Part shown: positions 1-64,000 of the stretch, one piece after another | Position numbering within the stretch: position 1 is the first letter of the stretch | How the letters are laid out: each line of letters opens with the position of its first letter | Assembly: GCA_963727625.1 (NCBI GenBank) | Contig: CAVSHR010000009.1 | Coordinates: 1-64,000, forward strand | Source of the DNA: an uncultured delta proteobacterium | GTDB lineage: Bacteria; Desulfobacterota; Binatia; UBA9968 | DNA: 64,000 nucleotides | Reading direction: 5' to 3' | Position numbers and translations under genes: made by a program | Notes under the pieces: model-generated | Seen by the model: the letters and a program-made list of their open reading frames with translations, nothing else | What the model was told of the DNA's origin: nothing | Databases searched by the model: none

Positions 1-109
1 TGAAATCGGCGATGCCGAGCTTTGCGACGGCATAAAGCGCCTGGGAAAGGATGAAACCGGACGACATTTTATGGATTAGCATGGCCGGTGACTGTGGGTT
101 TTCTTGCAT
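1..109 (-). CDS. O-methyltransferase, N-terminal dimerisation domain (partial, runs off window)
   Basis: Manual translation from ATG at 109: MQENPQSPAMLIHKMSSGFILSQALYAVAKLGIADF, typical 'SQALYAVAKLGIAD' OMT N-terminus. Confidence 0.75.
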   Translation of the reverse strand, partial: MQENPQSPAMLIHKMSSGFILSQALYAVAKLGIADF

Positions 110-156
110 GGGATCTCGTTCTTGTCTGATCATTTGACGCTGGCGTAAGGATGCAC

Positions 157-1440
157 TCAAGCCGCTGCACCATCGCTTAGCGGCATTGCCCCGCAAACCA
201 CCTGTTCAAATGGCATGTCGCGGCGAACAAGGTCGGCCAACGGGTGCACACGATAGGCGTTGCCCAGCCCGGCCTCTGCCGGTTCCTGCCCGCGTTGAAG
301 ATGACGGACTGCCTCCAGCAAGCGGCGCCGGAGCGCGATGACGCCGGCGTCGCTCGTGCCCAGATGCTCCCTGGTTCGATCTGTGATCGGCCCGCCGAAC
401 TGATCTTCCTGAACGGCGATGTCTTCTTCGCGAATGCCGCGCATTCCAGTGAAGTTGTCGTTACGCTGCTTCTCACGATCGAGAAGGTAATCGTTCGCAC
501 GGTTGGCGATGGGTTCGAAGGTTCGTGGATCAACTTCGGCATAAGCGCCGGTCCATGACTCGATGGTGCGAATATCGTCCGCGGTCATCGGCCGATCCGG
601 TAACCATGTCACCGTGAAACCCACCATGTTCCTATCGTCAACCGGCACGGCGGCGGTGAAATTGATCGGCGAGCCCGCTTCGCTCGGTATCAGGGTGAAC
701 GAAGGCATGAGAAACTGGGTGAGCCGCCAATAATAATGATCCGAGTCCCAATGGCGCCGCGCCCCGATCGCGAGCCCGCAATCTGTTTCTTGCACCAGGA
801 ATTTCGGCGCCGAATCCTTTGCCTGCGCGAGCAGTACCTGCCCTGCGATCGCGGCATTGAATTTTTCAGGCTGAAACTCGCGATGGAGAAATGAAACATG
901 GCTCGAGTCGACCTCGCCCTCTACGTTCTGCAAATAATTGCAGTGCTGGAAGCGCTTGTGCACGTAAACGTGACTTTCCGGAACCAAAGTCCATTCGAGT
1001 TGCGGCAATTGCGGCATGGTCTCTTGCGGACCCATATAGGCCCAGATCACGCCGCCCGCTTCTCGAGTGGGGTAGGCTGTTGTGCGGATCTTGTGTTTGA
1101 AGCTGCACTCGGACGGCTCGCTCGGCATATCGGTGCAAACGCCGTTTACGTCGAATTTCCAGCCGTGGTAGACGCAGCGCAGCCCGCCCTCCTCATTGCG
1201 ACCGAAGAACAACGAAGCCCCCCGGTGCGGGCAATAGCGCGCGAGGAGTCCAACTTTTCCGTTGGTGTCGCGGAACCCAATCAGGTCCTCGGAAAGGATT
1301 CTGAGGCGCACCGGTGGCGAGTCCGGGCTTGGCAATTCGCGCGACAGGGCGACGGGCAGCCAGAAGCGACGAAACAAGTGACCCATCGGTGTGCCCGGAC
1401 CGGTTGAACATAGCAACTGGTTTTCTTCCTTCGAAAGCAT
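157..1440 (-). CDS. Rieske non-heme iron oxygenase alpha subunit (phthalate 4,5-dioxygenase/LigX-like)
   Basis: Rieske motif CPHRG...CVYHGW; mononuclear Fe motif EGEVDSSHVSFLH; N-terminus MLSKEENQLL..TGPGTPMG typical of the family. Confidence 0.9.
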   Translation of the reverse strand: MLSKEENQLLCSTGPGTPMGHLFRRFWLPVALSRELPSPDSPPVRLRILSEDLIGFRDTNGKVGLLARYCPHRGASLFFGRNEEGGLRCVYHGWKFDVNGVCTDMPSEPSECSFKHKIRTTAYPTREAGGVIWAYMGPQETMPQLPQLEWTLVPESHVYVHKRFQHCNYLQNVEGEVDSSHVSFLHREFQPEKFNAAIAGQVLLAQAKDSAPKFLVQETDCGLAIGARRHWDSDHYYWRLTQFLMPSFTLIPSEAGSPINFTAAVPVDDRNMVGFTVTWLPDRPMTADDIRTIESWTGAYAEVDPRTFEPIANRANDYLLDREKQRNDNFTGMRGIREEDIAVQEDQFGGPITDRTREHLGTSDAGVIALRRRLLEAVRHLQRGQEPAEAGLGNAYRVHPLADLVRRDMPFEQVVCGAMPLSDGAAA

Positions 1441-1708
1441 CGGGACCTCCTTAGATTAATTTCCCGATGTAGGCGCAGCGCAACCGTTGTGCCAATCGCA
1501 GTGGATGAGCCTCTGGCTATGTAAGCAATCAACTTAAGAAGGGAAAAACCCCGGTCGGTTTGATCACGGGACTTTTGTCGAGGGGTTTATTGAAACAACC
1601 TGGTTACCTTTCGGTAGTCAAAAAGTTACTGGACAAATCACAGCTCCGCGCTTGTGCGGTGTTAGTTTGGTATATTACATTGAGGTCACTAGCTGTTACG
1701 ATTTGAAG

Positions 1709-4700
1709 ATGATAAACCGCAAGCCTTCGATTTCCCGGTTACCGCGAAAATTTCAAACCTTAACCACAGCCGGCCCATCGGCGCGTTTGGCGAAAAATAA
1801 TTTTCTCCGCCTCATCGAAGCCGCCGGCGCCAAAGCTATCGACAAAATTCCAGCCCAGTCGCTGCCGGCTTTATTTCGCCTATTGGGCGGCAGCGGCTTC
1901 TTGAGCGAAGTGCTCATTCGCCAGGGCAAGAGCTGGCCAGCGCTGTTTCTCCGTCAGGTCAAGATCAAAAAGAAATCAGTCGCCGAGCACGACAAAGAGC
2001 TCAAAGCGGCAACCCGCGACTCCATGTCATTGGAGGAGTTTTGCGCCTTGCTGCGGCGCTACAAGCAACGCGAGTACCTGCGCATCGGGGCGCGCGACCT
2101 TATGGTCGAAGTCCCTATGGAAGAAACCGTCCGCGAGCTCACCGCGCTGGCGGAAGCTTCGGTCCAAGCCGCTTATCGATTCTGTCGCACGGAAGTGGAG
2201 AAAGACTACGGCGCGCTCACTCTGCCCGGGTCCAACCGGCCGAATCGCTTCGTGGTTCTCGGCATGGGCAAGCTCGGGGGCGCCGAGCTTAATTTCAGCT
2301 CGGATATCGATGTGATTTTTTTGTTCGAGAGCGACGAAGGCGAAAGCGCCGGCGGCTCCAAAGGCAAGTTGGCACCGCGGGATTTTTTTTCAGCTATCGG
2401 CAAGAAAATCATTCAGGCCATGGGGCAGGTCACGGAAGACGGTTTTGTCTTTCGCATCGACCTGAGGCTTCGCCCGCTCGGCGCCAACGGCCCGTTGGTG
2501 CAATCCATCGGCTCCGCCATGCTCTACTATGAGTCCTGGGGACAATGCTGGGAGCGCGCGGCGCTGATCAAAGCCCGAGCGGTGGCCGGCGCGCGCGAGC
2601 TGGGAGCTGATTTTCTAAAAGAGGTCGAGCCTTTTATCTATCGCCGCTATCTCGATTATACGACCGTGGACGAGCTCCGCCACATGAAAGCGCGCATCGA
2701 GAGCGAGTTGCTCACCGGCGACGGCAAACAGCGCAACGTCAAGCTTGGCCTCGGCGGCATTCGTGAAATCGAATTTTTCACCCAGGCGCTCCAGCTCGTC
2801 AATGGCGGCTACGAACCCCAATTACGAGGGCCAAGCACGCTGCCCGCGCTTGCCGAACTGGCCCGGCATAATTTCATCTCGGCAAAAGAGCGCGACTTGC
2901 TGATCAGCGCTTACCGTTTCCTCCGTCAGGTCGAGCATAAGGTGCAAATCGTCCAGGAAGCCCACGCCCACTCGATTCCTGAGGACAAGGAGGAAGAGCA
3001 AACTCTGGCCCGCCGCCTGGGTTATCGACGTAAAAGCAAGCGCACCGAGCGCGATCAATTTTGGCGCGATTTCCGCCGCCACACCGAAGCCGTGCGCACC
3101 ATATTCGACCGGCTGTTTTATAGCGCGCAGAAAGAGATCGAGCAGGACTTCGCGTCGGCCGCCGGATCGGTGTGGAACGACCTCGATCGCAAGGAAATCG
3201 TCACAGCGGAACTCGCAAACGCCGGCTTCAGCGATCCACTCAAAGCGTACGAAAGTCTTCTCGCTGTCCGCGATGGCGAGCTATATCAGCCGCCGAGCCC
3301 AAAACGCTTGAAAGTGATGCGCCTGCTCGGGCCGGCATTGATGAACGAAATCATCAATTCGAGCGCGCCGGATCGCGCGCTTTTAAATTTGTCCAAATTC
3401 AGCCAACGCATTGGCGGCCGCACCGGATTTCTCACTCTGTTGGCGGAAAATCCCGAGACCATGCGGCTGCTCATCACCCTCTTTGCCGAGAGCCAATTTT
3501 TGACCGATCTATTTCTCAATCGCCCGGAGCTGATCGATACGTTGATCCGCGTCGACCTGACCCGCATCGAAAAAACCAAGCAGCAAATGCTCACCGAATT
3601 GCGCACGGTCATCAACGAACAAACCGATATCGAAGCCAAGCTCAACGCCCTGCGGCGCCATAAGACCGAGGAGTTTATCCGCATCGGCTTGCATGATCTC
3701 GGCGGCACCCTCGACTTACTGCAAGTTCTCACTCAGCTATCCAACCTCGCGGACGCCTGCCTAGATGCCGCGCTGGAAATAACGCTGGCGGAGCTTGAAG
3801 CGAGATTTGGTTCCGTGCCGACCGGGCAGTTCGCCGTGATCGGCGGCGGCAAACTCGGCGGGCAGGAGCTCGATTATAATTCTGATCTCGATCTGATTTT
3901 CGTTTACGACGCGGGGCCAGATGGGCAAACTGGTAGCGGGCTGCCGGCGCACGAATTTTACGTTCGCGTCGGCCAAAAGTTGCTGACTTATCTTGCCGCG
4001 CCGACCGAAGAAGGCATCGCTTATAAAGTCGACATGCAGCTTCGCCCGTCCGGAAAAGCCGGACCTTTGGTCTCCTCGCTCGACGGCTTCCGGGAATATC
4101 ATAAGACCAGCTCCCAACTCTGGGAGCGCCAGGCGTTGATCAAAACCCGCCGGGTTGCCGGCGATCAAACGTTGGGAAAAGCGATCGAAAAAATCGCTGT
4201 AGACTTCGCTTACGGCCGGGGCCTCAAAACCGACGAAGTCGGCGAGATTAATCATTTGCGCATGCGCATGGAGCGCGAATTAGCCCGCGAAGATGAAACC
4301 CGCTTCAATCTCAAAAAGGGCCGGGGTGGCCTGGTCGACATCGAATTTCTCACCCAGATGTTGCAATTGACGCACGGTCATCGGCACCCCAAGCTGCGCC
4401 ACCGGGAAACACTCGTGGCGTTGGAAGCGCTCTATGACACGAAGATTTTGAAACAGGCGGAATATCGTCTGCTGTCGGGCGGTTATCTATTCTTGCGTAG
4501 ACTGGACCATCGCCTGCGCTTGGAGCGCGACCAATCGATCGACGCCTTCGAAGCCGAACCGGAAAGGCTTGAAAGCATCGCCCAGGCTCTCGGTTATAGC
4601 GCTGATGGAAATGGCAAGAAAATTCGAGCTAAATCCGGTAAAAAATTGTTGCGCGACTACCAAATCAGGCGCGATAAAATTCGCGCCTGCTACGAGCGCT

Positions 4701-4732
4701 ATTTTATCGCGGAACCAGCGGGAAAGAATTGA
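1709..4732 (+). CDS. glnE: Bifunctional glutamine synthetase adenylyltransferase/adenylyl-removing enzyme
   Basis: Two nucleotidyltransferase domains (MGKLGGAELNFSSDIDVIF; GGKLGGQELDYNSDLDLIF), WERAALIKAR, KLGLGGIREIEF; ATG 1709 preferred over TTG 1652. Confidence 0.95.
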   Translation: MINRKPSISRLPRKFQTLTTAGPSARLAKNNFLRLIEAAGAKAIDKIPAQSLPALFRLLGGSGFLSEVLIRQGKSWPALFLRQVKIKKKSVAEHDKELKAATRDSMSLEEFCALLRRYKQREYLRIGARDLMVEVPMEETVRELTALAEASVQAAYRFCRTEVEKDYGALTLPGSNRPNRFVVLGMGKLGGAELNFSSDIDVIFLFESDEGESAGGSKGKLAPRDFFSAIGKKIIQAMGQVTEDGFVFRIDLRLRPLGANGPLVQSIGSAMLYYESWGQCWERAALIKARAVAGARELGADFLKEVEPFIYRRYLDYTTVDELRHMKARIESELLTGDGKQRNVKLGLGGIREIEFFTQALQLVNGGYEPQLRGPSTLPALAELARHNFISAKERDLLISAYRFLRQVEHKVQIVQEAHAHSIPEDKEEEQTLARRLGYRRKSKRTERDQFWRDFRRHTEAVRTIFDRLFYSAQKEIEQDFASAAGSVWNDLDRKEIVTAELANAGFSDPLKAYESLLAVRDGELYQPPSPKRLKVMRLLGPALMNEIINSSAPDRALLNLSKFSQRIGGRTGFLTLLAENPETMRLLITLFAESQFLTDLFLNRPELIDTLIRVDLTRIEKTKQQMLTELRTVINEQTDIEAKLNALRRHKTEEFIRIGLHDLGGTLDLLQVLTQLSNLADACLDAALEITLAELEARFGSVPTGQFAVIGGGKLGGQELDYNSDLDLIFVYDAGPDGQTGSGLPAHEFYVRVGQKLLTYLAAPTEEGIAYKVDMQLRPSGKAGPLVSSLDGFREYHKTSSQLWERQALIKTRRVAGDQTLGKAIEKIAVDFAYGRGLKTDEVGEINHLRMRMERELAREDETRFNLKKGRGGLVDIEFLTQMLQLTHGHRHPKLRHRETLVALEALYDTKILKQAEYRLLSGGYLFLRRLDHRLRLERDQSIDAFEAEPERLESIAQALGYSADGNGKKIRAKSGKKLLRDYQIRRDKIRACYERYFIAEPAGKN

Positions 4733-5120
4733 CTTCAAGACTGCCCGCCGTCGATCGAGCTCAAGTATATTTTGAGCCGACCGGCTGCTTGACGCCAGCT
4801 TTATGCACACTCAACCTGCTTGATCACTAGCTGAAAAAGAACGGCGTTATTGAATTATAACTACTATCAGTCACGCTAGCCTGCAGATTCGCTGCGTTAC
4901 GGTTACGGGATGCATGCCATTTCTCGACCGGAGCGGGACGGCACATTTTGGTACCTTGGTCTAACCGAAGCCTATTCGGAGGACTTTCGAGGCGCTGGGC
5001 AAGGCCGGCTGGATCTCGCAGCTTGGCGGCTCGCCGTTCGATAAACTAGCGCTTTGTCCTGGTAGATGGCTAAGGTAATTTTTGGCGGCTAAAACAATAA
5101 AAAATTTTAGAATCTTATTA

Positions 5121-5149
5121 TTGACAGTAGCACAACTCTGCGATATCTT
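5121..5149 (+). promoter_or_regulatory. Sigma70-type promoter, probably leaderless transcript
   Basis: TTGACA (5121-5126), 17-nt spacer, TATCTT (5144-5149), ATG 6 nt later; AT-rich tract upstream. Confidence 0.7.
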
Positions 5150-5155
5150 CGCGAC

Positions 5156-5560
5156 ATGAAAACACAATTGCTTAAGGGCATTGCCCTGGCGTCGTTGGTT
5201 ACCTTAACGGCTACTCCTCTTTACGCGCAGACGGCGGGTTCGAGCAATCAAGCCGCCGAAGAGCCCGTTGGAGAGGAAGCGGGTTACGGTGTAGGAGCGG
5301 CTCTCGCGAGCGTCTTCTATATTCCGGCCAAAGTGACTTACGCGGGACTGGGCCTGATCACGGGCGGGCTTGGTTACGTGTTGAGCGGCGGTAGAGCCGA
5401 TGTTGCCAACAACATCATCTATCCGGCGGTCCGGGGTAACTACGTAGTTACCCCGAGTCATTTAAAGGGGACCGAGCCGATCTATTTCGTCGGCGCGCCT
5501 CCGCCCGAGATCGGACCGCGGGCCGATGTGCCGGCAGCAGCTACGACCGCGGTTCGTTAG
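5156..5560 (+). CDS. Hypothetical exported/membrane protein
   Basis: Signal peptide (MKTQLLKGIALASLVTLTATPLYA), Gly-rich hydrophobic hairpin, strong promoter directly upstream. Confidence 0.75.
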   Translation: MKTQLLKGIALASLVTLTATPLYAQTAGSSNQAAEEPVGEEAGYGVGAALASVFYIPAKVTYAGLGLITGGLGYVLSGGRADVANNIIYPAVRGNYVVTPSHLKGTEPIYFVGAPPPEIGPRADVPAAATTAVR

Positions 5561-6329
5561 CCCCAAAACAAACACCGCGCTTCGACCCCTCGATAAACTC
5601 CAACAGGGCCGATACATCCGCATTGGCCCCGGTGGATTTTTTTACTTCTTTTACCGCTAGAGAAAGATTACGCCCCTTTCGGAATAGTATCCGGAAGGCC
5701 TGGCGAATCGCGCGAATCCGTTTGTCCTCGAATCCTGCCCGTTTTAAGCCCACCACGTTGACGCCTCTGACCGTGTGCTGCCAGTCGATGATCGCATAAG
5801 GCGGCACATCGCGGCTGGTTCCGCTGAGCCCGCGCATCAGCGCGAAGTCGCCGATGCGAACGAATTGATGGACGACACAGTTGCCGGAAATAAACACCTG
5901 GTTTCCGACCTCGACGTGACCGCCGAGCAAAGCGCCGTTGGCCAAGATGACATTGTCGCCGAGCTTGCAATTGTGGCCCACATGGGCCGTCGCCATCAGG
6001 AAATTATGATTGCCGATCACCGTCGTTGAGCCTGGAGCCGTGCCGCGATGGATTTGCACATATTCTCGGATGATATTGTGATCGCCGATGCGCAGATAAG
6101 TCGCTTGCCCTCTGTAGGCCTTGTCCTGCGGAGCGTCGCCAAGCACCGCGCCGGGATGAATCTCGTTGTCTTCCCCAATTTCGGTCCAACCGGTGAGATA
6201 GGCGTGCGCCATCACCCGGGTGCCCCGTTTGATCTTTACTTGGCCTTCGATCACTACGTAGGGCCCGATTTCGACCTCGGAATCGATTTCGCAGTTAGAA
6301 TCGATGATGGCGGTGGGATGAATCGGCAT
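5541..6329 (-). CDS. lpxA: Acyl-ACP--UDP-N-acetylglucosamine O-acyltransferase
   Basis: Hexapeptide repeats, IHPTAII, PQD, IREYVQIHRGT, AHVGHNC, VHQFVRIG, DVPPY, GVNVVGLKRAGF. Confidence 0.93.
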   Translation of the reverse strand: MPIHPTAIIDSNCEIDSEVEIGPYVVIEGQVKIKRGTRVMAHAYLTGWTEIGEDNEIHPGAVLGDAPQDKAYRGQATYLRIGDHNIIREYVQIHRGTAPGSTTVIGNHNFLMATAHVGHNCKLGDNVILANGALLGGHVEVGNQVFISGNCVVHQFVRIGDFALMRGLSGTSRDVPPYAIIDWQHTVRGVNVVGLKRAGFEDKRIRAIRQAFRILFRKGRNLSLAVKEVKKSTGANADVSALLEFIEGSKRGVCFGANEPRS

Positions 6330-6343
6330 GAAAATAAAGCGCG

Positions 6344-6541
6344 TCAGTTGTGCGAGTTCTCTTCGTCGTCGTCCTCGTCACCGAGATTGAAATCGAAATT
6401 TTCGCCGGGAATGCGGTAACGCTCCTGAGCCCAAGCGCCGAGATCGATGAGACGGCAACGGTCCGAACAAAACGGCCGGTGCGGGTTATTTTCCCACGGA
6501 GTTTCCTTACGGCAAGTTGGACATTTGACTTTGAGGGGCAC
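6344..6541 (-). CDS. yacG: DNA gyrase inhibitor YacG
   Basis: CPTC...[20 protein letters not shown]; GTG at 6541 with GAAGGAG just upstream. Confidence 0.9.
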
Positions 6542-6557
6542 AACTCCTTCCTCAACC

Positions 6558-7535
6558 CTAACTATCCAGTGTGTTTTTCGCAAATAGCTCGTCCATCTCG
6601 AGCTTTCTTTCCATCAAACCCTGATCGAGCGAATAGCCGATGAAACGCTCTAAGTTGGCGCGATTTTTCTTGACACCTTGCGGCCATGGGTCAGCGCCGA
6701 AAGCAGCTCGCTCCTCTTCAAAGAGATGCCGACCCCAGATAAAGCGCGACCAGTTCGGATCATCATAATATTCCATGCAAGCTTGTTTTGCCCGATCGAA
6801 AACCGTCATGATGCTGGTCGCCAACGCGGGAGTCTTTTTCAACACCTCGTCTTTGAAAGCAATCAAGTGCATGATCGGATAATAGCCGTTCTTGCGAAAA
6901 TATTTTGTCTCCTCCGCCTTTGGGTCGGCGAACAAGCGGCGGATAGCCCCGCCGCCGCGCAGCGCTTCTTTCGGCGGATGCGGTACCATGAGGGCGTCGA
7001 TCTCGCCTTTTTCCAGCATCGCGCCCATCTTTTGCCCGGGCTTTACGAGCTGCATCTTGACGCCTTCGATTGGTTTAAGCGGCACCGCTTCATCCTTGGA
7101 AATATACCAGTCGATCTTGCGCCACGGTACACCGTACTCGGCATCCAAGTCGCCCTTGGCGAGCACCGACAACGTCGTTTGAAAGGTGCTGAGCCCGACC
7201 TTCTTGCCGATCAAATCCTGCGGCGATCGGATGCCGGCCTGCACATTGATCCACATCTGCGACAGGCTGAACAAGCGGCGTGGAAAGACCGGAATGGCGG
7301 TGAACGGCATGCCGCGGCTCTTGGCGATCAAATAGGACGACAGCGAAAGCTCGCAGATATCGAACTCGCCCTTTTGCAGCATGCGCTCGTGGCGGTCCTG
7401 ACCGTGCTTGAGTGGATTGGACTGCCCCACTTCCAAAACTTGTAAATCGATACCCTCGGCCTGCACCGAGCCGTCGAACAATGGAATGTGCCGGTCATAA
7501 TGGGACAACGCTATCGACAACGGCAGGTTAGCCAT
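6558..7535 (-). CDS. 4,5-dihydroxyphthalate decarboxylase-like / type 2 periplasmic-binding-fold protein
   Basis: [50 protein letters not shown]. Confidence 0.8.
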
Positions 7536-7938
7536 ATGGGTACCTCATAGGTTTGCTCTTTTGCTTACATTGTTTTCCGAATTCTCGTTACCTTAGCGCA
7601 AACCGTTCTCCTCGTTCAACGGGTCTAAGCGGCATCACTTCGCGTCAATCTTAAAACTCTTGCGTTCCAAATCGCTCGCCCAAGCGCAGCCTTCGAAACA
7701 ATCGGGCACAATCATCGCTATTCAGATAAGTTCGGACTCAATCTCAGTCGACCCCTTGAAGAGATCATCGCTCACGTGATTTCATACGGCTTCGATGGCG
7801 ATGACACGCGGCGGTCGTGGTTTGGTCTGGACCGCTATCGACCCTCTTTTAGCCAATGTCGAAGAGAGCAAAAGCATTTTCTATCCACTATGCCCGGGAG
7901 CACATCCGCCAGCGCTTGGAAATCGATAGCTATAGCGC

Positions 7939-7973
7939 GCGCGTCTTGATCCGCGCACCCGGTCAAGACGCGC
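7939..7973. repeat. Intergenic inverted repeat/hairpin
   Basis: GCGCGTCTTGA (7939-7949) and TCAAGACGCGC (7963-7973). Confidence 0.6.
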
Positions 7974-8046
7974 TGCAAGGGTCTTCATGGCGGCCGTCTA
8001 ATTATTCGGGCAAGCCCAGTCATTAAACACGCGAACGCCTCTCTAC

Positions 8047-8835
8047 ATGGATCTCGATCCCACGCCAACCGCTAAGTCAGAACTCGCCGTCGATCTGCGA
8101 AATATCCGGCGCGCTTTTGCCGGCTCTATGAACGCGATCGATGGCATCGATCTGCGCATCATGGCCGGCGAATTCGTCGCGATCCTTGGTCCCTCCGGTT
8201 GCGGCAAGACGACGCTACTTCGCATCATCGCCGGTTTGGACAAAGCCGATAGCGGGTTGATGCAAATGGGTCAAGGTGTAAACGCCCGCAAACAAATCGC
8301 ATACGTCTTTCAAGATGCCCATCTGCTGCCCTGGCGAGATGCTCTGCGCAATGTCGCTTTGCCGCTGGAGCTGATGGGCATGCCGCGCGCCCAGCGGCTC
8401 GCCGCCGCCGCTGACGCGCTCGCTCAAGTCGGATTGGCCGACGCGCGAAGTCTCTATCCCGCGCAACTGTCCGGCGGCATGCGCATGCGCGTCTCGCTGG
8501 CCCGCGCACTGGTAACCAACCCTTTGTTGCTTCTTCTCGACGAGCCCTTTGCCGCACTCGACGAGCTGACACGCAACCATCTCGACGAGCAACTTCATCG
8601 ACTCTGGCACAGTCGGGGGATGACCGTGATCTTCGTCACCCACTCGATCGTCGAAGCAACTTTTTTGGCCCAACGCGCCGTTGTCCTTACCCGCCGGCCA
8701 GCGCGCACGGCCCTCGACCACCGAATCGCTTTACCTGAGCAGCGTTCGGCAGTGCTGCGTTCCCAGGCGCAGTTCGCGCGCGAGACGGGCGTTTTGTTCC
8801 AAGCCTTGGAGCGTGGCCAGGAGAATCACGGATGA
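8047..8835 (+). CDS. ABC transporter ATP-binding protein (NitT/TauT family)
   Basis: Walker A GPSGCGKT, LSGGMRMR, LLLLDEPF, VTH. Confidence 0.93.
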   Translation: MDLDPTPTAKSELAVDLRNIRRAFAGSMNAIDGIDLRIMAGEFVAILGPSGCGKTTLLRIIAGLDKADSGLMQMGQGVNARKQIAYVFQDAHLLPWRDALRNVALPLELMGMPRAQRLAAAADALAQVGLADARSLYPAQLSGGMRMRVSLARALVTNPLLLLLDEPFAALDELTRNHLDEQLHRLWHSRGMTVIFVTHSIVEATFLAQRAVVLTRRPARTALDHRIALPEQRSAVLRSQAQFARETGVLFQALERGQENHG

Positions 8836-9599
8836 GCTCGCGCAATTTTCTGCGTAATGTACTGCCGCCGCTCATCCCCATGATCGTAGTCCTGGCGGGA
8901 ACTGAAATTGCCGTGCGGCTGTCCTGGGTGCCGGCCTTTTTAGTGCCGGCGCCGTCGAGCGTCTTTGCCTCGATCCTGCGCGACTGGCCCGAACTGTGGC
9001 GCGCGATGCTGGATACATCCACGGCTTCGCTGCTCGGCTTCGGCATGAGTATCGCCATCGGCAGCCTGATCGCTATCGGGCTTTCCTCGTCATCGTGGGT
9101 CCAGCGGGCCTTTTATCCCTACGCGGTGTTTTTTCAGACCGTGCCGATCATCGCCATCGCGCCGCTGCTGGTCATTTGGTTTGGCTGGGATCGCACTGTG
9201 GTAGCATCCGCCTTCATCGTTTCGATTTTTCCGGTCATCGCCAATACGCTAACGGGGCTTTTATCCACCGACCCGGCGTTGCGCGACTTGTTTCAACTCT
9301 ACGAAGCCAAGCCACTTGCGACTCTGTTTAAGCTGCGCCTGCCCTTTGCTTTGCCGCATATCCTTACCGGCTTGCGCATCGCCGCCGGCCTCGCCGTGAT
9401 TGGCGCCATCGTCGGCGAGTTCATCACCGGCGCCGGCATCGGCGGGTCAATCATGGTGTCGCGCCAGCAGAGCCGGGTCGACAAAGTCTTCGCCGGCTTG
9501 CTGCTCGCCTCACTCCTCGGCATCTTGCTTTTTATGTCGATCAATTTAATCAGCAGGCTCGCGCTGCGCCACTGGCACGCCTCGGAGATCGACAAGTAA
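8832..9599 (+). CDS. ABC transporter permease (NitT/TauT family)
   Basis: QTVPIIAIAPLLVIWFG, LRLPFALP, GAIVGEF; multiple TM helices. Confidence 0.92.
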   Translation: MSSRNFLRNVLPPLIPMIVVLAGTEIAVRLSWVPAFLVPAPSSVFASILRDWPELWRAMLDTSTASLLGFGMSIAIGSLIAIGLSSSSWVQRAFYPYAVFFQTVPIIAIAPLLVIWFGWDRTVVASAFIVSIFPVIANTLTGLLSTDPALRDLFQLYEAKPLATLFKLRLPFALPHILTGLRIAAGLAVIGAIVGEFITGAGIGGSIMVSRQQSRVDKVFAGLLLASLLGILLFMSINLISRLALRHWHASEIDK

Positions 9600-9611
9600 T
9601 TTCACAGGAAG

Positions 9612-10601
9612 GTGACCCGCGTGATTCGAGTCCTTATTATTTCACTGATCACAACGCTGTTGTACCTGGGCTGCGGCAAAGAAAACCAGCCGGCGACCGA
9701 AGCGAAACTGGCAAAAGTGACTTTGCAGCTCAACTGGAAGGCCGAGCCGCAGTTCGGCGGCTTTTATGCCGCCGAAGTGGACGACACCTATCGCAAGCAT
9801 GGGCTCGACGTGACGATCACCGCCGGCGGCGCCGGCGCGCCCACCGTCGAGATGATCGGCGCCGGTACGGTGCCCTTCGCCATCGTCAGCGCCGACGAGA
9901 TCGTGCGCGCGCGCGCCAACGGCAACCCGGTCGTCGCCTTGTTCGCCGTCTACCAGACCAACCCGCAAGCCATTATGACGCGCGCTTCGCGCGGGTTGAA
10001 ATCGTTGGCGGACCTATTCTCCAGCCCGGGCACGCTGGCGATGGAGCGCGGCCTGCCCTACTCCGATTTTTTGGAGAAGAAGTACGGCTTTCAACGATTA
10101 AAGATCGTCCCATCACCGTTCGGTGATTTGACGCTCTATCGAACTGAAGAGAACTACGCGATGCAGTGCTTCATCACTTCCGAACCTTTGGCGGCAAATC
10201 GGATCGGCATTGAGCCACAGACCTTTCTGATTGCGGAATCAGGCTACAACCCATACACCACCGTCCTGGCCACGAGCGAAAGTTATTTGAAAGCGAATCC
10301 GGAAATTGTCCAGTCCATGGTGGCCGCCGTGCGCGAAGGATGGCAGGCGTATCTCAATAATCCTACCAAGGCCAATGAATCTATGGGCAAGCTCAATCAG
10401 ACGATGGACGCGCAAACTTTTAAAGACAGCGCCGAGGCGCAGAAGCCGCTGATCCAATCGCCCGACACCGAAAAACTCGGCCTGGGCGCGATGACTCTCA
10501 CGCGCTGGCAAACGCTGGTCCAACAATTGATCGAGCTTAAGGTCATCGACCAGCCGGTCGCACCCGAGTCATGCTTTGTTGAGCCTGCAAAGGCAAAATA
10601 A
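9612..10601 (+). CDS. ABC transporter substrate-binding lipoprotein (NMT1/THI5-like)
   Basis: Lipobox-like LYLGC, LNWKAEPQFGGFYAA, GYNPY. Confidence 0.88.
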   Translation: MTRVIRVLIISLITTLLYLGCGKENQPATEAKLAKVTLQLNWKAEPQFGGFYAAEVDDTYRKHGLDVTITAGGAGAPTVEMIGAGTVPFAIVSADEIVRARANGNPVVALFAVYQTNPQAIMTRASRGLKSLADLFSSPGTLAMERGLPYSDFLEKKYGFQRLKIVPSPFGDLTLYRTEENYAMQCFITSEPLAANRIGIEPQTFLIAESGYNPYTTVLATSESYLKANPEIVQSMVAAVREGWQAYLNNPTKANESMGKLNQTMDAQTFKDSAEAQKPLIQSPDTEKLGLGAMTLTRWQTLVQQLIELKVIDQPVAPESCFVEPAKAK

Positions 10602-10678
10602 TTCGTTCACAATACTGCCGCGGCATCGCCATGTGCGAATTGCGCGCCAATTTCTGCTCGAATAATTCTTCGGCGAAG

Positions 10679-11365
10679 ATGCTCGAAGACAATCTAATCC
10701 AAATTGCCGGCGTGATCGATATAGCCGAAGCGCGAATGCTCCAAGAATGCGGCGTTCGATAGCTCGGTTTCCCGCTTCGCCTGCCGGTTCACCGCGAAGA
10801 CATATCCGAGAGCGAGGCGGCAAGCATCATCAAAAGCCTAGTTCCACCGGTGTTCGGCGTGCTGATTACTTATCTCGACAAGGCAAAGGAGATCGCCGCA
10901 TTTGGCCATGCCCTGGGCGCCAGGATCGTGCAGCTGCACGGCGACATCGCCCGCGATGAGCTGAAGCGGCTTAAGGCGCTCGATCCGGGCTTAATCGTGA
11001 TAAAAAGCCTGGTCGTGGGCTTGCACGACGACAAGATTCTCGAAGCGACGTTGCGCGAGCTGTCGCCGATAGCCGATGCTTTCATTACCGACGCCTTCGA
11101 CCGAAAAACCGGCGCATCAGGCGCCACCGGCAAAACTCACGACTGGCGCGTGAGTAAACGGCTGGTGGAACTTTCCGATCGCGCGGTCATCCTCGCCGGC
11201 GGCCTAACACCAGAGAATGCCAAAAAAGCGATACTGGAGATAAGACCGTCCGGCGTCGATGCCCACACTGGCGTCGAGGGGACCAATGGTCGAAAAAGTC
11301 GAGACAAAGTAAAAAGATTTCTATCGGAAGCCCATGAAGCGTTTGAATTGGTTAAAACAATATAG
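10679..11365 (+). pseudogene. trpF: Phosphoribosylanthranilate isomerase-like gene with one in-frame TAG (10760-10762)
   Basis: MLEDNLIQIAGVID..EA...CGVR*LGFPLRLPVH continues in frame into VQLHG, GATGKTHDW, ILAGGLTPEN, GVDAHTGVE. Confidence 0.8.
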
Positions 11366-11485
11366 CGCAAAATCGAAAATTCGGAAGCACGGCTTGTCGT
11401 TGCCGGCCACCTATTTAGCGCGACTCTGTTTAACACATTCATGGCTATAGGGAGTCGTCGCTGCTGAGAGTTTAAGAGAAAAATT

Positions 11486-11560
<75 letters not shown>

Positions 11561-11586
11561 TCAGTGCTGAGTGAAGCTGCGGCTTA

Positions 11587-11615
11587 AATCTATGGAATTA
11601 GTCTGGGGATGTCAA
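11587..11615 (-). promoter_or_regulatory. Sigma70-type promoter of tRNA-Gly
   Basis: Minus strand TTGACA-17nt-TAGATT. Confidence 0.65.
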
Positions 11616-11634
11616 TGTCGGCTCAGAAACGACT

Positions 11635-12438
11635 TCAGGCGTGACGCGCTTTATCGCGCACCAAAGCCAAGAGTTGCGCCGCCGGCATTTTCGATACCAT
11701 GATGCAGATCACATTGCCTTCACGGTGCATGACTGCGTGGTACCCATCCTTGGAAAATGAATAAAAGTTGATCTTCTTGGCCTCGTCAAAGAAACGCTCG
11801 GCCCCCGGCGGCGCGTCCGACTCGCTGCCAAGAAAAGTAAAGCAGGTCACGTCGGGACCTTCGCCCCGATATACGGTCACGAGCACTTCGCGGGCGACGA
11901 CCTTTTCCATGAAACCAGAGATTGGATAGAGCTTCATCATCGACAGGTCGAAACCTATCGGCGCAAACCGGCCGCCCACCGCCTGAACCAAATTCCGTTT
12001 GAGTTCCTCGGGATTGTCGGCGCGCGCCAGGGTTTTGACGCCGGCCTCGATTTCCGCGTGGATCGTCAAAGTCGCCAGCGCGACTCGGCGATCTCCCGCG
12101 CCGCGAAACATCAGCGGATATAACACCACAAGCAACAGCGCCACGGCCAGCGCCGGGCGAACCCAGGGCGTCGTCAGCAGCTCTTTTAATCTTGCCTTGG
12201 CCAGCCGCCAGGCGCTCGGTTTGGTAACCAGCTCGTCAATCATCCGGCGTAGCGCCGCCGGCGTGGTGATCGCGGCGCTCGCTAAGCGAACCTGCTGCTT
12301 AATACGCCATTCCTGGTCATAGACCCGCTGGCACTGCCCGCATGTGGCGAGGTGGCCATCGATAGCGCGCCGCTCTTCCTTCGACAACTCGTTGTCGACC
12401 AGCGCGGTGATCCACTCTTGAGCTTGTTCGCAGTTCAT
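11635..12438 (-). CDS. Anti-sigma factor (zf-HC2/ZAS, single TM)
   Basis: MNCEQ...HLATCGQC, one TM helix, immediately downstream of ECF sigma. Confidence 0.88.
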   Translation of the reverse strand: MNCEQAQEWITALVDNELSKEERRAIDGHLATCGQCQRVYDQEWRIKQQVRLASAAITTPAALRRMIDELVTKPSAWRLAKARLKELLTTPWVRPALAVALLLVVLYPLMFRGAGDRRVALATLTIHAEIEAGVKTLARADNPEELKRNLVQAVGGRFAPIGFDLSMMKLYPISGFMEKVVAREVLVTVYRGEGPDVTCFTFLGSESDAPPGAERFFDEAKKINFYSFSKDGYHAVMHREGNVICIMVSKMPAAQLLALVRDKARHA

Positions 12439-12441
12439 CGT

Positions 12442-13053
12442 TTACGACTCTGTGCCAAACTTGAGCACATACCCGCTCAAGATCCCTTGTAGCAACTTAC
12501 GCCCGCGTGACAAACGCGAGCGCACCGTGCCGATCGGGCACGAGAGAATTTCGGCGGCCTCCGCGTAGGTGAAATTGCCCATGTCGACCAGCACGATCGG
12601 GGCGCGAAACTCGTCAGGAATTTCCTTCAAAGCGCGGCCGATTTTCACGCCGAGCTCCTGTGCCAACACCAGCGTTTCCGGCCCGGGATTCGGCGCCGGC
12701 AAGGTGTCGAAGAAATCTTGCTTTTTCCCGACCGAGTCGGCGAGATCCTCGGCAGCGACAATACGCTTGTTGCGCGCGTAGAAGTCGTAGAAAAAATTGT
12801 AGAGGATCTTGGTCAGCCAAGCTTTCAGATTGCTGCCCGGCAAGAATTGTTCTTGCGCGCTCAGCGCCCGGGCGCAGGTTTCCTGAACACAATCCTGCGC
12901 TTCGACATCGTTTTTCACCAGGTAGTAAGCGACGCGGTAAAGATGATCCAGGTGCGTCATGATTTCCGACCCGAAACGTTCCCGCTCAATTTCCCTAGCA
13001 TTCCTCAGCGTCACAACGTTGGCATTGTAATGAAGCGAAACGCTAGAGTCCAA
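12442..13053 (-). CDS. ECF RNA polymerase sigma factor
   Basis: AQDCVQET, NLKAWLTKILYN, YAEAAEILSCPIGTVRSRLSRGR; start uncertain. Confidence 0.92.
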   Translation of the reverse strand: MDSSVSLHYNANVVTLRNAREIERERFGSEIMTHLDHLYRVAYYLVKNDVEAQDCVQETCARALSAQEQFLPGSNLKAWLTKILYNFFYDFYARNKRIVAAEDLADSVGKKQDFFDTLPAPNPGPETLVLAQELGVKIGRALKEIPDEFRAPIVLVDMGNFTYAEAAEILSCPIGTVRSRLSRGRKLLQGILSGYVLKFGTES

Positions 13054-13171
13054 CTCGGCGCCGGCCTAACTAATCTAACGATCGGCCGGACACAAAAGTT
13101 CCCTGCGGTGCAGCCAAAAAGACGGCGGGAAAGCTTGCGAGCAAGGGGCAAGCTGTCTTATCTTGAAGGCC

Positions 13172-14116
13172 ATGAAATACCGAGAACTTGGCAAAACCGG
13201 CTTGCGCGTAAGCGCGATCGGCCTGGGCACGATGGTTCACGCCGGGCACTTTGGCGTCATGAAAGACTCCGAATCCTTAAGCGCCATCGAAACCGCCCTC
13301 GATTTAGGTGTTAATTTCATCGACACCTCAGACGCCTACGGCGCGGGCTATTCCGAAACGCTGTTGGGCAATGCGCTCAAAGGCAAGCGCGATAAAGTTA
13401 TCCTGGCGACCAAGGGCGGCAACGTCATGGTCGGACCGAACCGCGGCAAGCGCATCTTCGAGCCGGATTACATCAGCCGGGTGATGGACGAAAGCTTGAA
13501 GCGGCTGCAAACTGACTACGTCGATCTTTATCAATTGCACAACCCGACCGTCGAAGTAATCGAAAAGGGTGAAGTCTGGAGTGTGCTGGAGCGCGCCAAG
13601 CAAGCCGGCAAAATCCGCCACTACGGCGTTTCGATCAACACCATGGAAGAAGGCATCGCCGCGGTCAAAGACGGCCGCGCCGAAACGATTCAAGTCGAGT
13701 ACAACCTGCTCACCCAGGAGCCGCGGGAAACCATATTCCCGCGCGCAGAGAAAGCTCGGGTCGGCATTATTGCGCGCGTGCCGTTAAAACGCGGAATCCT
13801 GACGGGAAAATTGACTCAGGCCGACGAAGCACGATTTCAAGGCGAGGATGTGCGCGCGCGCAGCTTTAAAGGCGAAGCCTTCGCCAAGGAACTGGCCAAA
13901 GCGGAACAGCTAAAATTTCTTGTTCGCGGCCCGGTGAAAAATTTATGTCAGGCGGCCATCGCCTTTTGCATTGCTCACCCCGCGGTCAGCGTCGTGATCC
14001 CCGGCGCGCGCAACGCCGCACAGATGCGCGAGAATGCCGCCGGCGCTGACGTCGAAATTCCCGCCGCCGATCTGGAAAAAGTCGCCGAGCTCTGGCGCCG
14101 CGGCTTCGCCGGTTAG
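13172..14116 (+). CDS. Aldo/keto reductase
   Basis: YRELGKTGLRVSAIGLG, FIDTSDAYG, ATKGG, DLYQLHNP, VIPGAR. Confidence 0.93.
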   Translation: MKYRELGKTGLRVSAIGLGTMVHAGHFGVMKDSESLSAIETALDLGVNFIDTSDAYGAGYSETLLGNALKGKRDKVILATKGGNVMVGPNRGKRIFEPDYISRVMDESLKRLQTDYVDLYQLHNPTVEVIEKGEVWSVLERAKQAGKIRHYGVSINTMEEGIAAVKDGRAETIQVEYNLLTQEPRETIFPRAEKARVGIIARVPLKRGILTGKLTQADEARFQGEDVRARSFKGEAFAKELAKAEQLKFLVRGPVKNLCQAAIAFCIAHPAVSVVIPGARNAAQMRENAAGADVEIPAADLEKVAELWRRGFAG

Positions 14117-14150
14117 ACCGACTCGCCAGTCGCATCCGTGGAGCAGGCTC

Positions 14151-14969
14151 ATGGAGCAAAGCATTTCACACTGGCCCGGCAACCAAAAACTTACCGTCAT
14201 GGTGACGGTGATGTTCGAAGTATGGTCGGAGGGCAAGGCGCCGCCGTATTCGCCGATGACGACGTCGCTCAAGCCGGGCACACCGGATCTCCTGGGAATT
14301 TCCTGGTCGCAATACGGCGGCAAGACCGGCATCTGGCGCTTCATGCGCATCTTCGATGACGTGGATCTCAAAGCGACGGTTTGCCTGAATGCCAAGGGCG
14401 CGGAATTATTTCCCCAAGCCGTGAAAGAACTGCACAAACACGGCCACGAAATCGCCGGCCACTCGTACACCCAGGACTTAATTTTGCCGTATCTTTCGCT
14501 CGACGAAGAAAGAGAAGTCATCCAACGATGCAAACGCATCGTCGGCGACGCCGTCGGGGTCGCGCCGGTCGGCTGGTTTAGTCCGGTGGCCGCGCCCACT
14601 GTTCATACCGCCGAACTTCTCGCCCAAGAGGGATTTATATGGCACGGGGACTACAACGACACTGATCTGCCGTATCGTTTAGAAACTGCCAAAGGCCGGC
14701 TGGTCGCCATCGCGCACAGCGACTTCACTGACAATCGCACGCTGCGCTCCAGCCCGCGGAATTTTTACAACGTTTATAAAGACACCTTCGACTATCTCTA
14801 CAAACACGAAGCGCCTTCGCTGCTCAATTTGACGGTCCATGCACATTTCGGCGGCCGGCCACTGATGTCGGCTATGCTGTACGAGCTATTGCACTATATG
14901 AAAGGCTTTCCCGGCGTCTGGTTCGCGCGCCACGACGAGGTCGCACGCTGGACTCTCGAACAGAGCTAG
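14151..14969 (+). CDS. Polysaccharide deacetylase family (CE4, PuuE-like) protein
   Basis: WP...L.VMVTVMFE, SWSQYGGKTGIWR, HEIAGHSY, VHAHFGGRP, VWFA. Confidence 0.85.
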   Translation: MEQSISHWPGNQKLTVMVTVMFEVWSEGKAPPYSPMTTSLKPGTPDLLGISWSQYGGKTGIWRFMRIFDDVDLKATVCLNAKGAELFPQAVKELHKHGHEIAGHSYTQDLILPYLSLDEEREVIQRCKRIVGDAVGVAPVGWFSPVAAPTVHTAELLAQEGFIWHGDYNDTDLPYRLETAKGRLVAIAHSDFTDNRTLRSSPRNFYNVYKDTFDYLYKHEAPSLLNLTVHAHFGGRPLMSAMLYELLHYMKGFPGVWFARHDEVARWTLEQS

Positions 14970-15680
14970 GACACCTTTTCGCCGGCCTCGGCCGGTGTCT
15001 CGTCGAAATCGTCCGGATTGAAGTTGATCAAAACGAACGGCGTGTAATTGTCGTAGTTGGCTTCGCCCCCGCGCGAGCGGTTTTTTAACCCGGATTCCGC
15101 AGTTGAACTTGAGTGAGGGATGAACCTAGAGCAGCGAAGACACTCAGGTGTGCCGTTTCAAAGGCCTTTCTGCCACTTGGCTCAACGCCCCATAATTCTG
15201 ACAAAATAAACACAGCAGCGAGACCTGTCCTGGGCTCAGATGTATAAAAGCATTGTCTTCGCCGCGGACGGTTTGCCCCTCGCTCATCGTGGAACGTTCC
15301 CAACTGCGGAATCCGGGTTTAACGAAGCGGTTAGACTTGTCGTCCACCGCGTAGATGTCGACCACTGCAGAGACCCGGTTATACACCGATTTAAACAGCG
15401 CCATCCCCTGTGCCGGCACACTGATCACCGGCGCCATCGCTTTGGGAATGACCAAAAGCTGCTCGGCGCTATTGCCCCGAAAGCGTTTAAAGACACTTTG
15501 AGACAAAGCTCCGCGGACTCGGCATCACCGAGCACCTGCGGGCCCCGCTCTTGCAAATGCGCCTTTGTGAACGCACTGGCAAACTCGCGCTCCGTCGTTC
15601 CACCCTACACGTCCAACGCCAAACAGACTTTCTTAAAGGGGAAACCTATAGGCCGGGAAATTGGAGATTTTGGAAACGAG
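14966..15680 (-). pseudogene. Decayed hypothetical gene interrupted by MITE, with stop and frameshifts
   Basis: Protein-like fragments in different frames: KKVCLALDV*GGTTEREFASAFTKAHLQERG; ALFKSVYNRVSAVVDIYAVDDKSNRFVK; after the MITE NRSRGGEANYDNYTPFVLINFNPDDFDE...*. Confidence 0.55.
15089..15317. mobile_element. MITE / internally deleted IS (IS1380-like ends), 229 bp
   Basis: Perfect TIR CCCGGATTCCGCAGTTG (15089-15105) / CAACTGCGGAATCCGGG (15301-15317), flanked by direct repeat TTTAA (15084-15088; 15318-15322); no transposase. Confidence 0.88.
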
Positions 15681-15689
15681 CGGCGGACG

Positions 15690-16181
15690 TTAAAACTCGC
15701 CGCGATAATAACCACATTGTCCGCGCGCTTCCTCGACGCCGACTTCCATGAAACGAATCTGGGTGCGGGGAAAGTTGCGGCGCACTTGACGGCGAATCTG
15801 ATCGGCAATATGCTCCGCCAGTAGTTCTGTGCTCGTGTTTATCAGCGGCAGCAGAATCACATCTCGGCGCGGCAGAATCATCTTCTGTTTGCCGTAGCGA
15901 ACTTCCACCTCCTGCGGGCGCTCGCGAACCTTGATGATCGGGCTCGCTGTCTGAATCAGCGTGCGGTGATCCAAAGCATCGCATACCTGTTTGACCAGCG
16001 GTTTGAACGCGACAAAGTCGAGGACCACGCCGGAGTGATCGAGCTCCCCTTCCATGACCACCGACACCTGGTAGTTGTGGCCATGCAGCGGTTCGCGTTT
16101 GCCATTGGCAAAAATCAAAAAATGCGCCGAGGCAAAATTGAAATAATCCTTGGCTACTTCAATGCTAAAAGATCGTGACAT
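15690..16181 (-). CDS. queD: 6-carboxytetrahydropterin synthase (QueD/PTPS family)
   Basis: FASAHF, EPLHGHNY, LDF, LDH, STELLA, VEE. Confidence 0.85.
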   Translation of the reverse strand: MSRSFSIEVAKDYFNFASAHFLIFANGKREPLHGHNYQVSVVMEGELDHSGVVLDFVAFKPLVKQVCDALDHRTLIQTASPIIKVRERPQEVEVRYGKQKMILPRRDVILLPLINTSTELLAEHIADQIRRQVRRNFPRTQIRFMEVGVEEARGQCGYYRGEF

Positions 16182-16188
16182 GCCTCGG

Positions 16189-16217
16189 ACGTTAACCAAA
16201 AGGCGGCACCCTTTCAA
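16189..16217 (-). promoter_or_regulatory. Sigma70-type promoter, probably leaderless queD
   Basis: Minus strand TTGAAA-17nt-TAACGT, ATG 7 nt later. Confidence 0.5.
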
Positions 16218-16410
16218 GCGAGGATCGAGTCATCGCGTCCCGGGAACGCCTATTTACCAGAAGCTATAACGGCAGAATTACGACCGAGCTGAGCAGAGTC
16301 GACCATAGACCGGCCGGCAAATAGTAAAGAGAATTACGTGGGTGATATTGCGAGTAGTTGTCTTTTGACGGGCGCCTTAGGGTTACGCGCGCTTGAAGCG
16401 CACGCGTTGG

Positions 16411-17523
16411 TCACTTCCGTTGCACAGTTAAACCGATCGCTTCGGAAATTTGCTTCAGTCCGTCGCGCTCGAGCAGCCGGCACAAACCCTGATTGATCCG
16501 TTTCACCGCACCCGGCCCCTCGTACACCCAACCCGTGTAAATCTGCACCGCGCTGGCACCCGCTTTGATCTTGTCGTAGGCGTCCTGCACGTTAAAAATC
16601 CCGCCCACGCCGATGATCGGCAACTGGCCACCGGTCGCACGATAAATATGCGCCACGAAACCGGTGACCTTCGTGGTAATCGGCCGGCCGCTTAATCCGC
16701 CGGGCTGCGGTCCGTTTGGCGATCTTAAATTTTCCCGCATGAAGGCCGTCGCATTGGTAGCGACGATGCCGGTGAGCTTTACCGAATTCACCACTTCGAT
16801 GATTTCATCAACTTGAGAGAACTCCATATCCGGGGCGATTTTTACAAATATTGGCTTCGCGGCGATTCTTGCGCCGGCAGACAACTGGCGATTTTTTTCC
16901 TGCACCGCCGACAGTAAGTCGCTCAACAGACTCTTTTCCTGAAGATCGCGCAGATTGGGCGTGTTCGGCGAACTCACGTTCAGGGTAAAAAAATCGCCGT
17001 GCGCGAAGAGCTGCTCGAAACAAGCGAGAAAATCCGCCACCGCGTCTTTGGTTTCGACGATCTTGGTGCGGCCGATGTTCATGCCAAGGGGAATTTTGGG
17101 TCGACCGCCGCGCGCCGCCATACGCTGGAGCTTGGCCGCGATCGCCGCCGCGCCCTCGTTATTGAAGCCCAGCCGGTTAATGAGCGCGTGGTCTTCCGGC
17201 AAGCGGTAGAGTCTGGGCTTGGGATTGCCCGGCTGCGCTTGGGCGGTAATCGCGCCGATCTCCATGAAGCCGAAGCCGAAGCTGGCAATAGCCTTCGGCG
17301 CAATGGCGTTCTTGTCGAAGCCGCCTGCAAGCCCGACCGGGTTGGCGAATCGCAGCGGCCCGACGGTGACGGCTAAACGGTCGTCTTCGACCCGGTAGAA
17401 TTTTTCGAGAATTCCGGCGAACCCTTCGGCCTTTGCCAAAAGCGCCAGCATCATTTCGTGGCTTTCTTCGGGATCTTTGCGAAATAACAGCGGACGGATG
17501 ATCGACTTGTAACAGGTAGCCAT
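16411..17523 (-). CDS. pyrD: Quinone-dependent dihydroorotate dehydrogenase
   Basis: NPVGLAGGFDK, INRLGFNN, NVSSPNTPNLR, KIAPD, GGLSG, IIGVGGI. Confidence 0.95.
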   Translation of the reverse strand: MATCYKSIIRPLLFRKDPEESHEMMLALLAKAEGFAGILEKFYRVEDDRLAVTVGPLRFANPVGLAGGFDKNAIAPKAIASFGFGFMEIGAITAQAQPGNPKPRLYRLPEDHALINRLGFNNEGAAAIAAKLQRMAARGGRPKIPLGMNIGRTKIVETKDAVADFLACFEQLFAHGDFFTLNVSSPNTPNLRDLQEKSLLSDLLSAVQEKNRQLSAGARIAAKPIFVKIAPDMEFSQVDEIIEVVNSVKLTGIVATNATAFMRENLRSPNGPQPGGLSGRPITTKVTGFVAHIYRATGGQLPIIGVGGIFNVQDAYDKIKAGASAVQIYTGWVYEGPGAVKRINQGLCRLLERDGLKQISEAIGLTVQRK

Positions 17524-17609
17524 TGGATTCGTGTAACGAGAAAATAGCTAGACTGCCAGTGACAGTCGTTGAAGAAAAGTAAGTTTGAAAATTTCGTCCG
17601 GCAGATACA

Positions 17610-17643
17610 CCGAGAGGGAGGCCGTTGAGCGCCTCCCTCTCGG
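17610..17643. terminator. 13-bp GC-rich stem-loop between NIPSNAP gene and pyrD (terminator or REP-like)
   Basis: CCGAGAGGGAGGC-8nt-GCCTCCCTCTCGG; no long U-tract. Confidence 0.5.
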
Positions 17644-17709
17644 AAATTGGCTCGGTTTGCCGACTGCCGGCCAGCGATGAACTGAAAACTTTTTTTTAAT
17701 GTCTCCGCC

Positions 17710-18327
17710 TCATTTAAATGGCGCACAGGGCGCGGGAGTCATAATCATATTCTCCTGGGCAATGAGAAATTCGCGGGTCGCCGGCGGCCACCCTTCGACG
17801 GTCTTGGTCGCTTCGGCGCGCAGTTTTCCCCGTTCCCCGCCGTCCTTGTATGCCCAGACGTGAATATATTGATTGAGCGGCCCGATGATTGTTTGTCCCG
17901 CGAAAACCAGCGGCGAGACCTTGGTGCGCGCCGGGATGATTTTGCCGAAACGTTCGAGCACGGTCGGCATGGTCCCGGGCTGATACGTGTAGGTGCGGAA
18001 TTCGTAGACGTCGCCCAGCTTTTGCTCGGGTAGCGGCGGCGAGAAGGGCGCGGGTTGGATCATTTTATTTTCTTGCGTGAGGATGAACTCTTGAGTCTTC
18101 GGCGGCCACTTACCGGTCTTCCTGGCTTCAGCACCGATCCGGTCGCGGTCCTCAAAATTCTCATAAGGCCAGACATGAACCACCCGGTTGAGCCCGCCGA
18201 CTTCGGACAGCCACAGACCCAACAGCTTGGAAAATTGCAATCGGGCGGTCAACCCCTCGGCAAACCGTTCGACGAAATTTTTAGTCGTGCCAGGTTTCAG
18301 TACATAGGTTCTCATCTCTAAGATCAT
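17710..18327 (-). CDS. NIPSNAP family protein (two domains)
   Basis: EMRTYVLKPG...VHVWPY repeated as EFRTYTYQPG...IHVWAY. Confidence 0.9.
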   Translation of the reverse strand: MILEMRTYVLKPGTTKNFVERFAEGLTARLQFSKLLGLWLSEVGGLNRVVHVWPYENFEDRDRIGAEARKTGKWPPKTQEFILTQENKMIQPAPFSPPLPEQKLGDVYEFRTYTYQPGTMPTVLERFGKIIPARTKVSPLVFAGQTIIGPLNQYIHVWAYKDGGERGKLRAEATKTVEGWPPATREFLIAQENMIMTPAPCAPFK

Positions 18328-18729
18328 ACGGTACCCCCTTTTAAGTTTTCTATCCTTTCCCACAAATTTACAAGGAAATGCAACCACAAGCGGGCGCAAG
18401 CAGCCGCAAAGACGCATTTCTGGCCAGTGAGTGTCTAATCCATTCTTGGCATGACGAAATTTTTACAGCCCAGCAGCTTAGCGGTGTAACCATACAAGTC
18501 CGACTCTCGACTGTTATCAAGCCTTGTCGGCGGCAGAAAGACTGTCGTGAAATCTCCAAAAAGTGTCAGCTTTGACAGCGCACCAATACCGTTTGATATA
18601 GATTCCAACCGCAAACTCCTTCAGCTTACCGAGACGACATTTTTAGCCGGTGGTATGTTTGTTGCTCAGGGATTCAGGCACCCGGCAGGCGCCGGAATCT
18701 TTGCATTGAAATTGAGAAGGACCCCTCAG

Positions 18730-20190
18730 ATGGATTCCGCCAGCACGAACGAAAATCGGCCCCAATCTTCCCTCGACGATCAATTGCCTTCTACCTATCC
18801 GCCCGGTGACGCCATTTGGAAAGATCCGAGTCAGGAGGATCTTTTTGTCGATGACAAAACTCCCGGGGACACTCCGTTTCGCGGGGGACAGAATCAACGC
18901 CGCTTCTATCTTCCGGTCAAAGGCAAATTTTTGCTATCGACGACATTCTCACTCGCTTGGGTGAGCGTTTCATGGTTTCTCGCGCAGCATTGGATGAACG
19001 ATCTTGGCCAGGTCATTGGATACGGTCCCGCCGTGGTGACGATATTTTTCATTGCGCTGCTTCCGGGTTTTTTGAACGCGCATATTCTATCCAGCGTCGT
19101 ATTGGACAAACCGCCGCCGCTTTCGCTCAATCTCAATTTTCCTAAAATCAGCCTGCTCATCGCTGCTTATAACGAGGCGAAAAATATCGCGGAGACGTTC
19201 CGCGGCATCAAAGGCCAAGATTATCCCGGCGAGCTGGAAATTATCGTGGTCGACGACGGCTCCACCGACGATACCGTCGCCACACTGCGCTCTTTTAATT
19301 TGACTAATTTAAGAATCGTCCAGGCCCATCACGGCGGCAAAGCCAACGCGCTCAATCAGGGACTGGAACATGTCACCCAGGATATCGTCGTCTGCATCGA
19401 CGCCGACACTTTCTTGCACCCGCAAGCGCTGCGCAGAATCGTCTCGCGCTTCTTGACCGATCCGGCCGATACGGCCGCAATTGCCGGCTGCGTCTTGGTA
19501 AAGAATTCACGCTCCACTTTCATGGCCCGGCTGCAGGAGTGGGATTATTTCACCGGGATCGCGTCCGCGAAGCGGCAGCAATCGCTTTATCAAGGGACTC
19601 TGGTCGCCCAGGGAGCCTTCAGCGCCTTCCGCACAAAGCTGATCAGAGCGCATCATGGCTGGCCGGCAGTGATCGGCGAAGATATCGTTCTGACCTGGTC
19701 GCTGATCAAGAGCGGCTGGCGCATCGGCTTCGAACCGACGGCCATCGGCTTTACCGCGGCGCCGGAAACCCTCAAAGGGTTTTATCGCCAGCGTAAACGC
19801 TGGGCGCGCGGTATGATCGAAGGCTTGAAGCAGCATGGTCATCTGGTGTGGAGCAGCGCAAGACTATCTTCCTTTTTTGTCGCCATCGATTTCATCATTC
19901 CGTTCATCGATCTATTTTATGCATTCGTTTTTTTGCCCGGCGTTGTCTTAGCGTTCTTTGGTTATTTTTACATTGTAGGTCCGTTGACCTTGCTTGTCCT
20001 GCCGTTGGCATTACTGATTGTCCTAATCATGTACAAAAAACAAAAAGCGGTGTTTGACGAGCTTGGTCTTAAGGTGCGGCAGAACTTTGTCGGCTTTCTC
20101 GTTTATATGCTCATCTATCAAGTGCTCATGTCGCCGATTTGTGTCCTGGGCTACAGCCAGGAACTCTTAGGCACGGCCAAGAAGTGGTAA
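18730..20190 (+). CDS. Processive family 2 glycosyltransferase (PgaC/IcaA-like)
   Basis: AYNE, VDDGSTD, GKANALN, IDADT, GEDI, QRKRW; N- and C-terminal TM helices; start uncertain. Confidence 0.88.
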   Translation: MDSASTNENRPQSSLDDQLPSTYPPGDAIWKDPSQEDLFVDDKTPGDTPFRGGQNQRRFYLPVKGKFLLSTTFSLAWVSVSWFLAQHWMNDLGQVIGYGPAVVTIFFIALLPGFLNAHILSSVVLDKPPPLSLNLNFPKISLLIAAYNEAKNIAETFRGIKGQDYPGELEIIVVDDGSTDDTVATLRSFNLTNLRIVQAHHGGKANALNQGLEHVTQDIVVCIDADTFLHPQALRRIVSRFLTDPADTAAIAGCVLVKNSRSTFMARLQEWDYFTGIASAKRQQSLYQGTLVAQGAFSAFRTKLIRAHHGWPAVIGEDIVLTWSLIKSGWRIGFEPTAIGFTAAPETLKGFYRQRKRWARGMIEGLKQHGHLVWSSARLSSFFVAIDFIIPFIDLFYAFVFLPGVVLAFFGYFYIVGPLTLLVLPLALLIVLIMYKKQKAVFDELGLKVRQNFVGFLVYMLIYQVLMSPICVLGYSQELLGTAKKW

Positions 20191-20423
20191 ACACAGCTAG
20201 ATCCCTCGCCAATCCAGCTACTTAGAAGACAAACAAACAGCCACAAGGACTCTCTACGACCAACCTCGAGGGCCCTTAAACCAACGTTGAAACGCAGCCA
20301 GCCTGAGTTCCCGATGGCCCCTTCTAAGGCGCTTCAGGAATTTTTCTGTATTCTATAACTAAGTTTTGTTACTATTGAGACAAGAGCGCTCAAAAAAACC
20401 ATTCGTTAGAATGTGAAATAGTA

Positions 20424-21962
20424 ATGAAACTAGGACAAATCTTCATTTGCTTGCTGCTTGTTGCTTTACCGGCAGTCTCATCAGCCCAGACCGTAGAGCA
20501 GCTACAGAAAGCGATAAACTCGACATCGGATCGAAGCGCGCAGAGTAAGCTATACAAGCAACTCGGCGACGCTTTTGTCGCTCAGGATAAAATTGCTGAA
20601 GCCGCGGAGGCATTCTCAAAGGCGTTGTCTTTGGGTCGGGATGGATTCGCAGCCAGCGAGCGAGTCCGGATGGCTATGTATCTTTCCTGGGCCGACCGGT
20701 TGCAGGAATCAAAAGATGAGCTTGGTCGACTGCTAGCCCGGGAACCGAAAAACATTGCCGCCCGAACCCATCTAGCCCGCGTGCTTGCGTGGTTGGGGGA
20801 ACTCAGCGAGGCGATCGCGCAAGCGGATAGGGTTCTAAAGGATGCGCCGGATCACAAAGAGGCGCTGCTGGTCAAAGCCGATGCCTTGCAGTGGCAAGGC
20901 CGATACCTGGAAGCGATCCCGATCTACCAAAAACTCGTCGCTCGGAACGGCGACTACGACACCCGCGTCGGCTTGGCGCGCTCGATGCTGGCGGTCAAGA
21001 ATCGTACGGCAGCGCTCGCCGGTTTAAACTCGTTAAAACCGGCCAACCCCCGGCAGAAACGGGAATTGACGAAATTGACCGACGCCATTGACCAGGAAAC
21101 CAGTCCGTCGCTGGAGGGGCGCTACAATTATTACCACGACTCGGATCGCAACCGATTGAACCGCTATTCGCTGCTGGGCAGTTTTTGGGGCTTCAACCAG
21201 AAGTACGGTCTCAGTTACCGCCACACCGACGCCGACGATCCGATGCGCGACAACCACGCCGAAGACCTGCTGCTCAACGTCTACTCGCGCCTATCGGATC
21301 GTTTCGCAGGCGGCGCGGGTGTCGGCTTTACCCAGCTCGTCGACCGTCATACCTCGAACTTTCCCACCGGTCATCTGCGGCTCGACGCCAGACTCTTTGG
21401 CGGCAGCGCCGGCGCCAGCGTCACCCGCGAGGTCTTAACCGATACCGCCGAGTTGATTCAAAACCGCATCCGTATGACCAATGTCGGGCTCTACCTCGAC
21501 CAGCCCTTGACCGACCGAATTTCCGTTCACGCTGGTTACAACTATAAGACTTTCTCGGACGGTAACCACGCCAACGATCTGCAGCTCGTGTCGCAGTATG
21601 CGATATTTCTTGCGCCGCGGATCATGATCGGCCATCGCTTTCGCCTGCTTGATTTCCAGAAACAAAGCCGCAGCGGCTTCTTCGATCCCAACAATTACAT
21701 CGCCAACCGGGTTTTCACCTCGGCGTATTACGAGAACCGATATTTTTATACCTACCTGGAAGGTTTCATCGGCTACGAAACTTATCGACGATATGGCGTC
21801 GCCACCGACAATATCATTCACGGCGGCGCCGGCAGTCTCGGCGTAAAACCGATGGCCAATCTAGCGATCGAAGTAAACGTCGAAGGCGGCAATTTTGCCG
21901 CCGGTTCCGCCTCCGGTTTTAATTACTTCATCGTCGGCCCGCGGATAGTCTACCGATTCTAA
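20424..21962 (+). CDS. TPR-containing outer-membrane beta-barrel protein (PgaA/YaiO-like architecture)
   Basis: Signal peptide, TPR-like helices (LARVLAWLGELSEAI), Tyr/Gly-rich strands, terminal YRF. Confidence 0.72.
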   Translation: MKLGQIFICLLLVALPAVSSAQTVEQLQKAINSTSDRSAQSKLYKQLGDAFVAQDKIAEAAEAFSKALSLGRDGFAASERVRMAMYLSWADRLQESKDELGRLLAREPKNIAARTHLARVLAWLGELSEAIAQADRVLKDAPDHKEALLVKADALQWQGRYLEAIPIYQKLVARNGDYDTRVGLARSMLAVKNRTAALAGLNSLKPANPRQKRELTKLTDAIDQETSPSLEGRYNYYHDSDRNRLNRYSLLGSFWGFNQKYGLSYRHTDADDPMRDNHAEDLLLNVYSRLSDRFAGGAGVGFTQLVDRHTSNFPTGHLRLDARLFGGSAGASVTREVLTDTAELIQNRIRMTNVGLYLDQPLTDRISVHAGYNYKTFSDGNHANDLQLVSQYAIFLAPRIMIGHRFRLLDFQKQSRSGFFDPNNYIANRVFTSAYYENRYFYTYLEGFIGYETYRRYGVATDNIIHGGAGSLGVKPMANLAIEVNVEGGNFAAGSASGFNYFIVGPRIVYRF

Positions 21963-22054
21963 ACTTCGCCGGCTGTCGCTCGCCTCATCCTCAAAAGCTC
22001 GCTCCACGCCATCTCGAGTGCTCCTGGTTTTTCAAAGCCAGGCATATTTGCTAA

Positions 22055-23242
<1,188 letters not shown>

Positions 23243-23361
23243 AATTGTCGTCCGAACCCATCGCCGAGAACGTCGTTGGGGTCCCGCGGCGAAGCCGCCT
23301 CGCCCGCGTAATACCGCGAAAATTTTCCAGAAATTTAATCGAACTTTGGTGGAAAAACGTC

Positions 23362-23390
23362 TTGCAGTTTAGGTCATTTCTTTCTATAAG
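23362..23390 (+). promoter_or_regulatory. Sigma70-type promoter of coxS-M-G
   Basis: TTGCAG-17nt-TATAAG. Confidence 0.5.
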
Positions 23391-23458
23391 AGAGCCCTGG
23401 TGGGTTTTTCCAGCCTGCACCGAAACTCCGTGAAAGAAAACTGGAGGAAGAAACAGCG

Positions 23459-23926
23459 ATGAACAAGAAGATCAAATTTCGCGTCAACGGCAAGCGCGTC
23501 GAGGCCGAAGTGCCGACCAATCGGTTACTGATCGATTGCTTGCGCTACGATCTTGGCTTGACCGGCACCAAGGAAGGCTGCAGCGTCGGCGTCTGCGGCG
23601 CTTGCACCGTGCTCATGGATGGGGACATGATCAGTTCCTGCTTGACCCTGGCGGTGATGGCGGACGGTCACGATATCACCACGGTGGAGGGGCTGGCAAA
23701 AAACGGCGAGCTCAATCCAGTTCAGAAAAGCTTTATCCATTACGGCGGTTTTCAGTGCGGTATCTGCACGCCCGGTCAGGTTGTCGCGGCCACGGCGTTG
23801 CTGGCGGAAAACCCCAAGCCCAATGAGGATGAGATTAAAGACTGGATGATGGGCAACCTGTGCCGCTGCACGGGTTATTACAAGATCATCGAATCGATCC
23901 AGAAAGCCCACCAATTCGCAAAATAA
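23459..23926 (+). CDS. Molybdenum hydroxylase 2Fe-2S subunit (CoxS/CutS-like)
   Basis: GCSVGVCGACTV, QCGICTPG, GNLCRCTGY. Confidence 0.93.
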   Translation: MNKKIKFRVNGKRVEAEVPTNRLLIDCLRYDLGLTGTKEGCSVGVCGACTVLMDGDMISSCLTLAVMADGHDITTVEGLAKNGELNPVQKSFIHYGGFQCGICTPGQVVAATALLAENPKPNEDEIKDWMMGNLCRCTGYYKIIESIQKAHQFAK

Positions 23927-23936
23927 GGATACAGCC

Positions 23937-24875
23937 ATGATACCTTTTGAATATCGCACCCCGAAAAACCTCAAGGAAGTTCATGCGACGCTAAAGGAAT
24001 TCGGAGGCGACGCCAAGTTGATCGCCGGCGGCACCGCTCTGGTGATCATGATGAAGCAGCGTCTCGTGCGCCCCAGCTGCCTGGTCAGCTTGCGTTCCGT
24101 GCGCGGGTTGAACGGCATCGAAATTAAAGACAGCGGCCTCTCGATCGGCGGTCTGGCCACCCATCGTGAAGTCGAGAGCTCGGCACTGCTGCGCCGCCGC
24201 TTGCCCATGCTCGCGGAAACCTATCATCATGTCGCCACCCTGCGGGTGCGCAACATGGCGACGGTGGGCGGTGGGCTGGCCCACGCCGATCCGAACCAGG
24301 ATCCGCCGCCGAGCCTGATCGCTCTCGGCGCCACGGTGAAAGCGACTTCCGCCAACGGCAGCCGGGTAATTCCGCTCGACGAGTTCTTTAAAGACTACTA
24401 CGAGACGGTGCTCCATCCCGACGAGATCATCACCGCGGTGATGGTCCCCAAAACCGCGCCCAATAGCGGCGCGGCCTATATTAAATTTTTACCTCGTACC
24501 GCCGACGATTATGCCACGGTATCGGCCGCGGCCGTGCTGACTCTCGATAAGACAAAGAAAACCATCGCCGACGTGCGCATCGCGCTCGGCAGCGTCGGCG
24601 TGACCCCGATTCGCGCCACCGAAGCCGAAGCCTTGCTGCGCGGCCAACCGTTAAAAGCCGAAGCTTTTGCCGAAGCCGGCGAAAAAGCCAAAGAGGCGGT
24701 GGATCCGGTCAGTGATTTCCGCGGGTCGGCTGCCTACAAGAAAGACATGGCGGCGGTCTTCGTTCGGCGCGCGTTGGAAAAAGCTCTCGCCGATATCCGC
24801 CAGCAAACCCGCGCCAAAGCGGCAGCCAAACCAGCCAAAAAGAAGGCTGTCAAAAAGAAAGGTAAGAGACGTTGA
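23937..24875 (+). CDS. Molybdenum hydroxylase FAD subunit (CoxM/CutM-like)
   Basis: IAGGTAL, RNMATVGG.LAHADP, DFRGSAAYK; Lys-rich tail. Confidence 0.92.
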   Translation: MIPFEYRTPKNLKEVHATLKEFGGDAKLIAGGTALVIMMKQRLVRPSCLVSLRSVRGLNGIEIKDSGLSIGGLATHREVESSALLRRRLPMLAETYHHVATLRVRNMATVGGGLAHADPNQDPPPSLIALGATVKATSANGSRVIPLDEFFKDYYETVLHPDEIITAVMVPKTAPNSGAAYIKFLPRTADDYATVSAAAVLTLDKTKKTIADVRIALGSVGVTPIRATEAEALLRGQPLKAEAFAEAGEKAKEAVDPVSDFRGSAAYKKDMAAVFVRRALEKALADIRQQTRAKAAAKPAKKKAVKKKGKRR

Positions 24876-25324
24876 AATTCAGCCAGACCGCGCAAATTCC
24901 CGTCGCTCGCGAGCCTCTATGGAATTTTCTAATGGATGTCCCCCGAGTCGCTAAGTCCCTGCCAGGGGTCGAGTCCGTGAGTAAAATCGACGATACAACT
25001 TACGAAGGCGTGTTAACAGTTCGAGTCGGCCCGATCAAACTAAACCTCCAAGGCAAGATCATCCTCGAAGAGCAAAATAAAAACGAGTGGCGCGCCGCGT
25101 TGCGCGCCGAAGCGAAAGACCGCATGGCGGCTGGCGCGGTGAGCGGCAAAACCAGCATGAGCCTCAAAGAGCTCGGCGCCAGTCAGACTGAACTAATGGT
25201 CGAAACCGACGTGAATATTCTTGGCAAGATAGGCGAGTTCGGTCAGCCGATCATCCGCAAGAAGGCGGACGCCATGCTGAAAGAGTTTGTCGAGAACATC
25301 AAAAAGCAGCTAACTGGAAAGTAA
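24872..25324 (+). CDS. CoxG/SRPBCC family protein
   Basis: LWNFLMD..RVAKSLPG, VRVGPI, GKIGEFGQPII. Confidence 0.88.
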   Translation: MKFSQTAQIPVAREPLWNFLMDVPRVAKSLPGVESVSKIDDTTYEGVLTVRVGPIKLNLQGKIILEEQNKNEWRAALRAEAKDRMAAGAVSGKTSMSLKELGASQTELMVETDVNILGKIGEFGQPIIRKKADAMLKEFVENIKKQLTGK

Positions 25325-26155
25325 GCGAGTCGACCCTTCGCCGACACTGTCGGCATCGTCGTCAGAATTCAACTCTTGCTCCGAAATTCGGCCGAGGACT
25401 CGATTATAACAGTCCTCGGCCAATTTTTTTCGCCCGCTCGAGTTGTCCGGGTAGCGAAAACATTCGACCTTCGGCTGGATCGTTACCAACACCTCGACAC
25501 TGCGCAGCCCGAGTAAATTCCAAAAGTGCGAGACGAACTCCATGTCGCCGTACCAGTATACCGAGTCGCGGTTCGCCGGGGTCACCGGCTGGTCATTGAT
25601 GGTTTTGTAGGTGACCGTGACCGGCGCGATGATCGATCGGCTGCGCAGCGGCGCCGCCAGCGGCACGGTCTGGAAGGGCAGCATTTTCTCGCCGTTCGTC
25701 GATGTCCCTTCGGGGAACAGTAGGATATTGGCCTCCTGCTTGAGTTTCCGGGTCAACTCTCCGATCAGCGCGCGCACTAGTCCTTTGCGCTGGCGGTTGA
25801 TAAAAATCGTGCCGCACAGCATGTTCCACTGGCCGATGATCGGCCAGTTTTTAACCTCCCGTTTGGATACGAACAAGATCGGGAAGATACTGCCGAGAAC
25901 GATGCCGTCGACGTAGCTCACGTGGTTCGCGATGATCACGTATCCGCCTCGCTCCAGCTGCCCCTCGTCGCCGGCCACGGTGACTTTGATTTTCAGAATC
26001 AGCCGCATCAATAGGATTAAATTTCGGTTCAGCCGGCTGATTATTTTCCAGCGGTTGGGCAACCTGAGGATGGAAACCCAAAGATGAACCATCACCACCA
26101 GGCCGAAAAAAAACGCCCACAGCGAAAGGAAAGCGGCTAATTTAAGCGGGCGCAT
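25310..26155 (-). CDS. Lysophospholipid acyltransferase (OlsA/PlsC-like)
   Basis: NHVSYVD, FVSKREV, FPEGTS; follows an OlsB-like gene. Confidence 0.88.
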   Translation of the reverse strand: MRPLKLAAFLSLWAFFFGLVVMVHLWVSILRLPNRWKIISRLNRNLILLMRLILKIKVTVAGDEGQLERGGYVIIANHVSYVDGIVLGSIFPILFVSKREVKNWPIIGQWNMLCGTIFINRQRKGLVRALIGELTRKLKQEANILLFPEGTSTNGEKMLPFQTVPLAAPLRSRSIIAPVTVTYKTINDQPVTPANRDSVYWYGDMEFVSHFWNLLGLRSVEVLVTIQPKVECFRYPDNSSGRKKLAEDCYNRVLGRISEQELNSDDDADSVGEGSTRLLSS

Positions 26156-26909
26156 CGCTGACCTTCATTTCCGTCAGGCCGAGCCGCTTCAAATATTCTT
26201 CCTTCATTGCACCAAAATCCAGAAGTAAAAAAAAATCGGCGGTGCCGAATTCCTCGTCCAGCGCCGGTGGGCCGCAGACCAACGAACCGATCCGCAAATA
26301 GCCCTTGATCAAACTGGGCAGCTTTTGAAACAACGCCTGTTCGTCGCCCAACGGCAGATCATCGATGAGCCCCTTGAACCGGCACTTTTCCAGGGGATGA
26401 ACCCGGCAGGCATCGGGCGCAAAATATTTTTTCTTGAGCAGTGCGTACACGCCGCTCACTTCCACCGCAGCGGTGCTGTACAAGCTGCCGCAGCCGAAAA
26501 GATAGCGCACTCTATGCCTTCGAACTTGTTCGGTGATCGCCTCCCACATGAGCGGAATCAGCGCCCGGTCGCGGAAATCTTTGCGCGCACAGGAGCGACC
26601 GAGCTCCATCAATTCACCGTCGAGCTGTTTGATGCGGGACAGATCGAACTCTTTCTCGGAATAGAAGCCGATGTTTCGGCGCGCCTGAATTCCGCGCAAC
26701 AGACGATAGGTGCCGACGACAGCGCCGGTTCTAAGCTCCCGGACGATTAAATGATCGCAATAGGGATCGAACTCATCCACGTCTAGGCCGCGCTCGTAAG
26801 ACGATTTCAATCCTTTGTTGAGCTCGAGGTTGAAGACTTCAAACCGGAGCCGTTGCGCTTGTTCGATCTCGCTTGGCTCGGTGGCGATTTTGACTTCGAA
26901 GTCGGCCAT
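26142..26909 (-). CDS. olsB: GNAT-fold N-acyltransferase, ornithine-lipid OlsB-like
   Basis: AQRLRFEVF, DEFDPYCDHL, VGTYRLL, ELGRSC, PSLIKGYLRIG...PALD.EFGTAD. Confidence 0.8.
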   Translation of the reverse strand: MADFEVKIATEPSEIEQAQRLRFEVFNLELNKGLKSSYERGLDVDEFDPYCDHLIVRELRTGAVVGTYRLLRGIQARRNIGFYSEKEFDLSRIKQLDGELMELGRSCARKDFRDRALIPLMWEAITEQVRRHRVRYLFGCGSLYSTAAVEVSGVYALLKKKYFAPDACRVHPLEKCRFKGLIDDLPLGDEQALFQKLPSLIKGYLRIGSLVCGPPALDEEFGTADFFLLLDFGAMKEEYLKRLGLTEMKVSDAPA

Positions 26910-26980
26910 TCACTCGGAAAATAACACAGGCACGCTCATTTGAAAACTCTTGGCGCAGAGGTCAGTGGATCGACACCGCG

Positions 26981-27742
26981 CTAGCGGTGACGCCAACTCG
27001 GCGGGCGCTTTTGCAGAAACGCGGCAACGCCTTCGCCGACATCCGCTGTCTTGAGCAGCTCGCCGCAATAGATTTCTTCGGAGCGCTTGAGCGCCTGGCT
27101 AAAACCTTGGATCGACAGTTCGCGCAAGCCTTTTAGGGCCAAGCGCAGCACCGCACCGCTTTTCCCGAGCAGCTCGTCGGTCAAGGTTTGCAGACCGATG
27201 TCAAATTGATCCGCTTCGGTGACCCGATTGATCAATCCCATGTCTTGCGCTTCGCGCGCCGAAAAGCGCCGGCCGGTGAGAATCATTTCGGCCGCCCTGT
27301 GGTAGCCGATCAAAGCGGAAAAGCGCGCCAGCGCCACCGGCGGGTAGCAGCCGACAAAAATTTCCGGCGTGGCAAAAAAACTTTCCTCCGAGGCGACGAT
27401 CAAGTCGCAAGAGCTGGCGATTTCCAGGCCGCCGCCGAGACAGACGCCGCGGACCGCCGCGATGGTCACCTGCGGCAGGGACAAAAGCTTGCGAATGACG
27501 CCGTGCACGACATCGAGCATCTCCGGAACTTTCTCCGGCGTATGATCGCGAATGTCGACTCCCGCGGAAAACGCTCGCTCTCCCGCGCCGCCTAGAATGA
27601 CCACATCAACCTCGCCTTGCGCCGCGCAGGAATTCAGGACACCGTCGAACTCGCGCAGCAGCCCGATATCAAGGACGTTCAAGGGAGGACGGTCCCAGAC
27701 GATCGATATAAGGCGACCTTTTTTTTCATATTTAACGGCCAT
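26981..27742 (-). CDS. Enoyl-CoA hydratase/isomerase family protein
   Basis: RPPLNVLD, AFSAGVDI, CLGGGLE, PEI.VGCYPP. Confidence 0.92.
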   Translation of the reverse strand: MAVKYEKKGRLISIVWDRPPLNVLDIGLLREFDGVLNSCAAQGEVDVVILGGAGERAFSAGVDIRDHTPEKVPEMLDVVHGVIRKLLSLPQVTIAAVRGVCLGGGLEIASSCDLIVASEESFFATPEIFVGCYPPVALARFSALIGYHRAAEMILTGRRFSAREAQDMGLINRVTEADQFDIGLQTLTDELLGKSGAVLRLALKGLRELSIQGFSQALKRSEEIYCGELLKTADVGEGVAAFLQKRPPSWRHR

Positions 27743-27856
27743 GAACCTGCGTCCTCCAAGTGTTTTTAAGTCGGCTAAAACCAGCCAAAGAACACTTTTT
27801 TAAACTATGAGTGAAGCGCATACAAGTATACCGCCGGGGTAGCGGTTCAATTTCCC

Positions 27857-27929
27857 AGATCCCTTTCTTTCTTTCTTTGGGATGACCGAGGCCTCCCTTA
27901 GCGATCATTCCAAGCAAAGCGAGGAATCT
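27857..27929. repeat. Degenerate REP-like element pair
   Basis: AGATCCCT...GGGATGAC (27857-27886) and ATCATTCCAAGCAAAGCGAGGAATCT (27904-27929), resembling GTCATTCCGAGCGAAGCGAGGAATCT-type intergenic repeats in opposite orientations. Confidence 0.5.
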
Positions 27930-27992
27930 TTGTCGATGCGCAAGCTCGCTTCGAATTCGGTCCGAACCACTACCCTACGCCTCAAACTAAAT

Positions 27993-28021
27993 TTGACAAA
28001 GGCATGAGCAGCCCCTAAACT
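27993..28021 (+). promoter_or_regulatory. Sigma70-type promoter of OmpA-family gene
   Basis: TTGACA-17nt-TAAACT; AAGGAGG before ATG 28053. Confidence 0.7.
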
Positions 28022-28052
28022 TATGTTTTACAGGCTCCTTAAGGAGGACTTC

Positions 28053-28814
28053 ATGAAAACTGCACGCCTTTTTGTGATGGGTCTGGTGCTTTTTTCCACG
28101 CTAGGAATGCGTGACGCGGTCGCAGCGCCGGACGAGTACGATGACAGTCAGTCCAATCCGTTGAGAATCGCCGCGTACTTGTTGTATCCGGTGGGTTGGC
28201 TGGCGGAATGGACGGTGTTTCGGCCTTTCCACTTTTTGGTAAGCGCCACCGAACCGCAGGAAGCCTTTTTCGGTCACCGGCCGCACCCCCCTGTGTTGGC
28301 TGAGCCACAGCCCTTGCATGATTACGGCGTGGTCAAAAGAACCCCGCTCAAACAAGCTGCCGTAGAGCCAAATGTGGTTGCGCCGGCAACGCCTCCCGAG
28401 ACCGTCAAGATCGTCGAGGTGCCAGTGGAGAAGATTGTCGTCAGGGAAGTGCCAAAAATCGTCGAAGTCGAGAAGGTTGTCTTTCCCGCGGTAGCCTTTC
28501 GCTTCAATTCCGCCGAGCTCACTGATCTCGGCAAGGGTCAGGTTTATCTCGCCGCGCAGCGGCTAAAAGAAAAAGCCGATTTGACCGTCGCCATCGAAGG
28601 CCACACCGACGCAGTCGGCAGTGAAGAATACAATCAAAAGCTGGGGCAGCAGCGGGCCGAGACCGTGATCAGAGGGCTCAAGGCCCAGGGTATCGACTCC
28701 AGCCGCGTGTCCGCCGTAAGCCTGGGTGAAAGCAAACCGTTGATCAACCAGGACGCGCAGTGGGCGCGCGCGGTCAACCGCCGGGTTGAATTCCAGGTAA
28801 AAGGCGCGCGCTAA
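28053..28814 (+). CDS. OmpA C-like peptidoglycan-binding protein with unrecognised N-terminal domain
   Basis: IEGHTDAVGSEEYNQKLG..RA, NRRVEF; signal peptide. Confidence 0.9.
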   Translation: MKTARLFVMGLVLFSTLGMRDAVAAPDEYDDSQSNPLRIAAYLLYPVGWLAEWTVFRPFHFLVSATEPQEAFFGHRPHPPVLAEPQPLHDYGVVKRTPLKQAAVEPNVVAPATPPETVKIVEVPVEKIVVREVPKIVEVEKVVFPAVAFRFNSAELTDLGKGQVYLAAQRLKEKADLTVAIEGHTDAVGSEEYNQKLGQQRAETVIRGLKAQGIDSSRVSAVSLGESKPLINQDAQWARAVNRRVEFQVKGAR

Positions 28815-28835
28815 AAGCAACGATATTTTCGTCGC

Positions 28836-28870
28836 AAGCCCAGCCTGATTTGTAGGCTGGGCTTTTTTTT
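28836..28870 (+). terminator. Rho-independent terminator
   Basis: AAGCCCAGCCT-loop-AGGCTGGGCTT followed by T-run. Confidence 0.85.
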
Positions 28871-28918
28871 CGCCGTCCCGCGTATTTCAATTGCGACGGG
28901 TCTCATCAGCGATTAACA

Positions 28919-29530
28919 ATGAGTTACAACCCGCAGGATCGATATTTTAAAAAAGCCAAGCAGGAGGGGTATCGCTCGCGCGCAGCCTACAAACTGCTTG
29001 AACTGCAGCAGCGCTATCGCATATTACGGCTGGGCGATTCGGTCGTCGATCTCGGCGCCGCTCCCGGTGGGTGGCTGCAAGTCGCCGCCAAGATCGTCGG
29101 CCAGAAGGGGAAAATCGTCGGCATCGATTTGCAAGCGATTGAGCCCTTACCTCAAAGTAATATCGCTCTGCTCTGCGGCGACATTACCGACGGCGAGATC
29201 CAGCAGAGAATCAAGCAGCTGTTGGACGGGCCGGCCGACTGCGTGATTTCCGACATGGCGCCAAGGCTGAGCGGCATTCGCGACGCCGACATGGCGCGCT
29301 GCTTAGAGCTAAACCGCACTGCGCTCGGCGTTGCCATTCAGTTGCTACGGAAGGGCGGCATTTTACTGATCAAGAGTTTCCTCAGCGACAACCTGCACGA
29401 GTTCACCGCAGAATTAAAGCAGCATTTCGCTGCCGTACAACGGACCAAGCCCGAAGCGACGCGCCAGGGCTCGTCAGAGTTTTATTTTCTGGCCAAGGGA
29501 TTCAACGGGACCACCGGCGCGTCGGCCTGA
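28919..29530 (+). CDS. rlmE: 23S rRNA Um2552 2'-O-methyltransferase
   Basis: GYRSRAAYKL, DLGAAPGGW, SDMAP, KP.ATR..SSE. Confidence 0.95.
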   Translation: MSYNPQDRYFKKAKQEGYRSRAAYKLLELQQRYRILRLGDSVVDLGAAPGGWLQVAAKIVGQKGKIVGIDLQAIEPLPQSNIALLCGDITDGEIQQRIKQLLDGPADCVISDMAPRLSGIRDADMARCLELNRTALGVAIQLLRKGGILLIKSFLSDNLHEFTAELKQHFAAVQRTKPEATRQGSSEFYFLAKGFNGTTGASA

Positions 29531-29553
29531 TCCGCAGCATCCCATGTCCGCGC

Positions 29554-30558
29554 ATGGCAATACCTGAGCTCAGACAAGATCCGGTCACCGGTTGCTGGGT
29601 CGTTATCGCCCCCAGCCGCGCCGCGCGGCCACATCAAATCGCCGCCCCAAACAATTCGACGTATGGCGAAGCCTGCCCGTTTTGCGCCGGCAACGAGGCC
29701 ATGACACCGCCCGAGGTCTGGGCTCTAAGGTACACAGACAGCGAAGCGAAGACTCCCGGCTGGCGCGTGCGCGTGGTGACCAATAAATATCCGGCGCTGG
29801 AGCATCGCGGCACCGAGGCGAGTCGAAGCAAGGGTCTTTATCGCGCGACCACCGCTCTTGGTGTGCATGAAGTGATCATCGAGAGCCCCGACCATGCGGT
29901 CAATTTGAGTGCGCTCGACGCCGAACAATTTGAGAATATTTTGTACGCTTATCGCGCGCGCTGGCGTGCGCTCATTCAGGACCGGCGCTGGCGCTATCTA
30001 ATGATTTACAAAAACCAGGGCGACCGTGCCGGTGCCACTCTGGAGCATGTCCACTCCCAGTTAATCGCCCTGCCGCAGGTGCCGCCGCAAGCGGTCGTCG
30101 AGCTGAACGGCACAAGCAAACATTTCGCTGCAACTGGCCGGTGCATTTATTGCGACATTATCCAAGGCGAGTTGCAACATGGCGAGCGCCTTGTTGCCCA
30201 ATCTGAACGCTTCGTCGCGCTCTGTCCGTTCGCGCCGCGCTTCGGGTTTGAAACCTGGATTCTGCCGCGCCATCACGCCGCTGCGTTCGAGGAGATTTCC
30301 GATCGAGATCTCGTTGGGTTCGGCGAAACTCTGCGCGACTCTATCTTAAAGCTCAATCGGCTCTTCGATAACGCGCCGTTCAACTCCGTGCTCCATTCGA
30401 CGCCCGTCGACGAACCCGGGGAGGAACACTACCACTGGCATCTGGAGATCTTGCCGCAACTCACCCGAGCCGCCGGTTTTGAATGGGGCTCGGGTATGCA
30501 CATGAACTCGGTGGCGCCTGAGGACGCCGCGCGCCTACTGCGCCGCGCGGTGGTTTAA
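29554..30558 (+). CDS. galT: Galactose-1-phosphate uridylyltransferase
   Basis: ELRQDP, RAARP, CPFC.GNE, NKYPAL, GATLEHVHSQ, YHWHLEI. Confidence 0.92.
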   Translation: MAIPELRQDPVTGCWVVIAPSRAARPHQIAAPNNSTYGEACPFCAGNEAMTPPEVWALRYTDSEAKTPGWRVRVVTNKYPALEHRGTEASRSKGLYRATTALGVHEVIIESPDHAVNLSALDAEQFENILYAYRARWRALIQDRRWRYLMIYKNQGDRAGATLEHVHSQLIALPQVPPQAVVELNGTSKHFAATGRCIYCDIIQGELQHGERLVAQSERFVALCPFAPRFGFETWILPRHHAAAFEEISDRDLVGFGETLRDSILKLNRLFDNAPFNSVLHSTPVDEPGEEHYHWHLEILPQLTRAAGFEWGSGMHMNSVAPEDAARLLRRAVV

Positions 30559-31782
30559 ACTTTCAATCGGCTGGCTGTCGCGCGCCTGTTTTTGTTGGTA
30601 GAGCAATATAGACGCCGCCAGCGCGCAGGCAACCCCGGAAATCGCGATCGCCCGCGGCGTCCCCACGATGTGTGCCACGGTGCCGATAAACAACGTGCCG
30701 AAGGACCACATCCCTTTATCCATAAAGAACAAACTGAGCATCCGGCCCAACAGCTCGGGCGGGGTTTCCATCTGCACGATCGAATTGGCAACCGCGCGGA
30801 TAGCGATATTGCTGGCGCCGACGAAAACGAGAAACAACATCGACAAAGGCAGCGAGCGCGAAAAAGAAAACATGATCAGTGATGCCGAGAAAGCGAAGAC
30901 GCTCATGGCGACAAAGTGCAGACGGCGGCGCAGCCGGGTGAACGAAGCGATGCCCAGACCCGCAATCACGGCGCCGATTCCCGGCGCAGCGAGCAACAAG
31001 CCGAAGGTCGACGGCCCGGCGTGCAAAACGTCGGTGGCGAACACCGGCAAAAAGCGCGAATAGGGCGCGCCGACAAGGGCGATGCCGTAGGTGAGCAGGA
31101 CGATCGAAAACAGCCGCCGCTGACCGCGCAGGAATTGATAACCCTCCGTGACCTCATGCCAAAACCCCGCGCCATCCTTGGCCTTGGCTTTGACTGCAGG
31201 AAACTCCATGACCACCAAAGTTAAGATGATGGCGAGGAAGCTGACGGCGTTGACGAACAGGCAGCCGGCCACGCCAATGATGCTGATCAGCACGCCGCCC
31301 ACCGAAGGGCCGATGATTTTTGCCAGGTTGGCCATCGAAGAATTGAGCGCAATGGCATTCATCAGATCGTCGCGCGGCACCAGATTATTGATCAGCGAAT
31401 GGCGCGCGGTTTGATTTACGGTGTTTACCGTGCCGAGGAACAAAACCAAGACGATCACATGCCAGAATTGGATCGAATCGAAATAGACGAGTGCCCAGAA
31501 CACGAAGGCCTGGAGCATCGCTAAAAATTGTGTCGCTAACAGCAGGCGGCGGCGCTCAAGGCGATCGACGATGGCGCCGCCCACCGCGCCCAAAAGCAGC
31601 CGCGGCAGCGCCTGGCTGAATCCAACCAAGCCGAGCAGAAACGGCGACGATGTCAAGGTCCAAACCAGCCAACTTTGCGCCATCGCCTGGATAAAGTCGC
31701 CGACATGGGACAAGCTGGTCCCGAAAAACAACAGACGGAAGTTTCTGTGCTTGAGTGAATCGAGCGTGCGCGCCAGGTTCAT
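30535..31782 (-). CDS. MFS transporter
   Basis: About 12 TM segments; HRNFRLLF, GGAIVDRLERRRLL, NAIALNS. Confidence 0.9.
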   Translation of the reverse strand: MNLARTLDSLKHRNFRLLFFGTSLSHVGDFIQAMAQSWLVWTLTSSPFLLGLVGFSQALPRLLLGAVGGAIVDRLERRRLLLATQFLAMLQAFVFWALVYFDSIQFWHVIVLVLFLGTVNTVNQTARHSLINNLVPRDDLMNAIALNSSMANLAKIIGPSVGGVLISIIGVAGCLFVNAVSFLAIILTLVVMEFPAVKAKAKDGAGFWHEVTEGYQFLRGQRRLFSIVLLTYGIALVGAPYSRFLPVFATDVLHAGPSTFGLLLAAPGIGAVIAGLGIASFTRLRRRLHFVAMSVFAFSASLIMFSFSRSLPLSMLFLVFVGASNIAIRAVANSIVQMETPPELLGRMLSLFFMDKGMWSFGTLFIGTVAHIVGTPRAIAISGVACALAASILLYQQKQARDSQPIESLNHRAAQ

Positions 31783-31805
31783 CGACCCCCGTCCGAAGAG
31801 GGCCA

Positions 31806-33635
31806 TTATTCGACCGTCACGCTCTTTGCCAGATTGCGCGGTTGATCGACGTCGGTGCCGCGGTGCACGGCGATGTAGTAGGCAAGCAATTGCAGCGGGA
31901 TCGTCATCACGACGGGCGTAAGATAGTGTGACGCTTTGGGTAGCGTCAAGAGCCGATAGGCGGAGATTTCATCCGCCGTCTTGGCATCGTCGCTGAGAAC
32001 CACGACCTTGCCGCCGCGCGACTCGACTTCCTTTAAGTTGCTCAAGGTTTTCTCAAAGTAACGATCCCGCGGTGCCAGCACGATCACCGGCATTTTCTCG
32101 TCGATCAAGGCGATCGGTCCGTGCTTCATCTCCCCGGCGGGATAACCCTCGGCGTGGATGTAGGAGATCTCCTTGAGCTTGAGCGCGCCTTCGAGCGCAA
32201 TCGGATAATTGATGCCGCGGCCGAGGTAAAGAAAATCCTGGCTGTGCATGAGTTCGCGCGCCAGCTCTTTGATCTGATCTTCGATCTCCAAAGCTTTTTC
32301 GACCCAGCTCGGCAAATACATGAGATCGCGCAGCAGCTTTCTCGCCTCGGTGGCTTTGAGCTTGCCGTTGAGCCGGCCCAACGCCACCGCGAGCAAATAG
32401 ATCGCGGTCAACTGTGTGGTGAACGCTTTGGTGCTCGCCACGCTGATCTCGGGACCGGCGTGGGTGTAAAGCACACCGTCGGACTTGCGCGGGATCGACG
32501 CGTCGATGACATTGCAGATGGAAAGAACTCGGGCTTTTTTGGCCCGCGCAACTTCGGTGGCCGCCAAGGTGTCGGCGGTCTCGCCGGACTGGCTCACCAT
32601 CAACAACACCGACTTGGGGTCCATCAGCGGCGAGCGGTAGCGAAACTCCGAGCCGTAGTCGACTTCGGCAGGAATGCCGGCGATCTCCTCGAGCATGAAC
32701 TTGCCGACCAAACAAGCATGCCAGGCGGTGCCGCAGGCGACCAGATGAAAGCGTTTGATCTGTTTGACTGTGCTTGCCGTCAACTTGATATCTTCCAGCG
32801 CTACATCGCCGGTTTTGAGCGAGATCCGGCCGCGAAAGGTATCGGCCAACGCCCGCGGTTGATCGTGAATCTCCTTCAGCATGAAGTGGGCGTAGCCGTC
32901 CTTGCGCGCCGCCACCGCATCCCAGGTGACTTCTTTCACCGGGCGGTTGACGGTTTTGCCCCTGCCGTCAAGCAAACGATAGGAGCCGACGGTAACTTCG
33001 CCGATTTCGCCGTCCTCGAGAAAAGTCACTTTGCGCGTGTAATCCAACAACGCCGGAATATCGGAAGCAATGAACGTCTCCCCTTCGCCCCAGCCTATGA
33101 CGATCGGCGTGGAATTCTTGGCGACGATCAGACGTGTAGGGTCGCGGCGATTGAGAAACAGCAGCGCGTAGGAGCCGTGGATTTCGCGCAGCGTGCGCCG
33201 CACCGCATCGAGAAAATCCAAGCCGCGCTCGATTTTTTCTGCGACCAGATGGGCGACGATTTCCGAGTCGGTCTCCGAGCTGAATTGCACGCCGTGCTTG
33301 CTCAGCTGCTCTTTGAGCTCGAGATAATTTTCGATGATGCCGTTGTGCACCACGACGATGTCGCCGGCGCGGTGCGGGTGGGCGTTGGTTTCCGACGGCC
33401 TCCCGTGGGTCGCCCAACGCGTGTGGCCGATGCCGACCACCCCGGCCATCGGTTGGCGTTGCAGCAGGGCTTCGAGATTGCCCAACTTGCCTTCGCAGCG
33501 CCGAATCGCCACTTCGCCGTCTTGCAGCACCGCGATACCGGCGGAATCGTAACCGCGATATTCGAGCTTTCTCAAGCTTTCCAGTATCAGCGGCGCCGCT
33601 TGCCGATGACCGATATATCCGACGATACCACACAT
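31806..33635 (-). CDS. glmS: Glutamine--fructose-6-phosphate transaminase
   Basis: MCGIVG, HTRWATHG, SQSGETADT, PRNLAKSVTVE. Confidence 0.98.
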   Translation of the reverse strand: MCGIVGYIGHRQAAPLILESLRKLEYRGYDSAGIAVLQDGEVAIRRCEGKLGNLEALLQRQPMAGVVGIGHTRWATHGRPSETNAHPHRAGDIVVVHNGIIENYLELKEQLSKHGVQFSSETDSEIVAHLVAEKIERGLDFLDAVRRTLREIHGSYALLFLNRRDPTRLIVAKNSTPIVIGWGEGETFIASDIPALLDYTRKVTFLEDGEIGEVTVGSYRLLDGRGKTVNRPVKEVTWDAVAARKDGYAHFMLKEIHDQPRALADTFRGRISLKTGDVALEDIKLTASTVKQIKRFHLVACGTAWHACLVGKFMLEEIAGIPAEVDYGSEFRYRSPLMDPKSVLLMVSQSGETADTLAATEVARAKKARVLSICNVIDASIPRKSDGVLYTHAGPEISVASTKAFTTQLTAIYLLAVALGRLNGKLKATEARKLLRDLMYLPSWVEKALEIEDQIKELARELMHSQDFLYLGRGINYPIALEGALKLKEISYIHAEGYPAGEMKHGPIALIDEKMPVIVLAPRDRYFEKTLSNLKEVESRGGKVVVLSDDAKTADEISAYRLLTLPKASHYLTPVVMTIPLQLLAYYIAVHRGTDVDQPRNLAKSVTVE

Positions 33636-35029
33636 TACTTTTTGTTTCTTTTCATCTTTTCGCGTTTCAGTTCAGTCCAGCCTTCGCGTAGTTGTTCTTC
33701 CCGCTGATTGAAGACCAACGCACCCGCGGGTACGTCGTGGCGCACGGTGCTCGCCGTGGCGACGTAAACATCGTCGCCCAGCGAGACCGGCGCCACCAAC
33801 GTGGTATCGCTGCCCACTTGCACGCGATCGCCGATTTTCGTTTGGTATTTATGGAAGCCGTCATAATTGCACGTGATCGTGCCGGCACCGATATTGGTGT
33901 CGCGGCCGATGGTGACGTCGCCCAGATAAGTCAGATGATTAGCTTTGGTGCCTTCGCCCACATGGGCGGCTTTCGCTTCGACGAAGTTGCCGATATGCAC
34001 ATTACGCCCCAAATGGGTTCCCGGGCGTAGATGAGCAAAGGGTCCGACGATGGCTCCGTGATCGATCCGACTGCCCGTCATGACGACGGAGAATTTCAAC
34101 TGCACTTCATCACCAATCTCCATATCTGTAAGATAAGCGCTGCCGTCAATCTGGCAGCGTTCGCCGACGACGGTCTTGCCCTTGAGGTGGGTGTTGGGAC
34201 CGATCACCGTATCTTTGCCGATGGTCACGCCCGCTTCGATGTAAGTGGTGTCCGGGTCCTCGAGCGTAACCCCGGAGAGCATCCATTTCTGGTTGATGCT
34301 GTCACGCAAATTTTTTTCCATCACGGCGAGCTCCTCTCGGCTGTTGATCCCCATCATCTCGCGGGAATTATCGACTTTTAGCGTTTCAATAGTTTGTTTC
34401 TCAGTAAGACCGATAGTGACAATGTCAGGCAGATAGTATTCGCCCTGTTGGTTTTCGTTCTTGACGGTTTTCAACGCGGCAAACAGAAACGGCGCCGATG
34501 CAACGTAAACGCCGGCGTTCACCTCGTGGATTGTCCGCTGCGACTTGGTGGTGTCTTTTTCCTCGACGATGCCCGTGATCGCGCCACCGCTGTCTCGTAA
34601 AATACGACCGTAACCCTTGGGCATTTCCAATTGAGCCGTGAGCAAGGTCAAAGCGGCGCTCCGGCTGCGATGGCGCTCGATGAGCCCGCGCAAGGTCTGC
34701 TCCCGAATCAACGGCACGTCGCCGCTCAAGATCAACACGTCGCCGGAAAAGTCTTTGAAGACCGGCTCCGCGCATAACACGGCATGACCGGTGCCGAGCT
34801 GTTGATTTTGAATTACCCAGTTGACCTGCGAGTCCGTGCAGGCTCGCCGAACCGCCTCGGCGCCATGGCCGACCACGACTGCCGTAATCTTGGGATCGAG
34901 CCGACGCGCGGTTCCCAAGGCATGCAGAAACAACGCCTTTCCGCCGACCGGGTGCAGCACCTTCGGCAGCTCCGACTTCATCCGGGTACCCTGCCCGGCA
35001 GCCAATAAAATGACGCTCAGTTCAACCAT
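33635..35029 (-). CDS. glmU: Bifunctional UDP-GlcNAc pyrophosphorylase/acetyltransferase
   Basis: LAAGQGTRMKS..PKVLH, GTGHA, GNFVE, GAGTITCNYDG. Confidence 0.97.
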   Translation of the reverse strand: MVELSVILLAAGQGTRMKSELPKVLHPVGGKALFLHALGTARRLDPKITAVVVGHGAEAVRRACTDSQVNWVIQNQQLGTGHAVLCAEPVFKDFSGDVLILSGDVPLIREQTLRGLIERHRSRSAALTLLTAQLEMPKGYGRILRDSGGAITGIVEEKDTTKSQRTIHEVNAGVYVASAPFLFAALKTVKNENQQGEYYLPDIVTIGLTEKQTIETLKVDNSREMMGINSREELAVMEKNLRDSINQKWMLSGVTLEDPDTTYIEAGVTIGKDTVIGPNTHLKGKTVVGERCQIDGSAYLTDMEIGDEVQLKFSVVMTGSRIDHGAIVGPFAHLRPGTHLGRNVHIGNFVEAKAAHVGEGTKANHLTYLGDVTIGRDTNIGAGTITCNYDGFHKYQTKIGDRVQVGSDTTLVAPVSLGDDVYVATASTVRHDVPAGALVFNQREEQLREGWTELKREKMKRNKK

Positions 35030-35057
35030 ATTTTTCGTCCGAGACTCGAAAATAAGA

Positions 35058-35085
35058 ATTATAATCCAACTCGGCATGCAATCAA
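35058..35085 (-). promoter_or_regulatory. Sigma70-type promoter of glmUS
   Basis: Minus strand TTGATT-16nt-TATAAT. Confidence 0.6.
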
Positions 35086-35303
35086 TCAGAACTTGCGCGG
35101 GCGCGGGAACAGCGGGGAGACCATGCCGCAGACGTCTCTAGACTAGCCTTCAGTATATTCCTTTTGGCGAGAAAATCCTTGTCAGGCGATGAGAATTCGA
35201 CTACAAAAAGCTCATCCGGCAAAATAAATGGCCATAATCTTGCCACGCTGCAGCGAGCGCGACCATCGGCGTGTTAGGATTAACAATTTCGGAGGATTAT
35301 CCG

Positions 35304-35468
35304 GTGAATCGTTCGGAATCAACGTCGCCTGCTGAGACCGAGTCGCAGGAAAATTGGTGGGACTATTGCCCGATTTGCAACGCCAAGCTGTTCAATCAGA
35401 AATGCAAATATGTCTGCTCCAATCCGAAGTGTAACTTTTTCATGAGCTGCAGCGAATTCGATCTTTAA
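35304..35468 (+). CDS. Small Cys-rich zinc-finger-like protein (54 aa)
   Basis: GGAGG then GTG; CPICNAKLFNQKCKYVCSNPKCNFFMSCSEFD. Confidence 0.7.
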   Translation: MNRSESTSPAETESQENWWDYCPICNAKLFNQKCKYVCSNPKCNFFMSCSEFDL

Positions 35469-35527
35469 GCGCCAGCCAAGCGTCGGGCGCTGGCCAACGC
35501 GCTTGGGGTGCGCTAAGAGATAAAAGC

Positions 35528-36256
35528 ATGTCGAAAACCGCGGGCATCGTCATCATCGGCAACGAAGTTTTGTCGGGGAAAACCCAAGACATCAACTCGC
35601 ATTTTTTCTGCACCGAGCTGCGCCGCCTCGGCGTCGAAGTGCAAAAGATCTCGACGATCCAGGACGAGATCGAGTTGATCGGCCAGGAGGTCGCGGCTTT
35701 TTCCAAACGTTTCGATTATGTCTTTACTTCCGGCGGCGTCGGCCCCACCCACGACGACGTCACCATCGACGGTATCGCCCATGGCTTCGGTCTCAACGTC
35801 GTGCGCCATCCGGACATCGAACAGCGCATGCGCCGGCGGCTCGGCGATCAGGTCAACGAAGCGCGCCTGCGCATGGCCAACGTTCCCGAAGGGGCCATGC
35901 TGCTTGCCACCGAAGCGCGGTTCGCGCCGATCGTCAAAATTCACAACGTCTATATTTTCCCGGGCATCCCGAAAATTCTCCAGGAGCGCTTTCATGCGAT
36001 CAAGGAGCGCTTCCGCGACGCGCCGTACTATTTGAAGAACGTCTACGTTAAATATGGCGAAGGCATTATCGCCGACATGCTGAACAGCCTGTTGGTGAAA
36101 TTTCCCCAACTCATGCTCGGCTCCTATCCGGTCCTCGACCTGCCGGATTACAAGGTCAAGGTCACGCTGGAGTCGAAGGACCCCAACTACCTCGAGCAGG
36201 CGCTGCAAACTTTCGTCGCCTCCCTTCCCGGAGATGCGGTGCAACGGATCGATTAA
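35528..36256 (+). CDS. Molybdopterin-binding-domain (CinA N-terminal-like) protein
   Basis: IIGNEVLSGKTQDIN, TSGGVGPTHDDVT, FPGIP. Confidence 0.88.
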   Translation: MSKTAGIVIIGNEVLSGKTQDINSHFFCTELRRLGVEVQKISTIQDEIELIGQEVAAFSKRFDYVFTSGGVGPTHDDVTIDGIAHGFGLNVVRHPDIEQRMRRRLGDQVNEARLRMANVPEGAMLLATEARFAPIVKIHNVYIFPGIPKILQERFHAIKERFRDAPYYLKNVYVKYGEGIIADMLNSLLVKFPQLMLGSYPVLDLPDYKVKVTLESKDPNYLEQALQTFVASLPGDAVQRID

Positions 36257-36266
36257 TCGATAGCTC

Positions 36267-37706
36267 ATGGCGGATCATTCATCCTGGGGAGTCTTGCCGC
36301 CTTACCAAAAGGCGCCGCTGCCGCCGCTGCCGAACATGCTGCGCGCCCTCGGTCCGGGCGTCATCTTCATGGCGTTGGCGCAGGGCAGCGGCGAGCTTAT
36401 CTGGTGGCCTTATATTATTGCCAAATACGGTCTGAGTTTTTTGTTTTTGTTGCTGCCCGCTTGCTTGTTGCAATTTCCTGTCACCTACGAGATCGGCCGC
36501 TACACCCTGCTGACCGGTGAAAGCATTTTTCAGGGCTTTATTCGTTTGCAACGCCACTTCGCGTTTTTTCTCTGGATCTTGATGACGCTGTCGTTTCTTT
36601 GGTTCGGCGCCTTCGCCGCTGCCGGCGGCACTTCGCTGGCAGCACTGACCGATTTCCCCACCGGTTGGAGCGCGCGCGGCCAAACGCTTTTCTGGGGCTA
36701 CGCCTCCATGCTGGTTTTTCTCGCCGCCATTCTGCTCAGCAAAGTGATCTACCAGATGGTCGAGCTTTTTATGTGGAGCGTGGCCCTGCTGACCCTCGTC
36801 GGGCTTACCTGGGCGAGCGCCAACGCCGAGGCGCTGCAAGCCCTGCCGGCATTCGTCAAAGGCCTTTTCGTGCCCGATCTGTCGATGCCGCGCCCCTGGG
36901 ATCCGGCCGACGCAACCAAATTGCTGACCGCGATCACCTTTGCCGGGCTGGGCGGCTTCTGGACGCTTTTTTACTCCTATTGGGTGCGCGACAAGGGCTG
37001 CGGCATGGCCCACTACATGGGTCGGATGACCGGACCGGTTACGGGTAAAGCCGAAGTGATTCCAGCGTCGGGTTTTTTGCCGGGCAATGACGAGGGCTTG
37101 GCCCATGTGCCGCGATGGCGCCGTTACTTATTCTGGGATGTCAGCATCGGCATCGGCGGCAATTTGCTCACCACGCTGATGACCTGTCTGCTCGCCTACG
37201 CGTTACTCTTCCCCAAGGGACTGCTGCCGGAAGGCTACGAGCTTGCCGTGGTGCAAAGCCGCTTCTTTGAAGTGAGCTGGGGCATTGTCGGCAGGTTCCT
37301 GTTCCTTATCGTGGCCGCCGCCTTTCTCTCAGACACCTGGCTTGCCACGGTGGATGCCGTCAGCCGGATTCACACCGACTGCCTGTTCGGCTTTTTTCCC
37401 AAAACCCAATCGATTTCGGTGCGGACTTGGTATTTGATCTTACTATTTTTGCTCACCGCCATCACCGCCGCGACCATGGGCGCCGCGGCACCGGGGCCGC
37501 TGATTTTGCTTTCCGCCGTGATCGGCTTTGTCGGCACGGTGCTCTTTTCTGTAGCGTTGATTTTTCTCAACCATGTCTATCTGCCGCGCCGGCTGCCGGC
37601 CGCAGCTCGGCCCGGCAAGCTCAACCTATGCTGTCTGATCGTCTCCTGCGTGGCGTATTTCGCTCTGGCGGTGATGTACTTGCTGACCGTCATTGGCGCG
37701 ATCTAG
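36267..37706 (+). CDS. Nramp-family-like transporter
   Basis: GPGVIFMALAQGSGELIWWP, EIGRYTLLTGE, many TM helices. Confidence 0.75.
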   Translation: MADHSSWGVLPPYQKAPLPPLPNMLRALGPGVIFMALAQGSGELIWWPYIIAKYGLSFLFLLLPACLLQFPVTYEIGRYTLLTGESIFQGFIRLQRHFAFFLWILMTLSFLWFGAFAAAGGTSLAALTDFPTGWSARGQTLFWGYASMLVFLAAILLSKVIYQMVELFMWSVALLTLVGLTWASANAEALQALPAFVKGLFVPDLSMPRPWDPADATKLLTAITFAGLGGFWTLFYSYWVRDKGCGMAHYMGRMTGPVTGKAEVIPASGFLPGNDEGLAHVPRWRRYLFWDVSIGIGGNLLTTLMTCLLAYALLFPKGLLPEGYELAVVQSRFFEVSWGIVGRFLFLIVAAAFLSDTWLATVDAVSRIHTDCLFGFFPKTQSISVRTWYLILLFLLTAITAATMGAAAPGPLILLSAVIGFVGTVLFSVALIFLNHVYLPRRLPAAARPGKLNLCCLIVSCVAYFALAVMYLLTVIGAI

Positions 37707-37799
37707 TCCGAGCGAGCGAGAAATCCCAAGACATCCACCGCGATGGATTTGATAGCTTCAAGTTGTTAGCCTAGACGAAATTTTTCTAAAGACGCTTTT

Positions 37800-38450
37800 G
37801 TGACCGATATTCTCAACTGGATCATGGAATCCATCCGCGCCTACGGGCCGTGGAGCGTGTTCGTGGGCGTGATCATCGAGTCGGTGATCGTACCGATCCC
37901 TTCGCCCCTGATCATCATGGGCGCCGGCTTCGTGCTGATCAGCGCCGAGTTGTCGTTCTTTCAAGCGTTCTTGCCGATCATTTCGCAGATCGTATTGCCG
38001 GGCTCCGTCGCTTCCACACTCGGCGCCTATATCGGCTATGGCATCGGCTATTTCGGCGGCAAGCCGATGGTCGATCGCTGGCAAAGATTTTTGGGATTTA
38101 CCTGGAACGATGTCGCCGCCATGGAACACCGTTTTCACAGCGGCCAGGTCAATACTTCGATATTTTTTCTCCGCGCCTTGCCGATCTTTCCGCTGTCGGT
38201 GATCTCCGCGGCGGCGGGATTGCTGCGCTTGCCGATCCGGCAGTTTAGCCTCTGGACTTTTTACGGGACGATCCCGCGCTGTCTATTTCTCGGCTATCTC
38301 GGTTGGGGATTGGGCGAAACTTATCAGGGCATCGCCAATGGCATCGATCGGGCGGAAGGCATCGTCTCCGGAATTTTGATCCTGGCGATCATCGCTGCGA
38401 TCATCTGGCTGCGCGCGCGCGTGCGCGGCAAGATTTTGGATAACGGTTAG
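37800..38450 (+). CDS. DedA family membrane protein
   Basis: ESVIVPIPS, GYFGG, FFLRALP. Confidence 0.85.
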   Translation: MTDILNWIMESIRAYGPWSVFVGVIIESVIVPIPSPLIIMGAGFVLISAELSFFQAFLPIISQIVLPGSVASTLGAYIGYGIGYFGGKPMVDRWQRFLGFTWNDVAAMEHRFHSGQVNTSIFFLRALPIFPLSVISAAAGLLRLPIRQFSLWTFYGTIPRCLFLGYLGWGLGETYQGIANGIDRAEGIVSGILILAIIAAIIWLRARVRGKILDNG

Positions 38451-39157
38451 AAAAATCCCAGCGCCGAGCTGATCTCCCAACCCAAGATCAGGCCGAACAC
38501 GATGCTCGCCACGCCGGCCACGACACGAATCGAGCGGTTCATCGCGGAGAACCGTTGCGCGGTCAGAACGAACGGCAAGCTGATAATGCCGCTCAGCAAG
38601 AGCATCCCGCCCACTGAGCCCAGGCCGAAGATAACGATGTAGAGCAGGCCGCCGAGCGCCGAATCGATGGTCGAGAGCACCAGCAGCATGAGCGCCGCGC
38701 TGCCGGCAAGACCGTGCACCATGCCGACGATGAACGGCCGGCGCATTGCCGCGAATCGGTGGCTATGCGCGTGATCCTGTTTGGGATTTTCATGGACGTG
38801 AATATGCGTGTGGGTTTCCGGATTATGGCTATGGGTATGCAAATGAACCCGCTCGGCACCGAACGTCTTGCGCAGCACGTTCGAACCGAGAATAATCAGC
38901 ATCGCTGCTACCAGCAACTCGAGGCTGGAACCGAGGCGCGGTGGAATCGTCAAACGCAAACCGATGACCAGCACACCGACAATGAACAGCGTCGTGGTGT
39001 GTCCCAAGCCCCAAAATGCACCGATCAACGAAGCCCATTTAAAACTGCGGTGTTCGCTGACGATAGTCGATACAGCGATGAGATGGTCGGGATCGAGAGC
39101 GTGTTGAATCCCTAGCACCAGACCCAGGCCAAAAGCCGCAAGCAGTGATGACTCCAT
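38447..39157 (-). CDS. His-rich Ni/Co transporter-like membrane protein (UreH/NiCoT-like)
   Basis: HALDPDHL, WGLGH, HLHTHSH...HTHIH, GMVHGLAGS. Confidence 0.82.
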   Translation of the reverse strand: MESSLLAAFGLGLVLGIQHALDPDHLIAVSTIVSEHRSFKWASLIGAFWGLGHTTTLFIVGVLVIGLRLTIPPRLGSSLELLVAAMLIILGSNVLRKTFGAERVHLHTHSHNPETHTHIHVHENPKQDHAHSHRFAAMRRPFIVGMVHGLAGSAALMLLVLSTIDSALGGLLYIVIFGLGSVGGMLLLSGIISLPFVLTAQRFSAMNRSIRVVAGVASIVFGLILGWEISSALGFF

Positions 39158-39312
39158 GGTTTGCTCAAACAACTTCCTTGATCGGACATTTCATTTTAGA
39201 ACCCGATAAAAATAAACACAGCTTTGGCGCGCGAATCCGAAGCGACGCGAGAAGACATGATTACACTATTTTGGATCAAGACGTTCTAGCGCAGCGCACG
39301 TGGCGGGTGCGG

Positions 39313-39744
39313 TCAGCGGTCCGGTAACGGTTGGCCACTCTGCGTGCCGATCCACACTTCGCCGCCTTCGAATACCTCTTTTTTCCAGATCGGCACGGTC
39401 TTTTTAATCTCTTCGATAGCGAAGCGGCTGGCGGCAAAGGCCGCATCCCGATGCGCCGACGAAACCGCGATGATCACGCTCGCTTCGCCGATCTGCACCG
39501 GGCCGAGCCGATGCACGATCGCCATTTTGCAGATCGGCCACCGCTTCGCGGCATCGGCGCCGATGCGCGCCAGCTCTTTCTCGGCCATCTCCGGATAGGC
39601 TTCGTAATCCAAGGCGATGACCTTGCGCCCTTCGTTGTTATTGCGCGTCGTGCCGATGAACGGAACGATGGCGCCGGCTTCCGGGTCGGTGACGTAGCGG
39701 ATCAGCTCGTCTAAATCAATCGGTATATCGGTTACGCGAAACAT
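39313..39744 (-). CDS. moaE: Molybdopterin synthase catalytic subunit
   Basis: GAIVPFIGTTR, YEAY, HRLG, HR.AAF, VPIWKKE. Confidence 0.95.
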   Translation of the reverse strand: MFRVTDIPIDLDELIRYVTDPEAGAIVPFIGTTRNNNEGRKVIALDYEAYPEMAEKELARIGADAAKRWPICKMAIVHRLGPVQIGEASVIIAVSSAHRDAAFAASRFAIEEIKKTVPIWKKEVFEGGEVWIGTQSGQPLPDR

Positions 39745-39750
39745 CTTCGC

Positions 39751-39996
39751 TCAGCCTCCGCTCACCGGCGGCAGAAAAACTACTTCGTCATTGTCGGCGA
39801 GTTGATGATCCACGCCGACGTAATTCCGATTGACCGCATACAACAAGCGGATTCCCGGCACATCGAGCTTGGGATAATCCTTCTGCAGCTGGTGCCACAG
39901 GTCGGCCACGCTGCTGCCCGGCGCGATCTCCTTCGAAACCTCTGCGACGCCCGCGCGCTCGCGCAAAATCGCGAAAAGTTTTATCCGGACGTTCAT
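39751..39996 (-). CDS. moaD: Molybdopterin synthase sulfur carrier subunit
   Basis: IKLFAILRE, AVN, PPVSGG C-terminus. Confidence 0.93.
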   Translation of the reverse strand: MNVRIKLFAILRERAGVAEVSKEIAPGSSVADLWHQLQKDYPKLDVPGIRLLYAVNRNYVGVDHQLADNDEVVFLPPVSGG

Positions 39997-40499
39997 TGCC
40001 CCTGAAGCTGCGAGACCATGTGGCGGATTTCCGGCAGAATCAACTTCTCCATGGCCAGTGTAACGGCGCCCTTGGAACCCGGCAGCGAGATCAATATCTT
40101 GCCACACGCGCTGCCGGCGGCGGCCCGGCTCATGATCGCCGCCGAGCCGATGTCGAGGTAGCTCAAATAGCGAAACACCTCGCCAAAGCCGTCAAGCTTT
40201 TTTTCCAGGAAACGGCAGACCACTTCATAGGTACCGTCCCGCGGCGCGATGCCGGTGCCTCCGTTGACGATTACCGCGTCGACATCGCTCTTGGTAAGCG
40301 CTTCGTTGAGCAGGCTTTCGATTTGTGTCGGTTCGTCCTTGACGATCCGATAGCCCGTCGCCTGATGCCCCTCGCCGGTCAATAATTTTTTAATCGTCTG
40401 CCCGCTCGTGTCCGTGTTTTCGTCGCGCGTGTCGCTGACCGTGACGACGAAGCAGCGAATGCTCTTTTTACCCTTTTCCTTGTGCTCGTGAACCGACAT
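39993..40499 (-). CDS. moaB: MoaB/Mog molybdenum cofactor biosynthesis protein
   Basis: TVSDTR...DTSG, NGGTGIAPRD.T, SRA.AG, LPGS. Confidence 0.92.
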   Translation of the reverse strand: MSVHEHKEKGKKSIRCFVVTVSDTRDENTDTSGQTIKKLLTGEGHQATGYRIVKDEPTQIESLLNEALTKSDVDAVIVNGGTGIAPRDGTYEVVCRFLEKKLDGFGEVFRYLSYLDIGSAAIMSRAAAGSACGKILISLPGSKGAVTLAMEKLILPEIRHMVSQLQGQ

Positions 40500-40528
40500 C
40501 GCGCGTCTCCTTGAAATTCTCAGCTCGA

Positions 40529-40556
40529 ATCATAGCAACACCGGGCGCGATTTCAA
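40529..40556 (-). promoter_or_regulatory. Sigma70-type promoter of moaB-D-E
   Basis: Minus strand TTGAAA-16nt-TATGAT with extended -10 TG. Confidence 0.6.
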
Positions 40557-40630
40557 AGGTTGCCGTAAGCTCAAATCCCAAGCCCGATGCAGTTGTACCC
40601 GCGGTTTCAGCCGAATATGATAAGGACACA

Positions 40631-41788
40631 GTGGCAGCACCCTTTTCGCTTTATATCCACATCCCATACTGTATCAGCAAGTGTCCCTACTGCGACTTCA
40701 ACTCTCATGTCGTCGCCGATATTCCCGAACAAGTCTATACCGACAGCCTTTTAGGAGAACTGGAATTTTATGGCGAGCAGGCGGACTGGCGCGGCCGGCT
40801 CGTGCAAAGCATCTTCTTCGGCGGCGGCACGCCGTCGACGTTCAGGCCGGAAAGCATCGGCAAGCTGCTCGCCCGGGTCGCGGCGACATTTCCGATCAAC
40901 GCCGACTGCGAAATTACATTGGAAGCCAATCCCGGCACCGTCGACAGCGATAAGTTCTTCGGCTACCGCGACGCCGGTGTCAACCGCATCAGCGTGGGCG
41001 TGCAGTCGTTCCAACCGCGGCTCTTGAAATTTCTCGGGCGCGTGCACAGTGCCGACGAGGCCAAGCAGGCGCTGCGAGTGGTCAAGCAAGCCCGTTTTGA
41101 CAATTTTAGTTTCGATCTGATTTATGCCAACCCCGGTCAGACTCTGAAAGAATTGGCAGACGATCTCGACACCGCGCTGGAGTTCAAGCCGCCCCACCTG
41201 TCGGCTTACAATCTAACCTTCGAAGAAGGCACGCCGTTTCATCACGAGTACCGCGCCGGACGGATGAAATCGCTCGGCGAGGAAGAAGAAATCGCCATGG
41301 CGGAGCTGGTCGAGACTAAGCTATCCGCCGCAGGGCTCAAGCGTTACGAAATATCGAACTATGCCCGGCCCCGTTGGCACTCGCGACATAACGTGAATTA
41401 TTGGCGTAGCGGCGACTATCTCGGTCTCGGCGCCGGCGCGCATAGTTACAGCAAGGACCGTGACGTTGTAACGGGCCGGCGCTGGAGCAATGAAAAAAGC
41501 CCCGCCAAATACATGGAGCAAGTCAACCAGCATCGGCACGCCGTGATCGAGCGGGAAAACATCGACAGCGAGAAAGCCGCCGCGGAATTTATGTTCCTCG
41601 GCTTGCGCATAACCGAGGGAATCTCGGTTGAGAAATTTCGCCGGCGCTTCGGCAAGACTCCGGTGGACTTCTACCCGCAGATCGGTTCATGGATTGACGG
41701 TAGAATTTTGAAAGAACAAGCTGGCTTCCTGCATTTTACGCCCCAAGGCCTCATGGTCGCCAACTCTATCTTCGTTCATTTCATGTGA
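40631..41788 (+). CDS. hemW: Radical SAM heme chaperone HemW
   Basis: LYIHIPYCISKCPYCDFN, FGGGTPS, YEISN, HNVNYW. Confidence 0.92.
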   Translation: MAAPFSLYIHIPYCISKCPYCDFNSHVVADIPEQVYTDSLLGELEFYGEQADWRGRLVQSIFFGGGTPSTFRPESIGKLLARVAATFPINADCEITLEANPGTVDSDKFFGYRDAGVNRISVGVQSFQPRLLKFLGRVHSADEAKQALRVVKQARFDNFSFDLIYANPGQTLKELADDLDTALEFKPPHLSAYNLTFEEGTPFHHEYRAGRMKSLGEEEEIAMAELVETKLSAAGLKRYEISNYARPRWHSRHNVNYWRSGDYLGLGAGAHSYSKDRDVVTGRRWSNEKSPAKYMEQVNQHRHAVIERENIDSEKAAAEFMFLGLRITEGISVEKFRRRFGKTPVDFYPQIGSWIDGRILKEQAGFLHFTPQGLMVANSIFVHFM

Positions 41789-41871
41789 GCCTTGGGTTGC
41801 AGCAAATCGCCAAATTTTAATCTCTTGTCGCGATCATTCGCACGAGATACCGATCAACCGTGGAGGAGATT

Positions 41872-43044
41872 ATGGGAAATGACTTAAATAAAATTCGCAT
41901 CGACCATATCGGCAGCATGGTGCGCCCGGAGAATCTGAAAGAGGTGTTTGCTCGTTTCGATCGCGGCCATGCGACCCGGGAAGAACTGTCAAAAGCCCAG
42001 GACGAAGCGATCCGCGACCTAATCCAAAAGCAGGAAGCCCATGGCTTGCCGGTGGTCACCGACGGCGAGTTTCGCCGCCACAGCTTCCAGGAAAGTTTCT
42101 CCGAATGTGTCACCGGCTTCGACGTGCCCAAAAATGTCGAGCTCTACTACGAGCAGCGCGATCTCAATCAAACACCGCTGGAACGAGCGGAGCAAAACTT
42201 CGATGACTCCGGACCGGCGATCATCACCCGGCGTGGCGCCGACGAGCGGCTCGGGCTCATCCGCAACCTTCCATTGGAAGAATTACGCTACGCCCAGAGC
42301 GTCGCGAAAGTCCCGGTGAAAGTCACCGTCCTCGGACCGGACCGCATCGCCCAGCGTTTCAAATGGGAAACGTCGCTCGATATTTATAAAGGCCTCGATG
42401 ATTTTGTCGAGCACGTGGTTCAAATCGAACGGCAAATCATCGCAGATTTGGTCAAGGCGGGCTGCAAATACATCCAGATCGACGCTCCAGGCTACACTGC
42501 CTACGTCGACAAGGTTTCGCTAGAGCGTATGCGCTCCCGCGGCGAAGATCCGCATAGAAACTTCCAGCGCTCCATCGACGCCGACAACGCGCTTATCGAA
42601 GGCTTTCCGGGCGTGACTTTCGGCATTCACATCTGCCGCGGCAACGCCCGCACCGTCGATCCAAAGACCGGCAAGCTCGTACCGCAATGGCATCGGGAAG
42701 GATCCTACGACGCCATCGCGGAAAAACTGTTCAACACCCTCAAGCACCAGCGCCTGCTGCTCGAATACGACAGCGACCGTGCCGGCGGCTTCGAGCCGCT
42801 GCGGCTCGTACCTAAAGATAAGATCGTGGTTCTGGGTCTGGTCTCAACCAAGGACTCGGACATGGAAACCGTCGACGACTTGAAACACCGTATCGACCAG
42901 GCCGGTAAATTTCTGCCCATCGATCAACTCGCCTTGAGCCCCCAATGCGGCTTCGGTGGCATCGACTCGAAAGTGCTCAGCGAAGCGGAAATGTGGAAAA
43001 AGTTGGAGACGATCGTCAAGACCGCGCGACAGGTTTGGCTTTAG
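41872..43044 (+). CDS. Cobalamin-independent methionine synthase II-like protein (single domain)
   Basis: DHIGS..RP, TDGEFRR, IQIDAP, HICRGN, LEYD, SPQCGF. Confidence 0.88.
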   Translation: MGNDLNKIRIDHIGSMVRPENLKEVFARFDRGHATREELSKAQDEAIRDLIQKQEAHGLPVVTDGEFRRHSFQESFSECVTGFDVPKNVELYYEQRDLNQTPLERAEQNFDDSGPAIITRRGADERLGLIRNLPLEELRYAQSVAKVPVKVTVLGPDRIAQRFKWETSLDIYKGLDDFVEHVVQIERQIIADLVKAGCKYIQIDAPGYTAYVDKVSLERMRSRGEDPHRNFQRSIDADNALIEGFPGVTFGIHICRGNARTVDPKTGKLVPQWHREGSYDAIAEKLFNTLKHQRLLLEYDSDRAGGFEPLRLVPKDKIVVLGLVSTKDSDMETVDDLKHRIDQAGKFLPIDQLALSPQCGFGGIDSKVLSEAEMWKKLETIVKTARQVWL

Positions 43045-43451
43045 CGCCGCGAGGCTTTAGGAACGTTCCCAGTAGCACGTTCGATACTTTTCAAGCTCGC
43101 GACGGTGTTGGTTGATACGGTTAGGATGACTATTTGACTGCGTGATCTAGACCCTATTTCACGAGCAATGACTCAAAAATCAGCTATTAAGCCTACATCC
43201 AAATGGGGCAAATCCCGCGCGCAAACGCAATTGCTCGCTTCGGGTGATGCGGTTAACCGGAAGGGATGCTCCGTATTTTTAGCATCGTACGATCTAAGCG
43301 CGGGCTTGCATTGATCTTTGTGGCAATTTTTCATGCGACGGAGTAAACTCAGATTTCAAAGTTGCTGGTCAGAATTGATTTCCGTTTCAGAATTCCAACC
43401 CGGCAGCCCAGCGATTGTGTAAACGTCGTCGAACCAAAGTATTTGAACGCT

Positions 43452-44003
43452 ATGTCGTTACGACTTGAGAATGATTCGGTTGTACTGACGCCGGTTTACA
43501 AGGATTGGAAGGCACTCTCATTGCTACTCCCAGAGTTAGACCGTGCCCTCGCGCGGAGTGATTTCAAGGCACGAGTCGTGCTGGTTGATGACGGGTCCAC
43601 AGTCCCAGACCCCGCAACGCTTAGTCAATGTCATTTCGAATCGATAATCAGCGTCGAACTCGTATCACTTCACCGTAACCTCGGTCACCAACGCGCTATC
43701 GCGGTAGGACTTTGCTATATCGGAGCGAACCTGCAACAGAGTACGGTTTCGATTATGGACTCAGACGGTGAAGACGATCCCAAGGACGTTTTACGGCTGG
43801 TTCAGGAATGTGTGGCCCAACGAAACGAGAAGTGCGTCTTTGCCGCTTGGACCAGTCGTTCGGAAGGTTGGCGATTCACCTTCTGTTATCACCTGTATCG
43901 TCTCATTCACTTTCTGCTAACGGGAATCCGTGTGCGCGTAGGAACCTTCAGTGTCATTCCGCCGCTGGCTTTGAAGCGGCTCGTGGCGGCATCAGGCAGT
44001 TGA
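43452..44003 (+). pseudogene. Truncated family 2 glycosyltransferase
   Basis: PVYKDW, VDDGS, NLGHQRAIAVGL, MDSDGEDDP; stops abruptly without C-terminal half/TM helices. Confidence 0.7.
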
Positions 44004-44218
44004 AATCCGATACATACATTGAACAGAATCTTACCTATCTCGATTCAATTGGGAGGTTGCTATCCCTCGGCAATGCGGTTGTGCTTCGCCGGGCGATGCC
44101 AACCGAAGCTCAGATCCTTACTTGGGACCGCCTCTGCATACCCGTTTCGCGACTCGTCGATCGGCTCATGTTGGGCACCGTTGGGAAATCTATTCTAGCC
44201 GTATCGCGCAAGCAATGA
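43990..44218 (+). pseudogene. C-terminal fragment of a class I SAM methyltransferase-like gene
   Basis: YLDSIGRLLSLGN...PTEAQILTWDRLCIPVSRLVD...GKSILAV in another frame, no own start. Confidence 0.55.
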
Positions 44219-44265
44219 TCTTGTCGATAATAGCCCGCGGACACGGCAACCGAATCATTAGAAAG

Positions 44266-45459
44266 ATGAATCTGCGGACCAGCGCGCGTTTTTGCGTGAT
44301 TATTTGTCTTATTTGTGCACTCGATCGGTCAACTGTGTTTGCCGAAGCCCATCCTGCCTCTGGCACGGGCGTTCAAACAGATTTTGTGGAATTTTGGGCG
44401 GCATCGCGATTGCTCATCAATGGTGGAAACCCATTCTCGCCTGTCCAGGTCTTAGACCTGCAGCAATCGGTAGGGTATAGCGATGCCAAACCGCTCTTGA
44501 TGTGGCATCCGCCGTGGGCCCTTTCATTCGTTTTACCGGTCGGCGTTCTGGACTACGGGCTCAGCCAATTTGTTTGGCTAACCCTACACATTTTCTTCAT
44601 ATTGTTTTCGGCACAAAAACTATGGGCGATTTATAGTCCAACAGCACGACAAGCGTATTTGCCGTGGATTGCCGCATTCACTTTTGTTCCAACCTTGATG
44701 GTATTGATAATAGGGCAGATTACCCCGCTCGTCCTGCTTGGGATTGTCGGCTTTCTCTATTTTGAAAGGAAAAATCAGTTATTCTTGGCGGGCTTATCAA
44801 CAACAGCCATATCAATCAAACCGCATCTAGTCTATCTATTTTGGCTCGCATTGCTGCTTTGGGTCTGGAATCAAGGTCGCTGGCGGGTTGTGTATGGTGC
44901 AATGGTAGCTGGCTTAATTGTCGTCATCATACCCGCGATCATCGATCCTGCGGTATATTACCAGTTTATAGAAATGTACCGGGTCCCTGGACAATCGACC
45001 CCATTTGAATTGCCTGCACCAAGTATCGGAACTTTCCTAACGCATTACATCCCCCATGGAAATTTGCCGATTCAATTCCTACCACCGCTCCTAGGAATAT
45101 TATGGATTTTGTGGCATTGGCAAAGTCATAAGGAGAATTGGAATTGGTCTGAACAAGTTCCGTTGATAATATTGGTATCTCTCAATCTGAGTCCGTACGC
45201 TTGGACGTACGATCAGGTTCTTCTACTCCCCGCGGTTATCCATGGTTTCGTGATTATGAGCCGGCAGAGTTTTTCGTGGCATAAGTCCGGGTTCTGGCTT
45301 TTGTACAGTGGGGTTAATGCATGCTATTTTGCAGGCAAGCTTATTGTAACCACGGACTTATATTATTTTTGGCTAGCTCCTGCGTTTCTGTTAATATACT
45401 TAGGAATAAGTGCCAGTTCTCGCAGCAGCATTCCGGAAAGGTCTTATGGAGTTACTTGA
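44266..45459 (+). CDS. GT-C fold membrane glycosyltransferase (GT87/DUF2029-like)
   Basis: DFVEFWAA.RL...GNPF, WHPPW, GQI, IKPHL, PYAWTYD; many TM helices. Confidence 0.8.
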   Translation: MNLRTSARFCVIICLICALDRSTVFAEAHPASGTGVQTDFVEFWAASRLLINGGNPFSPVQVLDLQQSVGYSDAKPLLMWHPPWALSFVLPVGVLDYGLSQFVWLTLHIFFILFSAQKLWAIYSPTARQAYLPWIAAFTFVPTLMVLIIGQITPLVLLGIVGFLYFERKNQLFLAGLSTTAISIKPHLVYLFWLALLLWVWNQGRWRVVYGAMVAGLIVVIIPAIIDPAVYYQFIEMYRVPGQSTPFELPAPSIGTFLTHYIPHGNLPIQFLPPLLGILWILWHWQSHKENWNWSEQVPLIILVSLNLSPYAWTYDQVLLLPAVIHGFVIMSRQSFSWHKSGFWLLYSGVNACYFAGKLIVTTDLYYFWLAPAFLLIYLGISASSRSSIPERSYGVT

Positions 45460-45700
45460 AACGAATATCGTTCGATTGAGCAAGTTCAACAGCGGATACG
45501 GATTGAGACGGAGCGTTCTAAGTTTAAGCCGGTACATATTTCAAAGTTAGCGGGGACCCTCAGAACCGAATGCGGCTTCGGCGGCATCCACTCGAAAGGT
45601 TTTTACGAAGATGAAATTGGTCAGAGGTTAGGTAAATTGTCGAAACCGCGCAATGAATTTGCGCACCAACTCTAACAACGTACACCTAACAAGATCTCAG

Positions 45701-45970
45701 CTATACTTCGCTCAGCCACTCTTCATGCACATCAACCCAGATTGAATCTTGATCACCGCAGTTCGACACTTCGCTGAGATCAAAACGGACGGTATAGAGC
45801 GGTTTATGGATGCCGCGGTGATCCCTAACATTTTCAAGAATACCGTGGACTAAACCGATGACGCCGCGTTTGCCGCGAATATAATGCGGAGTGCGCGGGT
45901 TGCCGGCGGGATTTTCCGCGGCGACCAGGACGGCATCGCCTATCTTGTACTTACTGGAGCTGAATTCCAT
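45701..45970 (-). CDS. Nitrile hydratase beta C-terminal SH3-like / thiocyanate hydrolase alpha-like subunit
   Basis: YKIGDAV.V, PRTPHYIRGKRGVI, PLYTVRF, IWVDVHEEWL. Confidence 0.82.
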   Translation of the reverse strand: MEFSSSKYKIGDAVLVAAENPAGNPRTPHYIRGKRGVIGLVHGILENVRDHRGIHKPLYTVRFDLSEVSNCGDQDSIWVDVHEEWLSEV

Positions 45971-45979
45971 CGTTCTCTC

Positions 45980-47053
45980 TCAGTCCGGGCGAACTCTCGG
46001 CGCTTCCGGCGTCGCTCCGGCTCTTTCGGCCGCTTGCTGTTGGGCCGGTTCCAGCGCGTAGCCCGCGCCGATTAAGCTGTCGACCGTGACGAGCTTGGCC
46101 AATTCTTCTTCGGCCATTCCCTCGATCCCGGCGGGCCGCTGCGGCAAAACGAAATAACGAACATCGGAGGTGCTGTCCCAGACTCGGACCTCTTTACGCT
46201 CCGGAACTTTCAACCCGAACATATCCTGGACGCATTGGCGCGGGTTCTGGACGATATTGGTCCGGTAGCTTTCGTGCTTGTACCACCAGGGGGTGTCGCC
46301 GAGGATATCGTAGGGGTAGCAGGAGCACAGCGTACAGACGATCACGTTATGCACCGCGTCGGTGTTCTCGACGACGACCAGCTTACCGACTTTCCCCTGG
46401 TGCACACCCATTTCTCGAAGCGCTTCCCTGCCCGTCGTTAGGAGCGCCTCTTTAAAAGCCGGGTCCGTCCATGCCTTGGCCACAATCACGCCGCCGGCCC
46501 ATGGACGTTCTTCATGGAGCTGCCTCCAGCGCTGTTCCAACTCCGCTCGAGTTGCCCAGCCGCGCAGGATCAGCGCCTGAACGAAAACCTCGAGCAGCTC
46601 GGAATAGTCTTTCAGGTCCTGCTGCACACTCGCCATGCGCTCCTCAAGTTCACCTTGGTGTTCTTTCTTTTTGATCTTGAAAAAGTCGTCGTAGTCGCCG
46701 CGCTCCTTGCGGTTGTCCTCGGTCACCATGTCCATGCCTTCGACGGCGCGCGCCGAGACCAGAGCGATGCCCTTGACGTATTCATCGAGCCATTCCTCTA
46801 AGTAACGCACCCGGGCCTCGATGTTTTTTCCCTGCGGTTTGGCGATCTTGAAAAAATGGTCCTTCTTTTTGAGCGTCTCGCGAACTTTGAGCAGGTCATA
46901 AAACGTTACCACCCCGCGCCGCAGCAAGTATATAATCCTCGGCTCGAAGCGCTTGGCGCGATAATACTCCAGATCTTCTTCGACCGCTTTGATATGCGCG
47001 AGGTAGTCGTGCATATGACCTTCGAACGGCTTGTGTCCATGCTTTCCCGACAT
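45980..47053 (-). CDS. Nitrile hydratase alpha / thiocyanate hydrolase gamma-like subunit with long N-terminal extension
   Basis: VAKAWTDPAFK, VENT..VHNVIVCTLCSCYP (Co-type), PWWYK..YR, VRVWDST, VLPQRP.G.EG; RBS GGAGG. Confidence 0.88.
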   Translation of the reverse strand: MSGKHGHKPFEGHMHDYLAHIKAVEEDLEYYRAKRFEPRIIYLLRRGVVTFYDLLKVRETLKKKDHFFKIAKPQGKNIEARVRYLEEWLDEYVKGIALVSARAVEGMDMVTEDNRKERGDYDDFFKIKKKEHQGELEERMASVQQDLKDYSELLEVFVQALILRGWATRAELEQRWRQLHEERPWAGGVIVAKAWTDPAFKEALLTTGREALREMGVHQGKVGKLVVVENTDAVHNVIVCTLCSCYPYDILGDTPWWYKHESYRTNIVQNPRQCVQDMFGLKVPERKEVRVWDSTSDVRYFVLPQRPAGIEGMAEEELAKLVTVDSLIGAGYALEPAQQQAAERAGATPEAPRVRPD

Positions 47054-47075
47054 CGTTCCTCCGAATCGATCTACA

Positions 47076-48791
47076 TCAGTGGGTATCGAATATCTCCTGG
47101 AACTGTTTCAACTTGGCTTTGGTCGCTTCAGTCTCAGCTGCCGTCGGTTTCATGGCATCGACAGCCGGCGGCAAACAACCGAACTTCATCAGGCATGCCA
47201 TCAATAACAGCCGCGCCTTCGTGGCCGTTAAGTTACTGCCGGCAATCGATAACGGGTCGCGCGTCGGATCGACGAAGCCGCCGGCGTTGCCGCGGCCGAC
47301 CTTGACCACCGGCATGCCGCTAAACACGGCGCGCTTGAGCGCCGCATTGACAGAGTTGCTCATGGCGCCGAACGGCGCCGATCCTTCGGCGACAAAACCG
47401 GCCAATGGCGCATCGCGCAAGTTTTTCTCGATCCGGGCCAAGATGTCGACCTCGCTGCTGGCGTCGCCCGAAGTATCCGGCGGCAGGTAGCGCGCGTGCT
47501 TGACAATGGTGACCGTCGGAATCGCGCTAGCAAGCATCTCTCCATTCGCGTCTTTAACGGCGATGGCGATCTTTTCAACCTTTGAACCTTGAACCCTAGA
47601 ACCTTGAACGTCTCTGGGAAACTGCGTCAAATTCACCGCTGACCGGTGCGTATGCCGCTTCACCGGCTTAAATGTGAACTGCGGCGCTCCGGGATGGCCC
47701 ATGCGGCCGATGATGCCGCCATGACCGCCGGTGGCGACATAGCCGCCGGGGCGAGCGTCGGATTTTTGCACGTCGCGCGAAGTGAAAATCTGCTCGTCGA
47801 GGATCGCCACCGCGCCGACGCAGTCACGGCCGTTTTCATCGGCCCAGATCCGCGAAGCGATGTAGTCCACCGAGTCGACGATGTTGCGATCGCCGTCGTT
47901 GGCGATGGCGCCGTGAGGCCGCTGGGACGAATTTCCGCAAATCGGCACTGCCGTATCGATCAGCAAGTTCAGCCAGTAGGTCGTCTCTTCGACAAACGGG
48001 CTGCCTTCGAGCCAGATCGCGCCCAAGTATTTGCCGCTCGCGAGCGCCCGTTGAACGGTATTGGTCAGCCGCGCCAGCGCCGCCATGGGAGGTTCTTTGC
48101 GCAAGTAGCCTGGCCGGTAAGGAAAGAAATCGACGCCGCGCGTCTCGGGCGCGATGTCTCCTTCGCCGATATCGGTGCGCTCCTCGCCGCGCCGGCCGGT
48201 TGGATAACCGCCGGAAGGCAAGGCGCGGTAAAAATCGAAGTTGGCTTTTCTACTTATGAGGCATCCCACACCTTCGTCGGAGATACCTAAACGATCGATC
48301 TCTTCGAACAGCCGCGAGCCGTCGGGGAAGAAAGGAACGCGGCATAATTCGGCGGGCGCGTTCTTTTCCGTGCCGTCCATCTCCCATGCTTGTCCGTTCG
48401 CCTGCCGCGCCATGTAGGGCAGGGGATAGAGACCATCTTCAGGTCTGAGCGTTACTTCGTACACCGGCCGATCGATCGGGCTGGTGCGCTCCTTGTGAAT
48501 GATCCCGGCACCGTCGAGATAGCCGTCAGGAGGAGCGTAGAGTTCAGCCGAGTCGCGTTCGAGCGGATGGGCGCTAAACTGTTCGATGTAAACGGTTACC
48601 GGCGCCGCCAGGCGCTGCGGGCGCAGGACGTCGAAGCGCATCGACGACCCGTCCGCGTGGGCGCGCGCCGGCAAGCCGTACCGCTCGCGCGCTTTATTGC
48701 TGGTCACCAGCGGTTCGGTGTTCTGAATGGTTGCGGTGGGTCCGGAAAAAATCGCGATACGCGGTTTCTCGCCGCCGTCTACATGGACCAC
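47076..48791 (-). CDS. Asparaginase-fold protein, atypical (571 aa)
   Basis: WLEGSPFVEETTYWLNLL...PICGNSSQRP...DGDRNI.D, RDVQK, GMPVVKVGR, GSNLTATKARLLLM. Confidence 0.72.
   Translation of the reverse strand: MVHVDGGEKPRIAIFSGPTATIQNTEPLVTSNKARERYGLPARAHADGSSMRFDVLRPQRLAAPVTVYIEQFSAHPLERDSAELYAPPDGYLDGAGIIHKERTSPIDRPVYEVTLRPEDGLYPLPYMARQANGQAWEMDGTEKNAPAELCRVPFFPDGSRLFEEIDRLGISDEGVGCLISRKANFDFYRALPSGGYPTGRRGEERTDIGEGDIAPETRGVDFFPYRPGYLRKEPPMAALARLTNTVQRALASGKYLGAIWLEGSPFVEETTYWLNLLIDTAVPICGNSSQRPHGAIANDGDRNIVDSVDYIASRIWADENGRDCVGAVAILDEQIFTSRDVQKSDARPGGYVATGGHGGIIGRMGHPGAPQFTFKPVKRHTHRSAVNLTQFPRDVQGSRVQGSKVEKIAIAVKDANGEMLASAIPTVTIVKHARYLPPDTSGDASSEVDILARIEKNLRDAPLAGFVAEGSAPFGAMSNSVNAALKRAVFSGMPVVKVGRGNAGGFVDPTRDPLSIAGSNLTATKARLLLMACLMKFGCLPPAVDAMKPTAAETEATKAKLKQFQEIFDTH
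47574..47610. repeat. Short imperfect 7-8 bp tandem repeat within CDS
   Basis: TTCAACC TTTGAACC TTGAACC CTAGAACC TTGAACG, encoding VQGSRVQGSKVE on minus strand. Confidence 0.6.
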
Positions 48792-48854
48792 AGAATTCTC
48801 CTTCTAAATGAGATCGACTGTTTACGGCACAGGAGTAGTGCTAGATCGCCGATG

Positions 48855-49436
48855 CTACTTCAATTCGAACGGAATTTGTTCCGGTCCGTATCCCTGCCAA
48901 TAATTATTCGCCGCCGGATCGTAACGTCCCTGCAAGAAGCCGCCGGCCTTCTCGGCCCGGATGATAATCGCAACTGTCCGCTCCTCGCCGCTTTCCTCGG
49001 CGTGGATCTGGTAGGGCGGCACGAGGTCAACCTTGCCGGGCCCAACTCTGACATTTTCGCTGCGGCGAATCTCGGCGTAATCCGGCTTAGAGCCGTCGTC
49101 GAGGCGCTCGTAGCGTTCGATGCTTTCGTGCCCGTCGAGCACGCCGTAGAGAGTCCAGTTGTGCGCGTGGTCGTGAATCTGAGTGCGGGATTTGGGCGCC
49201 TTGATCAGGCCGTTGATCACGAACTTGTAGTCTGGGTCCTCGTAAAAGAGGAGATTTTGCGCCCTGCCGATTTGCTGGCAGGTCGGCCAACTCTTCGATT
49301 GTTCCCGAACCGACGGATCGGCGAGCAACGCCTGCAAAACAGGTGTCATCTTTTGCCAGCGAACCGATGGATCCTTTTCTTCAGCGAAAAGCTCGCGCGT
49401 CGACGCGATAAATTTTTCCACGGCGGTCTGAGGCAT
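48855..49436 (-). CDS. Cysteine dioxygenase-like cupin
   Basis: LLFYEDPDYKFVI, IHDHAHNWTLYGVLDG.E..ERY, PYQIHAE (3-His pattern); RBS AAGGAGG. Confidence 0.78.
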   Translation of the reverse strand: MPQTAVEKFIASTRELFAEEKDPSVRWQKMTPVLQALLADPSVREQSKSWPTCQQIGRAQNLLFYEDPDYKFVINGLIKAPKSRTQIHDHAHNWTLYGVLDGHESIERYERLDDGSKPDYAEIRRSENVRVGPGKVDLVPPYQIHAEESGEERTVAIIIRAEKAGGFLQGRYDPAANNYWQGYGPEQIPFELK

Positions 49437-49797
49437 GGAACCCTCCTTGGTACGGTTTTCAAGAGAGTGCTACTGGGTTAATTATTAGTCTGTCCGGAAG
49501 GCGGGCGTCAAGCGCGCCTAAGACAATCCAGCGTGCCAATCCGCGGATGAAAGGTTTAGAGAACTCAGAGAAACGAAAAACAAGGAGCGATGAAATCTTT
49601 TCCCCTACAGGTCATTCCCGAAACCTGACCAAGAAAGTGACAGCACAGCGGCTGCGTGGGACGCGACGACCTACCGAACCGCGTAAAGTCCATTAAACCA
49701 GCATTGCCGAACGACGGCCATTCAATTTGTAACTGTCCCCGCACTACACAAACGCTAAAATTACCGCTAGAATCCATGCTGCCTGGTAGTTCTAGTC

Positions 49798-50445
49798 ATG
49801 GAAGCATCAAAATTTAAGTTCCTGCTTGTCGGCGCCGTGGTCATCGCTATAGGGGTCGCTCTCGGCACGGCGCTATGGCTCAAGCTTGGACCCCATAACC
49901 AATTCAGTCGAGGTCTGCTCGAAGGCGGCGACGGCATGAAGGATTATGGTGCGGTTCCGGACTTCTCCTTGACGGAAAGAAACGGCAGTACCATAAATCT
50001 AACCCAGCTCCACGGCAAAATCTGGGTTGCAGACTTTATTTATACGAGCTGCACCGACACCTGTCCGCTGCAAACGGCGATGATGGCCAAGCTCCAAGAG
50101 AAATACGCAGACAAGCCGAATGTCCAACTGGTCTCGTTCAGTGTCGATCCCGAACGTGACACGCCCCAAGCGCTTACTGTCTACGCCGAGAAATACCAGT
50201 CCGATCCCAAACGCTGGTTTTTCTTGACCGGGCAGCGCAATCGAATTATTAGCCTGGTCCAGGAAGGTTTTCATTTGGCCGTGGCCGCGATCCCCGATGA
50301 TAAGGACCCGAGCGGCACGATTCCGCATAGCTCGCGCTTTGTGCTGGTGGACAAAAGCGGCCGAATTCGCGGGTATTACGACAGCCGCGAGCTGGAAGCG
50401 TTCGTGCGCCTTAAGAATGACATCGATACTTTGGTGAAAGGGTAA
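49798..50445 (+). CDS. SCO1/SenC family copper chaperone
   Basis: N-terminal TM, FIYTSCTDTCP (CxxxC), SVDPERDTP, HSSRFVLVD. Confidence 0.93.
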   Translation: MEASKFKFLLVGAVVIAIGVALGTALWLKLGPHNQFSRGLLEGGDGMKDYGAVPDFSLTERNGSTINLTQLHGKIWVADFIYTSCTDTCPLQTAMMAKLQEKYADKPNVQLVSFSVDPERDTPQALTVYAEKYQSDPKRWFFLTGQRNRIISLVQEGFHLAVAAIPDDKDPSGTIPHSSRFVLVDKSGRIRGYYDSRELEAFVRLKNDIDTLVKG

Positions 50446-50450
50446 CAAAG

Positions 50451-51323
50451 ATGGCCAACGACAGAAACAAAAGAGCCAGGCAACCGACCACCAACTCGCT
50501 TGCGCGCCAGGGCCCCAACTGGCCATTGTTTGTTCTCGCCTTGATCGGCATGGGCTTGTCCGGCTATCTCACCTTTTCCGCGTGGCAGGGAAGTCAAGTT
50601 GCTTTCTGTACCGAAGGCGCCGGTTGTGATGTCGTGCTCAATAGCCGCTGGTCAACCCTCCTAGGCATGCCGACTGCGTTCTGGGGTTTCCTTACCTATG
50701 CGCTCCTCGCCGCTGTCGCCTGGAACAAGAATGCCGCGGATCAATGGCGCTGGGCTTGGGTGATTTCTTTATTCGGGCTGCTCTACAGCCTCTATTTGAC
50801 TTCGATCTCTTTCTTCGAGTTGCAAGCTGCTTGTCCCTATTGCCTGACCTCGCTTGCTTTGATGACGGCGATTTTTATTTTGCTGACTTTCCAGAAGCCG
50901 AGCAGTCTTGCGAAATTTTCCTGGGGGCCATGGTTGGCCAAAACGGTCGGAACCGCCGCTGTCGCCATCGTATTACTTCATACATATTATGCCGGCTTTT
51001 GGGGCAATGCTCCCGGACCGGAGGATCCTTGGATTCGCGGCTTGGCCGAACATCTGTCGAAAAGCGACGCTAAATTTTACGGCGCCTCCTGGTGCCCGCA
51101 TTGCAAAGACCAGAAAGAGATGTTCGGCAGTTCGGTTGAACGCATTCCCTATGTGGAGTGCAGCCCCGGCGGACCCCAAGCGCCCCAAGCGCAGGTGTGT
51201 AAAGATAAAAATATTGAGAGTTACCCCACTTGGATCATTAACGGACAGCGCTATACCGGCGTCCAACCGTTGGATACCCTCGCCCAGTTGACCCAGTTCC
51301 AGTATCAAGGAGACAAACCATGA
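50451..51323 (+). CDS. VKOR family protein fused to thioredoxin-like domain
   Basis: FCTEGAGCDVVLNS, CPYC, then YGASWCPHC, YVEC, YPTW. Confidence 0.93.
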   Translation: MANDRNKRARQPTTNSLARQGPNWPLFVLALIGMGLSGYLTFSAWQGSQVAFCTEGAGCDVVLNSRWSTLLGMPTAFWGFLTYALLAAVAWNKNAADQWRWAWVISLFGLLYSLYLTSISFFELQAACPYCLTSLALMTAIFILLTFQKPSSLAKFSWGPWLAKTVGTAAVAIVLLHTYYAGFWGNAPGPEDPWIRGLAEHLSKSDAKFYGASWCPHCKDQKEMFGSSVERIPYVECSPGGPQAPQAQVCKDKNIESYPTWIINGQRYTGVQPLDTLAQLTQFQYQGDKP

Positions 51324-51790
51324 GAGGGTGCGATTGGCAATATAAGATAACCTTGAATCTGGCCGCCGTTGCGCTGGTTATGGCCTTCTGGCCCGCGGTC
51401 GCGCCGGCCGACCCGTCAAAATATCCGGAATTCGCCCAACAGACGGTTCCTCCGGATGTCAAACTTGTCTTTATTAGCATCGAGGAACTCGTCAAGGAAT
51501 TGAAAGGTAGAATCCGACCGGTGATCATCGACGTCCGTTCAACGGAGGAATTCCGCGAGGTGCACATTCTGGGCGCGGTTTCCGCGCCGCTGGCGGAATT
51601 CAAAGATTACATCAAAAGCATCCCGCGTGATCGGCCGGTCGTGCTTTATTGAGCATGCCCTCATCACCTGGCCAGTCTGGCCTATGGCATTCTCTACGAA
51701 GACGGCTACCGCAACATGAAAGTGCTCAACGAAGGAATCGTCGGTTGGTACCAGAAGCGCTACCCCATGGAAGGAACTAAGGCTCCCTGA
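51320..51790 (+). CDS. Exported rhodanese-domain protein, predicted selenoprotein (Sec at TGA 51650-51652)
   Basis: IIDVRS..EF...HILGAVS.P...RPVVLY-TGA-ACPHHLA...GYRNMKVLNEGIVGW..KRYP; domain complete only with readthrough; 156 aa. Confidence 0.85.
51653..51690 (+). promoter_or_regulatory. Putative bacterial SECIS element
   Basis: Lower stem ATGCC (51655-59)/GGCAT (51686-90), upper stem GGCCA-GTC-TGGCC (51670-82) directly 3' of the UGA. Confidence 0.6.
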
Positions 51791-51799
51791 CCACAAGAC

Positions 51800-52495
51800 A
51801 TGGCTCGCAAGAACGCGGTGATCCTTCTTAGCGGCGGCATCGACTCCGCTACCGCCGCCGCAATCGCTAAACAGGTCGGTTTTGACCTGCACGCGCTAAG
51901 CTTTTCTTACGGCCAGCGCCACGAGCGCGAGATCGTGTACGCCGGCAAAGTCGCGGCGTTCTTGCAGGCCAAAACCCACCGGGTGATCCGCTTCGATCTA
52001 AGAGCAATCGGCGGTTCCGCACTCACCGATCAGATCGAAGTACCGAAAGGACGAAGCGAGACGGAGATTTCAACCGGCATACCGGTCACCTACGTGCCGG
52101 CGCGCAACACGATCTTCCTCTCCTTCGCGCTCGCCCTCGCCGAGCGCATCGAAGCGCAGGATATTTTTTTCGGCGCCAATCAACTCGATTACAGCGGCTA
52201 TCCCGATTGCCGCGAGGCCTATATCCGCGCCTTTGAAACGATGGCGAACCTCGCCACCAAGGCCGGCATCGAGGGCAAGTCTCGGCTGCACATTCAGACA
52301 CCGTTGCTGCAGATGACTAAAGCGAAAATCATTGCCACCGGCCTGAAGCTCGGCCTCGACTATGGATTGACCTGGAGCTGTTACGACCCGGTGCACGATG
52401 GGCGCGCCTGCGGCCGCTGCGATAGCTGCCAGCTCAGGCTTAAAGGATTCAAAGAGGCAGGAAGCGTCGATCCGATCGCCTACGCCGACCATTAG
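51800..52495 (+). CDS. queC: 7-cyano-7-deazaguanine synthase
   Basis: LSGGIDS, YGQRH, TYVPARN, YPDCR, TWSCY...CGRCDSC. Confidence 0.96.
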   Translation: MARKNAVILLSGGIDSATAAAIAKQVGFDLHALSFSYGQRHEREIVYAGKVAAFLQAKTHRVIRFDLRAIGGSALTDQIEVPKGRSETEISTGIPVTYVPARNTIFLSFALALAERIEAQDIFFGANQLDYSGYPDCREAYIRAFETMANLATKAGIEGKSRLHIQTPLLQMTKAKIIATGLKLGLDYGLTWSCYDPVHDGRACGRCDSCQLRLKGFKEAGSVDPIAYADH

Positions 52496-52517
52496 GATTT
52501 CGACGCAACAATTTGAA

Positions 52518-53408
52518 ATGTTAACCGCCCCCTTCACGCCCGAATTTCTCAGCCAATTGGAAGCGCTCAGGCTGCGCACGCGAAAGGAATTCTTGGGCAA
52601 CCACCCGGGCAGCTATTCTTCGCCACGGCGCGGCACGAGCTTGGAATTTTCCGACTACCGCCGTTACAGCCCGGGCGACGACCTGCGCTACCTCGACTGG
52701 GGCATTTATGCGCGCAGCGACCGGCTCTACATAAAAGTCTTCCGTGAAGAGGTCGACTTATTTGCCTACGTGTTCATCGACGCCAGCGCTTCGATGGCCT
52801 TCCCGTCGCGTGAGCAAAAGTTTTTGCCGGCTAGTCACGTGGCGCTCTCTCTCGCCTACGTCGTTCTAGCCAACCACGACCACGTCAAATTCCATTTGTT
52901 GCAGGACGGCGCCGGTGCCGCCTCGCCCTTTTATCGCGGTCGGCGTCGCATGACAGATTGCGCTGATTTCGCCAACTCGGCGAGCCCCGCCGGACCGCTG
53001 GAGCTGGCCGCTTCCCTAGGCGAGCACTTGAAGCGCCTGCGCCGGCCGGGGAAAGCCATTCTCATCTCGGATTTTCTCATGCCCGCCGCGGCTTATCAGC
53101 AGGGGCTTAACTTGCTACGCGCCTTCAATCTCGACATCGTCGCCATTCAAGTGCTGTCGCGCTATGAAGTCGATCCGCCGTTTCCCACCGGTACCGTCGC
53201 CTTGGTCGACAGCGAGAGCCAAACCGAGATCAAGCATCAGTGGAGTACGGCCGCCCGGCGCGAATATCAGAGCAAATTGGCGCATCACAACGCGGAGATT
53301 CGCAGTTTCTGCCACCAGAGCGGTATCCACTATTCATTCTATGTGACCGATCGTGATCTCGGCGAATTTGTCTTCGCCACCCTGCCGGCCGTCGGCCTGT
53401 TCAAGTAA
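52518..53408 (+). CDS. DUF58 domain protein
   Basis: EFSDYRRYSPGDDLRYLDW, IDASASM, ISDFL. Confidence 0.92.
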   Translation: MLTAPFTPEFLSQLEALRLRTRKEFLGNHPGSYSSPRRGTSLEFSDYRRYSPGDDLRYLDWGIYARSDRLYIKVFREEVDLFAYVFIDASASMAFPSREQKFLPASHVALSLAYVVLANHDHVKFHLLQDGAGAASPFYRGRRRMTDCADFANSASPAGPLELAASLGEHLKRLRRPGKAILISDFLMPAAAYQQGLNLLRAFNLDIVAIQVLSRYEVDPPFPTGTVALVDSESQTEIKHQWSTAARREYQSKLAHHNAEIRSFCHQSGIHYSFYVTDRDLGEFVFATLPAVGLFK

Positions 53409-53412
53409 GCCT

Positions 53413-55230
53413 ATGGAATTTCTCAATCCTGCCGCGTTACTCGGCCTGCTCGCGCTGCCGCTGCTGCTGATTCCATACTTGATCCGGCGCAAGCCGCGCC
53501 GGCTGGTATTTTCCAGCCTGTTGCTTTTCATCGAGGGCGATGCCGAAGCCAGCCGGCCACTCGGGCGAATCAACCTGCCACCGATTTTTTTCCTGCAGCT
53601 GTTGCTGCTGGCTTTGCTTATCTTTGCCATGAGCGAACCGGTGTTTTCCGTGCGCCCCACCAGCATCGCCATCGTTTTGGACAATTCCGCGAGCATGCAG
53701 GCCGCGCAAGATGGCAAGACCCGATTGACGCTGGCTCAAGAGAAAGCCGGCGCCGTGATCGGCGAGCTTGGCGCGGCCGGCAAAGTCGATCTCTACGTGA
53801 CGACGCCGCGGCTGGCGAAAATTCATGCGGCGGCGTTGACGCCGAGCCAAGCCCGAAGCGCAGTCAAAAATATTAAAGCGTACGACCTCGGCGATTCCCC
53901 GATCGATTACGACCAGGCGCTTAACCAATTGGCCCGGGAACAAAAGTACGAGCGCGTCTACCTCATTACGGATCATCCCGCGGGCGGCCAGACCGCGGCA
54001 ACCCGGGTCATTTCCGTCGGGCAACCGCGCGACAATCTGGCTGTCACGGCCTTCGACGTGCGCCGCTCCTCTCTGATCAACTCGCGCATGGAAGCCAGCG
54101 CCCTGGTGGCCAATTTTTCCGCCAAGAACGAACGGGTAAAAATTTCGCTCAAAGCCGACGGCGCCATCCTGGCCAGCCGCGAGCTTCGCGTCGGCGCCGA
54201 CAAGACTGCCAGCGCGACTTTCGAGGGTTTTTCCGAGCATCCGAGCTATGAAGTCGAGATCGACGCGCGCGACGCGTTGGCGCTCGACAATCGCCGCTTT
54301 GCGGTGGCAACTAGCACCCGCAAACTGCGCATTCTCGCGGTCACGCCGCGCCCCCAGGCGGCAAGCAGCTTGAAATTGATTCAAGGTGTGAGTGTCGATG
54401 TCATCGCGCCGGCCGATTACGCAAAATATCAGCGCCCCGGATATGGATTGGAGATATTCCATTTCGCCACGCCCGCACGCCTGCCGGAAAATCCCGCGCT
54501 GTTTATCCTGCCGCCGGCGAATAACTCCCTCGTGGATCTCGGCGCGCCAATTTCGAACCCGCAAATTTCCAGCTGGCGCGAGCCTCATGTGCTGACACGC
54601 TACATCAATTTCAGCTTGTTGCGCCCGACCTACGCCCGCCCGCTGAAACCTCAGAGCGCGGGCGATGTCATTATCGAAAGTCCCGCCGGCGCTCTCGCTT
54701 TCGCGGTTGAGCGGCCAGGGACCCGTTATCTGATCCTCGGCTTCGACCCCTTGCCTTATCTGGGGCGGAAAAACTTGCCGATGTCGATTTTCACCCTCAA
54801 CTTTCTCGATTGGTTCATCGAGAGCGGCGGTTCGCGCAGCCAAGCCACCGGCGAGCCCATTCCATTGATCGCCGCCCGATCCGGCGACCTCCTGATAACG
54901 CCCGCGGGCGATAGAATTGCGCTGAAACCTGGCCTCAGCTATTTTCCGTCGACCTTTGCGCAGGGGATTTACCGGCGCAGCCGCGCCGGTGCGAGCGAGC
55001 TTTACGCGCGTAATCTGGACGACCTGGGCGAGTCCGATCTGCGCGCTTCCAGTACGATCGAGCTGCGCGGCGAGTCCGAGAATTCCGGCAGCGCCTCGGT
55101 GCTGTTTTCCTTCTGGCCCTATCTCCTGCTCGCCTCGTTGTTCCTGCTAGTGATTGAGTGGTTCATCAATCCGCGGCTGGCGCGCCCGGCGTTCTTGCGC
55201 CGCGGCCGTCGCCCGCTATTTTCACGCTGA
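53413..55230 (+). CDS. BatA N-terminal + VWA domain membrane protein
   Basis: MEFLNP.ALLGLL.LP, LDNSASM, ITD, C-terminal WPYLLL..L.LLVIEW. Confidence 0.85.
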   Translation: MEFLNPAALLGLLALPLLLIPYLIRRKPRRLVFSSLLLFIEGDAEASRPLGRINLPPIFFLQLLLLALLIFAMSEPVFSVRPTSIAIVLDNSASMQAAQDGKTRLTLAQEKAGAVIGELGAAGKVDLYVTTPRLAKIHAAALTPSQARSAVKNIKAYDLGDSPIDYDQALNQLAREQKYERVYLITDHPAGGQTAATRVISVGQPRDNLAVTAFDVRRSSLINSRMEASALVANFSAKNERVKISLKADGAILASRELRVGADKTASATFEGFSEHPSYEVEIDARDALALDNRRFAVATSTRKLRILAVTPRPQAASSLKLIQGVSVDVIAPADYAKYQRPGYGLEIFHFATPARLPENPALFILPPANNSLVDLGAPISNPQISSWREPHVLTRYINFSLLRPTYARPLKPQSAGDVIIESPAGALAFAVERPGTRYLILGFDPLPYLGRKNLPMSIFTLNFLDWFIESGGSRSQATGEPIPLIAARSGDLLITPAGDRIALKPGLSYFPSTFAQGIYRRSRAGASELYARNLDDLGESDLRASSTIELRGESENSGSASVLFSFWPYLLLASLFLLVIEWFINPRLARPAFLRRGRRPLFSR

Positions 55231-57785
55231 TGAAAACCTTATTAGCCAATATCGAGTTTGCCAGGCCGGTCTTTCTCTGGCTTTTCCTTGCCTTGCCGCT
55301 GCTTTGGTTTCGCCTGCGTGACCGCCGTCTGACCGTGCTGATCGCGCGCACCTTAATCGTCGCGTTGCTGATCGTCGCTCTAACCGACCCGCAATCCACC
55401 AGTGAACAAGCGAGCAGCCAAGAGCGAGTGTTCGCCTTCGATCTCTCTGCGAGCATTCCTGCTTCGATGCGCGACTGGATGAAACGTGCGACCGACGCAC
55501 AGCCCGCACCGAGACGCGGCGATCACGTCTTCGTTTTTGGCGCGGTTCCAGTCAAAGCCGCCAATTGGCGCGACCGCTTGAACGGCGACGCTTCGAAATC
55601 CAACGGTATCCAACCGGAGAAAACTGATCTTGAGAGGCTTCTGCATGCGATCCTAGAATTGCCGCCAGCACCGCGAAGTCTGTTTCTATATACCGACGGC
55701 TGGGAAACGGAAGGAACCGTGGAGCGCCTGTTGCCGGCCGTCGCCGCAGCGGGAATTAAAATCTACCCGATCTTGCCAACGGAGCGCCCGGCCATCGCCA
55801 ACGTGGCCGTAACCAAGCTCCTGGCGCCGACTCAGGGCAACACCGGGGAAAGCTTGAATCTGAAGGTTGTCGTCGAAAATCAAAATGATCGGCCGGTCGA
55901 GGGCACCTTGACTCTGACGCGCAACGGCCAGACTGTTAAATCTGAAACGGCCAGACTAAGTCCGGGCAGCCAAGTTTTCTCCTTTCAAACCACGCCGGCC
56001 GAAGGCACGCTGACCTCTTTTCAGGCGAGTTTCAGCGCGCGCAACCCGCAGCTCGACCGTTATTCGACTGACAACCGCGCCCTCGCCTGGGTTTCCGTGC
56101 ACGCCAAAGCCAAGATCTTGCTGATCAACGGCCGTAGCGGCGCCGGCCGTTATCTCGAGGAAATACTCAAGCGCCAGGGCCTTGAGCTGACCGTGCGCAC
56201 GGCCGACAACGCGCCATCTCCCAGCGGTTACAAGGTAGTGATCTTCAACAATGCGGAGCGCGAGCGCTTTTCGCCGAGTTACCTCGCATCGGTGGAACGC
56301 CACGTTGCCGATGGCAACGGCTTTATCATGCTCGGCGCCGATGCCAGCTTCGCGCCGGCGAGCTATCGTCAGACACCGATCGAGCGGATTTTGCCGGTCG
56401 AGCCGAAAGAGCCGCCCAAGCGCGAAGAGAAAAACCGTGCCGTGGTTTTGGTCATCGACAAGTCCGGCAGCATGCGCGACGACAACCGGATTGTTTACGC
56501 AAAAGAAGCGGCCAAAGCGGTGGCGCGCCAACTGCGCGACATCGACCTGTTGGGCGTGGTCGGTTTCGATGACAGCCCGTTTGTCGTAGTTTATCTGGAA
56601 CGCATGGCGCGGCTGCGCGGCGTGGTCGACACGCAAATTGATCGCCTGAAGCCCGGCGGTCAAACCTACTTCCTTCCCGCTCTGGTCGAAGCCGGACGGC
56701 AGCTGGAACGGGCCAACGCGACCCGCAAGCATATCATCTTGTTGAGCGACGGCGTCACGAGGGGCAGCCAGGGCGAGCTCGTTGATCTGGTCAGTTACTT
56801 CAAAAACCGCCTCAAGATCACGGTTTCGACCGTGGCGATCAGCAGCGAGGCGGATGTCCGCATTATGAAGCGGCTAAGCCAATATGGCGGCGGCCTGTTT
56901 CACCACACCGTGGACCCTTCGACGCTGCCGCGAATCGTCCTAGAACAGCTTCAAGACAAACCGAAGGACGAGCCGCAAAATGAAGGGCCATGGACGCCGA
57001 TTCCCGAGCGAAGCTCTGAACTGCTGGCGGGGCTTGGCATAAGAAACTATCCGGCGGTTTTGGGCTACATGGACACGGACTTGAAGCGCGGCGCGAAGAT
57101 GGACCTGATGATCCAGCGGCAGGATCGTAGGCTGCCGTTATTGGCTTCTTGGCGCTACGGCAAAGGTAAGGCGATTGCTTTGACCACCGACTTGGAGGGG
57201 CGCTGGAGCCGAAACTGGATCCCGTGGACCGGCCTGCAGGCTTTTTGGGGCCGCATTCTGGAATGGCTCGTCCCGGTCGAGGAAAATCTGGTACCGGCCC
57301 ACGAAGCAAGGGTAAGCTTAGTCGAAAATCGCTCGATCCTCGACCTGTCAGTATACGAAGAAGCCGGCGCCAATAGCCAATATCGCTACACAATGACCGG
57401 CAAAGCCGGCAAGAACGAGGGTTCTCTCACCAAACTGGCTCCCGGCCATTACCAAACCGTTTTGCCGGTTTCCGAACCAGGGGACTACCGGATTGACCTA
57501 GTGGAGGATCGCGCCGGTCGGCGCATCCCCTTTCCACCGGTCGGCTACAGTCTTGCCCACGATTTGAAGAGTGAAATGCCGCGGCCCGAGTTCAACACCC
57601 GCTTACTCGCCAAGATGGCCGAGGCTACCGGTGGCGAGATCAATCCTCGACCAGCGCAGACGCGCGTTACCATAAGCGTAACCAAGTCTTATGCGCCGCT
57701 CAGGCAACCCCTGATTCTGACGGTTTTCTGCCTGTTGCTGCTCGAGGTGGCAATCAGAAAGTTCGCCTTTGCCGAGCCGGACTGA
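55230..57785 (+). CDS. VWA + glutamine-amidotransferase-like domain membrane protein
   Basis: FDLSAS, YTDG.E, VIDKSGSM, LLSDG, PLLASWRYGKGK. Confidence 0.85.
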   Translation: MKTLLANIEFARPVFLWLFLALPLLWFRLRDRRLTVLIARTLIVALLIVALTDPQSTSEQASSQERVFAFDLSASIPASMRDWMKRATDAQPAPRRGDHVFVFGAVPVKAANWRDRLNGDASKSNGIQPEKTDLERLLHAILELPPAPRSLFLYTDGWETEGTVERLLPAVAAAGIKIYPILPTERPAIANVAVTKLLAPTQGNTGESLNLKVVVENQNDRPVEGTLTLTRNGQTVKSETARLSPGSQVFSFQTTPAEGTLTSFQASFSARNPQLDRYSTDNRALAWVSVHAKAKILLINGRSGAGRYLEEILKRQGLELTVRTADNAPSPSGYKVVIFNNAERERFSPSYLASVERHVADGNGFIMLGADASFAPASYRQTPIERILPVEPKEPPKREEKNRAVVLVIDKSGSMRDDNRIVYAKEAAKAVARQLRDIDLLGVVGFDDSPFVVVYLERMARLRGVVDTQIDRLKPGGQTYFLPALVEAGRQLERANATRKHIILLSDGVTRGSQGELVDLVSYFKNRLKITVSTVAISSEADVRIMKRLSQYGGGLFHHTVDPSTLPRIVLEQLQDKPKDEPQNEGPWTPIPERSSELLAGLGIRNYPAVLGYMDTDLKRGAKMDLMIQRQDRRLPLLASWRYGKGKAIALTTDLEGRWSRNWIPWTGLQAFWGRILEWLVPVEENLVPAHEARVSLVENRSILDLSVYEEAGANSQYRYTMTGKAGKNEGSLTKLAPGHYQTVLPVSEPGDYRIDLVEDRAGRRIPFPPVGYSLAHDLKSEMPRPEFNTRLLAKMAEATGGEINPRPAQTRVTISVTKSYAPLRQPLILTVFCLLLLEVAIRKFAFAEPD

Positions 57786-57891
57786 CGAGCGCTCCCGCGC
57801 TTCCTAACACCCTCTCCCAATTACCTTTTCCGGGTTTTTTTTCGTTTGACAGGAGCCCGGAAACGATCTATTGGTTGGAGTCTTTTTAATT

Positions 57892-59313
57892 ATGCGGGTC
57901 ATAGCATCAGTAAACCGAAGCGCGACGGCAGTTAGTCAGCGGGTCGCCTGGCGGTGTTTTTCTTTTAGCCAGACTAAGAATTTATCGTGGCTGGTTACAT
58001 TCGTCGCAGTGCTAGCGATGAATCTTGTCCAGGCTCACGCCGCCAGACAAAGAGCGGTCGTCCGCAAGGATATCCCCAAGGGTAAATCCGCGGCCACCCA
58101 GGCGAAAAAACATTCCACGCCTCAACCGCGCAAAGCATTACAGCGTTACCAACTCCCTGAACCCATCGATGTGTTAGAAAAGCGAGAGCAAATCGTGCAC
58201 CGGGTGCGCCGCGGCGAATCCTTCACCGATTTGTTGAGTCGTTATGGCCTGGCGGGGACTGAAAAACGATTGTGGTTACGTTCCCTGACGCAAAATAGCG
58301 GTCGGCGGCCATTACCCGTGGGGCGCGAAGTTCATCTCTACTTTGCCAAGCCCACGTTAACGCGCGCAAAAAGAGCCGTTCCGGGCCAACTCAAAGCGCT
58401 GGAAATTGATCAAGACGATTCTTACACGCTGGCTTGGGAAAAAAGCTTAAAAGGAATTCTGTTCCAGCGGCGCGAGAAGCCGTTCGATGTTGAAGTCAAG
58501 AGCGTGAGTGGCGAGGTCGATACCTCGTTATTCGAGGACAGTCGTAAAGCCGCGGTTCATCCCAAACTGCTCTCTCAGCTCGCCGATATCTTCACCTGGG
58601 ACATCGACATCGAGAAGGCGGTCAAAAAGGGCGATAGCTATAAAATTCTTTATGAACAGCGGAGTCGAAAGGGTCAAGAAAGCAAGCCAGTGATGCGAAT
58701 CCTGGCCGCCGAGTTGAACAATGCGGGGCAAAAGCTCACCGCAGTCTATTTCGAAAAGCAAAAGGGACGGGGCAACTATTACAATCTGGAAGGTCGGAGT
58801 CTGGCCCGCTCTTTTCTGCGTTTCCCGCTTGAGTTCACCAGCATAACTTCGCACTTTAACGAATCCCGTTTTCATCCGCTCTTGAAAACCAATTTGCCGC
58901 ATAAGGGCATCGATTTTGCCGCCCGAAGAGGCACTCCCGTCCGAGCAGTCGGCGACGGCGTGATCACCGAAGCGGGCTGGAACGGCGGTTACGGTAAAGC
59001 CATCGACATCAAGCATGATTCGACGTACACGAGCCGCTACGCCCATCTGCAAGGTTTCGCGCCCGGCATCCGCAGCGGCGTGAGTGTCGCCAAGGGACAG
59101 ATCATCGGCTACGTCGGCTCCACGGGCAGGAGCACCGGCCCGCATCTCCACTTTGAACTCTACAAGGACCAGCAGTTCATCGATCCGTTGGGTGTCGACT
59201 TTCCCGCCGAGGAAAGCATCGAACCGGCATTACAGAAAGTCTTTGAAAATCAGACTCGCACCTATATGGTCGAGCTCGCCACTTTTGCACAGCCGTCTCC
59301 GCCACAATCCTAA
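57892..59313 (+). CDS. M23 family peptidoglycan DD-endopeptidase (MepM-like)
   Basis: HKGIDFAA, YAHL, STGPHLHFE; start uncertain. Confidence 0.9.
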   Translation: MRVIASVNRSATAVSQRVAWRCFSFSQTKNLSWLVTFVAVLAMNLVQAHAARQRAVVRKDIPKGKSAATQAKKHSTPQPRKALQRYQLPEPIDVLEKREQIVHRVRRGESFTDLLSRYGLAGTEKRLWLRSLTQNSGRRPLPVGREVHLYFAKPTLTRAKRAVPGQLKALEIDQDDSYTLAWEKSLKGILFQRREKPFDVEVKSVSGEVDTSLFEDSRKAAVHPKLLSQLADIFTWDIDIEKAVKKGDSYKILYEQRSRKGQESKPVMRILAAELNNAGQKLTAVYFEKQKGRGNYYNLEGRSLARSFLRFPLEFTSITSHFNESRFHPLLKTNLPHKGIDFAARRGTPVRAVGDGVITEAGWNGGYGKAIDIKHDSTYTSRYAHLQGFAPGIRSGVSVAKGQIIGYVGSTGRSTGPHLHFELYKDQQFIDPLGVDFPAEESIEPALQKVFENQTRTYMVELATFAQPSPPQS

Positions 59314-59451
59314 CGCTCTCGCCCTGTTTTTTGATTTGGAAAGGGCTGTTCTTTTAGCTTCGGTTTGTAGTCATTGTCTAGGCGCCATCGATCGGACTTT
59401 GGTTTTCCGTATGGACTGTGTGTGTTTACCGAACCGGATTATTGAATTGCC

Positions 59452-59922
59452 ATGGGACAGACCGAGCGAAAGCTCATTCTAATCTTCGCGAGCGGCGGCG
59501 GCGTTGGCTTTTCGCCATATTTTCCGGGCACCTTAGGAACTCTAATCGCCGTGCCGGTTTCTCTCGCCGTCAATCGGCTCGCGCAAATCGCGCCGGTGAT
59601 AGCCTTATTTGCGCTTGCTGGATTAATCTTGATCGCGATCGGCTTGGCGGATAAAGCCGCTAGAATTTTAGAGAAAAAAGATCCCCAAATCGTCGTCATC
59701 GACGAGATCGCCGGTTTTGCCGTGGCCAATTTCCTCACCTACAGCGCCAGCGCTGTAGTCATCGCCTTTGTCTTGTTTCGAATATTTGATATTTCAAAGG
59801 TGTTTCCGGTGGGTCGGCTCGAAAAGCTGCCCGGCGGCGCCGGAATCGTTTTGGACGATCTTATGGCTGGGCTGTATACGTTTTTGATTCTCCGGCTGCT
59901 CTTGTTAATAAATCTCGCATGA
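59452..59922 (+). CDS. pgpA: Phosphatidylglycerophosphatase A
   Basis: PGTLGT, DPQIVVIDE, FRIFDISK, GIVLDD. Confidence 0.93.
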   Translation: MGQTERKLILIFASGGGVGFSPYFPGTLGTLIAVPVSLAVNRLAQIAPVIALFALAGLILIAIGLADKAARILEKKDPQIVVIDEIAGFAVANFLTYSASAVVIAFVLFRIFDISKVFPVGRLEKLPGGAGIVLDDLMAGLYTFLILRLLLLINLA

Positions 59923-61157
59923 TTCAAAGCGCGGTACTTTTAAGCACGGGTGACGAGCTTACCACCGGCAAGGTGGTCGATACTAATTCAGCGTTTATCG
60001 CCGAGCGTCTGTTCTCGCTCGGCATCAAAGTGGCCGCCGTGCTAAAAGTCGGTGACGATCGCGACAAGCTCCTCTGGGCCTTTGCGCGCGCACGGGAGCT
60101 TGCCGATTTGATCATCGGTACGGGTGGCCTCGGACCGACGGCGGATGATTTGACTACGGAAATGGTCGCTGAATTCATCGGTGGGAGACTGATTCGAGAC
60201 GAGCAGGTCGCCAGCGGCTTAATGCAACGGTTCGAAACTCGCGGGATTCCCTGGACGGAAAACAATCTCAAGCAAGCGCTTTTTCCCGAAGGCGCGACGA
60301 TCGTTCCCAATCCCGTCGGCACCGCGCCAGGATTTCACGTGAGCCTGGACGAAAACAAAAATCTTTTCTGGCTATCCGGTGTGCCGCAAGAAATGAGCGC
60401 CATGTTCAACGCCACGGTTATGCCTTGGATCGTCGAACAGCAAGGCCAAAACAGAGAGATTTATTCCGGCACGTTTAAAATCTATGGGCTTACGGAATCG
60501 AAGCTGGACAGCCTCGTCAAACCCATCGATCTAGGCGAAGGGGGGAGACTCTCCTTTCGCGCCCATTTTCCCGACTTGACCCTGCGCTTGACGGTGACCG
60601 GCGGCAAGGCTCAAGAAAAAAGTTTCGCTGCAATTTGCGCACGAATCCGCAGCGTTCTTGGCCGACATATCTACGCTGAAGGCGATGTTACCATGGAAGA
60701 TCGAGTCGGCCAGCTGCTTCTCGAAAAGCAGCAAACCCTGGCCCTTGCGGAATCATGCACCGGCGGCTTGATCAGCCGGCGGATTACGCGCATCGCCGGC
60801 AGCTCGGCCTATTACTATGGCGGCGCGGTAACCTATGCCAACGAAGCGAAAGTAAATTTCTTAGGTGTAGAACCGGCGACCCTGGAAAGATACGGCGCCG
60901 TCAGCGAGCAAAGCGCACTGGAAATGTCGCGTGGCATTAGAGAGAGAACCGGTGCAAGTATCGGTCTGAGCGTCACCGGAGTCGCCGGACCGTCCGGCGG
61001 CAGTCCGGAAAAACCGGTCGGCACGGTCTGGATGAGCATCGCGCGGGCGGACTACCACCAAGCCCGCCATTTTCAATTTTACGGCGACCGCGAGCGGGTT
61101 GTTCTGGCGGCCTCTCAGGCCGCGCTCAATTGGCTGCGCACGGCGCTCTTAACTTGA
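59919..61157 (+). CDS. cinA: Competence/damage-inducible protein A (MoCF domain + PncC)
   Basis: GDEL..G..VDTN, GGLGPTADD, AESCTGG, TGVAGPSGG..EKPVG. Confidence 0.93.
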   Translation: MIQSAVLLSTGDELTTGKVVDTNSAFIAERLFSLGIKVAAVLKVGDDRDKLLWAFARARELADLIIGTGGLGPTADDLTTEMVAEFIGGRLIRDEQVASGLMQRFETRGIPWTENNLKQALFPEGATIVPNPVGTAPGFHVSLDENKNLFWLSGVPQEMSAMFNATVMPWIVEQQGQNREIYSGTFKIYGLTESKLDSLVKPIDLGEGGRLSFRAHFPDLTLRLTVTGGKAQEKSFAAICARIRSVLGRHIYAEGDVTMEDRVGQLLLEKQQTLALAESCTGGLISRRITRIAGSSAYYYGGAVTYANEAKVNFLGVEPATLERYGAVSEQSALEMSRGIRERTGASIGLSVTGVAGPSGGSPEKPVGTVWMSIARADYHQARHFQFYGDRERVVLAASQAALNWLRTALLT

Positions 61158-61170
61158 ATCGCCTGAAACT

Positions 61171-61746
61171 GTGATTCGCGCTTTCATTGCCGTTACTCTA
61201 GAGCCCCAAGTCATCGCCAAAATCGCGGCAGCCATCGATCAACTAAAACGGCAGATCCCCAACGTGCGCTGGGTACAGCCGCGCAATCTTCACGTGACGC
61301 TGAAATTCCTCGGCGACATCGATGAAACACTGGTCGAGCCGATCGGCGCCGCGCTGAACCGGCAACTCTGCCTCTTTCCGCGCTGCACCATAAATGCTAA
61401 AGGTTTAGGGGTATTTCCAGGGCTCAAACGACCGCGCGTGTTATGGGTCGACTTGGCCGGTAGCCGATTGGTTTCGTTAGCTTTGAAAATAGAATCTGCG
61501 CTACAGCCCCTTGGTTTTGCGCCGGAGACGAGAACATTCACGCCGCATTTAACCATCGGACGATGGCGGCAGATGGACAGAGTGCCGCGATCGTTCGCTT
61601 GGCAGCTGGAGCCGTGGCAAACCTATGAATTCGGCGCATCCGAAGTCGAGCACGTGAAATTCATTCAAAGCGTGCTAAAACCCGAAGGCGCAAACTATTT
61701 TGAGTTAACAGCGGTGCCGCTAAGCGACCAGCAAGCCGCTCAATAA
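61171..61746 (+). CDS. thpR: RNA 2',3'-cyclic phosphodiesterase
   Basis: [20 protein letters not shown] (two HxT motifs). Confidence 0.92.
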
Positions 61747-61771
61747 CCCGGCGTTGCGAAGGAGGCAGGAG

Positions 61772-62836
61772 ATGGATGCAAATCGAGAAAAAGCAATCGA
61801 CTTGGCGGTGAGCCAGATCGAACGGCAGTTCGGCAAGGGCGCCATCATGAAGCTGGGCGAAGCCGGTGTGCCCAAAGACCTGCCCGTGCTCTCGACTGGC
61901 TCTCTAGGCCTCGATATCGCGCTGGGAATCGGCGGCGTGCCGCGCGGCCGCGTGATTGAAATTTACGGCCCGGAGTCTTCGGGTAAGACCACGCTGGCCC
62001 TGCACATTGTCGCGGAAGCCCAGAAACTGGGCGGCATGGGCGCGTATATCGATGCGGAACACGCCCTCGACCTCGGCTATGCAAAAAAGCTCGGCGTCAA
62101 TACCGACGAATTGCTGATCTCCCAACCCGATCACGGCGAACAAGCTCTGGAAATCGCCGAGACCCTGGTGCGCAGCGGTGCGATTGACGTGTTGGTCATT
62201 GACTCGGTTGCCGCACTCGTGCCCAAGGCGGAAATCGAGGGCGAGATGGGCGACTCTCACATGGGCTTGCAGGCCCGGCTGATGTCGCAAGCGCTGCGCA
62301 AATTGACCGCTACCATTGCCCGCTCCATGACCGTGGTCATCTTTATCAACCAGATCCGCATGAAGATCGGCGTCATGTTCGGCAACCCGGAAACCACCAC
62401 CGGCGGCAATGCGCTCAAGTTTTACGCTTCAGTGCGCATGGACATCCGGCGCATCGGAGCGCTCAAGGACGGCGACAACATGATTGGCGGCCGCACTCGC
62501 GTCAAGGTCGTCAAGAACAAAGTCGCGCCGCCGTTTAAAGAAGCTGAATTCGACATCCTTTACGGCACCGGCATCTCCCGCGACGGCGAGATCGTTGATC
62601 TTGGCAGCGAGAGTGGCGTCGTCGAAAAGAGCGGCGCTTGGTATTCCTACGGCGGCGAACGCATCGGCCAGGGTCGGGAAGCGGCGAAGAATTTTCTCAA
62701 GGAACACCCCGAGACGGCCAACGAGATTATGGGCAAAGTCATGGAAAAAATAGGCATAAAACGGACCGCGTCCGATTCTGCGGCGGCGAGCGTCGTAGCT
62801 GCCCCGGATAAGAAAGAAAAAGGCAAAGGCAAATAG
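61772..62836 (+). CDS. recA: Recombinase A
   Basis: [35 protein letters not shown]. Confidence 0.99.
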
Positions 62837-62848
62837 TTTACAAAGTTA

Positions 62849-64000
<1,152 letters not shown>

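Follow-up and report, generated by a model that had tools for sequence, protein, structure and literature searches.

Four open reading frames on the minus strand of the window (the whole stretch of 64,000 nucleotides that was analysed) are co-oriented, with 63, 22 and 9 nt between successive genes. This agrees in full with the preliminary description, and the family labels it gave to all four are upheld by Pfam, profile and fold matches (Table 1). Shine-Dalgarno-like motifs precede the cupin (AAGGAGG), the asparaginase-superfamily protein AsnFold (AAGGAG) and the NHase alpha protein NHa_fus (GGAGGA), and a weak one (GAGAGA) precedes the NHase beta piece NHb_C. The intergenic region upstream of the cupin is presumed to contain the block's promoter in this genome; a consensus scan of it turned up no promoter-like site on the minus strand, and site counts did not rise above those of shuffles. 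The view that the cluster lacks an activator and a classical amidase holds for the 11 flanking ORFs scanned, among which there was no amidase-signature enzyme, nitrilase-family amidase or NHase activator; nor was a 3-cyanoalanine synthase gene linked to the block among the ORFs scanned. Besides the block, the genome encodes a canonical NHase alpha/beta/activator set.

Table 1. Features of the four-gene block and its surroundings (positions in the window)
Feature	Position	Strand	Description
Cupin	48855..49436	-	193 aa, thiol-dioxygenase family, putative 3-His metal site
AsnFold	47076..48791	-	571 aa, GTG start, asparaginase-superfamily protein
NHa_fus	45980..47053	-	357 aa, Co-type NHase alpha domain + N-terminal extension
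NHa_fus N-terminal extension	46604..47053	-	Residues 1-150
Metal-binding motif, Co-type signature	46313..46339	-	V239-CTLCSC-Y246-P247 of NHa_fus
NHb_C	45701..45970	-	89 aa, C-terminal domain of NHase beta
Intergenic region upstream of cupin	49437..49797	.	361 bp, divergent; presumed promoter region, inferred only
MetE-like short protein (Meth_synt_2)	41860..43044	+	Pfam; conserved convergent neighbour, membership candidate only

An atypical NHase pair

Pfam places NHase_alpha (PF02979, E 7.8e-65) at residues 155-330 of NHa_fus, whose alpha domain spans residues about 151-357. Solved Co-type enzymes share 42-48% identity with this domain, among them that of Pseudonocardia thermophila (PDB 1IRE; about 43% to 1ire_A), with which it has the VCTLCSCY motif in common. 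Metagenomic clusters hold NHa_fus matches that are 82-89% identical (120 among the matches listed), and VCTLCSCYP is invariant in 13/13 aligned sequences that are 44-86% identical. The alpha score of 209.8 bits falls below the NCBIfam equivalog cut-off of 249.85; the domain also matches the SCNase gamma model TIGR03887 (E 7.3e-43, 146.7 bits, cut-off 291.45) and PDB SCNase gamma chains (E about 1e-36). The N-terminal extension has a His-rich start (KHGHKPFEGHMHD) and keeps 37 invariant columns, although the 11 sequences aligned share only 37-81% identity. AF2 gives it helices at 17-45, 51-60 and 78-103, with a conserved, low-confidence segment at 104-127. It had no significant match in Pfam, a PDB profile search or Atlas, and hhalign against beta N-terminal domains returned a probability of 1.4%. 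The extension is a novel helical 150-aa domain, conserved and without detectable relatives.

On sequence grounds, the partner of NHa_fus amounts to just the C-terminal half of an NHase beta: NHb_C matches PF02211 (NHase_beta_C, E 1.2e-13) over profile positions 9-97 of 98, PF21006 is absent from it by Pfam, and it aligns from about residue 130 onward of the same genome's canonical 209-aa beta. Its score of 41 lies below the NCBIfam equivalog cut-off for beta (152.2), R26, P28, Y30, G33 and G36 are invariant, and it adjoins NHa_fus in 18/18 loci of one set and 4/4 of another. The preliminary description had recognised an NHase-like pair, and the alpha and beta C-terminal identities stand; what it missed is that the beta N-terminal domain is absent from the cluster, the genome holding elsewhere only the canonical beta and a truncated remnant.

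A complex model of NHa_fus and NHb_C scored 0.88 (best of 3 controls, 0.01), passing a mark that 116/157 solved complexes and 2/215 mismatched pairs reach, counts that apply only approximately, since own alignments were used; NHase alpha/beta complexes have already been solved, so the pass may reflect memory. Runs share at least 81% of contacts, partner pLDDT is at least 81, and T241-L242 of NHa_fus is predicted to contact R26-P28 of NHb_C. The model supports, but does not show, that the two proteins bind each other. In a normal NHase, the beta N-terminal domain forms a lining of the pocket for the substrate and contributes an Arg that is essential. Given that this domain is missing and that, in the parts of the review available, known NHases lose activity when its Arg56 is mutated, any activity of the pair is putative.

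As in the Co-type NHase 1IRE, the block has a beta C-terminal domain with a conserved Arg, predicted to be packed on the metal loop; unlike it, the block has neither a beta N-terminal domain nor an activator, and its alpha carries the new domain. Thiocyanate hydrolase and the three-subunit NHases resemble the block in their split beta, with a separate small subunit equal to the beta C-terminal half, but they retain a betaN subunit, which the block lacks. Toyocamycin NHase ToyJKL is a three-subunit NHase with a split beta, and genus g3 of the same order has three-gene NHases (betaN about 102 aa, betaC about 100 aa, and alpha). The order (N-ext-alpha)-(betaC) matches none of the six NHase organisations in the available part of a 2020 review. 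The fused beta-alpha NHase of Monosiga brevicollis, as far as the accessible account of it goes, likewise has a His-rich N-terminal addition on alpha and no known activator, but that addition is a whole beta subunit, whereas the block's extension has no detectable beta similarity.

The cupin and AsnFold

The cupin had no Pfam (including CDO_I) or NCBIfam match. Its sequence profile best matches mercaptosuccinate dioxygenase (MSDO; 8vni, E 7.5e-19) and also matches the CDO-type protein 4qma (E 1.4e-10) and the 3-mercaptopropionate dioxygenases (MDO) 6xb9, 4wvz and 3uss (E 4.2e-10 to 2.3e-9). The top Foldseek matches of its AF2 model (pLDDT 92.5) are all thiol dioxygenases (TM 0.75-0.79), with ADO and PCO among the fold matches, and profile and fold together bear out the earlier label "thiol-dioxygenase-like". 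Across 11 sequences H88, D89, H90 and H145 do not vary, and H88, H90 and H145 form a putative 3-His metal site. The cupin has the fold and 3-His site of mercaptosuccinate, 3-mercaptopropionate and cysteine dioxygenases, and ER.DDGS is common to it and MSDO, but identity is only about 18-23% in the fold alignments. The outer-sphere His-His-Tyr and Arg66 of MSDO, as given in the available part of the MSDO preprint, are not conserved: A156/I158/R160 of the cupin align with His161/His163/Tyr165, and N61 with Arg66. A paralogous cupin adjoins transsulfuration-type PLP genes.

AsnFold matches the asparaginase N-terminal domain (PF00710, E 2.2e-9; 37.6 bits, cut-off 22.5), scores below the cut-off for PF17763 (29.4 against 34.6), and falls far under that of TIGR00520 (59.7 against 314.3); its profile matches PDB L-asparaginases at E 7e-28. 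Like type II L-asparaginases and glutaminase-asparaginases it has both domains, and the second Thr (as Ser) and Lys positions are conserved. It differs from type II L-asparaginase in its length of 571 aa, in roughly 200 aa, rich in invariant residues, inserted behind the N-terminal Thr motif, and in a conserved C-terminal FDTH. T21 and K343 are invariant, S264-P265 is nearly invariant where asparaginases have Thr-Asp, and in the alignment the Asp of the Thr-Asp-Lys triad is thereby replaced by Pro. AsnFold belongs to a branch of the asparaginase superfamily that is widespread, with 535 loci in many phyla, and uncharacterised. The suggestion that it serves as the amidase of the pathway draws support from its superfamily and its linkage to the fused NHase; the missing triad Asp and a partnership that is not obligate speak against it.

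Conservation and separability of the block

At least 11 genera of the order keep the block, most often arranged MetK-AhcY-cupin-AsnFold-NHa-NHb; the MetK-AhcY context upstream had escaped the preliminary description. Where AsnFold identity is 81% or higher, the cupin lies upstream in 24/24 loci, AhcY directly upstream in 18/24, and NHa_fus downstream in 22/24, the remaining 2 stopping at a contig edge. In the collated order sample, AsnFold adjoins the fused NHase alpha in 45/52 group A genomes, and tblastn match ends put the distance between them at about 20-70 nt in most loci (maximum 274). Genus g5, of another family, has all four genes rearranged as AsnFold-NHa-NHb-cupin, and the block of G000 and L073 has been relocated as one unit away from MetK-AhcY. 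Because the block recurs in many genomes, its arrangement goes beyond chance, and these four genes form a conserved block of Binatia-like bacteria that is probably co-expressed.

The modules are also separable. Of 18 NHa-anchored loci, 11 have the NHase pair with neither AsnFold nor cupin close by; 13 group B genomes have the pair and no AsnFold match in the genome at E<=1e-60, as do 4 of 5 group A exceptions, the fifth (G029) having AsnFold about 98 kb from the pair. In g117, g119, g121 and part of g124 the pair is encoded apart from any cupin. In 24/28 genomes of genus g3 AsnFold occurs with no fused NHase among the matches listed, and cupin orthologues (about 70-74% identity) occur in 28/28, in unrelated neighbourhoods and far from AsnFold. 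None of 55 AsnFold loci of other lineages lies beside this NHase type or the cupin; their neighbours include ABC transporters and amidase-signature genes, and in one a canonical-like NHase lies at a distance of about 5.7 kb. The interval between AhcY and HemW varies in content among lineages, with MetK-AhcY-X-cupin in g117 and g124, MetK-AhcY-X-AsnFold in L102, L106 and L145 (L104 is cut at the contig start), and Amidohydro_2 and cyclase-like genes in L160. The operon proposal is therefore partly supported: the block is conserved, but the modules part company in other genomes and lineages.

A possible pathway and its alternatives

The leading reading, given somewhat less than an even chance, is a pathway in which a nitrile would become an amide, by way of an atypical Co-type NHase core, and then an acid, alongside oxidation of a thiol. 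The catalytic steps, the substrate and the coupling of the three enzymes would, as we infer them, be as follows. The core consists of two polypeptides, an alpha with a His-rich helical extension and the beta C-terminal subunit, the extension presumably replacing the absent beta N-terminal domain. This hydratase would turn a small molecule with a C-N triple bond into an amide; AsnFold would hydrolyse that amide, or an Asn/Gln-like product, to acid and ammonia; and the cupin, in the same metabolic setting, would oxidise a small-molecule thiol to a sulfinate. Candidate substrates are beta-cyanoalanine, gamma-cyano-alpha-aminobutyrate and thiol- or thioether-bearing nitriles. Since the block usually follows MetK-AhcY directly and faces a MetE-like gene, sulfur-amino-acid-related substrates are the best guess. 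The 3-cyanoalanine route of NIT4 and asparaginase involves the formal chemistry that the preliminary description proposed (nitrile to Asn to Asp and NH3), but in the available part of its description (PMC8567248) the enzyme belongs to the nitrilase superfamily, whereas the block has a metallo-NHase.

It is rather unlikely, though a serious consideration, that location is all the genes share, the cupin, AsnFold and the NHase pair being independent, co-inherited enzymes with separate substrates gathered in an island flanked by the housekeeping genes AhcY and HemW. Every module is found alone in related genomes, the variable content of the region means that co-location may be an island effect, and the broad AsnFold family has no recurrent NHase neighbour in the 55 non-Binatia-type loci examined. 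Yet in at least 11 genera the four genes adjoin one another in one orientation, separated by very short gaps; they stay together when re-assorted (g5) or moved (G000, L073), and the 22- and 9-nt gaps argue for co-transcription. An NHase-like pair with some other chemistry, or a regulatory or structural role, acquired as the beta N-terminal domain was lost and a coiled-coil-like one gained, is improbable: the truncated remnant outside the cluster, scores below both equivalog cut-offs and the very strongly conserved extension would fit it, but neither the full metal-binding motif nor the beta Arg (R26) varies, which indicates strong purifying selection, and the alpha domain stays close to solved Co-type enzymes.

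In a pathway for organic thiocyanates or S-cyano compounds, the hydratase would convert R-S-CN to an S-alkyl thiocarbamate, AsnFold would release R-SH, CO2 and NH3, and the cupin would yield R-SO2H. Chemical reasoning would place all three chemistries on one substrate, and a thiol dioxygenase, which has no obvious role in an NHase cluster acting on ordinary nitriles, would gain one; the NHase family includes thiocyanate hydrolase, in keeping with the SCNase gamma matches. This pathway is nonetheless very improbable, as the NHase alpha model scores higher than SCNase gamma, the modules are separable, and known thiol dioxygenases of the cupin's branch bind carboxylate-bearing thiols (MSDO preprint, available part). 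Least probable of all is a cupin that acts as a protein-directed thiol dioxygenase, installing the Cys-sulfinate of the hydratase in place of the missing activator. Activators are proposed to help oxidise the active-site Cys (review, available part), ADO and PCO act on protein cysteines, and 5 order-sample genomes without a cupin match also have no NHase alpha match, a pattern that is phylogenetically confounded. But the cupin's closest relatives, MSDO and MDO, are small-molecule enzymes, the NHase pair is encoded apart from any cupin in g117, g119, g121 and part of g124, and genus g3 keeps the cupin where the fused NHase is absent.

In most related loci the MetE-like gene (NCBIfam PRK06520, 229 bits, under the cut-off of 313) and NHb_C converge directly on each other; in L059 it is co-directional, downstream of a divergent NHase pair, and in this window lower-GC GT2/GT87 genes separate it from NHb_C.

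Layout and surroundings of the block

The identities of the four genes and their tight packing are clear: the cupin gene is followed by AsnFold (an asparaginase-superfamily protein), NHa_fus (the alpha subunit of a nitrile hydratase, NHase, with an N-terminal extension at residues 1-150) and NHb_C (the C-terminal half of a beta subunit), and the ORF coordinates bear out the preliminary description of a co-oriented set with gaps of 63, 22 and 9 nt. The window corresponds to positions 1-64000 of contig C9 in a 6.6-Mb genome. Shine-Dalgarno-like motifs lie upstream of the block genes, and in a consensus scan the terminator and promoter signals within the block did not exceed those in shuffles. 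On the cupin side, a 361-bp divergent intergenic region separates the block from an opposite-strand array in which SCO1/SenC, VKOR and rhodanese genes are co-oriented and followed by QueC. The product of QueC, preQ0, is itself a nitrile, and the gene lies 2.4 kb from the block; as a functional link it was rejected, and its adjacency is taken as coincidental because the same query set did not detect QueC at the related loci searched. SCO1, VKOR and rhodanese were rejected as well, none occurring at the related loci searched apart from SCO1 in one (L073). On the NHb_C side, GC content is 0.47-0.51 in window 43000-46000 compared with 0.57-0.60 on either side, a stretch that covers GT2 and GT87 glycosyltransferase genes. 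These genes separate a MetE-like gene from NHb_C here, and the two are directly adjacent at most related loci; the low GC and that adjacency make it likely that the glycosyltransferase stretch is a recent insertion.

Coordinates of the block genes (window positions) and of related features (G, genome, G000 being this one; C, contig; L, fetched locus)
Feature	Position	Strand	Length
Cupin ORF	48855-49436	minus	193 aa
AsnFold ORF	47076-48791	minus	571 aa
NHa_fus ORF	45980-47053	minus	357 aa
NHb_C ORF	45701-45970	minus	89 aa
SCO1/SenC, VKOR, rhodanese, then QueC	window 49798-52495	divergent from cupin	
Canonical Co-type NHase	G000:C4:491500-493500 (L035, about 5518-7500)		
betaN orphan fragment	G000:C2:287537-287701		
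Protein X in this genome	G000:C4:425230-426072		
Divergent fused alpha (group C)	L051:6728-7789		
Divergent fused alpha (group C)	L052:6986-8044		
Divergent fused alpha (group C)	L059:6980-8041		
Locus L059	G029:C7:1418098-1432865		
Cupin paralogue, 59% identical	G000:C11:158731-159312 (L036)		
Cupin paralogue, 46% identical	G000:C4:576747-577298 (L037)		

An NHase pair of unusual architecture

NHa_fus contains the alpha-subunit domain PF02979 (E 7.8e-65, residues 155-330); as a Co-type alpha domain, residues about 151-357 are 42-48% identical to solved enzymes. The metal-binding C-(T/S)-L-C-S-C motif is present as VCTLCSCYP, invariant in 13/13 sequences, and its Thr and Tyr are taken here as a Co-type signature. 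NHb_C matches a single family, NHase_beta_C (PF02211); its sequence aligns with the C-terminal half of the canonical beta found in this genome, and it has an invariant Arg (R26, in NPRTP). Both proteins fall below the equivalog cut-offs of their subunits (TIGR01323, alpha: 209.8 vs 249.85; TIGR03888, beta: 41 vs 152.2), and PF21006, the beta N-terminal domain (betaN) that carries the betaArg56-type Arg, was not found in the 89 residues of NHb_C. The earlier label of an NHase-like pair holds for the alpha domain, the metal motif and the beta C-terminal domain (betaC) with its conserved Arg; betaN is missing from the partner. The same description had noted the lack of an activator, and indeed no NHase activator or metallochaperone was found among the 11 ORFs flanking the block. 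In the accessible text of PMC7193024, mutation of betaArg56 abolishes NHase activity, and an N-extended alpha with a betaC protein and no activator differs from all six NHase gene organisations described there.

A complex model of NHa_fus with NHb_C scored 0.88, compared with 0.01 for the best of three controls, and predicted contacts between R26-P28 of NHb_C and T241-L242 in the metal loop of NHa_fus; runs agreed in at least 81% of contacts, with partner pLDDT at least 81. The 0.88 mark was reached by 116/157 solved complexes and 2/215 mismatched pairs, counts that hold only roughly because our own alignments were fed to the model. The prediction supports, rather than demonstrates, binding between the two proteins, and since similar complexes have been solved, the pass may reflect the model's memory of them.

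The N-extension begins His-rich and has 37 invariant columns although its sequences are only 37-81% identical; in the AF2 model of NHa_fus (mean pLDDT 74) long helices are accompanied by a conserved low-confidence stretch (104-127). Its profile matched only coiled-coil noise in the PDB (E>=0.17), Pfam scans of 11 members returned only weak coiled-coil families, and an Atlas search gave no usable match. Foldseek is silent on the extension because the whole NHa_fus model retrieved alpha chains only, and PF27793, attached to some NHa_fus homologues, may already describe it. That the extension is a diverged betaN is not supported (hhalign probability 1.4% against eight canonical or split betaN sequences). 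Among its invariant residues, R32, R35, R45, R81, R83, R115 and R139 are candidates for an Arg that would take over from betaArg56. An unlinked betaN gene in this genome was looked for as well and rejected: beyond the canonical beta and the activator that goes with it, the search gave just a truncated fragment on contig C2. The fragment resembles the first 50-60 residues of betaN of the type found in genus g3, and because its frame soon ends in a stop it looks like a pseudogene remnant. In the most divergent fused alphas (group C, below) the N-extension has a His-rich insertion of ~16-20 residues, which, together with the His-rich N-terminus of the closest ones (group A), hints at a possible role in metal handling. 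At one of these divergent loci, L059, Amidohydro_2, the fused alpha, NHb_C, a 99-aa ORF and a MetE-like gene form a co-directional array, with a solute-binding protein next and transposase genes at the flanks.

The cupin and the asparaginase-fold protein

The cupin has no Pfam or NCBIfam match, and no Pfam family, CDO_I included, was recovered at E<=0.1. A profile of 11 sequences (orthologues and five paralogues from the same genome) matched mercaptosuccinate dioxygenase (MSDO, 8vni; E 7.5e-19), the CDO-type protein 4qma (E 1.4e-10) and the 3-mercaptopropionate dioxygenases 6xb9, 4wvz and 3uss (E 4.2e-10 to 2.3e-9), and the best Foldseek matches of the AF2 model (pLDDT 92.5) are all thiol dioxygenases (4tlf, 4qma, 8vni, 6xb9; E about 3e-13, TM 0.75-0.79). 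The invariant H88, H90 and H145 align to the HxH pair H93/H95 and to H149 of 8vni (residues counted on the alignment); for MSDO, His93 and a 3-His motif are named in the accessible portion of 10.64898/2026.05.19.726356. The MSDO profile match, the Foldseek matches and the invariant 3-His set agree with the label "thiol-dioxygenase-like" that the cupin had been given. By HMMER alignment only, MSDO Arg66 corresponds to N61 and MSDO His161/His163/Tyr165 to A156/I158/R160; the invariant Y172 and R171 fall near MSDO Y178 and Arg175, again by alignment only. Given the fold matches, the aligned His and the replaced MSDO residues, the cupin is thiol-dioxygenase-like in fold and metal site, with a predicted second sphere that differs from that of MSDO, and its substrate cannot be deduced from these features.

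AsnFold passes the cut-off of the asparaginase N-terminal domain PF00710 (37.6 bits; cut-off 22.5), and its family profile matches solved asparaginases at E 7e-28; the C-terminal domain PF17763 (29.4 bits; cut-off 34.6) and the type II subfamily TIGR00520 (59.7; cut-off 314.3) stay below threshold. In a full-library search, 1184 representatives passed E<=1e-3 and 220 passed E<=1e-30, with fragments making up many of these, and Atlas clusters are labelled hypothetical or asparaginase domain-containing protein. Among 17 full-length members (43-56% identical), T21 (in GPTATI) is invariant in 17/17, K343 is invariant too, S264-P265 is nearly so, FDTH at the C-terminus is conserved, and ~25 invariant residues lie within a 200-aa insertion (e.g. 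motif FSAHPLE.D). HMMER aligns EGSPF to HGTDT of the solved asparaginases, and on that alignment the Thr-Asp-Lys triad is incomplete, with Ser for the second Thr, Pro for the Asp and the Lys kept as K343. The T21 stretch is left unaligned to the solved enzymes; by its motif, T21 may correspond to the canonical nucleophilic Thr. It is plausible that AsnFold is a hydrolytic, non-canonical amidohydrolase.

Conservation and rearrangement

The alpha, cupin and AsnFold proteins were searched in 121 genomes of the order (one draw), and the tables were collated by hand; the tallies take in the unpublished genomes G005, G238, G241 and G252, on which no conclusion rests. Fused alphas at 74-89% identity (group A) occur in 52 genomes, 5 of these as contig-end fragments, and 45 of the 52 have AsnFold on the same contig, no more than a few kb away; five lack a nearby AsnFold (G029, G195, G196, G210, G252), and G001 and G024 cannot be judged. 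At 52-59% identity (group B; 15 genomes and 3 fragments), AsnFold adjacency is limited to genus g5 (G031, G033), and AsnFold was not found at E<=1e-60 in the 13 group B genomes of genera g117, g121 and g124. The three group C loci (~45-50% identical) come from genomes with AsnFold elsewhere. NHb_C directly follows alpha in 18/18 and 4/4 fetched loci. The 18 loci anchored on NHa_fus comprise 6 with all four genes, 1 with the cupin and the pair, and 11 with the pair alone in varied neighbourhoods. In genus g3, cupin orthologues (28/28 genomes) and AsnFold (24/28) are far apart, and among the alpha matches listed there none covers the N-extension; a draw of 150 genomes from elsewhere in the phylum did not yield the extension either.

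A scan for AsnFold with one genome per species turned up 535 loci, and the 80 best were retained. Among these best 80, the 24 loci at least 81% identical have the cupin upstream in every case and NHa_fus downstream in 22, the other two stopping at a contig edge; one further locus has the g5 arrangement. The remaining 55 (53-78% identical) belong by record title to Chloroflexota, Methylomirabilota/Rokubacteria, Alpha- and Betaproteobacteria, Actinomycetota, Cyanobacteriota, Nitrospinota and others, a few being labelled Binatia or "Deltaproteobacteria". None of the 55 has a block-type NHase or cupin nearby; at one of them a canonical-like NHase lies about 5.7 kb from AsnFold. Their commonest neighbours, each at nine loci or fewer, include ABC transporter parts and NMT1-type binding proteins (9), SBP_bac_5 (6), TctC (6), amidase-signature enzymes (5) and luciferase-like monooxygenases (4). 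Because these loci show no such NHase and varied neighbours, the AsnFold family is not intrinsically an NHase partner.

Eighteen of the 24 close loci are arranged as MetK-AhcY-cupin-AsnFold-NHa-NHb, convergent with the MetE-like gene and HemW; the block is detached from MetK-AhcY in the window and in L073, and MetK-AhcY of this genome lies on contig C6. The space after AhcY differs by lineage, holding X-cupin in g117 and g124, X-AsnFold in L102, L106 and L145 (L104 is cut at the contig start) and AsnFold-NHa-NHb-cupin-X in g5. Protein X (about 285-294 aa; L156-L158, L160; L102, L104, L106, L145; L031/L105; one copy in this genome), with no match in the PDB (by sequence), Pfam or NCBIfam, recurs directly after MetK-AhcY, beside the cupin or AsnFold. 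This context allows two readings: a functional link to homocysteine/methionine metabolism, or an island of variable content flanked by housekeeping genes. Neighbourhood conservation, as far as the proposal of a catabolic operon leans on it, is thus partial: the block is kept at close loci and has been retained through at least two rearrangements, and its modules are separable, as at the 55 AsnFold loci with neither pair nor cupin nearby.

Possible functions of the block

The reading we favour, tentatively and at a little under an even chance, is a shared pathway in which a nitrile becomes an amide and then an acid, alongside oxidation of a thiol: the hydratase would act on a nitrile, AsnFold would hydrolyse the hydratase product, and the cupin would oxidise a related thiol. 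The three chemistries of the block, hydration of a C-N triple bond, hydrolysis of an amide and dioxygenation of a thiol, are not known to be linked. Within such a pathway cyano-amino acids would be the most natural fit to an asparaginase/glutaminase-fold partner, by analogy with the 3-cyanoalanine route of NIT4 and asparaginase (PMC8567248, accessible text). Mere co-location of modules is less likely, if still a serious competitor; the separability of the modules speaks on its side, and the retention of the block through rearrangements on the other. Organic thiocyanate degradation takes a small share of the probability. Thiocyanate hydrolase (SCNase) has three subunits including a betaN-like one, whereas the block has no betaN-like gene (cluster and flanking ORFs scanned), and NHa_fus does not reach the SCNase equivalog TIGR03887 (146.7 bits vs cut-off 291.45). 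A similarly small share goes to a changed reaction of the NHase-like pair, which keeps the metal motif and lacks betaN.

To our knowledge, every NHase studied so far requires betaN, either built into beta or present as a subunit of its own, and an activator is needed by almost all. If confirmed, a strongly conserved NHase without betaN or activator and with a new alpha domain would reveal which parts of beta are truly required, and a simpler two-gene biocatalyst could follow. A further reading, on the whole highly improbable, is an activator-independent NHase of new architecture with the adjacent thiol dioxygenase as its dedicated maturase: the cupin would install the Cys-sulfinate (possibly sulfenate) ligand of the metal centre, and the His-rich N-terminal domain of alpha would deliver the metal and stand in for the missing betaN. 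Full-text literature searches, in which most subscription journals lie outside coverage, turned up no paper on these genes in combination or on an NHase lacking betaN, nor any that joins Binatota/Binatia with "nitrile hydratase". In a large group of uncultured bacteria from soil and groundwater the block is kept about as well as its housekeeping neighbours MetK and AhcY; its substrate, once found, would establish a new part of sulfur-nitrogen metabolism and supply the first function for an asparaginase-like family that is widespread, with 535 loci in a single genome collection.

Related genes elsewhere in the genome and order

The canonical Co-type NHase of this genome, on contig C4, consists of alpha (true start about residue 128 of a long ORF), a beta of full length (209 aa) and a betaN-like activator of 131 aa, the only place in the genome with such an activator; SDR and FAD-oxidoreductase genes adjoin the locus, and a reverse-transcriptase-like ORF lies downstream. 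Three-gene NHases in g3 (L060, L061, L067-L070) have separate betaN (~102 aa), betaC (~100 aa) and alpha genes, and in L062-L064 and L071 a betaC-like gene lies upstream of alpha, with betaN undetected by tblastn. The cupin has several paralogues in the same genome: the one 59% identical adjoins Amidohydro_2, with divergent glycine-reductase-type (GrdB-like) genes, and Cys/Met-metabolism PLP and PALP genes converge on the one that is 46% identical.

Follow-up and report, generated by a model that had tools for sequence, protein, structure and literature searches.

Known selenocysteine rhodaneses and the locus under study

Rhodaneses that carry selenocysteine (Sec, U) in the active-site loop have long been known. 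In its available text, a 2026 catalogue recognizes five forms, characterized by the motifs UxxS, UxxG (two forms), CxU and UxxxxU (PMC13188914), and the accessible part of a 2022 review agrees with this five-form picture (PMC9312934). A UxU variant is reported from Olavius symbionts in the accessible portion of an earlier study (PMC1976440). A UxC rhodanese is not among the forms in the available text of the catalogue (PMC13188914), and the word "rhodanese" is absent from the main text, as available, of the deep-Sep study (PMC12013277). According to the accessible part of its description, BSepDB screened Binatia genomes by aligning the Sec of known families to TGA (PMC13326102). Individual UxC members may therefore be filed there under another rhodanese form. 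Our literature searches returned no prior description of a UxC rhodanese.

Export of selenoproteins is established as well, since the accessible text on MccSep describes periplasmic selenoproteins with cleaved signal peptides (PMC13510729). Outside the selenoproteins, Escherichia coli PspE is an exported single-domain rhodanese that transfers sulfur to dithiols (PMC2593051, available part) and is linked to disulfide formation, being able to partly replace DsbA/DsbB (as cited in the available part of PMC5403849).

We analyzed a stretch of 64,000 nucleotides from an uncultured Binatia bacterium, hereafter the window, which contains a complete rhodanese gene interrupted by an in-frame TGA. Judging from comparative sequence data, this gene almost certainly encodes a real, widespread and mis-annotated selenoprotein, a new motif variant of the long-known Sec-rhodaneses with a suggestive, non-obligatory tie to a VKOR-thioredoxin (VKOR-Trx)/SCO module. 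The gene has the following features (basis in brackets):

51320..51790, + strand: complete gene for a 156-residue Sec-containing single-domain rhodanese, predicted U111 (sequence, Pfam, homologues, model)
51307..51312, + strand: Shine-Dalgarno-like AAGGAG, 7 nt 5′ of the ATG (sequence)
51320..51409, + strand: probable cleavable Sec-pathway signal peptide, residues 1-30, ending in A-P-A before the mature start DPSKYP (heuristic)
51491..51754, + strand: rhodanese domain PF00581, residues 58-145 (Pfam, structure superposition)
51650..51652, + strand: in-frame TGA, predicted Sec111 at the catalytic position (alignment to solved rhodaneses, homologues)
51656..51658, + strand: Cys113, second redox-capable residue of the U-x-C-P-(H/R)-H loop (homologues)

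The initial annotation had noticed that the open reading frame breaks off after ...RPVVLY, where the catalytic Cys of a rhodanese is expected, and that 45 further codons complete the fold and end 9 nt before queC. Both observations hold. The frame continues from the TGA at 51650-52 through 45 codons (ACPHH...GTKAP) to a terminal TGA at 51788-90, queC starts at 51800, 9 nt further on, and in alignments with solved rhodaneses the internal TGA falls on their catalytic Cys. Translated through this codon, the protein matches Pfam Rhodanese PF00581 with 57.6 bits (cut-off 22.2), and its AlphaFold model, computed from a 21-row alignment (A1) with C substituted for U, has a full rhodanese fold (pLDDT 84.6) that fits onto single rhodanese domains (best VIA Z 17.0, rmsd 1.4 Å over 106 residues). 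The active-site loop in the window reads U-A-C-P-H-H-L and contains neither the Cx4R/T nor the Cx5R signature, which the available text of PMC10135228 gives as the loop motifs of characterized sulfurtransferases and Cdc25-type phosphatases; substrate chemistry is therefore not transferable from the characterized enzymes.

Relationship to described families

The LYCAU family (NF041203) shares with the window protein a single rhodanese domain, a signal-peptide-like N-terminus, an in-frame SECIS-like hairpin and two chalcogen residues with a single residue between them where the active-site loop begins. The order of these residues is reversed, however: in the window protein Sec comes first, at the catalytic position, and Cys second, whereas LYCAU is CxU, and the loop continues with P-H/R-H-L-A-S-L instead of x-x-E-x-T-S-A. 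Against the NF041203 model the window protein scores 62.4 bits and two orthologues 47.8 and 56.8 bits, all under the cut-off of 115. The 24 LYCAU members retrieved from 25 loci comprise 22 CxU and 2 UxU proteins, and all 24 begin with signal-peptide-like N-termini as judged by eye. An exported Sec-rhodanese is therefore not itself new, and neither is Sec at this position, both having precedent.

In a tree of 74 rows built from only 108 columns, with both loop positions masked, LYCAU forms one side of a 98/98 branch on which no UxC row falls, and the UxC genes group with C-x-C-P rhodaneses with modest support (81/68). A joint clade of the UxC genes, their Cys forms and LYCAU was not rejected by an AU test after removal of five long branches (p-AU 0.47). 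A first AU test that rejected UxC plus LYCAU (p 0.0036) was discounted because it omitted Cys forms that nest inside the UxC group.

Forms 1, 2 and 4 of the catalogue (UxxS, UxxG) likewise have Sec in place of the catalytic Cys of a PF00581 domain, but the window family has Pro rather than Ser or Gly at position +3 from Sec (77/77 TGA genes) and, on the available text, is set apart from these forms by motif (PMC13188914). The same replacement is found in TsoB (form 5, UxxxxU, NF045694), as far as the accessible text describes it, and, going by its name, TsoB likewise brings a Sec-rhodanese together with a membrane redox protein of the Dsb type; the window protein, on the other hand, scores 20.9 against a cut-off of 805, and has the motif U-x-C-P without a DsbD fusion or UxxxxU. 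PspE resembles it in being an exported single-domain rhodanese and differs in having one Cys and no Sec, the window protein reaching 29 bits against PspE-type cut-offs of 102 and 126. The window protein's nearest relatives in the tree are unnamed C-x-C-P rhodaneses (L157 and P0198 from Rokubacteria, Binatia paralogues, and the fusion protein L294), among which no NCBIfam model exceeded its cut-off for the members tested. L157 has an identical loop peptide with Cys for Sec, and this group differs from the window family in having Cys and no SECIS codon constraint. The window protein would work like a Sec-rhodanese and is a member of none of the listed forms tested. The 2026 catalogue takes a change in Sec position or motif as grounds for a separate subfamily, and on that basis the window protein would rank as the sixth form of Sec-rhodanese.

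Several related genes were encountered in the course of these comparisons. On contig C14 of the source genome (G000), L093:1465-2574 (− strand) encodes a DedA/VTT-rhodanese fusion with the loop LYC-S-TGA-PNEATSA, a CxU, LYCAU-like arrangement that scores 81 bits, below the cut-off, and L289 is a partial second copy of this fusion about 2.4 kb away; the source genome thus carries both CxU and UxC rhodaneses. On contig C2 of the same genome, L094:1471-2664 (+ strand) encodes a fusion of a rhodanese, whose loop reads C-x-x-x-x-TGA, with an Ion_trans_2 channel pore, the two being joined across the TGA. A single loop thus exists in nature as UxC, CxC, CxU and UxU, with two of these versions present in the source genome, which would make it possible to compare the effects of selenium position. 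In the clusters at L081, L090 and L091, Amidohydro_3 genes, solute-binding proteins and a CopD-cytochrome c fusion accompany several signal-peptide-bearing C-x-C-P rhodanese paralogues, which form one 100/100 branch. L294:1492-2586 (− strand), which lies upstream of NADH dehydrogenase-like genes, joins a di-haem cytochrome c to a C-A-C-P-H rhodanese.

Evidence for recoding of the internal TGA

The proposal that the TGA encodes Sec came with a suggestion to search for selA, selB, selC and selD, all of which were found. Contig C5 of this genome carries selA, selB and a Sec-type selD side by side, the last of these also containing an in-frame TGA, and selC, the tRNA-Sec(UCA), lies 50 kb away on the same contig. 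ARAGORN detected 49 tRNAs in the genome, the sole UCA anticodon belonging to tRNA-Sec and tRNA-Trp having CCA, and TGA terminates ordinary genes here, such as the VKOR-Trx gene. These observations speak against a reading of the TGA as Trp or Cys under a variant code.

Conservation of the codon points in the same direction. The 76 best matches (E ≤ 3.2e-20) are distributed over 74 of 121 genomes and contain a TGA in 75 cases; the genomes compared are kin, and these counts are not independent trials. Matches occur in 54 of the 72 genomes of the window's own family (f1) and in 2/5 and 17/28 genomes of two other families of the order (f2 and f3, respectively), with none in the 15 genomes of the class that belong to other orders. 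Three further matches at E ≤ 1e-22 came from 300 other genomes sampled evenly across the phylum: one UxC protein (L293), the cytochrome c-rhodanese CxC fusion (L294) and one whose motif was not recovered by the script. L293 (genome G156) is a distant U-A-C-P-H rhodanese from outside the order, followed by a cytochrome c554-like gene, and its 5′ part appears frameshifted or unusual. We pooled 68 loci from the relatives set (30 best and 38 chosen) with 65 from a scan of the genome collection, giving 82 distinct loci with TGA at the site in 79, TGC in two and GGA in one. All 79 TGA loci have the predicted U-x-C loop, and the alignment of homologues, proposed as a check in the initial annotation, returned TGA or Cys codons in all loci but one. 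The TGC loci are the Rokubacteria orthologue L157 and the paralogue L081. The GGA locus, L057:4713-5183 (− strand), is an intact orthologue still located behind VKOR-Trx in a genome with selA; its loop reads G-N-R, both Sec and the second Cys being lost, which makes it a natural redox-dead form. A metagenome scan with a pattern admitting TGA, TGC and TGT gave at least 120 matches, 111 of them distinct, and among the matches listed all have TGA.

Coding also continues past the TGA. Over 39 residues, identity has a median of 0.85 beyond the TGA and 0.72 ahead of it, Cys113 is invariant in 77/77 TGA genes, and 76 of the 77 genes whose 3′ ends are complete reach their terminal stop 42-49 codons beyond the internal TGA. 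The terminal stop itself varies (TAA 29, TGA 27, TAG 21).

We also considered that the TGA might be a true stop, leaving a truncated 110-residue protein or pseudogene, or might be read as Trp or Cys under a variant code. Database homologues seem to favor a stop, as 118 of the 120 listed (681 in total) terminate at ..LY, including GenBank proteins named from Ca. Binatia; HME61764.1 and MGH7875604.1 are examples of GenBank records that end there. This is also the truncation by standard annotation that had been anticipated for a selenoprotein. One database record has W at the site, and the hairpin discussed below is weak on its own. As for the Sec machinery of relatives, selA is above cut-off in 108 of the 121 relatives-set genomes, including 66 of the 73 with a TGA-bearing orthologue, and was not found in the other seven. 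Two of these are G010 (60% complete) and G062 (66% complete); among the remaining five, tRNA-Sec is present in three and selD in two, one genome having both. In G027, which is 92% complete and contains the rhodanese gene, selA, selD and tRNA-Sec were not found. A true stop is nevertheless difficult to reconcile with 45 downstream codons that are better conserved than those upstream and that end in varying stops, and with the fact that all 190 loci having a stop at the site have TGA (79 plus at least 111, the two sets partly overlapping), TAA or TAG never occurring in the 82 loci where either could appear. With TGA ending ordinary genes and the tRNA complement described above, we regard a true stop or variant code as extremely improbable, and recoding of the TGA at 51650-52 as selenocysteine, as judged from these comparisons, as very close to certain. 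SelB bound to a small stem-loop, with the loop G 22 nt downstream, would then allow UGA to be read as Sec, yielding the 156-residue precursor.

The family, with the signature LY-U-x-C-P-H/R-H plus a signal peptide, is found in Ca. Binatia and in Entotheonella- and Rokubacteria-like sequences. Titles of related records are mostly Ca. Binatia, with single named hits from Ca. Entotheonella (TGA) and Ca. Rokubacteria (TGC), both of whose genomes contain selA. These data add to the conserved selenoproteins a subfamily whose members are cut short by annotation at the active site, and which spans one abundant order of bacteria as well as two or more further phyla. A profile search of cluster representatives returned mostly multi-domain generic rhodaneses and five useful single-stretch hits. 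One candidate, P0046, was rejected as a Cys homologue, as cluster members sharing its N-terminal part end at ..LY or have Leu at the site; it is still one row of alignment A1. A search of the genome for a Sec formate dehydrogenase motif, using a pattern of our own, gave no match.

A constrained stem-loop downstream of the TGA

The sequence following the TGA folds into a hairpin with two parts:

51670..51682, + strand: conserved SECIS upper stem-loop of 5 bp; the loop is G-U-N, or G-G-U in some f3 genes, with its G at 51675
51651..51694, + strand: full two-stem fold including a weaker lower stem (folding, homologues)

The initial annotation had described a two-stem hairpin with a G-led apical loop just after the UGA. 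Such a hairpin is indeed the minimum-energy fold (−15.4 kcal/mol), with the loop G 22 nt after the UGA, and conforms to the bSECIS model given in the available text of the 2026 catalogue (3-9 nt loop N1-G-[G/U]-N-N2, stem of at least 4 bp, spacing of 16-37 nt, MFE ≤ −7.5; PMC13188914), having a 5-bp stem, the loop G-U-C and a spacing of 22. Among homologues the second loop base is only U or G, and pairing is kept in 98.9% of cells of the upper stem and 84% of those of the lower stem. Conservation thus extends to the G-led upper stem-loop and only poorly to the lower stem, and the functional SECIS, as far as alignments indicate, is the small upper stem-loop.

Neither folding energy nor covariation supported the significance of the hairpin. 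Its energy as a single sequence is within chance (z = −1.57; 13 of 200 shuffles fold equally well). Among the TGA-ended ATG ORFs of the genome (n = 4394, spurious ones included), 440 are followed by a hairpin passing our SECIS rule, which is insensitive and missed both CxU sites of this genome, and 1294 by at least 45 further in-frame codons. The case for recoding is therefore carried by comparative data. Covariation is not above that of shuffled alignments (70/500), with one compensatory change in the upper stem, so that support for the SECIS comes from synonymous constraint. Codons of the upper stem-loop are frozen in the 77 TGA genes with full flanks (Leu CTG/TTG 75/76, Ala GCC 71/71, Ser AGT 69/69, Leu YTG 77/77, Ala GCY 76/77), while four-fold codons beside them vary freely. 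Among the metagenome matches listed, Ser is AGT in 111/111 distinct sequences and all five stem pairs are kept in 110. The Cys orthologue L157 (TGC) uses codons that disrupt the stem to encode an identical loop peptide, while its close TGA relative L172 retains the stem.

Probable export to the periplasm

A signal-peptide-like N-terminus had been noted in the window protein, and a heuristic applied to 130 distinct homologues supports probable export. The residue at −1 to the conserved mature start is A, G or S in 127 of them, and a hydrophobic 9-mer scoring at least 2.0 precedes the mature start in 122. A Tat-like motif occurs in 0/130, and a Cys at or near the cleavage site in 1/130. From these sequence properties we consider it probable that the signal peptide is cleaved after Ala30 and that the mature rhodanese works in the periplasm; an uncleaved membrane anchor may be an alternative to a cleavable type I signal peptide.

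Gene neighborhood and proposed function

Three neighboring genes were compared across relatives (Pfam, synteny):

49798..50445, + strand: SCO1/SenC copper chaperone with intact CxxxC (C85/C89), conserved upstream neighbor
50451..51323, + strand: VKOR-thioredoxin fusion, conserved upstream neighbor
51800..52495, + strand: queC, downstream neighbor in family f1 only, probably unrelated

VKOR-Trx lies directly upstream of the rhodanese in 62 of 67 orthologous loci and SCO is upstream in 60, four of the SCO misses having short upstream flanks. The rhodanese ATG at 51320 overlaps the VKOR-Trx stop codon (ATGA), which suggests translational coupling. By contrast, queC is downstream in 41 of the 67 loci, all from f1, and absent in 17/17 f3 and 2/2 f2 loci; going by synteny, the informative neighbors are VKOR-Trx and SCO, queC appearing incidental. 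A scan of 90 of the 155 candidate upstream ORFs from 15 loci revealed, in several loci, Cox11-like, CopD, TlpA-like, DUF4382, DUF255 or ABC-3 (metal-type) transporter genes further upstream. The window VKOR-Trx has eight cysteines (C53, C59, C128/C131, WCPHC at 215-218, C237 and C250). Since DsbB was not found in this genome, VKOR-Trx is likely its disulfide generator; elsewhere the genome has one CcdA/DsbD-type gene and one Cox11-like gene. Long open frames had raised the possibility of a rhodanese fused to VKOR-Trx, which found no support: the upstream frames inspected looked non-coding before the signal peptide, and VKOR-Trx is a separate gene.

Each gene also occurs without the other, so the link between them is not obligatory. 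In f3, VKOR-Trx is present in 27/28 genomes and the rhodanese in 17/28. None of 19 VKOR loci from genomes without an orthologue has an intact rhodanese downstream, and two of them have short C-terminal rhodanese remnants. Conversely, three f1 rhodanese loci are unlinked to VKOR-Trx, and in genomes G079 and G081 the rhodanese is next to SCO with no VKOR-Trx match. Among the metagenome matches listed, 44 of the 54 loci with at least 800 nt of upstream sequence have VKOR or its thioredoxin domain, and the ten VKOR-less loci are mostly Entotheonella-like.

We infer from loop and neighborhood, with nearly an even chance of being right, that the protein is a periplasmic Sec/Cys redox sulfurtransferase operating by a selenenyl-sulfide cycle in an envelope thiol and copper maturation module. 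Sec111 would be the nucleophile and would take up either an oxidant or sulfane sulfur, the latter coming from thiosulfate, polysulfide or protein persulfides. It would then either hand the sulfur on as a classic rhodanese, or be resolved by Cys113; the Sec-Cys selenenyl-sulfide so formed would undergo exchange with the thiol-disulfide system of the envelope. The Sec/Cys mechanism is suggested by the invariance of Cys113 and by L057, in which the orthologue without Sec is also without that Cys, with PspE as precedent. The frequent VKOR-Trx and SCO neighbors, together with Cox11, CopD, TlpA-like and DUF255 genes further upstream, point to the envelope module. The rhodanese may thus be an accessory, not essential, enzyme for redox reactions and sulfur handling in an operon for envelope maturation (Cox11-like, SCO, VKOR-Trx), which would maintain cysteines in copper and disulfide proteins of the periplasm. 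Its location downstream of VKOR-Trx and SCO makes the role of periplasmic rhodaneses accessible to testing.

The same neighborhood could be explained if the selenoprotein's U-x-C-P-H-H were mainly a Cu(I) or soft-metal site and the protein buffered or chaperoned metal in the periplasm together with SCO and Cox11. Besides the frequency of SCO upstream, SCO is directly adjacent in L070 and L071, both without VKOR, Cox11 and CopD are close by in some loci, His116 is invariant in alignment A1, and C-x-C paralogues cluster with CopD-cytochrome c fusions. A small secreted Met/His-rich protein, a possible copper-binding protein with a weak Pfam match only (BiPBP_C), lies directly after VKOR-Trx in the empty rhodanese slot of L334:2997-3443 (− strand) and L336, which would also fit a metal-related position. 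His115, however, is replaced by Arg in 19/79 TGA genes, general rhodanese motifs are intact, and no Pfam copper genes are present at the Entotheonella and Rokubacteria loci examined. Copper-binding rhodaneses are not known to form an established class, and we consider a metal buffer unlikely.

It is also conceivable, if rather doubtful, that the selenoprotein is a stand-alone periplasmic sulfurtransferase or a peroxide or polysulfide scavenger whose SCO-VKOR-queC position is inherited and functionally meaningless. Loss of the rhodanese where SCO-VKOR remains would fit this, as would its solitary occurrence in Entotheonella-like and Rokubacteria loci and in three f1 loci; queC illustrates that unrelated genes stay linked in this run, and the synteny comes from one bacterial order. 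Yet the upstream link persists in f1 and f3 at about 40-47% rhodanese identity while downstream neighbors have wholly changed, and the start codon of the rhodanese overlaps the VKOR stop in the window.

A bolder extension of the Sec/Cys redox sulfurtransferase, which we hold to be quite improbable, would make the protein the soluble half of a hitherto undescribed relay in the periplasm. Its Sec-Cys selenenyl-sulfide would accept sulfide or strip persulfides from copper chaperones and pass the sulfur on as a rhodanese, VKOR-Trx re-oxidizing it and delivering the electrons to quinone. If so, the assembly of heme-copper oxidase would be protected by an SQR-like branch of the disulfide-bond pathway that depends on selenium, and one rhodanese loop would be in use with Sec in three arrangements (UxC, CxU and UxU).

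Elsewhere in the window, positions 45701-47053 (− strand) encode a nitrile hydratase-like pair, in which an alpha-chain ORF of unusual length (357 aa, with the Pfam match at residues 154-329) is accompanied by a short ORF for the beta C-terminus.
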